Assembly (NCBI GenBank): GCA_031835245.2
Contig: JAVKOQ020000084.1
Span: 62,001 to 126,000 of the forward strand
Length of the DNA stretch: 64,000 bases
Source of the DNA: Balamuthia mandrillaris
Lineage: Eukaryota
Direction of reading: 5' to 3'
Shown here: piece after piece, positions 1 to 64,000 of the stretch
How the letters are laid out: each line of letters begins with the position of its first letter
Position numbering within the stretch: position 1 is the first letter of the stretch
Made by a program: the position numbers and the translations under genes
The notes under the pieces: model-generated
The model's database searches: none
Told to the model about the DNA's origin: nothing
What the model saw: only the letters and a program-made list of their open reading frames with translations

Positions 1-3000
1 TGCAAAGAAAGAAGGAAGAGGAGGTTGCTGCCAAAAAGGCTGTACTGACCAGCGTCAGCGCCATCGAAGACGATGTCATTATCAGCAAAACGGACCTCAA
101 CAAACGGCGCTCCTCCGTTCTACCATCTATTCTTGAAGAATCGCAACGACAACCGGCAGAGAATGACGCAATGTCAAGCATCGATTCAGAAGGGCTTCAA
201 ACTTACCTTGCTTCGCTCTCTGGAAGAACCACTAGCAGCGAAGACACTCCTTCTTCTACTGTTGAGACCGTTTCAAACGACAAAAACAAAACCAACGAAG
301 GAGAGGCCTTCACTGCAAAACCAACCATTGTTGCAAAAGAAGGAGTGGAAGGAGAGATTGACGAAGGCTTTCTTACTCCTCCGAATTCTCCATTCAACTC
401 GGATGTGGATGAGAATGATGATGATGAAGAAAAGGAAGAACAAGGGCTGGGGCTGCGTGCTGTGCTAGCAAGTGCCTCCGGTAGAGCTTCGCCTGCGCCG
501 AGCACCTTGCTGGAGACTTTCGAGCACGAGATACGCGAACAAATGCGGCTCAGAGAAAGCGTGAGTGTTGTTGTCTTTGTGTGTTTTTTGTTCTTGGTGG
601 TATCTGTAAGTTTATCTTGTTCTGGTTTTAACTTTATTCTCGCGTTCAGTACAAGTTGACACTGGAACCATCCACAATCGAACTGGGCAAGGTGCAAGTG
701 GGCGAAAAAGTTTTTTCAGAGTTTTACATCAAGAACGAAGCTCCCGAGCCTATCAGCTTCGATATACTCTACATCGCTCCCCACAAAGCCTCACAACAAT
801 CATCCAGCCCAGGTCGCTCACGCTCCAGAAGTGGCACCAATAAGAAACAATTGTCTCCATCTCATCAATCACACCAACCCCAACAACAGCAGCACCAACA
901 ACAAACCCAGCCCGTTTCCTCTGAAGCACCAACCCCTCCTTTTATGTCACCTCCTTCTTCGGGCTACACCACTCCTTCCTTTGCTTCTTCTGCTGGAGGC
1001 AAAGAAGTTGGCGATGAGTCATCCACATTAATGCAGTTTGACCAGTACCAAGGCACAATTGCTCCAAATGGCGGCGTGCGTCGCATCGGCTTTAGCATGC
1101 TTTGCTTGCCGCCCATTCACGCTCAGAGTCATCGAGTGGTGGTGAGGAACCTCAGTACGCTCGCGGAGAGTACCCTTACCGTGGAGCTCACTCCCATCCA
1201 ACCCCGTTTCCTACGGTTCCCAAGCTTGGAAGTGGATGAGCAAACGGGGGCCTCCTTCCTTGATCTTGGCTTTTGTTATGTGACAGAGGATGCGCCGCTT
1301 GCCTCGGAGAAAGAAGCCTATGCTAAAGTGTGCTCCATTCCTATCGAAAACGTGTCAGAGGTACATTGCCGTTACTTCTCACGATTCTTCATCATTTTTT
1401 GTTCTTCTAATCATTGTTTTTCGTTTTCGCACAATTCACATTCCATAAAAATTACTTCTCTCTAGAAAAACCTGGTGCTCTCGTTAACGACCAACATCTC
1501 GGCACAAGCTGTACTTTTCCAGGACGAAGCGCTGCAGCAATCAGGAGACTTCGTCTACCTACCCTCCAAAGAGCAACGCACCGTCTACATCTGCATCCTT
1601 CCCAATCGTAGTCGCTTTGGCAAGTCCTACAAACAAGGAGTCTGTCGTGACCTCATCGGTGGCATTCGTATCAAAGTGCACGACCAAGCCACAATGGATG
1701 CAAGCATGCTGGCAAGAATGTCTCCTCCTTCCTCCGCTTTTAGTTCTGCGCTCCTCGCCCCTGTTCCCATGCGTGCGCCGCCTTCTTTCATGCTTCCTGG
1801 TTCTTCTTCCTCCTCTGCTACCCCAACTCCTTCCTCGTCACCGCCACCACCAACAACAGATCACGCGGAACTTGCCGCCTCGCTTCGTTCTCCTTCTCCC
1901 ACTCCCACCATTTCCTCCCCACTTGTTGAAGCAGTGCCACAGCCGCGTTATCTCTATGAGAGGACAATTAAGTTTATGGGAGTCATTGGCCAAAGCGTGT
2001 TGAAACTCTCTGAACATTATTCTGACCTTGGAGTCGTTCATGAACTCGGTAAACCCGTTCAAGGTATTTTTTTTAAATATCTAAACCCTTCGTTTCTCTT
2101 CTCTCTCCCTTATGGACAATATTGATTGAATATACTTTGTAGGCCGCTTTGTCATTTCAAATATGACAGAAAAGATGCCTCTTCATTGGGAAATGCAGTG
2201 TACCTCCTTGCTGGTAAGTTGTTTTATTTATTTGAAAAAACTTTTTTGACTAACGAGAGTTACCAGACTTTGAGTGTTACGTCGGGACTGTTGGCTCCAC
2301 GCAATGAGGGTGGCGACCATCATCAAGGTTTTTTTCTCCTTGTTTCTTTTCTACCCTTTTTTTTTGTTACGTCTTAGAACTAACACTGAGCCTTATTTTT
2401 TCTTCTTTTTTCAGTTGTCACGTACAGTTTGTTGCCAACAGAATATGGTCTCTTTGAAGAGGAGATCCTTGTCTTCAACAAGGACAATGGTAAAAATCCC
2501 GTTCCTCAAATCTTAAGAGTTCGGCTGTTCGTCGAACAACCCGTTCTTCAAGTCACTCAAGACAACATCGATGTCGTTGCCACTAAACCGAAGGAAGAAA
2601 AGGAAAAAGAACAAGAAAAGCAAAAAGAAGCAAACATAGAGAAGCAGGTAGCAAACGAGTTACCAACTGTTTCAGTTCTTGATTTTGGAGTCCTTTATCT
2701 ACAAGGAAACGTTGTGGAGCAACAGCATAAAAAAGAAGAACCCACCAACGTGGAAGAAGGAGAAGAACGGCAACCACAACCACATCATCAACATCAACAA
2801 CAATTAGAGGAAGACATGTCGTTGAGCAGAAACGGAACTAATTGGCAACAACTCTACATGACGAATGCCAGTGATGAAACACTCACTTTGCGAGTAAGAT
2901 CGGACATCGGCATGTTTGTTTTTCACCAGTCTATTGTGGATGAAAAGGACATACCGAAGAAAGAAAGTTTGTTGCCGTTGTTGGAAGAGAAAAAAGCGGA

Positions 3001-6000
3001 ATGGTACCGAGAGAGAGCAGTAGAGCCACATCAACATTCATCTTCAACCGAGAGACAATATCGTGTTATTGGACACGATATAACGTTGAGGCCCTTTGAA
3101 CGGGTTCTTCTTCACTTCTTCGCTCCTGATTTCAGGAGTAACCACAACAACCAACCCAATTTCTCGCGCAAACTCGCTCGTTTGTTTGAAGGCAAACTTG
3201 TTCCTCTGACAGGAACAATCCTTTTGGAAAATGTGAATCGAGAACAACTAGAACGAGAAGAAAAAGTAAATGAACCATCTTCACCCTCGACAGTAACAGG
3301 CAAGCGGAATACTGCTGTGATGAAAGTGATCAACTTGAAGGCTTCTTATTGCATATCGATGGGCAGGATCTCTCCCAACAACGTACAGCTGGACAAGATC
3401 ACCAACGTCTTCGAGGCAAAACCATTCCAGTTCCTTGTGGAGAACACCTCTGAAAGCCCTCTCTGCTGTCTCTTTGAAGACCCACTACCGGAAGAAATCA
3501 CCATCGAACAACCTTTCCGTCTTAGTTCTGCTCGATCTTCCACTTCTTCCTCTGCTGGCGAAGATTCGCCAAACATCAGTAGCGAGAACCTTCATCATCA
3601 AAAGGGCTTGCTTCTCGTTCCAGCCTTGTCCTCGGTGTCCGTATCAGCGGTTCTCGACGCAGCTCGCATACGTGGCTCCTCCTCTTCCTTTGGGGACCAC
3701 CTGTACCAATCGGTGCTTACGCTGCACAACCTCCACAACTCACGCAACGACTCCTACCTTCATCTCTGCGCTCCCGTGCAGCTGCAACGTCTCTCCTACC
3801 GCCGTCTTACTGATGACAACGAGCTGGTCTTCTCATCACCATTGATGCACCCCACTCCCCCCGATGTGCCCCCTCCCGACGAGTGGTTCACCATTATCAA
3901 CACCTTTGATAAGCCGCTTGAAATACAGCTCAGCGGACAGCTCAACCCGGCGATGGCAGACCTCATCAGCCTTCGCCTGCTCAGTAGGACTTCCAATACG
4001 CCTCTCTCCAAGTTCACTTTGCCTGTAGGTGGCAGCATCGATGTCAAAGTAAGAGTCATGGCGAGAAAGGACTCACGCATGCCAAGCAACTGGGGCAAGA
4101 AGTACAAAGACTATCCTTTGGGAAAGTTGTTGCTGCAATGCGCGAACAACTTTACGGAGACCGTGTGGTTGCACGGCTCCTTGACACCGGGACCGACTTT
4201 CTCGTTGTCGTCCACGAGGCTGCATTTCAGAAAAGATGAGGAGGAACATGCTCCTTTGCCCAGCGATTCGTTCATGGTCAAGAACCTGTCTTCTCACTTC
4301 CCGTTGAAGCTGGAAATCATCGAAGTGAACGGCAGCAACAAAGACTCTTTATCGGTGAAGGCTACCCATCCCCACCCTTCCTCTCAAACTACCACCACTC
4401 CATCTACAGGGAACAAAGAAGGAGATTCTTCCACTCTCTTCCAAATATTGCCTTCGAGCAAGATAACAGTGCCCGCTGCAAGTACCAAACAAATCACTAT
4501 TCGTCTCAACTCCGAAAAGAAAAACAGCGCTTATCCCACCAACAAGATGTTCCAAGACGTTCACTTCCTAGTCAGAGACGTTCACTCTCCACTCACCACT
4601 CAGACTGTCTTCCTCTCTTGCTTAGAGAGCCATAAAACGGTGAGCAGTCGCAGCGGCTTTGCTGTTGATACCAGCTCCATTCTTGCCAAACACTCCAGCA
4701 AACGCATGAAAGCCATCAGTGATTTTGGAGGCGCTGGCTCTTCTGGTTCAGGTGGCGGTGGTGCTGCTTTTGGTGGTGGCTTTTCCCCCTCTTCGTTGAA
4801 TAAGTTGTTGGCTCATCAAGTCCCTCTTTTGGCTTTAAGAGTTTGTTCCCTCTTCCTTTATCTTTTTTCTTTCTCCTTCTTTTGTCTGACTGATTTTTCC
4901 TCTTTTTTTTCCCCCTCTCTCTCATTCACAATAGGGTTGTACTCCGGTTCCGTCTTCTGACTCAGACGAGCCACTCCGCTATGAAATCAACGTGGGACGA
5001 CGGGGTTGTGGCTCTGGCCTTGTCCATTGGGAGCTCACACTGGAGTATTCTCCTTCCATGTCGCTTACTTCTTCCTCCTCTTCCGCTCCATCTTCTCCAT
5101 CTCATGTTACTCCTATTTCTTCCGTTTCTTCCTCCCCACGAAGTTTGGCCCCACCCACCCCCTCGTCTTCTTCTTCATCATTGTTATCTCCCTCGTCCTC
5201 TTCTTCTTCGTCATCATCTTCTTCCGCTTCTCTCCCTTTGGAATACAAAGTATATTCTCTCAAAGACACGGATGATTCCTGGTTGACCCTCAGTCGTAAT
5301 GGCGGCATACTAGAAAAGCTCGGTGATCGTCAACAGCTTGTACTTACCTTCTCCACGGAGCGTATGGACTTTTACTCCACCTATGTCATCGTGGAAAACT
5401 TGGACAATCCCAAAGATGTCAAGTACATTAAAGTGGACTTGGAAGTAGTTGAGTCCAGTAACGCCTCTTACTTTAGTATCATCGTTGGCGGAGAGAAACT
5501 CGAGAACCCCACCATCGACATAGGCGAGGCCACCTATGCGCGAGTCAACCGCAACCACTCCTTCATCCTCTCCAACGACTCCAGAATGCCGCTCGACTTC
5601 TTGCTCAATGCTAACTTGAGCCCTCACGAAGCCACCGAAGTTGGCTTCTCTCTCTCCCGCACCTCATTGAAGCTGTTCAACGCTCTCACTATTGACGCCA
5701 TGAGCAGCGTTCGTGTATTCATCCACTTCCATCCTAGAGAAGACGAGGAGTTGCACGAGTTGCTGAGCAAGAACCCGCGACATCCCGTTCAAAGGACAAA
5801 CGAAATTTACGTCAGTTGCAGCCTTGTAAAAGACTATCAACAGACCATCACGTTGAAGGCGACTTGCTATGCTAAGCAACTGCAAGCCTCTCGAACCAGT
5901 CTCACCTTTTCTGGTTCGATCTTTCAATCAAACGCAACAAACACGGACAAGGATAAGAACAAGGAGAATGAAAAGCTAAGCAAGGAGAATAACAAAAAAA

Positions 6001-7556
6001 CGAACAAGAACGCAAAACGAGAGGACGATGATGGATTCGGAGTGACTATAGAGGAAAGCAGTCAACAAAAGGAACTTCAGGTGTTCAATCTTTGGGAAGA
6101 TCCGTTGGAGTATTGCGTTCGTAACGATAGCTTGTTTTTCCTTGTGGAGGGACCTCTTGAAGAACTTCAACTTCAAGAGGGTTCAGGGACCAAGGTATCG
6201 GTAGAGAGTGATGTCGGTGGAGATAACATACGTGCTACCATTTGGGGAAAGGGTGCTTCTCATACTCTCATCATCAAACCGAACCTCGAAAACATTTACA
6301 AGAATCGCAAACTTTTCTTGAGGGTACTCTCCAATTCCTTTCTTCTTTGCTCTTTTCCGTCTCTTCTCTCTCTCTCTCTGCTAATTCTGATTTGGTAACT
6401 TTAAAACAACAGGAAAAATACATAGAAGAACATATCTCATTGTACAACAAAACTAGACCAAGCGAGAACTATTCAATCGGAGTGCTTCTCTCTCTAGGCA
6501 ACTTCCCAAAGGACCTTCGCTTCTACACCAGTCCTGGCTTGAAGAATGCCTATCCTTACATGACGTTGGAGGAACGAATTGCTTCCTTCCTTCGAAACTT
6601 TCGAGTGTTTTGGAAGGAAGCTCACGCCTCCCTTCTTGCCACTTCCAACTCGAGAAGACGTCATCGAAGAGAACTAAGAGCCTCCTCCTCCTCTTCATCA
6701 TCTTCATCTTCTTTAGCTTCATCTAGAGAAGAAACGGAGAAGGAGAAAGAAAAAGAGGAAGACGAGCAAGTAGAGAAGCTGAAAATGGAAAGAAAGAGAG
6801 AAAACGAACACCGAGAAGAAAACGGTGAATACTACGAAGAAGAAGAAAGAGAAGAACATGAAAAACAAGAAAGAAAGAGCGTGAATACGGAGGGAAGCAC
6901 CGAAGGTTTAACTTTGGCCGGAACACAATCGTTGGAGCATGGACTTGTCGAGGTGCTACTGCGAAGCGTTTCTGCCACAGAGAGAAGCGGAACCTCCGAC
7001 AACGAAATTATCGCGTTATTATTGTCACTACAACAACCAGAGAAAGAGAAAGCTAAAGTGGTGCATCAAGAAGAGCCGTTTGCCTCGTTATTGTTTGACT
7101 ATCATTACATCACGGACGAGCTCGTCTTCTTTGGCTTGAAGAAGCAGGTTGGAAAGTTTGCCTTCCGTCTGGCTCATCTTGTTTACTGGTACGTTCTCTT
7201 CGTCTATTGGGTTCTGCTTCTGCTTCTGCTTCTGCTTGAGATTTTTTGTTCTCTTATCATTTTCTCTTCTCCAAAACGATAGCTCTTTGTTCCGGCACGA
7301 ATTATTCAGAGAGAGGCAAAAGCATCGTTGGAGCATGTTTCACGCTCAGTCGTTGCTTCTGCTGCACAAGATAAGCGCTGTTTGGGTGCAACGCCTCAGC
7401 TACTTCCTTCTCTTCTTCCCTGAACAAACCAGCGATCTCGACCTGCTGCGCATGCTGGAACGTAACCTCCGTCAACACTTGAATGTTCTGCAAAGCGTTG
7501 CTGCTTCATCATCTTCGTCTTCAACTTCTTCTCCATCTTCCTCCAACTCCAAGTAA
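1..7556 (+). CDS. Large multi-exon uncharacterised protein with repeated ASH/PapD-like Ig-fold segments and low-complexity linkers (5' end outside window)
   Basis: Consecutive long + ORFs (171-659, 656-1465, 1475-2125, 2429-4960, 4992-6398, 6242-7282, 7149-7556). The first introns were checked and join in frame (561-649, 1361-1465, 2064-2142). Recurrent motifs such as IELGKVQVG..FYIKN, LDLGFCY..IPIEN, LDFGVLY..LYMTN and IDIGEA..FILSN are typical of Ig-like ASH repeats. Stop at 7554-7556. Confidence 0.7.
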
Positions 7557-7578
7557 CAAAACTCTTGTTTAAAAAACT

Positions 7579-7931
7579 CTATTCAATAATGTTTGGAGGA
7601 AGCAAGAACCGAAGAACAGAGTCCAAAACGAGCATGCCACGTTTCGTGGGATGAAGCGATAGTTCTTCCTCTTTGTCTCCTCCTCGTTCAAGAAAACCTT
7701 CTGTGATAAGTGTTTGTATTTTGTCTTCTCCAAAAGCCTTTGTGGTAGTTGTTCAGCACGGTATGAAGGAGAAGCAAGAACCCAAAAAAAAACCTAACCT
7801 GATCAAACGAAAGTCCATTCGAATGTTGTTTGAACCTCTGTTGAGAGATCCCTTGGCATAACCGAAGTCCATTCAACAGCACCTCCTTTAGCGTGCAATA
7901 ATCAGTACATGTTTGTCCAAGAGATAAGCGA

Positions 7932-7983
<52 letters not shown>

Positions 7984-9401
7984 TCCGTTCTTCAGCTGTT
8001 AGCGTTTCATGCTCATCAATACCATGCCCTTTTCCTTCCACACTCTCCATCCACTTGTTGTAATGCTTCACCTATGATATGACACATGTTTTTTAGAGAA
8101 GAAAGAAGCAGGAGGGAGACTGTGACGAAAACTAGAAAGTATTCATTATGAACAAGGGACAAGAACAGACCTGTTTCCAGGCGTGACGAACGTTGTTGCC
8201 ATCTGTCAACCGACCGGAAGCCCCAGGGCCAGCACCTATCCAATCCTCGGAGTGCCAATACGCCAGGTTATGCCTTTTTTATTTTCGTTGTTATTGTTGT
8301 ATTGGTTTAATGTTGTTGGAAAGGGTTGAAAGGCAGAAACGAACCGACATTGTTGACCTTCCATCGCAAAGTTGGATACTTCGTATTGCTTGAAACCAGC
8401 TGTAGATGTCACTTGCTGCGTCACTTCGTATAGATCCGCTGCAAAGTCGTTTTCGACCCATTCCACCTCTTTTTGTTTTTGTTGGTGAGCAGCGTAAGCT
8501 AGAAAGAAATCATGATAACGAGAAAAGAAAGCAAACTTGGTTTTCTGCTATCGCTGATGCTGGGATGAAGAGCACGTCTGTAAAACTCAGTGCCGGGCTC
8601 AAGCGTTAACGTATAGAGCGACAAATGTGAAGTTCCCAGCTTTACTGCTTCCTATTCTTATTAACGTCAATATTCAAAACGAGTAAATAAAATACAACAA
8701 ATAAACGGACGAATAAACAAAACCTGTAGTTCTTGTCGCCATAGCTCAGGCGTTTGTTTGCCGTGCCGAGCATAAATGAGGTCGAAAGATACTCTATCAA
8801 ACAGTCCTAATGCTCCTTCTATCACTCGTTTAGCCTCCTTCAAGAGAGAGAGAGAGAGAGAGAGAACAAAGAAGAGGAACAGCATGAAGAATAAGCAATG
8901 TAGAATGAAGAACGAATTAGCGGAATGAAGAACCAAAAAACCACGGAACTACGAATGATGAAGAAAGAAGATACAAACCTGAACGGAATGCGCTCTGCCC
9001 AGGAAAGCAAGGTCATCCTCCCGCAACGACTGAACGCCAATGCTCACCCTATTAACACCGCTTTGCTTAAAGTCTTTTAACTTTTTTGCTTCTGCTGACT
9101 GTTTTGTGCGCGTTTCGTTTACATTTTAACACCCAAAACAAACAAACAAACAAACAAACAAACAAACAAACAAACAAACAAACAAACAAACAAACAAACA
9201 AACAAACAAACAAACAAACAAACAAACAAACAAACAAACAAACAAACAAACAAACAAACAAACAAACAAGAAACGACAAGAAAGAATGAGAATTACGGTG
9301 GGATTCGCTTCCATGGTGACCTCCACATCGGCGGCCACATTCCACCGTTTGTTGATGTGTTCCATTATTCCTGCAAATATTTTTGGCTTTTTTTTGTTAC
9401 C

Positions 9402-9442
<41 letters not shown>

Positions 9443-9450
9443 GAGGAGAG

Positions 9451-9490
<40 letters not shown>

Positions 9491-9823
9491 TACAGAAGCA
9501 AGAGAAGGGGTGCCACCCCCAAAAAAGACGGAGGTGACCGTCCGGTCCTTCACTGCAGAGTCCCCGAAATGAAAGTAAAAGTGGTCCAGCTCGGAGCGAA
9601 AACAACGCAGCATCCGCTCTTCATCAACGTCCGCCGCCAAGTAGCGATTAAAGTCGCAATAGGGACAGATCCGACTGCAAAAAGGCCAATGCACGTAGAT
9701 CGACAGAGAGGAAGGAGAACAAGAAACGGAACGGATGGAGTGGCGCCGTCGTGGGTGCGACGGAGCGTTGTTGCGGCAAGCAAACATGCATGCTCGAGAA
9801 GCTAGTTTGCGTTTCATCAACAT
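7579..9823 (-). CDS. RSAD1: Radical SAM heme chaperone HemW/RSAD1 (HemN-like), multi-exon, probable mitochondrial presequence
   Basis: SIYVHWPFCSRICPYCDFN (CxxxCxxC), VFFGGGTPSL, EVTMEANP, RVSFDLIYA and GFKQYEVSNFA motifs. Arg/Ser-rich N-terminus from ATG 9823. TAG at 7579-7581. Confidence 0.9.
9136..9269. repeat. (CAAA)n / (TTTG)n intronic microsatellite, about 33 units
   Basis: Read directly from the sequence. Lies in an RSAD1 intron and is T-rich on the sense strand. Confidence 0.95.
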
Positions 9824-10025
9824 TTTTTTTGTTTTTCCTTCTTTCTTTGGAATGTTTGGAATGCAAACTATTAGCTGTTGCTGAAGTTTCGATCTAATCA
9901 AATATCCAATAGACAATCAAACAACGGGATAAATAATTATCAAAATTTTAAATATTCAAGTGATTATCCGTGATAATTTTCGATAACTTGTTTGTTTAGT
10001 GATAATTTTCGATTATTTGTGATTA

Positions 10026-10750
10026 TTATGTGTCGGGATGGAAGTAGGCGAGCAATCGAGCAGGCACCTGCTGGCGGTTCTCTCTGGAGACATGCCACAG
10101 CTCCAGCGCGTCCCCGTCCCGCCTCTTCAGCCCCTCGATGAACGGAATGGTGGTGCGCAGGGCAATGGTGCCAACCATGAAGCAGTGGTTGGCGGGCTCA
10201 GCGACGTGCTCCACCAGCTGCTCCACCAGGGAGCAGAACTGCCTGGAAAAGCATTCCATCTTTCCTATCTCGTCTATCACTATCAGCGTTGGTTCCTTCC
10301 TCCCCTGCTGCTCACCAGAGCCCGCTGCAATGGAGGGATGGAAAAAAGTGGTAAGAGTGGAACGGACAAAAGGGAAAGGAAACGAAAGCGGGACGAAGGG
10401 TAGGTGCCTGCCGCAATGGCAGCAACGCTCAATTCAGGAAGGACGGCATGGTCCAGGGCATCTACGTCCACCCCGTACTTGCCCACTCTATGCTTGGATG
10501 AGCGAATGTTTTCATGAGCCAACACCACCGTTTGTTTGTGGTGCAAGGTCTCTATCTTGAAGCCTTCCCTCCCACACCCTCTCCCTTGTTGTTTTCTGAT
10601 CTCCTTGGTCACAAAGCCAAAGCAGCCGGAAGAAGGTGAAGAAGGAGAGCGTTGTTGCCATTTGGAGACAAAGGTCTCCACGGCGGTCGTTTTGCCAACG
10701 CCTGGTGGCCCCGTCAGTAGCACGATACGCTTTGGCGTCGATGCAGCCAT
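10026..10750 (-). CDS. NTPCR: Nucleoside-triphosphatase NTPCR/THEP1 family (NTPase_1), one intron near 10322-10405
   Basis: Walker A LTGPPGVGKTT, GFVTKEIR..GREGFKI, RVGKYGVD and Walker B IDEIGKME. Confidence 0.9.
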
Positions 10751-10959
10751 TCTGTTCCTTTACCCACAAATGGTTTCGTTTTTTTTTTTTTGCCACATTT
10801 ACTCTCAAATTTCCTGGTATGATTATTTGCCGACAAAAAATTTCGAAAGGTCAATCGATAAGCGAAAAAAGTTTCGCTGGGTATCGCTGTGGCCAAGGGG
10901 AGGCAATATTTGTCGACATCCAGTAATTTCGATAAACTTGCCATTTTTTTTTTGGCTTT

Positions 10960-12162
10960 TTTGCGGGGGGGAAGAGAAGAGCAGACGACGGTGCCGTGGC
11001 ACGGATGCGGTGAGCGCAAGGGTGAACCCTTCTTGCTCGCTTCATCCGCCACCAGTTCATCTTGGTCTTCTCTCCTTCTCCCCAAATATTTTTGTTAAAT
11101 TGAAAGCAGATCGGTTGGTCTGCCCCCCCCCCGATTAAAAGAGAGAGAGTGATGAGGGAAACAAAAAAAAACGAAACGAAAAAGTAGTGGTTGATGAGCG
11201 AAAAACAAAATGGATTGAAATAGGATGAGTTTGATAAAGAGTTGCGAGGGAAAAAACAGGAAGAAGGAGAAGAAGGCCGTTTTACAAAGAGGAGAAGATG
11301 GGACTTTGGATCAAAAAAAAACAAAGAGAGAAAGAAGAACGGAAATCTTGGGAGAGAGACAAAGTGAAAACGAAAAGGATTTAAAGGGAATGTTGGAGTG
11401 GAGGAACAGGGATTGAACGGAGGGAGAACAGAAAGAAGCTTCAACGAGACCCCGGAAAAAAGAGAACGAGAAAAAAAAAATAAGCGAAATGGAGGCGAGA
11501 GAAGAGAAGGAAAGCCGGATGGAGCGATAGCTGGAGCAAGAGAGAACAAAAAAGACCTTCAACAGATGTGAAGAGAGAGCATCACTTTCTTTTTCTTCTT
11601 TTCCTTTCTTCTTCTTCTTCTTTGCCGATCCCCCAACCCCAGGTGAAGCGACCATTAAGAAGCGGAAAAAAAAGTTGGAGAGGAAAAAAAAAAGGAAAGG
11701 AAGAGAACATCTTCTTTTCTTTTCTTTTTCTTTCTTTCTATGTTTTTTTTTCTGCTCTTTGGCGTTCGTTTTAACCCTAACCTAGAGGAATGGGAAAAGG
11801 AGTAAAACAAGAGTGGGAGCTTCTCTCATTCTCTCTTCTTCCCTTGTTTCTTCATCCATCATGGAGGGTGTAATCTTTTGGTGGTCCCCGATTTTCATCG
11901 TCACCCTCCTTTTGTGTGGTGTCTTTCTTCTTCTTCCTTCTTCTGAGAAGAAGAGGAAGAGGCAAAGTCCCACACGACAACAAAAAAAAATCCAACAAGA
12001 AAACGGGACTCTCTTGGTTGTGGGTGGCGAGAAGAGAAAGGAAGAAGGAAACAGAAAAAGAAAGCGTGTTAGTCTCTCTCTTTCTTTTGCAACGGTCTTC
12101 TCTCTTGTTTTTTTTAATCCGCTCTCCTCCTTTCTTTATTTTCTTCTTCCATGACCCTCTTG

Positions 12163-12198
<36 letters not shown>

Positions 12199-12830
12199 GG
12201 TCCACGACTTGTTGTTTCTTTGTTTGGACCTCTTTTTCCCTATTTCTTCGCTCGCTTTCCGCTGCTTTGGCCTTTCTGTCTTTCGACGCTTCTTGTCTCT
12301 TCCCGCTTTGCTCACTCAAAGAGAGCTGATGGCTGTTCTCTCTTCTAATTCTCTGTTTGCATTCTTTGTCTCTCCTTTTCTCTGGTCTTTTTTATTTTTT
12401 TCTTGCTCGTTGAAGAAGTGAAAAAGAGCAGTGAAGGGTCAAAGGAAGAGGAAGAAGAGGATGCTACCCTTTTTTTTTCTCCTCCTTTCTGAAGAGAAAT
12501 GATAAAAACAAAAGAAAGAAAAGATGTTCTCCCGTTAGCCTAAACCGCACATCGAGTTACATCAGAGGTTCTTCCTCGCTTTTTTTTTTCTGGTTTTTTT
12601 TGTTTTCTCTGACGATTTTCGGTTTCGAGGAAAAAAAATGACCAGCAGATGACTCTCTTGTACTTCCTTCTTGATACGCTCTTTTTTTTTGGCAAAAAGC
12701 TTCTCCCTCGCTTCTTTTATCTCTGATTTCTATCTTTTTTTTTTTTCATTTCGCGATACCACGGTTAACTTTTTTTTTCTTTCTCTCGTCTCTCTCTTTC
12801 TCTCTCTCTCTCTCGTCTCTCTCATTCTCA
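10960..12830 (+). ncRNA. Candidate long structured ncRNA, possibly telomerase RNA
   Basis: No credible protein ORF. Nested long-range complementary segments (11233-11251/12704-12721, 11439-11448/12406-12415, 11661-11668/12256-12263, 11784-11820/12121-12160), with G-U pairs favouring the + strand. TAACCCTAACC at 11772-11782. Boundaries approximate. Confidence 0.4.
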
Positions 12831-12878
12831 TCTTTCGATTGTAATAAAGCATCATGCCACACAAGGTGGTGATGGCGA

Positions 12879-12933
12879 TTTTGGCGGGAAACAACCTGAC
12901 GTCAGTAGAGTGACGTCACCCACCCGTGTCGAC
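12879..12933. promoter_or_regulatory. Cluster of cis motifs: E2F-like TTTTGGCGGGAAA, two TGACGTCA (CRE-like) and GTCGAC
   Basis: Motifs at 12879-12891, 12897-12904, 12911-12918 and 12928-12933. The CRE-like and GTCGAC motifs recur at other intergenic regions. Confidence 0.5.
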
Positions 12934-13131
12934 GTTTATACGCAAGAAGAGAAAAGAAATAAGAGAGAACGAAGAGAGAGAGGGAGAGAGACGCCAAGGT
13001 TTGTTTTTTTTAAGTTTTTAGGTGTTTTTGGTTAAATAAAAGATAGAAAGGCAACCCCCTCTCTTGCGCAACGTGGAAGCACAAGGGTGGGAGCAACATA
13101 AATAAGATAGTCAAAAAAAAAGTTACTCTTT

Positions 13132-14349
13132 TTAGAGGTAGTTAGCTACATCGGAGGGCATGGGCTCGATTTGGGTGTCATAGTATCTCTCGAGCTCGCG
13201 AAGCTCCCTCATGTCCTCCGCAGTCACAAAGTTGATGGCAAGACCCTTACGACCAAAGCGTCCGCTACGGCCGATTCTGTGGAGGTAGTTCTCCTTGTTC
13301 CTGGGCAAGTCATAGTTGATGACCACGGACACCTGCTGGACGTCGATACCACGGGCCAACAAGTCGGTGGTGATCAAGACACGGCTGCTGCCGGTCCTGA
13401 ACTCCTCCATGATCTTCCTACGGTCGGCGGGGTCGATGGAGCCGTGGGTGGCGGAGACGGTGAAGTTGTCGCGGGTCATCTTGTCGGTGAGCCAGTCGAC
13501 CTTACGCCTGGCATTACAAAAGATGACAGCCTGTGTGATGTTGATATCATTGTACAAATCGCAGAGGGTCTCGTATTTCCACTGCTCCCTCTCGCAGTTG
13601 ATGTAGAACTGGTTGATACCCTGAAGGGTAAGCTCCTCCTGCTTGACGAGAATGTTGACGGGGTTGTTCATGAACTTGGTGGTGATGTCCAGGCACTCGG
13701 GGGGCAAGGTGGCGGAGAAGATGCCCACTTGCACGGTGGAGGGAAGCGTGGTGAAGATGTCACGAATGATTTCCTCGAAACCCTTGCTCAACATCTCGTC
13801 GGCCTCGTCCAGCACAAACATCTTGATCTTCTCGGCGTTGAGAACGTTGCGGCTGATCATGTCATAGACACGGCCGGGCGTTCCGGTGACCACGTGCACG
13901 CCCTCCTTGAGGGTGTTGACGTCGTCGGTTATCCGCGTGCCTCCAGTGCAGCTGTGGCAGCGAACGCCCATGTGGATGCCCAAGCTGGCCACCACACGGT
14001 TGACCTGCTGGGCCAACTCACGGGTGGGCACAACGATAAGGGCCTGGCAGTCCTTGGCGGCGAGGTCAATCTGTTGCAAGATGCCGACGGCAAAGGTGGC
14101 GGTCTTGCCAGTACCGGATTGGGCCTGGGCGATGACGTCCTTGCCCTGGGCCAGGGGCACGATGGCTCTCTGCTGGATGGCGGAGGGCTTCTCGAAACCG
14201 TAGGAGTAGATGCCGCGGAGGAGCTCGTCGCGGAGGTTCATGCTGTCGAAGTCGGCGTAGGCCTCGGCGTCAGACTCAACCTCGATGTCGAGGTTCTTCT
14301 CGCCCTTCTCGAATTGTTGGCTGAGTTCGGCTTGCTTGGCGGAATCCAT
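13132..14349 (-). CDS. EIF4A: Eukaryotic translation initiation factor 4A (DEAD-box RNA helicase), intronless CDS
   Basis: [53 protein letters not shown] and [13 protein letters not shown] motifs. Strong GC3 codon bias. ATG at 14349. Confidence 0.96.
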
Positions 14350-14686
14350 GTTTTCTAATAGTGTACTGTATGCGTGCGTTGTTTTCAAAGTTTAGAATAC
14401 GAAAAAAAAGAAAAATAAAAAATCACTCTTTTATGATGAAAAGTGAGGAAAAAGAGGGGAGAAAGAACAAGGAATCCCATCTTTTTCTCAAGATTCCTTG
14501 CTCTGACATAAATTAAAAACACGCTCACAAATTTCCTCCTTGTATTTTCATCACTTTCTTTTTTTTTCACTCGCTCTTTCACTCAGCGAAAAGTAAAAAA
14601 TCGAGTAGCGATGAAGAATTCATCGCAAAAAAAAAAAAAAAAAAAGAAAAAGAAAAAGAGCGCGAAAAAGAACGCAAGGAAAAGGG

Positions 14687-14731
<45 letters not shown>

Positions 14732-15544
14732 AGCGCGAAGTAAAGAAGAAAAATCGTACGTTTTGGGGGGGGGGAAGATGAAAGCAGGAAGTAAGTTTTC
14801 AAGTCTTTACGGGAAAAAAGAAGAAAGAAAAAAGAAATAAAAAAAGGGCGCCACAACAACAAAAAAAAAGTAGCCGCAAAGACCGCCATTTGCCGGAGTT
14901 TCGCCACGAGGCTTACGTCATTTTCATTGACCTGAGAAAATGGTGGGAAATACGGAAATTTCGCCCGAGCCCAATATCTCCCCTAATTCTCTCGGCTTTT
15001 TCCGGGATGGCCGTCCCCAATTTCTGGGCGAGTTGGCAAAAATTAAAATACCCCTCAAACTTTGTCGACACCCTATTCAAAAAAAGATTTTTTTTCCTTC
15101 ACCTTTTTTTTTTTCGGTTTTCCTTCACTTTTTTTTTTGCGACTTCGAAGAAGAAAAAGAGATTTTGTTTCCATCCAATCGATCCGCTCTTTTTGGTTTT
15201 TTTTTGTTGAAGGGGAAACACCCTCGTCTCTTTCCCCCCCTCTTTTTTTTTTTTGCCCTGCTTTGTTCAGGAGCAACCGGTGTTTTGTTTGATTGATTCA
15301 TTCAACCCTATTGCGGTTGGCTATAAAAAGCGCTTTGTGTTTTTTTTTTTGATTTGATTGGAAAGACTTTTTTTTAAAAGAACAAAGATAAAAAAGGGGG
15401 AAGAAAGCGCGCGATGCGTAAAAGAAGTTTGTCGATGATAAAATTTAGTACCACCAACGACGACCATCACGATAATAATATTCTCTTTCTTAATCATTCC
15501 CTAAGTAGTAGTAGCGACGTTGTTTCGATATAAAGCCTGCCATC

Positions 15545-16193
15545 ATGATGCAACTCACCAACTCAGGACCCATCGATCACCGCGCCAAGACCGCTGACGG
15601 GGCTTCTCTTTCTTCTTCTTCCTCATCCAACGATAAAAACAACCTCCCTTCTTCTTCTGCCGTCTCGAACCAACACACCAGCAATACCACGCAGCACCCA
15701 CCACCACAACCACCACCACAACAGCTGCTTCACTTGACGCACCTGCCGGACGAGCTGCTGGTGGCCCTGCTGTCGTACCTGCCGGTGCAGGACCTGTGCA
15801 TGCTCTCCTCCGTTTGCCGACGACTCCACTGCCTCGCCCAGGAGGAGAGCCTATGGAAGAGCTTTTGCGAGAGGGAGGGCGCTCTGGACAAGTTTCCCGC
15901 CCTGCTGGAGCTGATGGAAGGAACGGAGGAGGACAAGGACAAAGGGAAGGATGTGGACGAAGAAGAGCAGTCCGCCAACGACGACGACGTGGAAGAGACC
16001 ACAACGAACAACACTTGGAAGCAATGGTATAAGGAGGCTGTTAGCTTGCATTGGGTGCTGCCAGAGTGGGTCAGAAGTGATGAGATCTTGTTTGACGAGA
16101 GCAAACTCACTGCGACGCGCAGTGACGCTGTTCTTGGTTGGCATGGTCATACCCTCTTCCGCGCCAATCGTGCTTGGTCCTCTGGTTTGTTCT

Positions 16194-16235
<42 letters not shown>

Positions 16236-17207
16236 CTCTCCCTCCATCCATCCCTTCCTTCCTCCTCCCTTTCTCTCTAAACTAAATGCATTTTCAAACC
16301 AAAAACAGGACGTCATTACTGGGAGGTCAAAGTGGATGTTTGTCACCAACAGATCTTTATTGGGGTAATTTCAGCTCACTATCCGCGCGTACCTTACATA
16401 GGTGGCGGTTGGGGATGGTCCATCTGTCCGTTCGGCCCTTACGCCCAAGGCGAAGGCAGAGACAATGTCCGCATGCAACTTTCTCCCAAGTATACCAGCT
16501 TCAACAGCGGAGATGTTATTGGTAAGAAAGCTCACTTTCCTCTCGCCTTGTTTGCCCTCTGTCCCCACCCTTCTTTTTTGTTATTCTTTCTTCTAATGTT
16601 ATGCGCAAATCGATGCAATTTTTCAGGTATCGAGCTGGACTGTGACAACGGCTCCATAAGCTTCTGGCAAAACGATGTCTTTCTGGGTACTCCATTCCGT
16701 AATTCTCAGGAAATCCTGGCCAAGAGGCCCTTGTACGCTTATTGCTCCTCTCTCCTTTACCTTTCTCTCTTTTACGCCTTTTATTCGCATCACCTTTTTA
16801 AAACTCTTATTATTTTTACAGATGTGCTGCTGTGTCGATGATGAGCCGAGGAGAGCGCTGTACCGCCAATTTCAAAGCAAAGAGAAGAAAGAGCGCCGAG
16901 CAAGAGGAACCCGTGTTGTGCACGCGATATCGTAAGCCTTCCTCTTCATTTTTTTTTCAAAACTCACCAGGTTTTACTAAACTCATCCCTTTTTTGCTCT
17001 TTTCTTTTTTTTTTCTGTATGTTTTTTTGGTTATGGACGACTGTAGAACCGTGGGCAATACCAAGAAGGATCTCTGCCGTGACTACACCACCGACGGCTT
17101 CGGCCGCCTCGGAAGGAATAGAAGCCGGAGCGACACCACCCCTATCCACATCACCTCCCTCACGAAAGCCTTCCACCCTTTCTTCCTCTCTCATCATTTC
17201 TGTTTGA
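15545..17207 (+). CDS. F-box and SPRY domain protein, multi-exon
   Basis: F-box LPDELLVALLSYLPVQDLCMLSSVCRRL..LW. SPRY-like SSG/RHYWEVKV, IFIGV, FNSGDVIG/IELDCDNGSISFWQN. Last exon inferred at 17047-17207. Confidence 0.8.
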
Positions 17208-17302
17208 CCGGAGGGCCTCCCTCTCTTCTCGTCTCCGCTCCCTCCTCTCTTATCACCTCCTATGTCTTTTCCCTCTAAACTGTAAATATTATTTCGTTTG
17301 CT

Positions 17303-18505
17303 TCATTCGCTCCATCTCACAAAAGGAAGATAACCTGAACAGTTCGATTCGCCACACAAACATTTCAGCCTTTCCTCTCCAACTTCATCTTGTTGTTCTT
17401 CTTCTTGGTTCCTCATGCCGGGAGGAAGGAAAGAGCCGTAGTGAAAGGTAAGCTCTTCTCCTTTGGCGATGTCTCGCAGTGCAAAGAAGGCGGCCTTGGG
17501 AACGAGCGAGCTGGAACGCACAAGAAACAGGGCAAGGTTGGGTCTGCAGGAATGGTTGAACAAGCGGCTGGCATTGCCTTTGTGGAACGCATCGATGTTG
17601 GTCCTGACCACTCTCTCTTTGCCACCACTGCCCCAAAACCAAAAAAAAGTCAGAGAGACGCCAAAGAAGAGGAAGGGAAAGCGATGGAAAGGACTTGACT
17701 CACAGGTGCATGTGCTCTTGAATGGTGAGGAGGTAGTTGGGAAGGCCCAGGCGAGAGCGTTCCTGCCAGCGGGAGCGAGCCGTGGCGGTGGGGATGACCT
17801 CGCCAGCGTATTCGCAAACAAAAGAGGCCTGCGGGATGGCGGCCAAGGCGCGCATGCCCCAACCCTTGTGCTCGTCGTGGAAGGCTTCCAGTGGGAATGG
17901 AAGGCTGCGTTGGCCTGCGAGCATGCACTCCCTCCTGCCGCCTCTAGCCGCACACCCGCACTCCTCCCAACACTCAAATAGGGGTTGGTCATAAGCTTTG
18001 TCCTCTTCCTCCTCCTTGGTGGTGGCAACTGTTCCTAACGTGGAGGATGACCCTCCTCTTTCTTGTTCTTCTTCTTCTGCTGCTACGTGCCTCTCCTCCT
18101 CTTCATTGTCTAGCAGCAAACGAAGACGCAGTGTCCCATCCTGGTGGCGAACGTAGCAGGGTGTGGGCATGCGGGCCAAGCAGGGGCAACAGGCCTGACT
18201 TGTTGTTGTTGTTGTTGGGCAACAACTGCCCCCACCACCACAGCAACAAACACAAAGGCAGGGCTCATAGATACAAAAGGGCCGGAGATCCACTCCCTCT
18301 CCAGCAACTGCTGAATCAATGTACTGTTCAGGCCAACAACAAGTTTTGCTTGTGCATGCTGTTAGGAAGGAAGATGAACGTGCTAATAAAACAAAACAAA
18401 ACAAAACAAAACAAAGAGATGTACCGTAAACGGAGGAAGCGTTCTGGTCCTGTCCTGTTGGCAAACAGCGAACTTGCAGTCTTGTTCTTGTCGTCGTTGG
18501 GCCAT
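17303..18505 (-). CDS. SETMAR/SUV39-like histone lysine methyltransferase (pre-SET, SET, post-SET; no transposase fusion)
   Basis: Spliced LPPFT/YIDSAVAGEG, Cys-rich pre-SET, KGWGMRA, FVCEYAGEVI, NASRLFNHSCRPN, ELTFHYG and post-SET CLCGESNCSG. Confidence 0.88.
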
Positions 18506-18715
18506 ACGGGGGGACTTTGCCTTTGTGCGTTTGGGTTCGTGGTCGACGTTTATCTTCACTGTTCGATATTTTCTTGGTTAATTTGATTACATTGATTTTC
18601 TATTGGTTCGATCGCGTTGTAGATTAATAATATCCAACAAACATTTGGAATTGTCGATGTTTATTATCATTATTGTAGACAAGGGAAGCCAAAAAAAAAA
18701 GAAAGTTAACAAAGA

Positions 18716-18900
18716 ATGTCGTTGTCGAGAAACAAGTTGGAAGGGGAGGAGAGGAAGGCAAAGCTGGCAGAGGTGCCAGAGTGGACGGAGGTCACGGAAG
18801 GAAGGGACGCCATAAAGAGGACTTTTCTCTTCAAGGACTTCAAGGAGGCTTGGGCTTTTATGGGCAAAGTTGCTGAGAAGGCAGAAGAGGTTTCTTTTTC

Positions 18901-18938
<38 letters not shown>

Positions 18939-19170
18939 TCCCCCCCCAATTCCCTTCTTCCCTCTTTCCATTTTAATTTGTTTTTCTTTTCTTTTTTTGT
19001 TTTGTAACGCTTCCACCAAAACAAAAAAAAAAAAGCTCGACCATCACCCAGAATGGTTCAACGTCTACAACCGAGTGGAAGTCACTCTGGCCACTCACAC
19101 CTGCAACGGTGTGTCCGAGTACGACATTGTGCTCGCCAAAGCCATGGACCAATTCGCCAAACAGCAGTGA
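18716..19170 (+). CDS. PCBD: Pterin-4-alpha-carbinolamine dehydratase
   Basis: [21 protein letters not shown] joined across intron 18890-19035 to [24 protein letters not shown] at 19168-19170. Confidence 0.93.
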
Positions 19171-19219
19171 AAAAGCAGCAGACGCTATACGTTTTTTCTC
19201 CTCTGGATCCATTTTCTGC

Positions 19220-19280
19220 ATGACGTCATTTCAGTGAGAATGACGTCGGTTGAGCTCAAAAAAAGGATGATATTACGTCA
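19220..19280. promoter_or_regulatory. Triple CRE-like motif cluster upstream of the NXPE-like gene
   Basis: ATGACGTCAT at 19220-19229, TGACGTCG at 19241-19248 and TTACGTCA at 19273-19280. Confidence 0.5.
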
Positions 19281-19373
19281 TGATAATTCGAGGGGTCATT
19301 CGTGTCGCTTCGAGAAAGAAACAAAAAAAAAAAGAAGAAAGAGAAGACGAAGCGAGAAGAGAGCAGAACCAGA

Positions 19374-22300
19374 ATGAACAGGACGGAGTTGTTCGTTCGG
19401 CGGTTGGCCCTTCGCATGCAACGGCGGAAAGGAATGGTGTTGATAGTGGGCGCGTTGGTTCTGTTGGGTGTGGCCTGGTTCTTCATGGGGTCCTTTCGTC
19501 AAGTCACAACGGAACGCGGCTACTTAACTCGGATGGGTATGAAGCCCAACCCTTCTTCTCTGGGAAAGTCAAAGACGGATGCAACCCACATAAATGACAA
19601 CGAGAGAGCAGTTGGTGATGACGAAGAAGAGCTTTACATTTTTCCTCCGAACAAAAATAAACCGTGGCAGGAATTCGACTGGCCGTGGAATGATGACATG
19701 GACGACTGGAACAACAACTTTAACTTGGACGACTCCGATGCGGAAGAGAAATGGGAAACGTTTACTGTCTTTGGGATGGGCGTGGTGGATGCCGAAGCAG
19801 GAGAGACGGCTGAGTTTCATATCATTCCCCCTCCCTTTTTGCTTCGACGGTTCGAGGGCAGGAAACAAGACCTTTTGGCCCAGGTCGAGCTGTGGTTCAA
19901 CAGAAGAGAAGCAAGTGATGGTGCACGAATTGCGGCGGAGTGGGTTGAGGTCATGGACGGCTTTCCTGGCAAAGAAGAGGAGAACATTCCGGTAGAAGCC
20001 CTGCCAAAGGACTCAAAGTCGGGAAAGCTCCTGTTGGGAGAGGTTCATCCTGACTTTCTGGAGCACGGCGGATTTACCGTTCGGTATAAGATTCATGTAG
20101 TTGGTTCGTTCTCTCTTTTGACTTCTCTTGTTTTGAAGTATCTTTGTCCATGATTGTCACAGGTCACCAACGAACACTTCTCCCACATCAAGGTGCCCTT
20201 GACTTGTACGTGAAAGTGGCTGACCACGATGTCACTCCTGAGGGCCGGCCGTTCCACTTGACCGTTTTTTCTGGCCCCACCGATCCCAAAGCCACTACCT
20301 TCCGTTTAATCTCTTCCTCTTCCTCAGCCTCTGCTTCCACCTCCTCCCGAGAAGGAGAACTTCTTATTGAAGCCAGAGATCGCTACGGCAACCCCAAAAC
20401 AGCTGCTGGAGACACGTTCTACGTTCGCTTTTCAGGCCCTTCCATCTTTGCTGCCTCTCGCATCAAAGACAACTTTGATGGGACCTACTCGGTTTTCTTC
20501 CCTTTAACCAAAGGAGGGACAGGGATAGATGCCGGCCTCTATCAAGTGTCGGTGAAGCTGCAGTTTCGCTCCTTTGGTGCTATGACACCTATCCCAAAGG
20601 CGGCTCTCTTGGAACAAGCGCCGTTTGTGAATGCCACGGCGTTGGGAGAGGATTGGCATCCACAGTGTTTGGATGAGCATGTGAAGGGCAGCCCTCATCC
20701 GCTCACTTTAAAGTGTGAGTATCCATTGGATTCTGTGGCTCTATTGTTCCTCTTTCTTCGTGTCTCCTCTTTCTAAGCCTGCTCTAACTGAAAGAGAACT
20801 AACGAGCCAACAACAAACCAGCAACAGGAGGAACAGCTCTAAGGCCACCATGCAAGTCGGGAATGGCGGAAGGACGCTGGGTGGAGAGAGGCGAGATTTG
20901 GGAGCCATACGCTTGTTTCTGGCCTACCATCACCGCTAACCTCCTTCAACGGTGTTTGCCCGGTTCGTCTTGCTTAGTTTAGTGCTTAATATTTTCCCCA
21001 CTAACTAACGTTTTGGTGCACCTCCATCAAACGGATCCTATAGGCAAGAAAGTATTGTTGTTGGGACACGAAGAGGACCTTCTGGACAGCCTTCGCTACT
21101 GGAAGAACACTCTGCGCAACTACTTCCTCGCGGACGTCTCCACCATCGTGAGCGATCCCCAAAACGCCATTCCACTGGAGAACATTCTCCGCCACAAGCA
21201 CATTTCTGTGGACTTTGCTCCGTTCAAAGAGTTTAGCTCGTTTCAGGGCTTCGGGTATAACTATCTGAAGGACAGCTGGAAGGAGACGGTAAACGAGACG
21301 GCGATGTTGTGGCTGAGACGCCAGTACGAGGATTACTTTTGTGGAGAAGCAGTATTGGGAGGCATTACCTCCATCCAGGACAGGTTTGAGGAAGCGGAGA
21401 TTGAGAGGAAGCAGATGGAGCAAGTGAAAGAGAACGAGAGCGCTTCTCGTTCATCTGCGGCACAACAGTCCCGTCGGTCCTCCTTCTCCGGTTTGTATCG
21501 GTTTCTCCCTTTTCCATCGTTCTGGCCATTCAACTAACACCACAGCAGGTAAAAGCAAGCGAGCGCCAATCGAATCGTACAAAGCCATCGTCTTCAGTCC
21601 CGAACTGGCAGACCCCTATCAACACTCCACCTTCATCACGGAGTTGGCCCAACTGACCATCGCCGCCCTTCGCAAGTGCTACTCGGGTCCCATTCTTTGG
21701 AGAAGTCCGATGGCGTTACACCCACCACGGTGTTGGCATCCCACCAAGTTTCTCTCCACGGAGAAGCAGCACTACAAGTGGGAGCTGCTGAGGAGAGCTT
21801 TCAACTTGGATCGTTCTGTTCTGCCGGCGGTCATTCTTTCTTCTGAGGGAGAAGAAGAAGACGAGTCAGAGTATTATGACTTGGATGAGTTTTATGAGTT
21901 GGAATCCGATGAGGGAGACGAGGAAGTGGAACGGAATGATGGAGAAGTGGGGGAACAAGAGGATAACGAAAAAGCAACAGAAAAAGAAGGGGAAGAGAAA
22001 GAGGACGAAGAACCAAAGCACAAGCCATTCAACGGACCGTTAGAAAAAGATGTGTACGGAGTGGACGTCCTTGGGTTGACCTATTCCAGACCGGACCTAA
22101 CCACAGACGGCATTCGTTACGGGAAGAAAGCCAATGAAGCCATGAACAACATCCTCTTCAACATGCTCTGCGGCTATCCCGAAGGTCTTCTACTTCATGT
22201 TGAACCGGATGAAATGGAGTACGTGCCGTTAGTAGCGGAATACACAGAACAGGAGGAAAACGATGAGAAGCAAGCTGGAGCAGAGCCGAAGGAAAAGTGG

Positions 22301-22969
22301 AAGACCAAGACGAAGAAAGGGATTACTCGTTTTGTGGCTGGCACGAAGAAGGCGGACAAAGAAAAACTGAAAGAGCTGACAGAGAAGCAGCAAGAGAGGG
22401 CAGAGGAAGAGAAGCAACGTATCCATCCTTTGTTGCAAAATCTCTTGCCTTCAGACTTTGACCAAACTGTTTCCAAGAACCTCAACAACATCAAGAGTAA
22501 CAACTTCAACAACAATAACAAAGAAGTAACGCCTTGGCTGGAAGATGAGGCTGAAGAGGAGAAGACAACGACGTCAACCCCAAAGGCTAAGAAGAAGAAA
22601 CATGACGCACCTATAAAAGACCCAAATGCAAAAGAGCCGCCCGTTCGAAGCACAACTCAAGACTTGATGACGGTTGGTGGCACTTCCAAGAAGCGAGTGA
22701 CTCCCTCCATCCAGCGAAAAGATCCTCAAGCACAACAACCAGAAGGAACACAACGCACACAAATAGAAGCAAAAGAAAAGGCACAAACGACCAGAACACC
22801 AGCAAAAACAACAACGATGACAACAAAGCCAACGACCTCGATGTACGAGGGAGGAGGAAGAGAAGGAGGAGGAGGGAGAGGTTTTCGTTTGCTGCAACCC
22901 ATAGGTGATCAGAGATTGCCGTTGCCTACTGGAAGAAGAAAGGGAATAACTCCTGGCACAGGTGGTTAA
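19374..22969 (+). CDS. Type II membrane NXPE / PC-esterase-like protein (filamin-like Ig domain plus SGNH-like domain), catalytic motifs altered
   Basis: N-terminal signal anchor MVLIVGALVLLGVAWFFMG. IEARDRYGNPKTAAGDTFYVRF..DNFDGTYSV. GRW..WEPYAC..RCLPGKKVLLLGHE, GPILWRS and DVLGLTYSRPDLTTDGIRY. Confidence 0.65.
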
Positions 22970-23538
22970 ACAGAAATAAATGAGGCTTGTCTATAACTCC
23001 TGAGTTGCCCGTGCTCTCTTCTTTGACTTGTTTCTCAGCACAATGATGATACCACACGAGCCAACCAAAAGGACCACCAACACCGGCACCGTAACTTGCC
23101 ACAATCTAGATTACTTGCTCTGTCGAATCTTCTTCAGAGAAGAAAGAAGAGGACACTTGCGCTGCAGAGGAGGAAGAGGATGAAGAGCTGTCAGCACCAC
23201 GGAACACTCAGCTGTTCTTCCACAGCTGGAAGCGGTTCTCGTCGATGGCTTTGTGAAGTTGTCGGCGGCGCTCACTGTGCAAAGGATTCCTCATCCGCAA
23301 CAACTCGCCAGAGCAAGGAGCAGCAGGTAAAAAGAAGCTCTCGGGACGCAAGCCTCCTTAAACAGTTATATGAAACTTGTTACCTTGCTTCTGCACGTCT
23401 GGATTGTAGAGAAAGAAAAGGTTTAAAAATAAAGACAAAAGAGGTTGTATTCTAAAAAAATAAATAGCAAACTGAGAGAGAGAGCGAAGAGAGTAATAAT
23501 AAATAGAGAGAGCAAAAGGAGAAGAGGAAGGAGAACGT

Positions 23539-25021
23539 TTAACCGCTGCCAGGAGAAGAAGGCCTAAAGTGTTGATACGCAATACCTCCGATGACAGCTA
23601 CAGCAGCAACAGCTCCAACGATGGTCCATGTGTCCCATTTTTTTTGGATGGTGGTGGTTTTTGTTGTTGGTGTTGAGGTTTTAAGCTTCTGTGCGGATGA
23701 TTTTAGGGCAGCACGGCTCGCGTCACTTTGCCTCTTCAGTTCAGCCGCACGCAATGCTTTTTGTGAATCTGGAATAACACACAAGAATCGTGAGGAGGGG
23801 GAGGAGGAGGAGGAGGAGGAGGAGGAGGAAGAAGAAAACATAACGCAGAAAGAAAGAAAAATTAGTATAAAGAACGCACCCTCAAACTTCTTCCATTCCT
23901 GTGCGAACAAAGGAGGTATGTCCTTCTCTAACGTCGGGTCTTTAGCCACCGCCATCAAGAAGTACTGTCTCGCAGCCACCAGGTCGTAATGCTCCAATTC
24001 TTGCAAATGGATCAAGCCGAGGTTAAAGCAAGCCATGGGCACCACCTCCTCGCAGCGTTTGTAGTAGGTGATGGCTCGAGGCAAGTCGCGTGGCTGCTTG
24101 CCCATTCCTCCCAAATGATGGAAGAGGGCCACTTGGAAGCAGGCTTGAGAGGAGCCGCCTTCATCCGCAGCACGAAGAAAGAGTTCATAAGCTTTGTCTA
24201 CGTCTTTGGAGAGAGTGAACGTCACTTGTTTTGAGAAAGAGGAGGAGGAGGAGGTGGGGTCGGATTCGCGGAGCCGGAGCTCCATGCCGTTAAGATAGAG
24301 GCGACCTAATTCGCAAAGAGAAGCGGGATGACCTCGTTCTGCTGATACCTGAACGACCGAACAAACGCAAATACATCAAAAGAAGAGCAGGAGAAAGGAA
24401 AGAAAAAAACAAAAAGGTCAATGAAGGAAGGAAGGGAAGGAGGGAGCAAGGGAGGGAAGAAGGGAGGGAGGAAGGAAGGAGGAAGGAGGAGGAAAAATAC
24501 AAAACCTGCAGATAGTTCAAGGCCTTGTCCAGACTCTCTTTGCTCTGCGGGGAGTCCAAGCCCACGCACCCCAATATGAAGAGGGAGTGGGCGTCCATGG
24601 TGGAGAGGTCCTGCCCTCGTCGCGGCCCCGCGATGAGGAACGGCCAGTACTCGTCGCTCTTCTTCTCCAGCTCCAACGTGACCAGACCGGCCTCCCTCTC
24701 CAGGCCCCACATCGAATCCCCTTTCACGGCGGCCACCAAAGTTCCCTTTTTTTTTTTTTCAGGTTTTAACACAACAAGAAAAAAAAAAGCGAAGAGAAGG
24801 AGGGAGAGGAGGATGAACATATATGTGGGTCGAACCTCGATGATGGGGGGTTGCCCTTTGAGGCCGGCCTTGACGGTGGTTTTGGTGATGGAGATGTCGA
24901 GGCTCTGTTTGACGGTGCCTTTGGGCACACGAAAGGCGGCGCTGATCACGTCGGGGGACTCCTGTTGCAGCATGTACATCCCCAGGTAAGAGGAAGAGGA
25001 GGAGTCCGCAGCAGCTTCCAT
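23539..25021 (-). CDS. CS (p23/NudC-like) domain plus Sel1-like repeats plus C-terminal transmembrane anchor
   Basis: FRVPKGTVKQSLDISIT..GTL..VKGDSMWGLE..VTLELEK..WP (CS domain). AYELFLRAADEG..ACFQVALFHHLG and ACFNLGLIH (Sel1). Terminal WTIVGAVAAVAVIGGIAY. Confidence 0.75.
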
Positions 25022-25291
25022 CGTTTTCCCTTTTTCTTCAGTCTTATTTTATTTTGAATATTTCCAGGAAACTTTCATGACGTCACGGAATAGATCATTT
25101 TCAGAAATCGAGATCGGCCAATTATTATTCAATATTTTTGATTTCAGATTGGATGGAGGGCTTCACGACGTCATGGAAAATATCTGCATACTTGAGATGC
25201 TTTAAATGCCTAACATTCCAAAAATTCATTCGCGACAGATGGAAACTTCATAATTTCTTGGAAAATTTTCATCTGAGAGAGAAAAGAAACG

Positions 25292-25933
25292 ATGGAAGAA
25301 GCTGGTGAGGTGTGTTGTGCCTGCGCGTGGAGGTGGGTCGTGCTGACGGTGGGAGTGGCCGCCGTCCTGTGGATGCTGTGGAAGCGGTTGGTCGTGGGCG
25401 GGGAGGTCCTGAGGGACGCCGCCAAGGCGCGCCGCAGGGGCCTCCACGTGGTCATCACCGGCAGCACCAAGGGGATCGGCCTGGCCCTGGCCTCTGAGTT
25501 TCTTCGTCATGGCGACAGCGTTTGTATTGCATTTTTTTTTCTTTTCAAGTGTTCGTTCTGCTCACATGCAACCACACCTCCAGGTTGTCGTCTCCAGTCG
25601 CTCGTTCGTTTTTCTCTCTTTTCTTTTGTTTATTTTTTGTTTATTTTTTGTTCCCCAAAATAGTTTTTTTTTCATGTTTTGCTTTGGCTAAAAACTACAA
25701 AGGGAGGAGCATGTCAGCAAGGCGGTTTCTCAGCTTCAACAGCAGCTGTCCTCTTCCTCGTCAGGGCAAATGGTCGTTGGCTACCCGTGTGACGTGACGG
25801 TAGGGGAGCAGGTGAACGGCTTGGCTGCCTTTGCGAAGAAGCAGCTCGGTTCTATCGACATTTGGATCAACAATGCGTTTGTTCTGCTCTCCATTCTGCG
25901 CCTATGCTTCTTCTATGCTTTTCTCGTTCTCTC

Positions 25934-25978
<45 letters not shown>

Positions 25979-26011
25979 GTCTCCCTCCTTTCTCTCTCAA
26001 TTCTCTTAATG

Positions 26012-26055
<44 letters not shown>

Positions 26056-26310
26056 CCTTCTCTCTCCTCTGCTCTCCTCCTCTCCGTGTTTCTTTGCAAC
26101 TCATTTCACAAAACAAACTCCAAACAAAGTGGAGTTTCTCAAGAAGAAAAATGTGAATTGTGGAAGACTCCAGAGGAAGTGCTTCGCTCGGTGGTGAACA
26201 CCAATCTATTGGGATGTTTGTTGGGCTGCAAAGCTGCCATTCGCCTCATGCTCAAACAGCCCAATGGAGGTGACGTGTTTAACATGGATGGCGCTGGTGC
26301 CAATGGAATG

Positions 26311-26358
<48 letters not shown>

Positions 26359-26843
26359 TATCTACTTTTGGTCCTATATACCATCCTTATTGTGACCCTT
26401 TTACTTTTGGCAACAGACGACAGCCAACTTTGCAGTGTATGGCGCTACCAAACATGCTTTGCCTCAACTCATGAAGACCCTCCGGGCTGAAACCAAAGGA
26501 ACAAAGGTTTTCCTTCTCCTTCTCCTCCTGCCTTTTTGCCTTGTCTCTCAAAACAAATATGCAACAACAACAGGTCGGAGTTCATACAGTATCTCCTGGA
26601 ATGGTTATAACCGACTTACTCTTGAGCGGCAACCGCAACCGAAGAGCTCTTTCCATCTTCAACATATTGGCCGAACGACCTGAAACGGTGGCTCGTTGGA
26701 TGGTCCCTCGCATCAGAGGCGTGCGTGGAAGCGGCAGGTACATTCGTTTTCTCACCCTGGATGGAGTCTTGTGGCGCTTCCTCACTGCCTGGAAGAGACG
26801 AAATCGGTTTTTCGACCTGTCTTCCTCTTCTTCAAGTGAGTAA
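25292..26843 (+). CDS. Short-chain dehydrogenase/reductase of the chlorophyll(ide) b reductase NOL/NYC1-like group
   Basis: VITGSTKGIGLALASEFL, IDIWINNA, VFNMDGAGANG, YGATK, VHTVSPGMVITDLLLSG, NILAERPETVA and YIRFLT. These match the plant NOL signature from recall. Confidence 0.85.
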
Positions 26844-26867
26844 AGCATTTTAAAAACAAACTTCAGT

Positions 26868-29449
26868 CTATTCGAGCATATTTTTGGACCGTAAAGCGTT
26901 CCTAATAAACTCAACCATCGGTTCGTTCTTTGAGTTGACGGCAATGTCTAGTGGTGTCTCATTATCCACATTCTTCTGAAGAAGCATTCTATAAACATCA
27001 TCTTCGCCATTCGTAGCCTTCGTCTTCTCTTCACCATCCTCTTTTTTCTTCTTCGCCGTCAGCAAAACATAGTGGAGCAGTTGGGTGTTTCCAGCTACGG
27101 CCAAATGGTGACAAGGAGTGTTCTTCCATCGATCGGTTGCTGTGCAGTCCGCTCCTAAGGAGAGAAGCAGCTCCACTAATGCCACCCTGTTCCAGTGGCA
27201 GGCGTAATGCAGTACCTGTTTATGCTTTGTTTAGTGTCCTTACTTGCTGATGTAAAGCAGAAATGAAGGAACGTACAGTTTCCCTGTTGTCATTCCTCCA
27301 ATTTATTATATCGTTTCCGCTATGTTCTAACATCACTTTAAATACAGGCACACATCCTTATGTTGTTTGTTCAAGAATAAAATAAATAAGAACAAGCTCG
27401 CTTGCTTGATTTGTGTTTTCCCAAAAGGCGAAAACACAGACGAGCAAAAAGAAGAAGGAAGAAGGAAGAAGGAAGAGGAAGAAGAAGAAAAAGAAGAACA
27501 AGGCGAAGAAGAACAAGAATCAAGAATCAAAGATAAGAGAGAGAAACGTACCCATATAAGCAGCATAGTGAGGTGGTGTTTGTCCTTGTTTGTTGCGAGC
27601 AGCTAAATTTGCTCCTTTGTCCAATAAATACTTTGTCTTGAAGAAAGAGAAGCGGAAAAGATAAGATTCAAGGAAGATTAGCGGAACAAGCAAAAAGAAA
27701 GAAAGACAGAAAACGGGACATTACAATTTCAGCATCTGACTTTTCAGCGGCCCAATGCAGAGCGGTTTTGCCGTTCTGATCCATTTGCTCCACATCGTAT
27801 TTTTCTTCTTCTATTAACTGTATAACTCTTTTCAAGTCTTTTTCTTTGGCCTTATTATCAAAAGGAATATCAGATAGAGTCTTCACAGGAAACAAGAATG
27901 AGAAACGCGAAAAGAACAAAGAGAAAGAGAAAAAATATAGGAGAGAACGAGAAGAAAGAGAGGAGCCAGAAAAGAGATATGCAAAAACAAACCGCGCTGC
28001 AAAGGGGAGCATTTGGGATTTTACTGTCAAAGAAACGAAGAACTTGGCTCCAACCCAATTCCACAGCGACCCTTCGAGGCGTTTTTCCTTCGTTGTCAAC
28101 AATGGACATGGAGGCACCCAAGTTCACCAATAACTCTATCACCGCCAAGTAGTTTCCATCAACGGCATAATGTAATGCCTTGTTTGTTTGCCAAAGTAAA
28201 AAAAAAATGAGGCATGAAAAGAATAAATGAGTTAACAACAGTTAAAAAAAATACAAACAAACAAACAAAAAAGAAAGAAAGAAAGAGAACCGTTCTACCA
28301 CGATTGCACTTGGCGTTGATGTCGATACCTTTGTCAAGTAACGCGTGCATCTGTGAACAAGAGAAAGAATGATTAAGAAGAAAGGAGAACGCAGAAAAGA
28401 AGAAGGGCAGGAAAGAAGAGTACTTGGGCTTGTTCCACAGCAAACAGCCTAACAAGAAGGCCGGTATGTTGCACACGAGAGGTGGCCACTATCAACAAAT
28501 GGTGCAACAACGTCCGCCCGTCTTCATCCTTCATGTTGATCTTGAAGAAAAAAAAAGCAGCGTTTGAGCAAAGTAACAAAAACACAAGATCGACAAATTA
28601 ATAACAAAAGACAAGAACAGAAAATAAAATACAAAGAAAAAAGAAAAAGAAATAGAAAAAAGAAAACTAAAATAATCAAGAAACACAAATAACATATATT
28701 AAATATAAAGAAACAAAGAAAAAGAAAAAAGAAAAAAGAAAAAAGAAAAAAGAAAAAAGAAAAAAGAAAAAAGAAAACTAAATAATCAAGAAACACAAAT
28801 AACATATATTAAATATAAAGAAACAAAGAAAAAGAAAAAAGAAAAAAGAAAAAAGAAAAAAGAAAAAAGAAAAAAGAAAAAAGAAAAAAGAAAAAAAAAG
28901 AAAAAAGAAAAAAGAAAAAAGAAAAAAGAAAAAAGAAAAAGAAAAAGAAAAGAAAAAGAAAAGCAACAAAAGAAAAAAAAGAAAAACAAAAAAAGAACAA
29001 AAATGTAAGAAAAGATTCAAAAACATTGCAAGTAACAAAAAAAAGAAAAGAAAAAAGAAAAAGAAACAGAAAAAAGAAGAAGAAAAATGAAAATGTGAAA
29101 GCATCTTGTAACTTACCTCGAAATCTTTTGCAAGGTTTTCTTTAAACGCTGCTAAATTGGTCTCTTTCATGGACTCAAGGATCGCGTTATAAATGTCGCG
29201 CTGCTTCGAGGCCGCCAACTTCCAGTCGAACTCGCCCTCTTGTTGCTGCTGCTGCCGCAGCAGCAGGCCCTTGCAGGGCTCCTCCACGCGGCACAGCCGG
29301 CAGAACGCGCCGCGCCAAAGGGCAGGGTCCCCCGCCAGCCGCTTCCATGCCGAGTGCGCAGCCGCCGCGTTGCAGAGGTCCCTGGGCGACGTCAAGAAGG
29401 AGAACACATGCACGGAGAGCTCCTCAGGGAGGTCATGGGCAAAGGACAT
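26868..29449 (-). CDS. F-box and ankyrin repeat protein, multi-exon
   Basis: F-box LPEELSVHVFSFLTSPRDLCNAA..LW. Ankyrin motifs DEDGRTLLH, ALHYAV, DQNGKTALHWAA, NKQGQTPPHYAA and NVDNETPLDIA. Confidence 0.85.
28668..28960. repeat. Intronic ~110-bp-period duplication plus (AAAAAGA)n array
   Basis: CTAAAATAATCAAGAAACACAAATAACATATATTAAATATAAAGAAACAAAG occurs at ~28668 and ~28778, each followed by GAAAAAA arrays. Confidence 0.85.
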
Positions 29450-29507
29450 CGAGAGAACGGGTTTCTTACTTTTTTTTTTGTTCTTCTCTGCAAGGTGTTT
29501 GGATCAC

Positions 29508-29578
29508 GTCGACATGTAGGCACTGTCGACAAAATATTGCACTTTTTCGTCGACTTTTCGGATCAATTTTGTGTCGAC
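29508..29578. promoter_or_regulatory. Four GTCGAC palindromes upstream of the F-box-ankyrin start
   Basis: GTCGAC at 29508, 29525, 29549 and 29573. TGTCGACA also at 10911, 15063 and 56797 in other upstream regions. Confidence 0.5.
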
Positions 29579-30130
29579 ACAACAGCTTTACATATTAGCG
29601 CACTTTATCTCTCATCTATCACTGATAGCAGTTCTATCTTGGTTGTTTTATCGAGATATGAATAAGAAGCCTGAATCATTGGGTCAATAATTCAATCGTG
29701 TTACTGTTCAGTCCAATTGGGGGAAATTGACAAGAACGAGATTTATTTTTGAAGACGTTTTGTAGACGGCAAAATAAATCTCCCAAACAAAAACTACACG
29801 AAAAAAATGTCCCGTAGAAAATCTACGCTAACACTTTGTTTTGTGTTACACCATAAAAATCGGTTTTTTGGAATCTGCTGTAATCTCCGGGTGGCTTGGT
29901 CGTACAGAACGAAGGCACAATGAGACTGAAGAAGTTGAAAAGAAACTCCTACGGCTGAACGTTTGTTCCTGGAAAACGCTATGGCCTGTATTCCTTGAGA
30001 AGCCAATGTTAAAAGCAAAGGAGAAGGAGAGTGCTCACTTACTTCCTCAATTTGAATTGCTTGCCTTTCATTTGATGATTCTTTTGGTTGGTGTGTGCCT
30101 TTTTGTCACTTTCTTCGATCTGGATTCTCA

Positions 30131-31290
30131 TTAGCCCACTGCCACATGGTAAGTGCTGTTTGCATGGCTTCCATTGCTGGTTTACCCTCAGCCACAAGCT
30201 TTTGCATTGTTCTTTCCATAAAGTCATGTGACATCTAAACAAGCTCACATTAAAAAACCATCGTTACTGATGAGAGAAAAGAGAGAGAGAAAAAAAGAGA
30301 AAGAGAGAAAGCAAGAAAGAGAGAGAAAGAGAGAGAAAGAGAAAAAAAGAGAGAAAGAGAGAAAGGGAGAGAGATAGAGAGAAAGAGAGAAAGAAAAAGA
30401 GAGAAAGAAATAAAGCAAGAGAGAAAGAGAGAGAGAGAGAGAGAAAGATGAAGAGACCACAAAGAGAAAACTGAGGCATTACCTTTTCTTTTGTCTCTCT
30501 TTTTTTGTTGCTTTGAGGCCCATTCTTTATCTTCTTGTTCCTCAAAGATATCTAAATAAGGGCTGATGTCTGTTACATTGTGGCTTTTCATAAATCTTCT
30601 CTTTTTACAAGTATCCAAGCTTGGGCAAGATGTGCATAGCTGTGATGAACAGGAAGGACATATCTTGTTCTTTGTTCCACTTTGCAAGCAATGCTTTCCA
30701 GTTGCAAGTCCATGGTGACAGGTAGCGCAGTACTTGAGATGTTGATGGGGAATAACCCTGCGGATCAAGAAAGGGACGGCACGTAAGCGACTCTGGGTTT
30801 ATTCACAAGAAAAGGGGTGTGGACCAAAGTGTGTGCTTTGAATGTGTCGTGAGGAAAAGGGGAAAATAAAAAGGGCGAGAAAAATTGGAGGTATCGGGGA
30901 GAGTGTCGACAAGAAGTCATAATAGTTGGTTTTCCAACAGAGAGTTGGTTCTTTTTTCTTCAAGGTGCTTTGTTCCTGTTCCTTTTCTTTTTTTTCCACC
31001 ACTTAGAAACCATAGCAGCATAAAAGCAAATTAACAAAAAGAAAAATACCTGGATGAGCCTCAGTAGAATCTTTTTGAAAAGGTAACTTATTTTTAAAGA
31101 TGACTGTTACAACTTCATTATTCTTGACAAAACATTGGAGCAGTGCCTCTTTCATCAATGCACATCTATCCTTCTTGAGGCATTGAACAATCTCTTTGTT
31201 ATCTGCTTCTTTGGCCAATTCAGTGATAGTGTTGAAGGTATCACCAATGGTATATGTCTTGGGAAAACACAGTCGCAGTTTTTCAAAAGA
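30131..31290 (-). pseudogene. Second (Cys-rich) ORF of the DNA transposon, interrupted
   Basis: Fragments KEIVQCLKKDRC.., CWKTNYYDFL and CATCHH..C..CPSCSSQLCTSCPSLDTC. In-frame stop near 30799. GA-microsatellite intron at ~30245-30480. Confidence 0.4.
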
Positions 31291-31779
31291 ATTTGATCAA
31301 TCAAAATCACAAACCACAAACAAACCACAAACAAAACTACGAACCACAAATTCTAGAATGGTGTGGTTTGTGGCTCAGTTTGTAGTATTTGTTGGCACGT
31401 TTTTATTGGTGTGACGTTTTTTTATAAACTCCAATTGGTGCGGAGTTTTTTTTATAAACTCCAATTGGTTGATACAAAACCGAAAAAATAGTGTACCTTT
31501 TTCTAAACTACAAACCACAAACAAACCACAAAATACCACAAAAGTCACAAATATGAACTTAGCAAATTCATGGCCCACAAAGTTAGTAAAATTTTTATTC
31601 TTTCTATTGTAGTGTGTTTTTGAGGTTTTTTTCCAAACATAGGCAACATCTTCATAGTTGGGATACTTTAATCTCCGAGTGGCTTGGTAGTACAGAACGA
31701 ACCCGAAAGTCTTATTTAGGGCTCTCATTAAGCTCTATAGCTTTAATTTGGAATATTTTACAAAACTATATTACTATCA

Positions 31780-32413
31780 CTTGGGCGTTCATAACAACAT
31801 TTCCTGTGGATGCTTTACTTTCTTAGGGTTTACCCAACAGAAGATCAAGCAAGTGCACTGCTTCATGTAGACCGAAAAACTTGTATACCAGCATTTAGAT
31901 ACAGTACGTAATTATTTTTAGTTTTAGGAAGCTTCTTGCCCAATAGCCAAGCCAACTATTGTAGATGAGAAGGACTTTTATTGTGGAAAATGTAAGCAGC
32001 ATACCCTCAAGTATGAAGTTGGTGTTCACCTACATACTGGCCAAATTGTGTGGGTTTATGGAGGGATAATGGGTTCTATGCATGATTTGACAATTGCAAA
32101 GCTTAAGCTTGTTCATGAACTGGAAACAAAAGAACAGGTGACATCTGACAAAGGATATATTGGACACCCTGCTTTTCTCACTCCTTATGAAGGTCCATGG
32201 GATACTTTAACAGAAGAGCAAAAAATATGGAATAAGCTGCATACCAAAACCCACTGGGCTAATGTTGAACGTTTAAATCATCGTTTAAAGATCTGGCGTT
32301 GCTTAAAAGTGAGTTGGCGTCATGAACATACTCAACACCATCAAGCCTTTTATGTGATTGCCAAAATGACAAATGTTGAGCTTTTATTTACTCCTTTAAG
32401 GAAAAACAAATAA
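31780..32413 (+). pseudogene. DDE transposase relic (DDE_Tnp_4 / Harbinger-ISL2EU family)
   Basis: QHFLWMLYFLRVYPTEDQASALLHVDRKT, CPIAKP..FYCGKCKQHTLKYEVGVHLHTGQIVWVYG, GSMHDLTI, SDKGYIG and NVERLNHRLKIWRCL. The segment carrying the first catalytic Asp appears to be missing. Confidence 0.8.
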
Positions 32414-33091
32414 ATCATTCTATTTCCCCCAATTGGAGTGTTCACCCATTAGAGTTTCTTTTTTGCCCAAAATAATGCATTTTTTGGTGATTGTACAAAG
32501 ATAACAGAATGTTGGGGCCAACACACCAGCATGTTCTTCTTCTCTTTGTTGCGGCTTGTATCGGGTTCATCCCCTTGGAAGGCACAGTACTGCGCTGGAG
32601 GAATGCTGGTATAAGCAGTCATTGGTCTGTTAACAGTCTATTTATTTGTTTTGAGGAACACGTTGGTATTTTGTATTCATCTCGTGTATTATTATGCCAA
32701 CACAAGGGATGACCCGACGAATTGGATCGAGGACGGCACGGGAGCTGCACACATTCCAACCAAAGAAGACGACGCTGTGCTCGGTGGCACTGTGGACTTA
32801 CGTTTTTATGGCGTCTATACTGTTACCATTAATGTTTTGTATCAGTACCCTTTCTTAACTTTTTCATTTCATTCTTCTATTTCTTTTCTTCTTCTCCTTC
32901 TTGATCTTGTTCTTCTTTGTTAACAATACTGTTCTTAACATACACAAACAGAGGAGAGACCGACCGGTGGAAGTTCATAGCCTAACCCTTGAACAGTGCG
33001 AGATTTGTGCAGCTGACCTTTTGGAAGATAAATACAGCGTGTGGAACGGAACCGCATATCGGCAACTGGACGACAGGTATGCAGCGGACCC

Positions 33092-33146
33092 TGTTAGCAG
33101 AGTAAATAGGTATATGGGAAAAGAGTATGTATTGTAGTCTGTTAAC
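33092..33146. repeat. Left terminal inverted repeat of the Copia element
   Basis: 53/55 identity to the reverse complement of 37354-37408. Confidence 0.92.
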
Positions 33147-33275
33147 TGTAGAGATAAACATAAAGATAGTGTTGGTATAAAAAGGATTGGTATCGTGGTC
33201 CTTGTGGTGGTTTCGTGTTGTCGTGTTCGTGTTCGTTCCTTCCTTATGTGGGTAATGAGATGAGGGGTCACTCAA

Positions 33276-36200
33276 TTAACACTCCCACTTGATCCCGATC
33301 TCTTGTCTCATTCCGATGTCCGTGATTAGTTTGACGTGTTTGTCTCGCGGTAGGGGTTTGGTCAGAACATCGGCGGGCATCTCGTCGCTGGCCATGTACT
33401 CCAGCTTGATGGTACCCTTCTTGGTTTCTTCCCTGATCTTGTGGTGTCGAATGTCGATGTGCTTTGTTCTGGAGTGGTTTCCTGGGTTCTTGGACAGTTC
33501 GATACATCCGATGTTGTCCTCGTAGATGATGGTAGGTCCCTCTTGGGTTTCTCCGATATCGTCTAGCAGTCTTCTTAACCAGATAGCTTCTTTGGTTGCT
33601 TCGGTGATGCTCATATATTCGGCTTCGGTCGTAGATAGCGCGACGGTCTTCTGTTTTCTCGATTGCCATGATATTGGTCCTCCGCAGAATTTGAAGACAT
33701 ATCCCGTGGTCGATCTCCTTGAGTCGATGTTGTTGGCGTAGTCGGCGTCGGCGTATCCAATAAGTTTCGAAGCGTTAGCGTCATTGGTGTCGAAGGTGAT
33801 ACCGTGGTTTCTTGTTCCGTTGAGGTAGCGAAAGATTCTTTTTAGGGCTTTCCAGTGTTCCACTTTGGGGTCAGCAGTGAATCTAGCGAGCTCGTTAACG
33901 GTAAATGCTATGTCGGGTCTGGTTCCGGTGGCTGCGTACATTAAGCTTCCGATTGCGTTTCGGTAAGGAACCTTGGGGTCGAGCTTCCTCGAATTGCTAT
34001 ACTTCGTTAGCTTTACTCCCACTTGCGTTGGGGTGTTGATTGGCCTGCTTTTGTGCATGTTGTACTTCTCGACCATATTGCTGATGTAGGTAGGTTGGAG
34101 TAGTGTTGTGCGTCGGTTCTGTCGGTCGCGTTTGATCTGGATTCCGAGGATGAATTGGGCTGGTCCCAAGTCCTTCACGTCGTAGTGTGACTTCAAGTCG
34201 TTCTTGAACTTGTTGATGTTCTTGGTTGTTCCCGCGATCAGTAGGTCATCAACGTACAGTCCGATGATGATGATGTTGTTGTTCTCCCATTTGAAGTAGA
34301 TGCAGCAGTTGGCTGATGCTTTTTCGAAGCCAAGGTCAACAAGAGTGCTATCAAATTCTCCGTTCCACTCTCTTGCTCCTTGCTTCGTGCCGTATAGTCC
34401 CTTTTCTAAGAGGCAGACGTCGTCGGGATGCTCGGGGTCGACGAATCCTACAGGTTGCTCCATGTAGATGACTTCTTTCATAGTAGCGTTGAGGAATGCT
34501 GTGACAATATCCAACTGGTGGAGTTCTAGGTCGTAGAATGTCGCAAAGGCTATGATGATTCTAATCGATGTCATTCAAACGACTGGTGCATAGACTTCGA
34601 AGTAGTCGACTCCTTTCACTTGAGTGAAGCCTTTGGCAACGAGTCGGGCCTTGTATCGTTCGATCTCGCCGTGGGCATTCCGCTTAATTCTGAATGTCCA
34701 TTTGTTCTTGACGATGGTTCTCTCTCTTCCGGGTCGTTTAACGAGTCGCCAAGTTTTGTTCTTCATCAGAGCTTCGAACTCTTCTGACATCGCCTTAAGC
34801 CACTTCTCTCGATCTGGTCCGTTGATTGCTTCTTCGTAGGTTTTTGGTTCCCCGATGATTGCTGCGATCAGCGCGTAGGTGACCAGGTTGGCACTCTTCT
34901 TCTTGGGATCCTCTTCGATGAGTCGCGAGGTTATCGTGATAGCTCGTTTCCCGTCTGCTCGTGGCTTTTTGAGGAATGAAAATGCAGGGTTGGTTGTCTT
35001 CTTATCGATGATGGCTTTGCCGTTTCCGTCGCTGCTGTTGATAGGTTGCTTGCCTTTGGTTTCGCCTGCGTTCTCATCAGCCTTAGTTTCGCTGTCTTCG
35101 CCTTCCTCCTCTTCATCTTCGCTTGAGTCAGAGTCCTCTTTGTCGCTTAGGTCTGAAGTTTGCATCCTCTTCGGTTGCTCAGGCTTGTTTTTGATGGAGG
35201 TGAGTTTTTCTTTCTCGTCGTCCATTGTGCTCCGTTCAGGTTGGATGAACTTTACGTTGCGTGAAAGAGTAATTCTCTTTGTCTTTGGGTTGTAGAGGGT
35301 ATGTGCCTTAGACGTTTCGCTGGGTCCAAGGTAGATGAGCTCCTTCGCCTTGGCATCTAGTTTCTTTCGGTCGTTACTGGGTATGAGCGTCCACGCTCTG
35401 CTTCCAAAGATTTGGATGTGTCGGAGAAACGGTTTCTTTCCAGTCCAAGCTTCTTTTGGCGTCATTCCGTTGACTGCGCTGGTGCCGGTGCGGTTCGTGA
35501 TGTAGTTCGCCATGTTGATGGCTGGCCCCCAATATTTCTCGTCCAGGTCGGCGTGTTGAAGCATACATCGTGCGTTCTCCATAAGCGTCCTGTTGTTCCT
35601 TTCAGCGACTCCGTTCTGCTCCGGTGTATGGGGTGCAGACGTTTGGGTTTGTATACCGTTCTTGTGTAGGTGGTTTCTGAAGTTTTTGCTAATGTATTCG
35701 CCGCCGTTGTCGCTTCGTTGTGCCTTGATCCTTTTGCCGCTTTGGTTGGTGGCCAAAGCTTTATGTTTTCGAATTCTTGGAATCGTTCCAGTGCACCGTC
35801 CTTCGTGGCTAGTCCGTAGACCCAGGTTCGTCTGGTCAGGTCGTCCGTGAAGGTAATGAAGTATCTGGACCCTCCGATGGCGGTCTGCATTGGTCCGCAT
35901 ATGTCCGTGTGCACTAATTCGAGCTTCTCTGTGGCTCGAGTGGCTGGTTCTGTACTAACGGGGTTTCGGGATTGCTTGCCCTTGAGGCAGGCAGTACACG
36001 GTGCGAAGGTTGCGCCGCTGGGTATATCAATTCCGTTCGTGATCTTCGGTAGTTCCTTCAGCTTTTCAATGCTGATGTGGCCCAAACGTTTGTGCCATTC
36101 GTCCACTGCAGTATTAGCGTGCTCTTTTCGCGGCTCTGGTTTGCCTTGGAGGTGGTATAGTCCGTCTTCCTCCAATATTCCGATACCGATGACCATTCCG

Positions 36201-37288
36201 TCCTGTTTGAGTCTGGTGACTCCGCCGGATGAGGAAATGGTTATTCCTCTTCGGTCCAGGGTCGTCGTGGATGTTAGCGTTTTGTCGAATCCGTCGACGT
36301 AGAGTACATCTTGGAAAACACACGTTTCGTGTCCGTACTTTGTCTCTGTTATATAACGTAGGTTACCAGCTTCCGTGGCGGTTATCTTTGCGCCGTTTGC
36401 AAAGTAGACCTTGGTTGGTTTTGTTGGCTTACAGTCCATTAGCAGGCCTTTGTGACCCGTCATGTGGCAGGATGCTCCGGAGTCCAAGATTATGTCTCCG
36501 GTTGGTGATCCTCCTTTGAGCGACACGTTCATCATTCGCTCTCCTTTCTTTTTCTTACTACCGTTCTGACTGCGGCAGTTCTTCGCTATGTGTCCAAATC
36601 CATGGCACTTGTAGCACTCGATATCTTTGTCTTTCTTCTCTCGGCGACCGTGGTCCTTTCTGTTTCCACGTTGTCTATGGCGTCCGTACATGATTGATTC
36701 GCCTTTGCCGTCGAACTTGCTTTTCTTTCGGGCAGCTTCGAGTCTAAGTTTGTCCAATATCTCCTCGTAGGTGCTGCTGTCCTTTAAGGATAGCGTTAGC
36801 GAAGAAGAGACGTGCTCTAGGCTTCCTGGTAAGCTGTTTAGGAGGTAGTGGATCTTTTCGTCCTCAGGTATCGAAGCGTTGCTGAAGATTAGGTCCGCCT
36901 CGCCGATCAAGCTGTCGAACTTATCGAGGTGTTTGTCGAGGTCCTGATTGTCCCTCATTTTCGTAGCGAGTTTGGTGCGGAGCTCGGTCCTTCTAGTGGC
37001 GTCGGCCTTGTCGTATTTCTCGCAAAGCCTATCCCACTGTTCTTTCGCGCTTTCAAGGTTCGTCACCCGTCTCAAGAGTGGTAGGGTGAGACAGCTACAG
37101 ATTAAACCGCTGGCTATGGCGTCGTTCGCCGGATTAAACTCGATGTCTTCCTGCTTTTTGCTGCTGCTGGCGGTTATCGTTCCGTCGACGTAGCCCCATA
37201 CGCCCTTGCTCTTCAAGAGCGTTCTCATCTGGCATTTCCAATCCTGGAATCCATGTCCGTCGAACGGTTTGATTTTCAACTTGCCCAT
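33276..37288 (-). pseudogene. Copia gag-pol polyprotein with one frameshift (~35765) and one premature TGA (34575-34577)
   Basis: CYKCHGFGHIAKNC (zinc knuckle), ILDSGASCHM (protease), WHKRLGH..CTAC, HTDICGP / SDNGGEY / NGVAER (integrase), YVDDLL (RT), and GYADADYA / EAEY / EDN / KHIDIRHH / ADVLTKPL (RNase H). Confidence 0.95.
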
Positions 37289-37352
37289 CGTGCAGTGTGG
37301 TAGAAGGAGATTGTGAGTGTAGCGGTTTTAGTTTGACTGTGGGCCCATAACC

Positions 37353-37408
37353 TGTTAACAGACTACAATACATACTTTTTTCCCATATACCTAATTACTC
37401 TGCTAACA
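37353..37408. repeat. Right terminal inverted repeat of the Copia element (replaces the 5' LTR)
   Basis: TGTTAACAGACTACAATACATACTTTTTTCCCATATACCTAATTACTCTGCTAACA, directly adjacent to the PBS. Confidence 0.92.
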
Positions 37409-37614
37409 GCCCCAAGCTCCTTCTTGTGCGGCGTGGTTCTTGACTTGGTCGCTCCAACCGTGCTTATAGTTTGGGAAGAGAGCGGAACTATGGGGATAGG
37501 AAGGAATTCGTTTTTGAGGTTGAGTGGCAGCCAAGAGGATCCCTGGAGCACCCCGTTTGTATCTTTTCGTTATTTTCACCCTTCTTGTTCTGCTCGCTGT
37601 ACTAAATTCTTTTC

Positions 37615-37648
<34 letters not shown>

Positions 37649-37914
37649 TTCTTTTGTTTTAAATAGAAAAATCATGTTGGTCAGAGGGGCTACCTTAGTT
37701 CTTCAGCAACGGAGCTACTTACAAGGCATTGGAGAGATACACGGGAATGTTACCGCTGAACAAGATTCCAAAATATTTCCATTCATTTGGTGGAAAGGAG
37801 CTCCTTATTCTTCTGAGAGTAATGCTGGTGGCTCCCTTCATATCTTTGGTTCGGTTTCCATGGAATGGATCAATATTTATTTTTATGGTAACTCCTTCAT
37901 GCTCTTCTCGTTCG

Positions 37915-38143
37915 TCTTCTTCTTCAACTCGTTTTTGTTCTTGTTCCTGTTTTTGTTCTTGTTCTTGTTCTTCTTCTTGTTCTTGTTCTTCTTCTTGTTC
38001 TTCTTCTTCTTCTTGTTCTTGTTCTTGTTCTTGTTCTTGTTCTTGCTCTTGTTCTTCTTGGTCTTCTTCTTGTTCTTCTTGTTCTTCTTGTTCTTCTTCT
38101 TCTTCTTCTTCTTCTTCTTCTTCTTGTTCTTGTTCTTCTTCTT

Positions 38144-38174
<31 letters not shown>

Positions 38175-38250
38175 ATTCAGTTCTTGTTCATGTTCTTATT
38201 CTTATTCTTCTTTTTCTTCTTCTTCTTCCTCCTCCTCCTCCTCCTCCTCG
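37915..38250. repeat. Mixed (TTC/TTG)n intronic trinucleotide array
   Basis: Read directly from the sequence. Similar arrays at ~46020-46365, ~52445-52625 and ~54500-54645. Confidence 0.9.
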
Positions 38251-40892
38251 TTTTGTGCTGCTGCGTTTTAATTCCAACGCACAATTCTTTTTCACAGTGC
38301 ATGGCTTCGAGAAGACCAACTATTCTCAAATTGTTGTTCACGGAGAGTTATACATGCGCGAAAACCAAGACGTCTCCACAAGTGGTGTTTCAGTTCTCAT
38401 GACGAACCATTGGGCGGCTCTAGCGGGGGATGCTTCTCTACGATCGCCTTCGTTCATTTTGTTTGATTCCCTCCGCGGCAGCAACGTAACCAAGGTGGTT
38501 AAAACGTTTACATTTTACCACTCTGACGTTCTTGAACAGCCAAAGCTCTCCAATCCTATATGCCATTACATTCCACCAAGATCAAAATTTGAGAGTGTAG
38601 ACTGTATCTCGCCAACGTCTCGTCACGATTTGAGCTATCTTCTGACTTCCGCTGGCATCAGTGACGACTGTCCTTCATGTACAGCTTCTGCCTTTCACTC
38701 TATTCTTCCTCCTTTAATCAAGTTGTGCCTATGTGTTTTGCAGATACTTTGATGTCCAGGAACTCCTGTGTGTTCAGGAAGAGGAAGATGCATCGATGGT
38801 TATTGTCTTTGTGATCCAGGATGGGCTGACCTTGATTGCAGTGCTGGTACAGATATTTCCCTTCTTTTCTCCTTCTTCGTTTGTGTCCTTCATGCCAATG
38901 CGTAGATGGTGAGAGCATATCTGCTGGCTGGACTCACTTGTTTGTTTACTGACGCACAACACTATTGAAGGATGGAGTGGGGAAGCATGTGGAAAGGCGA
39001 CTTGCCCAAACGACTGCACAGATGAAGAACACGGCTATTGCGACACATCTTCCTTGAAGCCTGCGTATGCAACCCTGGCTTCGTTCCAGGATTACAAAAG
39101 GACTGCTCACTACATATGCTACGTTGCCCAGGTGCGTTCTCTTTCTCGTCTTTACTTTCATCATTCTTCTCACTCTTTTGTTTAATTATTTGTTTGTTTT
39201 ATAATCATTGCGCAGGATTGGAAGAACCATGCTCAGGGTTCGGAACGTGCAACAACCAAACGGGAAACTGCTCTTGCCTGCCAGGGCGAACAGGAGCGGA
39301 TTGTTCCATCCCAGTGTGCGAAGGAAGGCCCAACCAATGTTCCCATCACGGGCTTTGCCTTTGGGATGAGCAAAGCAACAAGGCGTTTTGTGATTGTGAT
39401 GAAGGGTGGGGTGGAGAGGATTGTTCTCTCCCTCAATGTCCTCAATGTAGCGGTGTGTGTAAATACAGGGAATCCCGAATGTCACGGACATGGGCGTTGT
39501 ATTGCCAGAGAGAGAAACTTAACCCCACAATGCGAATGCAGAAAAGGCTGGCTTCCTCCTGATTGTCGTTTGGGTACCTCTCTTCCTCTCTTCCTCTCTT
39601 CGCTCTTTTCTCCTCTCTTCATCGTTCTCTTCTTCTTTTCTTCTCATTTTATTGAAGAAAAACCTGAACATTTCTCACATCGAAAAAAGCGATATGCAGT
39701 GCAGAAGATGGAGAGAGAGAACGTTCAGGACGAGGGAGGTGCAATCTTTAACTCTCGGCTCCACAATGTCAGTGCGATGCTTTCGCTTATGGTCCCTTTT
39801 GTCAATTTTGTTCGTGCTCTCTCTCCTCGCTTCTGTTCGTACCTGCATCTCACCTGTTTTCGAACAACAGATGATACTCCATGTGCAGGAGAGCCAGAAT
39901 GTGCAGGCCATGGTCAGTGCATCAACGGCACTTGCCATTGTAATGAAGATTGGCGAGGGTTGGATTGTTCCATCATTGGTACGGCAAAACATATTTCTTC
40001 TTCTTGTTCTTCTTCTTTCTTGTCGATTCTTTTTTTCTTTCTTGTTGTTTCTTCTTTCTTTCTTTCTTTTCCTGGTATTCTTTTTGTTTCTCTGACAGCA
40101 AGTCAATAACAACGAAACCGTCAAACAGCTCATCAAGGAGAATGTGCCAACAATTGTTCTTCGAATGGAGTGTGCAAACCATCGTCCTCATCAGGAGGAG
40201 AGAACCTCCTTCCTGTTTGTCATTGTTTCGAAGGATGGGCTGGCACGGATTGTTCGCGCTCTGAAGCAAACCAAGAAGAGGAAGACTTCATGGAGGAGCA
40301 TCCCTGGGCTCTTCCTGTTATTGTGGTCAGCATTGTTGGTTTGCTGCTTTTGGGAGCGACGGCAGTTGGGAGCTTTGTGGTTTATCGCCAAAGAGAAGCC
40401 ATAAAGTTAACGTCTAGACGTGGCAGCGTTAACTTTTAAAACGGGCAGAAAAATGTGCCCCTTCTTCTCTTTGGCTGTTGTTTGCGATTGTACTGACACA
40501 CGTTAGCATTTTTTATTGAACAAATAGTGGTTTTCATTTAAAATATATGAACGTGCATGTTGGGGCTGTGAGCACTCGCTACACTTGGCGTTGAGCAGAT
40601 TCAGAGAAGAAAGCGAGAGAGGTTTTTTCTTCTGCACTCTTTCCCCAACCAGGCCAATATCAAATTGAATGAATCTGCAAGAGAATGCGTTTAGACTCTT
40701 CTTGTTCTGTCTCAGCTTCCGCTTCCAAAAGGAGAGACTTCTTCTCCCGTTACTGGCGTAGTCTTTGGTTTGTTAATGAGCTACGTATTATTAACCAGTA
40801 ATAAATGTTATCCAATAGGTGCCCGCGCGCGACAACAGAAGGCCATTTTTGACTTTACTGAAAGTAAACAAACCCTTGGTTGCGCTGAAGGA

Positions 40893-41936
40893 ATGGAGAA
40901 AGCGTTACGGTTAGGGTTCACGGTCTTGTGCTTCCTCTCGGCCCTTTCTTTCTTCGGTTCTTGTGCGGCGGCTACACTGCGGTGGAGGAATGCTGGCATC
41001 AGTGGCTATTGGTTCGTTGCCAACGGTCCCCAAGCTGCCTTTTTTTTTTTAACGTGAAGAGCTCACAAACTTCCGCCAAACAAACAGGGATGACCCTACC
41101 AACTGGATAGAGAACGTGACAGGAGTGGCCCGCGTTCCCACCAAAGAGGACGATGTCATTCTCGGAGGAGTGCTCGACTTTCGTTTCCTCGGAGTTTACT
41201 CCGTGTTCGTCCACGTTCGTTCTGCCTCTTTTTGTTTTGGTTGCTTTATGTCCTCCGAGAGAGCTCTCTGCTTCTTCCTCCTCGCTCTTGTTTCTTCTTT
41301 TGTGTTCTATGTTTTGTTGAGAGAAACCAACCTTTGTTGTTATGTATCTCAAAAAGCGGCTTGACCGACCCGTGGAAGTGAACTCCGTAACCATAGAACC
41401 CTGCGAGGCCTGCTTTTTCTTGGAGTACTACCAGTACAGCCTTTGGGACGGCACCCAGTACGTTGAAGGGACGGGCAAAGCTGACCCCAACCTTGGAGCC
41501 CATTGCGGGGTGACGGTGGACGTGATCGCCCCAACCACGTTCGTGGTAAGGCAGGACATTGCTGTTGGTGAAAACTCTTTCCTGCGGCTGAGCGGCAGCG
41601 ACCAGGATCCTTGGCTCAAGGCGTTCGTTTCCTTTTCACTGTACCCTTTCTTTTTTCGCTGTTATTATTGACTTTGGGCTGGCTGCAGGAAGGCAAAGCT
41701 CGGGGAAGGAGGACGGTTGGTACTCCAAGGAGGAGGACTAACGGGCAACGGAGAGATTCATGGCCGCGTGATAGCGCAAGGAGGCTCGACCATCAGCCCC
41801 TTGGTTTATTGGCAGGAGGGACCCTACCCGGAGGAGAATGGGTTGGCTGGCTCTCTTCATTTCTTTGGCAATCTGGAGCTTCATTGGGCTGAACTACTTT
41901 TCTTTGGTTCGTTATTGTCTGCGCCTTATCTTCTCT

Positions 41937-41978
<42 letters not shown>

Positions 41979-44795
41979 CTTTGCTCACAAATGTAACAAA
42001 TCCGTTGCAGTGAATGGCTTTGACAAGGCCAACTTTTCTCAAGTCATCGTGCATGAAGAACTCTTCATGAAGCCGCCTCTTCACCCGGATGCCGCCGAGA
42101 ATGAACTCGGTAAAGCCAACATGATCACCGTTTACGCAGGTGCCGATTGGACTGATGTTCTCCAGAACAACATCCACGTGCAAACGCCATCTTTAGTTTT
42201 GTACGAACGCCTAGATAGAAGTGGCAGTAACGGCACGACTTTTGTGAACAAAACAAGCTCTCTCGATAAAGCCTATGAGATGAAAGTGACTTCTGATGGC
42301 CCATGCCGTTTTGACCCGCTCAATCCTGAAAACGGTCCCGATAGCTGTCAAGAAAGCACCTCTCGCCACGACTTGAGTTTTTTGCTTTCCTCTTCCATCG
42401 CCATCCCTGAGTGTCCTGTCTGTGCGTATTTTCGTTTCATTTGGTTGAGCCACCTCATCTAATCCGTTCTATCAAATAAGATGGTTGTCCAGGCATCCCT
42501 GAATGCTCCAACAAAGGCTATTGTGAGGATGGATATTGCATTTGTAACGAAGGCTGGGCTGGTCTGGATTGCAGTGCTGGTCAGAAATCCTTCTTCTTCT
42601 TCTTCCTCGCCTTCTTTCTTTTTCTTCTACTTCTTCTTTCTTCTTCTTTTTATGTCCTTTCTGCTTGTTTAGTTTGTAATGCTTTGTTTTTTGTGGGTGT
42701 GTTTCCAAAGAGGATTGCCCAGGAAGCCCAGATTGTAATGGCCATGGCTATTGTTTAGTGGATAGCAGGGATGATATACCAAAATGTCAATGCCTTGATG
42801 GTAATTATATTTGTAACTATATGTGCTTTCGTTGATGTTTTCTAACTCTAAAAAAACAGGATGGAAAGGAGAGGCTTGCCAAACAGCGGAATGTCCGAAT
42901 GATTGCACGGACGAGGAACATGGCTACTGCGACTCTACCACATTGACCCCCTCCTGCGTTTGCCATGTGGGTTATCTTTTGGGTCCTCAACTGGATTGTT
43001 CTCTTCCTTTTCAACGATGTCCAGGTATTGTCGCCTGTTTTCGGAATATTTCTATATCTTCAGCAAACTCAACAAAAAAAAAACATTTAGGATTGGAGGA
43101 ACAATGCTCAGGGTTTGGTACGTGCGACAACCAAACAGGGAACTGCTCTTGCTTGCCAGGACGAACAGGAGCGGATTGTTCCATCCCAGTGTGCGAAGGA
43201 AGGCCCAACCAATGTTCTCATCACGGGCTTTGCCTTTGGGATGAGCAAAGCAACACAGCCGTTTGTGATTGTGATGAAGGATGGGGTGGAGAGGATTGTT
43301 CTATTCCCAAGTGTTCAACATGTTCAGGCCATGGCATTTGTGTGACGGAGTTGGATCCACCGCGATGTCTGTGCGATGGCCCCAAAGATATTGTTATTGG
43401 GGACGTTTCTCTCAGTGACGCTGAAGGATGGACGGGTGACGAATGTGAAGAGCTGGTGATGAACTGTAACTCAGAGGAAAGTCAGTGCGGAACACGATGT
43501 GGAGATAATGGCGATGAAGGATATGGATGTATGACCAACGAGTGCCCAGAAGGATGGAAAGGATGGGACTGCACCACACGTTCGTTATATTCCTGCTTGT
43601 TTTGTTCTGTTCTTTCCACTAAGCGCGTTTGTTTTTGTTGTAGCGGTGTGTGTAAATACAGGGAATCCCGAATGTTACGGCCATGGGCAGTGTGTTGCAA
43701 GAGAAAGAAACTCAACCCCACAATGTGAATGCAGAAAAGGCTGGCTTCCTCCTTATTGTCGTTTGGGTACCCTTTCCTCTCCTCTCCTCTCTCTTTTTCT
43801 CTCACTCACTCTCCTCTCTTCTCTTTTCTTCTCCTCGTCGTTTTCGTCTTTCTCTTCTCTTCATCGTTCTCTTCATTGTCCTCTTCTCTTCTCTTCATCA
43901 TTCACTTCACTTCTCTTCTCTTCTCTTCATCGTTCTCTTCTCTTCTCTTCATCGTTCTCTTCTCTTCTCTTCATCGTTCTCTTCTCTTCTCTTCTCTTCT
44001 CTTCTCTTCTCTTCTCTTCTCTTCTCTTCATTTTATTGAAGAAAAACCTGACCATTTCTCACATCGAAAAAAGCGATATGCAGTGCAGAAGATGGAGAGA
44101 AAGAATGTTCAGGACGAGGGAGGTGCAACCTTCATCTCTCGCCTCCACAGTGTCAATGTGATGCTTTCGCTTATGGTCCCTTTTGTCAATCTTGTAGGTC
44201 CTCCCTCTCTCTTTTCTTGCTTCCTTTCTTCCTGTTAACTCATGCATGAATGCAAAGATGATCCTCCATGTGCAGGAGAGCCAGAATGTTCAGACCATGG
44301 CCAGTGCAAAAACGGAACTTGCCATTGTGATGAGGATTGGCGAGGATTAGATTGTTCCATCATTGGTAATGCCACCGTTTTTCTCCTTGTTTTTCTTCTT
44401 TAAGCTTCTTTCTTTTCTTTTAGTTCGTTGAGGCTTCGCTGACAACAAGTCAATAACAACGAAACCGTCAAACAGCTCATCAAGGAGAATGTGCCAACAA
44501 TTGTTCTTCGAATGGAGTGTGCAAGCCATCGTCCTCATCAGGAGGAGAGAACCTCCTTCCTGTTTGTCATTGTTTCGAAGGATGGGCTGGCACGGATTGT
44601 TCGCGCTCTGAAGCAAACCAAGAAGAGGAAGACTTCATGGAGGAGCATCCCTGGGCTCTTCCCGTCATTGTGGTCAGCGCTGTGGTGCTGCTGACTGGTG
44701 GAACGATCGTTGTTGCTGGCGGCGTCATGGTATATCGCCACCGAGCTGCAATGAGGGAAACCTCCGAGTCCGCCATTGGTATGATCAATTTTTAA
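40893..44795 (+). CDS. EGF-repeat (tenascin-type) type I surface protein paralogue B
   Basis: Signal peptide MEKALRLGFTVLCFLSALSFFGSCAA, N-terminal W..NW..VPTKEDDVILGG domain, roughly ten CSGxGxC..CxCxxGWxGxDC repeats, TM and tail ending MINF. The junctions checked are in frame. Confidence 0.87.
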
Positions 44796-45006
44796 AAGCT
44801 GTATGTTAGATGATAAAGAACGCATAAAGCCCTTGCAAAGCTAAACAGACACTATCTTGGTTCCTGCTCGAGGTACTACTGTTAATGGTTTTGGTGCATG
44901 TTTCTTTTCGGTTAAATGGCAATATTGTTCGTGGCCGGTCTGGCAGTGATAAGTCAACCAAAAAAAAAAAGGCGAAAAATAAAATGATCATTACAATTGT
45001 GATTAT

Positions 45007-45132
45007 TCCAATTGGGGGAAATAGACAAGAACAAGCAAAAACTGCTAGTTATATTATCCTTTTTTTTTGGTAGTCAAGCCAACATGCCTTGGTTACCACC
45101 CGAAAGTCTTATTTAGGGCTCTAATTGAGCTC
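45007..45132 (+). mobile_element. Short relic of the 29.7-32.4 kb DNA transposon
   Basis: TCCAATTGGGGGAAATAGACAAGAAC matches 29712-29737 with 1 mismatch. ACCCGAAAGTCTTATTTAGGGCTCT (45098) matches 31701-31725. Confidence 0.65.
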
Positions 45133-45319
45133 AGCATTATTTTATAACCAACATCTCACCCCTTTTTCAAAAGCAATCGCCCTTCCTTTTGCTATATTAA
45201 AAATCATCATTAAAATTTTTATTTGAGAAATGTTATGAGTGAATTTGCACGAGAATCGGCGATACCACACACACTGCAAGAAACACCTTTTACCACAAAG
45301 CAGAACCAAGGAGGAAAAG

Positions 45320-49166
<3,847 letters not shown>

Positions 49167-49217
49167 CAACAATAAAAACTCTTTATGTACATACAATAGA
49201 AGGAACAAAGGAGGTTG

Positions 49218-52200
49218 TTAGAAGTTGACGGTATTACTCATTTCTCTTCGTGATTGTTGTGAGGCCCTCTTGAAAGCAACTTTTCTCCGATAAACGAGCG
49301 AAGCCGAAACCATAGCCGCGATTGCAACTATTGATATCACAATAACAGGAACGGCCCAGGGATTCTCCTCCATGAAGTCCTCTTCCTTTTCCTCATGTTC
49401 ACTCGAGCGAGAACAGTCCGTGCCGAACCAGCCCTCAAAGCAATGACAGACTGGAAGGAGGTTCTTTCCTTCTGATGAGGACGATGGTTTGCACACTCCG
49501 TTCGAGGAACAGTTGTTGGCGCATTCGCCTTGATGGTCTTTTGATGTTTAAAACAAGCCGTAGAAGAAGTTAAAGGTGATGAAAAAGTAAAGGAACACAA
49601 ATGGTACAAACCAATGATGGAGCAATCCAAGCCTCGCCAATCCTCATCGCATTGGCACGTTCCATTAATGCACTGGCCATGACCTGAACATTCAATTTCT
49701 CCTGCACATGGAGGATCATCTGTCATCGTTATTGTTGTTGTTTAGGGTTGTTAGTTGTGTTTGAGCGACAGATACAGAGAAGAGAGGACACCGAATTGAA
49801 GAACGAAAAGCATGACAGACGTACAATGCTCGCAAAGAGGACCATAGGCAAATGGAGCACATTCGCACCGTGGAGGAGAAAGATGAAGATTGCATTTGCC
49901 TCGCCCTGAGCATTCTGTTTGTCCTGCTTCTACACTGCACATTGCTGAGTTGTTGTTTGTTAATGTTTGTATGTTCTGGACTTCACCTAAAATTGTGGAA
50001 ATGCTGGCATACGTACCTAAACGACAATCGGGAGGCAGCCATCCTTCTCTGCATTCACATTGTGGTGGCGAGTTGGTGTCTTGCGCCACACATCTGCCGT
50101 GCCCATGACACTCTGGATTCCCAGTGTTGATGCACACCGCTGCACCAATAAACAGTAACAAAGCGTTAACACTGAAGAAATATAACAAAGAAAACCCGAT
50201 ACGAACGAGTAGTGCAGTCCCATCCTCTCCATCCTTCTGGGCACTCGTTTGTCATACATCCGTATCCTTCATCTTCATTTTCTCCACATCGTGCTCCGCA
50301 CTGACTTTCCTCTGAGGTGCAAGCCATCACGAGCACCTCACATCTTTCTCCAGTCCATCCTTCTGCATCACTCACAGATGCAGTCTCTCCAACCAGAATG
50401 TCTTTGGGTGCATCACACAGACATCTTGGAGGATCCAACTCCGTCACACAAACGCCATGACCAGAACAAGAAGCAGAAGGACATTGAGGGAGGGAACAAT
50501 CCTCTCCACCCCATCCTTCATCACAATCACAAAACGCCTTGTTGCTTTGCTCATCCCAAAGGCAAGGCCCGTGATGAGAACATTGGTTGGGCCTTCCTTC
50601 GCACACTGGGATGGAACAATCCGCTCCTGTTCGCCCTGGCAGGCAAGAGCAGTTTCCCGTTTGGTTGTTGCACGTTCCGAACCCTGAGCAGACAGTTGGC
50701 AATCCTTACGTAAGAGACGGGCGGCACCACATGGGTAGTAAATGAGCAAAAAGATAAAATACCTGGACATCGTAGAAAAGGAAGAGAACAATCCAGTTGA
50801 GGACCCATAAGGTAACCCACATGACAAACGCAGGAGGGAGTCAATGTGGAAGCATCGCAGTAGCCATGTTCCTCATCCGTGCAATCGTTTGGGCATTCCG
50901 CTGTTTGGCAAGCCTCTCCTTTCCATCCTGTTTTCGTGAGAAAAATTCTACACTCAGTGCTGTTTTCAACAGGAATAAATAATTGAATATAAACGTGCGA
51001 AACCTTCAAGGCATTGACACCTTGGAGTATTGTCTTTGTCATCCACCAAACAAAAGCCGTGACCGCTACAGTCGGGCGTTCCTGGACAATCCTCTTTTTA
51101 AAACAGAGAATCACATAATGTCAGTATGTCCAAAAGAAATAAAAAAAAAAGAAAAAACATCACCTGCACTGCAGTCAAGATTGGCCCAACCTTTGTTACA
51201 AACGCAGTAACCATCCTCACAACGTCCTTGGCCAGAACATTCAGGAACGCCTGGACAACCATCTATTTTCATAGAAGGAGGAATCAATGAAAATGACAAT
51301 AACAAGAAGGCAGGAAAGCGAGAAAGGTGTGCAAAGGATTTCATACAGGCAGGACACTCCGGAATAGCCCCGGAAGCGGAAAACAAAAAGCTCAAATCGT
51401 GACGAGAGGTGCTCTCCTGGCAGCTGTCGGGTCCAAGTGTAGGCTGTATGGGCGTACCAGAACATGGTGCTTCGACAATATTTAGAGCATTGGCTACCAA
51501 AATATAGCTTCTTTTTTCTACGAATGTTGTTTCGTTACTCCCGCTGATGCTTTGGTACAGAACCAAAGATGGAGTTCGAACGTTGCTGTTCTGAAGGAGA
51601 GAAGTCCAGTGAGATCCCGCATGGATGCCGATCATGTTTGCTTTGTCGATGTAGTTGTCGGTGGGGTTTGGGAACAGAGGGGGTTTCATGTAGAGATCTT
51701 GGTGAACGATGACTTGAGAAAAGTTGGACTTGTCGAAACCGTTCACTGCAGCGGTTTTATAGGAATAGAGCATTAGAGGATAAGATAAGGAGAGTTAGAG
51801 GGAGCAAGAGAAACCGAAAAAAAGAAGTTCAGCCCAATAGAGAGAAAGGTTGCCAAAGAAGTGAAGGGAGCCCGCAAGCCCACTCTCATTAGCATAGAGT
51901 TCCTCCTTCCAACAAACTGCAGGGGTGATGAGCGAGCCCTCATCAGCAATCACGTTGCCAAACACCTCTCCATTTCCGGTCAATTTGCCCCTTTGAAGCC
52001 GTAAGCCTCCTTCACCAAACTTGACTTTGCTGTAGTGTTTTAAAAATAAAACAAAGTCAAAGACAAGAACATGGGAAAAGGGAGAAAAGAAGCGAAAACA
52101 ACGAACGCTGTAAGCCATGGGTCTTCGTCACTTCCGCTGAGCCTCAGGATAGAGTTGGAGCTGACCCTCATGGTGTCCCTCACCACAAAGGTGGTTGGGG

Positions 52201-53000
52201 CAATCACGTCCAAAACGACCCCGCAATAGACGCCGTCTGAGGACTCAGCTTTACTTCTTTCAAGGTAATGCGTACCATTCCAAATGTGAAATGTGTGGAA
52301 GATGATAGCAACACAATGCTTGCACGAGTCCGTTATTACCGAGTTCACCTCCACAGGTCGGTCAAGCCGCTGGTTTATTTTGTTCTAATATTAGAAGAAA
52401 AGGAGGGGAGGAAGAGCAGGAGGGAGAAAGAAGCAAGAAGCAGGATAAAGAAGAAGAAGAAGAAGAACAAGAACAAGAAGAAGAAGAAGAAGAAGAAGAA
52501 GAAGAAGAAGAAGAACAAGAACAAGAAGAAGAACAAGAAAAGCAGAAGCGGAACAAGAAGAAGAAGAAGAAGAAGAAGAAGAAGAACAAGAACAAGAACA
52601 AGCAAGAACAAGAAGAACAAGAAGAAGGACAAACGTGGATAAAGATAGTATAAACGCCGTGAAAACGATAGTCCACAGTGCCCCCAAGAACTACGTCGTC
52701 GTCTTTTTGGGGACGCGCGCCGCTCCCGTGCCTTCCTCCATCCAGTTCGTCGGGTCATCCCTCATTATTTTTCAAAACATGGGAAAGAGTAGCGCACCGG
52801 TGAGCAGCTTGACTTTGCGCAAATATTTATTTATCTTAAAAGTACCAGTAACCACTAAGCCCGGTGTTTCTCCATCGAAGCACGGCAGCTTCACACCCAG
52901 CAGGCTCCCACAACGAAAGGAGAATCAGGGGCAGGGGCAGTAGCAGTAGCACCGCAAAGCCAGGTTGAAAGGACGGAGATCCCGCTTTCCTCCCCTGCAT
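49218..53000 (-). CDS. EGF-repeat type I surface protein paralogue D (inverted; apparent 1-nt frameshift in exon 2)
   Basis: MQGRKAG..AVLLLLPLPLILLSLW..AVLRWRNTGLSGYW, EGF repeats, TM and tail TVNF. The A5 run at 52704-52708 is one base short of frame. Confidence 0.78.
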
Positions 53001-53271
53001 TCAGCCTTGCTTTTCCTCCTTCCAGGGGACGTCGTGGCACCGCAGCAGCTCGAGCTAATAATGACCCTCCTAATGAAACGCCCCGACGTGTAGTCGCAGG
53101 GATCCGGAGTTATTAATATGAAGAAGACCGATATTTTGATTTGTAGTTGGTGGTTTGAAATGAAAATTAAAAGATCAATTTAGTTATCGATCTTGGTTTT
53201 GTGATCGTCTACAAATATGGTGACATTATAACGGTGTTTACGCCGGAACGGAAGCTGGCACCATATTGTGC

Positions 53272-53695
53272 TCAAGAAGCCCTGCGCCGCAACAGCAGTT
53301 GGGTGCCGTGCTTCGGAGTGGCAGTTAGTCCTATCTTCATCTCAAAGAGGGTTGCTGGCTTCACACCCGGAGGAACGTGAATGCTGAACGACCGCACAAT
53401 GGAGGCCAGCAGAAGCACGGCCTCCACCTCAGCGAATTTCATGCCTAAGCAACTCCTGTTCAGTGTGTAAAGAGAATGAGCGGGGTCAAAGTTAAAGAGG
53501 GAATGCTGGTTAAACGAACCGTCGGCCCCCAGAAAACGGAGCAAAGGCGTATGGATTTACACTGGTTCCACTGTCCTCGCTCATCTTGAGGAACCTCTCC
53601 GGTTTAAATATATCAGGTTCTTGCCAGTATTTCTCGTTGCGATGCAGCACATTCAGTGCAACCGATACCGTAGTCTGCGAAAACCAGTGAGTCAG

Positions 53696-53755
<60 letters not shown>

Positions 53756-55548
53756 GTGTTTGACGTACATTCTTCGGGATAAGGTAGCCACCGATCATAA
53801 CATCTTCTGCCGCCATCTTTGGAACCATGCTGACGGGAGGATACATTCGAAGAGTTTCCTTGAACACGCACATGGTGTAATTCAGTTTCTTGTAGTCTTC
53901 ATAGGTGAGTTGTAGTTGTTGTTCACCTGAAGCCACCTTTTCTTGCAACAGTCGCTGCACCTCGTCATACACCTTCATGTAAAAATTACCAGTTTCTGAG
54001 CACCCGATATTGCGTGAATGAATATCCTACCTTCTGTTGAGCGTCAGGATGACAAGCAAGCAACGCAAACGAGAAGGCCAATGTAAGAAAATGAAGATAT
54101 TGGCACGGATCTCCTCGTCTGTGAGACGAATGTTGGAGTGTGGGTCTTCAGCTCGGAGAAGCAGCGAAAGGAGGTCTGCTCTGCCAACGCTCTCACCCGC
54201 TTCAGCCTGTGGAGGTAGACGCGAAATGGGTGAGTTAAACGAAGGAAAGGGGGAAAGTGAAGATAGCTACATTCTGCTTCTTCTTTCTGTCCACGATGAA
54301 CTCGTTAATGTAGTTCTCAAACTCGGCGAAGCTTTCCTTGGCCACTTTGGGTTTGCCAAAGGGAACAAACTTGACGACGTTTGGCAACCCGAGCCGTAGC
54401 CATAGCAAATCCACGACATTGTTCACGCAGTTCTGGTGTGACACAAATTGACATTCAGTTAGGAACCTCTGAGCATAGGGAAAAAAAAGGAAAAAGAGAA
54501 GAAGAACACAAAGAAGAAGAAGAAGAAGAAGAAGAAGAACAAGAACAAGAACAAGAAGAAGAAGAAGATGAAGAAGAAGAACAAGAAGAACAAGAACAAG
54601 AACAAGAAGAACAAGAACAAGAACAAGAGCAAGAACAACAACAAAAACAAGAAAGGAGAATAAAGCTGAACCCAAAATGATAAAGTGTGACGAGTGCCTT
54701 CCTCCGGCTCGAATACTATCTCACTGCCAAAACCAGCTTCCGAAATGATTGCTAATGCAGTTTTGTTTATCTCGTGCAACATATCAACTTGAACTTCCCA
54801 CCGGGGACCTTTGTGTGTGGCCTTTGTCTCCCACTCTTGGAACAATTTGTGGCAGGAAGACACCACCACATTGCTGACCAGCTTCAAGTTGGCGATCGAA
54901 AAGGCAGGGGAGCATAACGATCTTTGAACAGCGTTAGTGCGTAGTTAAAGAAAACGAACAAAAGGGTGGAGGTACCTTTGTTTTTTCCATTGGGGTCCGG
55001 TTTCGGAGATGCTAACGATGTTTTCCCCAAACACTCTAATAACGTCATAAAGTGCGGGTGGCTTGGGAAACAACTTACTGTCCACAAAGAGCTGCTTCGC
55101 CATCTCCGCGTCGCTTTGTTGCAGTAAAGTCAGAACAGCACAACAAAGAGAAGCAAGAGAACCAAAAAATAAAACATGAGAGACGGCTTACTTCACTATC
55201 ACTTGGATTCTGTCGTGGGAGATGAAGGCTACGACCGGCGAGTTCTTTTCCTTAAAGATTCGCCTCCAGTGCAGCGAAACGTTCATGTCATACTGAAACA
55301 ACCAGCGGGGAGAGAGGTTCACCCATAACGAACCCCAGTGGAACAGTTGCCGGACATGGGGGATGTGACGGAACCGCCAGACCCGGTGCCAGAACCGCAA
55401 GATATAGAACCCCTTGAGATAGCAAGCTTGCATGAGAGGAAAAAAAAGCCAAGAACACGAAAGACAACCACCGTACCAAGCGAAGCAGAGAGAGGGCAAC
55501 AAGCCCAGCAACAGCCGCGAGAAACATTTGGGACCAGGCCACCTCCAT
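53272..55548 (-). pseudogene. Cytochrome P450 with a frameshifting deletion of the I-helix AGxETT motif (pseudogene or assembly error)
   Basis: N-terminal anchor, KETLRMYPPV (ExxR), KPERF and spliced FSGGRR/SCLG heme motif. DEEIRANIFIFL joins out of frame to TLAFSFALLACHPDAQQK at ~54085. Confidence 0.75.
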
Positions 55549-56000
55549 GTGACGATCGCTTGTGTTACTGTTTCTTCAACAGTTTCTCTCTCCGCTGTTG
55601 TTCAAAGGAAAGGCATGCCTTTCGGTTTATTTTTTCTTCCACCGTTTCTCTCTCGCTCTCTCTTTTCGTGGTAAAAGGCATGCCATTCGGTTCCTATAAC
55701 TCTTTGAGGCTGAAAGAAAAACGCCGAATAAGGAGAGGGTATATCCAGCGATACTCTCAGTTTTTTTCTCCGTGGGAGCATCACGCGTATCCTATTGCGA
55801 TATAGCCTCCAAGCCGGAAGACCACAGGAAGGAATGCCTCTTGGCTTTACATGAAACTGCACACTGGTAGGCATGAGCAAAGAAAGAATTAAAGAGGCGA
55901 TGAGACAGAAAGAATAAAAGTACCTTTTTATTGAATGAAAAGGTGGAAACTTATCGCTTGAAGAAGAACGGCAAGTGTTTTGCGTTTATGATGGCCTTCT

Positions 56001-56708
56001 TCACTCGAGTGGCCCCGATGTGAAGATCTCGGATTCTAGCAATCCTCGTTTGGCCCTTCTGACCGCTTCTCTTCTTCTGTCCACCTCCTGGAAGAGCCCA
56101 CGGAGGACGTTCGGTCCTCCACAACACCTCTCCTCTCGCTCTTCGTCCTTTCCCTCTCCTCTCAAGCATCTGCTGAGGCGGAGCCACATGGAGACGTATT
56201 CCAGGACTGGGGCGGCGATGAAGCCATGGGCAAGGTTCGGCTTGGCCTGGAACTCTTCGAAGCAAAAGTGGCCGATCACTTGCAACATGAAGCTGGTCAT
56301 CATCATCCCAAACCCAACCAACGTCAAGAAGTACCAATGATGCTCAAACGCTGGGTCGTGCTGGTGATGCCAGCCATAGAGGAGCGTTTGCTCGAGGCTC
56401 CAAGCGGCCCCCGCGAGAGGAAGGAGGACCAACACGGAGTAGGACAGGCCATAGAGGAACATGGGACGGGTCAGGAGAACGCAGTAGGCGATCAGGAAGG
56501 CCACCACGATGCAGAGCAGCACCAGCGCCACCTGCTCGTATTGGGGAGGCAGGGAGGAGGCCATCAGCATCACCCCCAACAGGTGGGTGTGGAGGAAGAG
56601 CAGGTGGTTCAGGTGGAGCTGCCAGGAGTGGTGGAAGAAGTAGTGGAAGAGCATGGCCGGGCGTAGAGGACCCAGCGCCGGGAACGACGGCACCACCGCT
56701 TCGTCCAT
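56001..56708 (-). CDS. Mpo1-like / DUF962 multi-pass membrane protein, intronless
   Basis: FHYFFHHSWQLHLNHLLF near the N-terminus, several TM segments and LQVIGHFCFEE..AAP. Confidence 0.65.
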   Translation of the reverse strand: MDEAVVPSFPALGPLRPAMLFHYFFHHSWQLHLNHLLFLHTHLLGVMLMASSLPPQYEQVALVLLCIVVAFLIAYCVLLTRPMFLYGLSYSVLVLLPLAGAAWSLEQTLLYGWHHQHDPAFEHHWYFLTLVGFGMMMTSFMLQVIGHFCFEEFQAKPNLAHGFIAAPVLEYVSMWLRLSRCLRGEGKDEEREERCCGGPNVLRGLFQEVDRRREAVRRAKRGLLESEIFTSGPLE

Positions 56709-57338
56709 CGGTTTCGCGTTACCTGGTGAGAGACTCGGCTTTTTGCTTTTTTCGACTGGACATTTGGGAGTTTTCGCCAGAAATTCCGTTTTATCATGTC
56801 GACACGATGATTCCAATATTTTTTTTTGTATCCGCTCTTCGTCATGTCTCCAGAACCATGGTTGGTTTGTCCAAGGGAGAACAGCCCATGGGGTCACTGG
56901 CCATGCAGGACACATTTTGTGCTTTCTGCGGGGTGCATATTTCGCGAAAAAGACAAATTTGACGACCCGTTTAGGGAAATGATTGGCCGAATTAACACAA
57001 AAAATATTTGAAAAAGAAAGAAGTAGCGCTGGTGGGACGAGACTTGGTTTTTTTTTTTGTTCTTTTCGCCGTAGCGCAAGATTGGCTTTCCTCTCTCTTG
57101 GCCTCTTCTTCCGACTGCCATCAGGATCGATCTTGGCGCGATATCAGGAAAAGTAAAACAGGTCTGAGAGGTTCTGTTTTTCTTTTTCTTTTTTTTTTTT
57201 TTGTAAACATTGAGAGCATTTTTTTTTTGCTTCATCGTGCCACTGCTACTTTTTTTTTTCGCTTAATCGGTTTCTTTTTTTTTTCTTCTGTCGCTAACTC
57301 TCCTCATGGTCGACCCAACAAAATACAGAAGGGTAAAC

Positions 57339-59753
57339 ATGGCTGACCTGCTGTCCCTGCTTCAAAGCAAGTCGGAGGAGCTGGAGCAGCAACCACAAAA
57401 CAACAACGCGGGTTCTGCCAATCATAACCATCATCACCACCAAAAGGAGGAGGAAGGGGAGGACGTTTACGATCTTCTTCCTCCTCCACCTTTGCTACCT
57501 CCATCCAACGACGAGCTCCACCATAACTTTAAAGATGGATATTCTCTCCCGCCTCCTCCAGATTTTTCTAGTGGCGGAGAGGAGGCAAACGAGGAAAGTG
57601 GCGAGGAGGAGAAGCCGACGAAAGAGGAGCCTGCTCTCTACTCCGTCACTTCTTCTCTTCTTTGTGAGGAGTATGTCGATCCGCTGAATAACAATAGGCC
57701 AAAGTCGTTGGACTGTTCCTCTTCCTCTGCCCCGCCTCTTCTTCCTGCCTCTCCTCCGCACGGGCTTCGCCGTTCGTCTGCTTACACCCCTTCTATTGCT
57801 CCGCCTCCTCTTCCTGCTTCTCCTCCGCATGGGCTTCGCCGTTCGTCTGCTTACACCCCCTCTTCCTCTACTTTGTTTGAACGCACCGCTTCGATCAACG
57901 CTGGCAACAACAGTGACAACAGTGACTTTGGCAAACAGGAAACACAAGATCCATTGCTTAGCAGAGCCTCCTATCCAACCGGTATTTCCTCCTCTACGCC
58001 AAACCTCAAAACGCACATCTCCTCGTCTCCACCGTCGCATGCGTTTGCTTCTGCCTCTGCTCTACCAACACCAGCAACAACCAATTTAGCCGGTCGCTCT
58101 TCCTCTGCTCCTCATCAATTGGAACATCCCCAACAAGAGAACAACACCAGCATGGCGGTAGCTATAGCGGCGTTGCAACCACGAAGCGCGAGTTGCATGG
58201 CCGGCAGTCGCGTTCCCGCCACCCCTAAAAGCGTTTCATTCTACTCTCCGCCGGCTTCTAGTAAAATAAATACAGGAGCAAATGAGCTGGGCCATCAACA
58301 AACTGTCACTGCAACAGCAACCGCAACCACAACAACAACAACAGCAATAGCCGGGTATGGATTGGAAGAAGAGGAGGAGCTCCTCGACTTTGCGTCATCT
58401 TCCACTACTGGAGCAGAGGGAGAGGAAAGTGCTACGGGCAGCGGCAAATGGATTGCCATCAACAGAGGAGGTGCCCAGCCCGGTAAGAAGGGAGGCTCTG
58501 TGTTTAAGCGGATGATGCGCCGAACTCCTGTATGCTTCTCCCTCTCTATTCTCTATTCCCTCTTACTCTCAACTCCTTTCGTTGCATATCTGCTTCTCTC
58601 TTCGCGCCTCTTCTCTTTTTTCTCGCTTCTCATATATCTCGCAACCACTATAGAAAAAAGAATCTAGAGACAAGTCTTCCACAGTAGAGATAGGCAACCT
58701 CCGACAAGAAACCAAAAGAGCTGCAGAAACCGCAGTAGCACCGCTTGACGACCCCACCAAGAAAAAAGACAAGAAAGGAAAAAAAGACAAAGAGAAACGG
58801 AAGAGAAGAGACAGCAAAAAAGCTTCCCTTGACGCGCCGCCTCCTCCTCCAATTACAAATATCTACAATAACAATCGTTTAGGAAATAGCAGCGCTGAAG
58901 GCTATAACAACAATAACGACTCGCAACAAACGTTAGAAGAGGAACTTGTAGAAATACCAAAAGATGTCAAAGTGGACATTAACAAGTTCCAGCTGAAGGG
59001 ATATGCAAAAAAGTATTTTGCGGCTCAGAAGAAGAGACGGTACATTTTCAAGCGCCAAGTTCCTCTCAAAGAAATGTTGGCCTTTCAGGACGTACGCTTT
59101 CCATCATTTTCCTTCTTCTGCTATTCGTTAGTTGGCTTACTTATCGCTTTTCCTTTTTCATTTGTTTGTTTGTTTGTTTGTTTGTTTGTTTGTTTGTTTG
59201 TTTGTTTGTTTGTTTGTTTGTTTGTTTGTTTGTTTGTTTGTTTGTTTGTTTGTTTGTTTGTTTGTTTGTTTGTTTGTTTGTTTGTTTGTTTGTTTGTTTG
59301 TTTGTTTGTTTGTTTGTTTGTTTGTTTGTTTGTTTGTTTGTTTGTTTGTTTGTTTGTTTGTTTGTTTGTTTGTTTGTTTGTTTGTTTTTCAAATGTTCAT
59401 CTCATTTATTTTGTTTTTCTCAATTTTTAAATGCTATTATTTGAAACTAACCAACTCTAAAAATCACAAATAGAAAAAGCTATTGCAACCCCTTCTCAGC
59501 TCTCACAAAGAGGGCAGCAGCAACAAAGCTTTATTGCTCTTCGAGACCATTTTGGAGTATCAGGGAGTTATCAAGAAAGGTACTCACGAAATGCAGCATG
59601 AAGCACGCTTGGCACGCGAAATTGTCAGCGAGGGCATCAGCCATGGAGAGCTACGTGATGAAATCTTTTGCCAGCTATGTAAACAAACGACTAATACTCC
59701 TAATTTGTACGTTGAATTCTTTTTATTTTTGTTGTTATGTGCTCCTTGCTTGC

Positions 59754-59805
<52 letters not shown>

Positions 59806-60549
59806 TGTACGTTTGTTCTTTTTGTCTTTTTCTTAATCAAATATTTTAAAAAATCAGAGAGTACGCCTACAAAGGATGGGAACTGCTCTGCTTCTGCTGC
59901 ATCTCCTTCGCACCCACTAAGAACTTTGAGGAGTGGCTCCGCAAGCATCTCGAGGAGTACCTTAAGTACAACAACAAGACCAACACCAAGGAACCTCAGT
60001 ACGCCTCCTATTGTCTCCGCAAGCTCGATCGCATCTGCAAGGCTCCTCCCTCGGCGCGCATCCCTTCGTTGAAAGAGCTTGAGATCCTCCGACTGGCTCC
60101 CTTTGGGCACCGTCCCTTCGGCTCCACCCTCGAGGAGATCATGCAAGCCCAAAGAGAGCAGTTTCCCTCTGCCTCGGTTCCTGTTTTGCTCCCTCGCCTC
60201 TGCGATGCCATCTTGCAGAACGGAGGATGTCAGCAGTTGGGACTGTTCCGCGTGAAAGGCTCGGGCAAGGACTTTTCGCAGGTCATGTCGGAGAAGAAGG
60301 CCGAGCTGGAGGCGGGAAATTATGATTGCTTGGAGGATTTGGGCGAGAACAATAACTGCAACCTGCCAGCAGAGCTGTTGAAGCTGTGGTTGAGGGAGCT
60401 GGCGGATCCTCCTATTCCTATTTCTTACTAGTACGATCATCTCCTTTAATGTTAATTTTGATTTGTTTTGCTGGTTTCTAACTCTTTTACTTACTCTGTC
60501 GTTGTTCCCTTCTGTTCTTTCTCCTTTTTTTTTTCATTTCGTTGTGTTT

Positions 60550-60591
<42 letters not shown>

Positions 60592-60910
60592 TCCCTCTCC
60601 CTCTAGTGAGCAAGGCATCAAGGCGAGCAGCAACCCCAAGAAAGTGGTAGAACTTGTACATAAACTGCCCAAAGAGAACCAAGCGACCCTCGCTTTCCTG
60701 ATCCGCTTCCTCCAGCACATCACCAAACCGGACATAGCGGCCGTCACCCAAATGGGGGTGGACAACGTTTCCTCCATCTTTGCCCCCAGTTTTTTGCGCA
60801 ACCCCTCGGACGACCCGCAGCTCATCCTGCTGAACACGAAGGCGGAGGCGGAGTTCATGAAGAACCTTTTGCTTCACCTGCAGCCGGAGGAGATCTTGCA
60901 CGAAAACTGA
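57339..60910 (+). CDS. MyTH4-RhoGAP protein (ARHGAP39-like) with Pro/Ser-rich N-terminus
   Basis: FQLKGYAKKYF, LRDEIFCQLCKQTT (MyTH4), PFGSTLEEIM, GLFRVKG (arginine finger), LLKLWLRELADPPIP and QMGVDNVSSIFAPSFLR. Confidence 0.9.
59161..59385. repeat. (TTTG)n intronic microsatellite, about 56 units
   Basis: Read directly from the sequence. Confidence 0.95.
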
Positions 60911-61113
60911 AGACGAGTTTGGCAAACACACATGCACAAAATTGTACACTGGCCGACCAAAATTATTTTTCTCATTTTTTCCAAATATTTTGACTTTTTT
61001 GTTATGATGTATAAAAAACGAAAATATATTTCACTTATTCAAATAATTAACCATTTTTTTAATTGGCCAAAAATATTACTTCTTTTCCAAATATTTACAT
61101 TGAAAAGCAATAA

Positions 61114-62986
61114 TTATTTTTCTTCTGTTGGGCGAGAAACGACGAGTTTGGCCATTGCGGAGTGTTCCGGCTCCATCTGGCTCAAAACCTTGGCCCAAAA
61201 GCCATCTCGGTGCCTCTTTCGTTCCACATCGTTGGTCACGTTCTTGGTGTTTTGGAGTACAGAGAAGATCATCGCTGGGGAGAGAGAAGCCAACATCCAA
61301 CCTTAAGTTGTTTGGTGAGTATGGCGTGAGAGAAATGAGAAGAGAGAGAAGAAGAGAGAAAAAAAAAGAGAGAAGAGAGAAGAGAGAAGAGAGAGAACGT
61401 ACTGCCTTGCTTGAACTCAGCTTCGAGTTGGCCAGGAGACCACACAGAGTGACCCAAGAAAAAATGAATATTCTTATCTGCCGGTTCTTCCTGTTCTTCC
61501 TTATTTTTCCATGCATTGCGAGAAAGACGAAAGGGATCTCCTCCACAATAAACACCACCAGGCAGTATACGCTTGATTTGATGACTAGCCATGCCTCTTC
61601 TTGCTTCCTCTTCTTCTTCCTCCTCCTCATCTTCCGCTTCTCTTTCTCTCTCTTCTGTTTGCTGATGCTTCCCAACCACTTGTTCTGCTTCTTTCACGTT
61701 GTTGCCTTCTGGTGTTGGCAGATGACGAGAGTAAGAGTGAAGGAAGAACAAATGGCCATTGACTGGTTGTTGGTAAGGAACCGGTCCTCCATACTGAATC
61801 GGTCTAGCTCCATACTCACTTGCTAACCGCACTAAGTTATCTTCTTCATCTCCTTGCTCCGCTTCTTCTTTTTCTTCCTCTTCTTCATCTTCTAAATCAT
61901 CACCTTCTTCCTCATCCTCATCTTCATCCTCATCCTCCTCATCTTCTGCATTTTCACTTTCACTTTGTTCCACTAATGTTCCTCTTCGTCGTGCTTTTAG
62001 AGCGTTGGCTCTATCTCTGTAAAGGAGTTGATGACGGATTATACTCGCGACTGTTTGCAGTTTACCCTCATCCACAAACGGGTTGTTGAGAATGATGCCT
62101 TTAGCTCCGCTTTTAGTGTTGTAATCGTAGAGAAGAACAGCAGAGCGTTTGAAGGCATCTCCCTCTAAGTTTGGGTGAGCAATTAGCACCGTTCCTTTTT
62201 GGAGCATTCGTGTGGTGCTTGCTGTTTCGTCTGTGCTGTCTTGTTGTCCGGTTTCCTGTGGATGTTGTTGTTGTTGTTGTGTATTTTCTTTGAGACCAAA
62301 CAGAGAGGCTTTGTTTGTTGATGGCAAAAAGAGAGAAGAATGAATAAATGAATGACTAGAACGCGGAGGAGAACAGCAGATTTGAAAGTGAAGAGAGCAG
62401 AGAAACAAAGAGAGAGAACAGAGAGAGAGAGAGAGAGAACAGAGAAAGAGGCCATATCAACGCACTATCAATGCCATATTTCTTGCCAGCACTGACGCAG
62501 CGTCCAATCTCTCTTATCGCAACCAAAGCCGCATCGATCAGTCGCTCCTTTTTCTTTAGTCCATTATTTTTTTTTGGGGCACTTCAGTGTTGTTGCAAAA
62601 ACTAACACAATCGAGCAGTGAGTGAAAAAAAAAAAAGGACAAACCAGTTGATCGGGTTCGTCTTTATGCCGATGGAAGACGTCTGTTAGGAACGACACTA
62701 CGGAGCGTTGCCGCGCGATGGCCGGGTTGTAAAAGAGCGTCTCCTTGTAGCCAAAGAACTCGGTGCTCAGCTCATCCACCACGGAATAAGTGTCGACTTG
62801 CTGTGGTTTGGCGGTGGGCCGCGTTGCTGCGAAAATAGGGGCCAAGGAACGAGCGGCGCCGGCGGAGGAGCGCAGGAAGAGAGTGGGGCGGAGGAGAAGG
62901 TACTTGAGCGCCGGTTCCCTGTCCAGCACCTTGCCCTCCCTCAATAGCGTCCGGTAGACCGTCCTCACTAGCGTGGCATCTCCCAT
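61114..62986 (-). CDS. DUF179/AlgH (YqgE, UPF0301)-like protein with an N-terminal LYR-like segment and acidic inserts
   Basis: GTVLIAHPNL..FKRSAVLL..GAKGIILNNP, YGGPV, FFLGHSVWSPGQLEAEF, spliced GSW and FWAKVLSQM. N-terminus VRTVYRTLLR. Confidence 0.8.
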
Positions 62987-63228
62987 TTTGTTCTGTTTTT
63001 TTTTGTTTTATACTATTCCTGTAGAATTGGTGCTCAATTACAGAACAAATTGAACTCCAAAAGCACCCATGATTTTTCAACACAAATGTTGAGTATGAAA
63101 GGAATGTTATTTATGCAAAGAATTTTTACATGTCTACAAATAAACAAAATAAGGACATCAAAGAAGCGACTGGATCTGATGCAGAAGTGTATGTGCATGA
63201 CGATAGGGGGGAAGGGTTTGTTGGCTCT

Positions 63229-64000
63229 CTAGAACAAGGCCTCGAGGAGAGCGCTGCTGGGAGTGGCGGCGGCGGACTCGGAGTCCTGCACCACCACCAC
63301 GTTCTGGCTCCTCTTCTTGCACTCGCAGCCCTCCTCGGAGGAGGACTCCTCCTGGTCGGGGAGGGTGGGGCTCTGGTCCTCGGGCAAGCGGTCCAACAGG
63401 CAGGCGGTGCGGGCGGAGACGCTGAAGGTGTAGCGGCACATGTCGTTGATGGAGGTCTGGGCGAAGCCCGTGGCCCTGCTGTTCACCGAGGGAGCCATGA
63501 TGTTGCTGCTGTGCCTGGCGCCGTAGTTGTGCCCGATCTCGTGGGCGGGGATGACCCAGCGGGCGTTGCCTCCCAGGTAGCCCGTGATGCCGCAGCCCTG
63601 GGTGGTGTACCTGCAGAGGGCGCTGTAATAGGCACGCCCGGCCACGCCCGTGCGGTCCGGCAGGCATCCGGAGAGCAAGTGCCAGAGGCCGATGGTGCGG
63701 TCGGTCTGGCGGACCCTCCAGTTGCAGAAGGGGGTGAGCCTGGTCTGCACGTCGGAGGGGCAGCTGGCGGTGTTGAAGTTGGTGGAGGAGGAGGAGGAGG
63801 AGGAGGAAGGGCTGGAGTTGATGACCAGGGACTTGATGACGGGCTTGTTGCGCACGGCGGTGTAGTAGTGGCCCTGCATGGTGGACCAGACGTAGGAGAT
63901 GGTGTTGGGGGTGCCGGAGGTGCCCCCCGCCTTGCGCACGTACTGGTTGTCCGTGGCCACGCCCATGAGCAGGTAGCTCGCGCTGCGAGGAGGGCAGCTG
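63229..64000 (-). CDS. Reprolysin/M12B-like metzincin zinc metalloprotease, C-terminal part (5' end outside window)
   Basis: AHEIGHNYGARH (HExxHxxGxxH) followed by NIMAP Met-turn. Upstream HLLSG..GVAGRAY..ALC. Confidence 0.85.
   Translation of the reverse strand, partial: SCPPRSASYLLMGVATDNQYVRKAGGTSGTPNTISYVWSTMQGHYYTAVRNKPVIKSLVINSSPSSSSSSSSTNFNTASCPSDVQTRLTPFCNWRVRQTDRTIGLWHLLSGCLPDRTGVAGRAYYSALCRYTTQGCGITGYLGGNARWVIPAHEIGHNYGARHSSNIMAPSVNSRATGFAQTSINDMCRYTFSVSARTACLLDRLPEDQSPTLPDQEESSSEEGCECKKRSQNVVVVQDSESAAATPSSALLEALF

Follow-up and report, generated by a model that had tools for sequence, protein, structure and literature searches.

A Copia retrotransposon copy in Balamuthia mandrillaris with an inverted LTR end in place of its 5' LTR

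Introduction

Half-tRNA-primed retrotransposons of the Ty1/Copia group (Pseudoviridae, in the Hemivirus sense, with Drosophila copia as an example) have the coding order gag-protease-integrase-reverse transcriptase-RNase H, a polypurine tract (PPT), TG...CA ends, a primer binding site (PBS) for an internal part of tRNA-iMet that is flush with the long terminal repeat (LTR), a 5-bp target-site duplication (TSD) and direct LTRs. Ty5 is also half-tRNA-primed. The genus Hemivirus is defined in PMC8515867. Packaging involves two RNAs, and a strand transfer can take place between different molecules (PMC8515867; PMC6894440).

Aberrant HIV-1 and ASLV proviruses with one normal and one rearranged end have been attributed to misalignment in reverse transcription or to host repair (PMC9278108, PMC5041404). 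Asymmetric LTRs in 26 of 88 HIV proviruses were ascribed to such misalignment (PMC9278108), and HIV ends that are aberrant can be linked to viral DNA in both orientations (PMC5041404). Short-range template switches also produce inverted fragments that lie between short inverted repeats, with the point order 1-3-2-4 (PMC5453318). Inverted ends are further known from DIRS1-like elements, which have a reverse transcriptase (PMC3266345), from Ginger/Tdd elements, which have an integrase-type DDE domain and inverted ends of about 40-270 bp (PMC2836005), and from Penelope-like elements, in which a shortened inverted 5' terminal repeat (pseudo-LTR) lies inside the TSD (PMC3846280).

Here we describe a Copia copy that has an inverted piece of R-U5 size where the 5' LTR of a half-tRNA-primed Copia element would stand. 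The literature searched, which leaves out most subscription papers, yielded no report of a Copia element with U5 at both ends.

Results

Ends and short signals of the element

The Copia element is 4,317 bp long and occupies positions 33092-37408 of the minus strand in the window, the whole 64,000-nucleotide stretch of B. mandrillaris DNA that was analyzed. The eIF4A encoded in the window is 100% identical to a protein assigned to this species. Its features are listed in Table 1. The PBS, the PPT and the 190-bp 3' terminal region were found as the initial annotation had described them, and so was the 5' end: upstream of the PBS stands a 56-bp unit that matches the last 55 bp of the 3' LTR in reverse complement (53/55 identity), and self-comparison of the element found no direct LTR copy there. 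Self-comparison of the window gave 96% complementarity between the inverted arms (33091-33146 and 37354-37409). Within the element, no internal repeats other than the terminal 55 bp were above chance, and DNA and protein searches found no second family copy within the window.

Table 1. Positions of the element, its signals and its insertion site in the window
Feature	Position	Strand	Remark
Left half of interrupted host exon	32952..33089	+	EGF/teneurin-like repeat gene family
TSD, left copy GACCC	33087..33091	+	
3' LTR	33092..33281	-	190 bp, TGTTAA...CTAACA; contigs with other flanks stop at 33092 and 33281
LTR terminal 56 bp, predicted R-U5	33092..33147	-	donor of the inverted unit; R-U5 boundary predicted
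Initiator-like CAGTT, LTR 134-138	33144..33148	-	predicted transcription start, LTR position 135
TATA-like TTTATA, LTR 101-106	33176..33181	-	about 30 nt upstream of the predicted start; putative
pol: RT C-terminal part and RNase H region	33276..34574	-	stop codon inside first LTR bases
PPT (short), adjoining 3' LTR	33282..33290	-	
pol: integrase core, SH3, RT start	34575..35768	-	closed by in-frame stop 34575-34577
gag, protease, integrase N-terminus	35769..37288	-	frameshift near 35760-35820
PBS GGTTATGGGCCCA	37340..37352	-	complementary to internal tRNA-iMet sequence; abuts the 56-bp unit
Inverted 56-bp copy of LTR end	37353..37408	+	replaces the 5' LTR
TSD, right copy GCCCC	37409..37413	+	one change
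Right half of interrupted host exon	37412..37546	+	

The PBS letters occur inside the human tRNA-iMet primer printed in PMC1797187, and the Hemivirus-type complementarity to an internal part of tRNA-iMet is thus judged on the human tRNA, not on that of the host; the window holds no host tRNA-iMet gene. TATA and initiator motifs are known as features of LTRs (PMC3601003), and the candidate pair in Table 1 would place the transcription start near LTR position 135. No RNA dataset was listed as containing the sequence, and RNA run X14 (about 3 in 100 reads sampled) gave five reads, none of them on gag or the PBS.

Coding region and affiliation

Pfam searches of the open reading frame pieces matched Copia gag, the Pol beta-barrel, pre-integrase, rve, SH3 and RVT_2, in the order protease-integrase-reverse transcriptase. 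Zinc knuckle, HHCC, D-D-E, YVDD and RNase H-region motifs are also present, according to patterns that we take to be diagnostic of these domains. The complete Copia organization claimed by the initial annotation therefore stands from gag to RVT_2 by Pfam, with the RNase H region, which had no Pfam and no PDB match, assigned by the presumed motifs. No tyrosine recombinase was matched by Pfam in the three pieces, and rve was present instead. Among the best 120 of 7,987 proteins scored, identity was at most 49%; exact look-ups of two proteins and an Atlas search contributed nothing further.

The pol gene is interrupted twice, by a frameshift and by an in-frame stop (Table 1), and neither break is in the initial annotation; both are missing from the main contigs of other samples. 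Lacking a 5' U3 promoter and having a broken pol, the window copy would not propagate, and it is a dead end.

The domain order, the PBS, the PPT and the 5-bp integrase-type TSD are those of Ty1/Copia elements. Two direct LTRs are absent from the window copy, and a direct LTR at the PBS is present in other copies (see below). By coding order, PBS, PPT and TSD, the element belongs with half-tRNA-primed Copia, with direct LTRs as the only missing trait. In contrast to DIRS1-like elements as described in PMC3266345, it lacks a tyrosine recombinase and internal complementary regions and has a TSD, a Copia reverse transcriptase and a DDE integrase. It differs from the Ginger/Tdd elements of PMC2836005 in having a reverse transcriptase (RVT_2), a PBS, a PPT and a full 3' LTR, and its inverted ends are no family trait. 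Penelope-like elements, in the available account (PMC3846280), have a reverse transcriptase of another clade and another endonuclease, and their inverted arrangement, which comes about by a different route, recurs across copies.

Insertion site

Runs X1, X2, X3, X10, X8, X11 and X17 all have contigs that run across an empty site. In X10, a contig skips 4,322 bases, equal to the 4,317 bases of the element plus 5, and the empty site in X11 is on the window's own haplotype with the target GACCC. These two contigs confirm the 5-bp TSD GACCC/GCCCC of the initial annotation and indicate that its right copy changed once. The empty sites have a single target without footprint, as expected of alleles that were never occupied. 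The two halves of the interrupted exon match adjacent positions in three paralogues within the window, and the insertion interrupts a surface-protein paralogue.

An assembly or amplification chimera as the source of the inverted end is very unlikely. It would agree with the finding that neither the window's inverted junction nor this insertion is among the matches listed for any of the eight runs compared. However, the compared samples show empty sites and therefore need not hold the insertion, the empty site fits to the base, and an assembler would have needed two joins across 4-5 nt each.

At about 32400-53000, the window contains an array of four paralogues with EGF/teneurin-like repeats, three on the plus strand and one on the minus strand, and the first gene of the array has mosaic haplotypes among the compared samples. 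Just upstream of the interrupted gene, Pfam identified a DDE_Tnp_4 transposase fragment (31928-32413, plus strand), presumably of Harbinger type. A 110-bp tandem duplication in an A-rich tract at 28656-28927 is either natural or assembly-made.

Form of the family in other samples

We judged the form of the family on the contigs of seven runs, which represent five samples from five studies; eight of the 19 listed runs were compared. Contigs can drop minor variants, and the contig tables are read as matches listed. A direct LTR was joined to the PBS in six of the seven contig runs and in all five samples. The joint from the PBS into the direct LTR (37350 to 33090) had a depth of 534 in X1 and 32.4 in X3, equal to the depth of the gag contigs in these runs, and the direct joint stood at full gag depth in three runs. 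The PBS letters formed a loose end before 33090 in X2, the direct form appeared in X8 as a strand-changing joint (37357 to 37403, depth 260.9), and loose ends ran from the PBS into a direct U5 in X11 and X17; no direct PBS-LTR joint was among the matches listed for X10. Internal depth was about ten times the flank depth in X1 and X8, which we read as a multi-copy family and not as a copy number. The window copy differed from X3 contigs at 15 of 1,786 and 27 of 2,374 letters (about 1%). The family is thus an ordinary direct-LTR Copia family, in which the window copy is aberrant. The undescribed architecture or replication route, or integrase cut-and-paste, that the initial annotation had put forward fails by the refuting test named in that annotation, since the other family copies join the PBS to a direct LTR in all five samples.

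Other rearranged copies were seen in the same runs. A decayed copy common to X1, X2 and X10 (33875-34520) carries a replacement of 493 bp as well as a strand-changing joint in the reverse transcriptase region, and the same three runs hold several further copies with internal deletions. One X11 contig (37201 to 37379) joins antisense gag to sense U5, with the same polarity as the window's inverted junction; its depth is 8.8, its shorter side is 25 letters, it has an apparent CATAC microhomology, and its other end is unseen. In X17, a 92-nt contig (37327-37362, depth 4.7) links the leader, right behind the PBS, with a U5 end in inverted orientation. With one contig each, the X11 and X17 junctions could be library chimeras or decayed copies, and that in X17 could also come from autointegration, nesting or error.

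Environmental loci with the same PBS

As a metagenome control, we collected at least 121 loci with the PBS motif, most of them too short to hold both ends, and obtained flanks for 80. At least 30 of the 121 had Copia-like coding downstream of the PBS. Among the loci listed, the repeat beside the PBS was direct in at least 20 and inverted in none of the 121, and the window itself, used as a positive control, gave the inverted signal. Under looser settings, applied to five loci, L075 had a direct 58-bp match, L044 had a weak internal inverted match (38 bp, 82%) and L036 had matches of 14-17 bp only. The family's own PBS junction was not found in the metagenome contigs.

These counts bear on the idea of a Copia lineage that replicates with inverted ends, by hairpin priming or integrase cut-and-paste. 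Such a lineage could account for the clean TG...CA ends in a TSD and for the inverted U5 junctions near the 5' end in the single contigs of X11 and X17, and its copies might be among the variants dropped from contigs. Nevertheless, it is extremely unlikely: the direct form was found in all five samples and at least 20 times, against no inverted case, among the metagenome loci listed, and the window copy is without a strand-transfer repeat, an internal complementary region, a tyrosine recombinase match and a 5' promoter, and has a broken pol.

Junction geometry and hairpin

Past the PBS, the minus strand normally reads TGTTAGCAGAG, and in the window it reads TGTTAACAGAC; AGTTAACAGAC is the LTR sequence from position 135 onward. 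At the inner junction, the crossover falls in a microhomology of 4 nt, GTTA, itself part of an inverted repeat that matches at 8 of 9 positions, and an arm match of 8/9 was reached in 36 of 5,000 shuffles. The distance between the inner junction and the edge of the PBS is 5 nt; on the outside, the unit finishes as a clean LTR end directly against the TSD. TGTTA occurs at the LTR start and again in the reverse-complemented LTR end.

The minus-strand copy of the LTR end folds as a hairpin (z -3.75, reached by 1 of 200 shuffles) whose arms coincide with the limits of the 56-bp unit, and all 19 control LTR ends had z of -1.43 or weaker. On the sense strand the hairpin was not significant (DNA z 0.54; whole-LTR RNA z -0.16). 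The main family LTR in the compared runs is one base shorter than the window LTR in the inner hairpin arm, at 33142, so the window's lineage may pair better in the hairpin register.

Between the unit and the 3' LTR, 2 of 55 sites differ, and the TSD copy next to the unit is changed at 1 of 5, giving three changes in 61 bp, which suggests a number above background (P 0.018-0.125, depending on the rate assumed). The excess of changes at the unit and TSD fits error-prone repair.

Discussion

We propose that the 56-bp inverted end arose by mispairing in reverse transcription, with formation of a cDNA that had two U5 ends and was accepted by the integrase, and we hold this explanation to be a little better than an even bet. 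What has been observed or computed is the direct form of the family, the unoccupied site, the TSD, the geometry of the junction and the hairpin at the unit limits; from the junction geometry onward we infer the following steps. The unit has the size of the minus strong-stop DNA (55-56 nt) predicted for a transcript that starts near LTR position 135. The long minus strand would have paused just past the PBS, after TGTTA or TGTTAGCAGA. Its partner would have been the 3' arm of a strong-stop molecule, to which it paired in the U5 hairpin register; this molecule probably came from the second packaged RNA. Each strand would then have been extended on the other to give a linear cDNA with U5 at both ends, so that the second strand transfer would be skipped, and the integrase would have joined both CA-3' ends with the normal 5-bp stagger. 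A partner from the second RNA could be the source of the two differences between the U5 copies. One abnormal junction suffices in the reverse-transcription model, which needs the tRNA primer to be off the strong-stop DNA and one or two mispairs to be resolved. The changes clustered at the unit and TSD, and the lack of a significant hairpin on the sense strand, weigh against this model. The described HIV-1 and ASLV cases consist for the most part of deletions or of ends that carry long duplications of host DNA, whereas both ends of the window copy are U5 in a 5-bp TSD; in the available texts (PMC9278108, PMC5041404), the HIV precedents are either deletions or one-ended integrations provoked by drugs or mutants, and none is a two-U5 molecule that has a normal TSD.

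The other possibility raised in the initial annotation, a rare aberrant cDNA still competent for integration, is the best explanation. The annotation's further statement that the molecule integrated as a unit is likely to hold, yet a template switch after insertion would yield the identical sequence because the two ends of the LTR share TGTTA. Here, a normal insertion would have had its 5' LTR rewritten during replication or repair: copying would leave after TGTTA, run backwards along the LTR end for about 50 nt and return at its last bases, with about 130 bp lost. We consider this course of events possible but unlikely. Both junctions have microhomology (TGTTA, and GTTA in the hairpin arm), the hairpin supports a post-insertion switch equally well, the point order 1-3-2-4 is the commonest class (45%) in the human data of PMC5453318, the changes are clustered at the unit, and deletions and strand-changing joints occur in other copies. 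On the other hand, template switches are rare in the same source (4,778 candidates against 14.51 million base differences), and the window copy is absent from the compared samples. Its junctions are at retroelement landmarks and it has lost about 130 bp, which sets it apart from the switch inversions described there. We rank the template switch below an error in reverse transcription because two switches and the 130-bp loss would be required in a copy only about 1% diverged from other copies.

It is also conceivable, though decidedly improbable, that the integrase took the U5 ends of two cDNAs, or that one end failed, and that host repair linked the pieces by microhomology. The differences between the two U5 copies would be accounted for, and one-ended integrations with host repair have been described for HIV and ASLV (PMC5041404). 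According to the available part of that source, however, such events usually leave long duplications or deletions and not a 5-bp TSD, and the junction at the PBS edge is left unexplained. Autointegration (as treated in the available text of PMC7197481) was rejected for the window junction, as this junction keeps the natural LTR-PBS join, and nested insertion with deletion was rejected, as both TSD-adjacent ends are U5.

Taken together, the window copy is likely a one-off copying accident that was still inserted, and no new kind of element. It suggests that a Copia integrase is able to insert a two-U5 molecule with the normal 5-bp duplication, and a single copy of this kind can mimic an element with terminal inverted repeats and mislead annotation. 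The locus also reveals a half-tRNA-primed Copia family that is multi-copy and whose insertions differ between Balamuthia samples.

More doubtful is the idea that the U5 hairpin opens a recurring side route, in which strong-stop DNA acts in trans as the primer of plus-strand synthesis and integration-competent two-U5 cDNAs result; the inverted U5 junctions of X11 and X17 would then be further cases. If this side route is true, an LTR retrotransposon repeatedly leaves transposon-like copies with inverted ends, and if it recurs, it provides a testable direct path from LTR ends to inverted ends. That two-U5 copies then move on their own is hardly credible.

Two minor observations concern the PBS and the LTR end. 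Five metagenome loci (L011, L012, L015, L077 and L090) are short TRIM-like elements with direct repeats of 75-86 bp located 156-297 nt behind the same half-tRNA PBS. The LTR end of the window copy (33092-33103) carries ACTCTGCT, which is complementary to the 5' end that a primer in PMC1797187 gives for tRNA-iMet and also resembles the 3' end of the same tRNA; CTCTGCT was present within 40 nt of the PBS in none of the 121 metagenome loci listed. Judged from these letters, ACTCTGCT at the LTR end may lengthen primer pairing in this Copia family.
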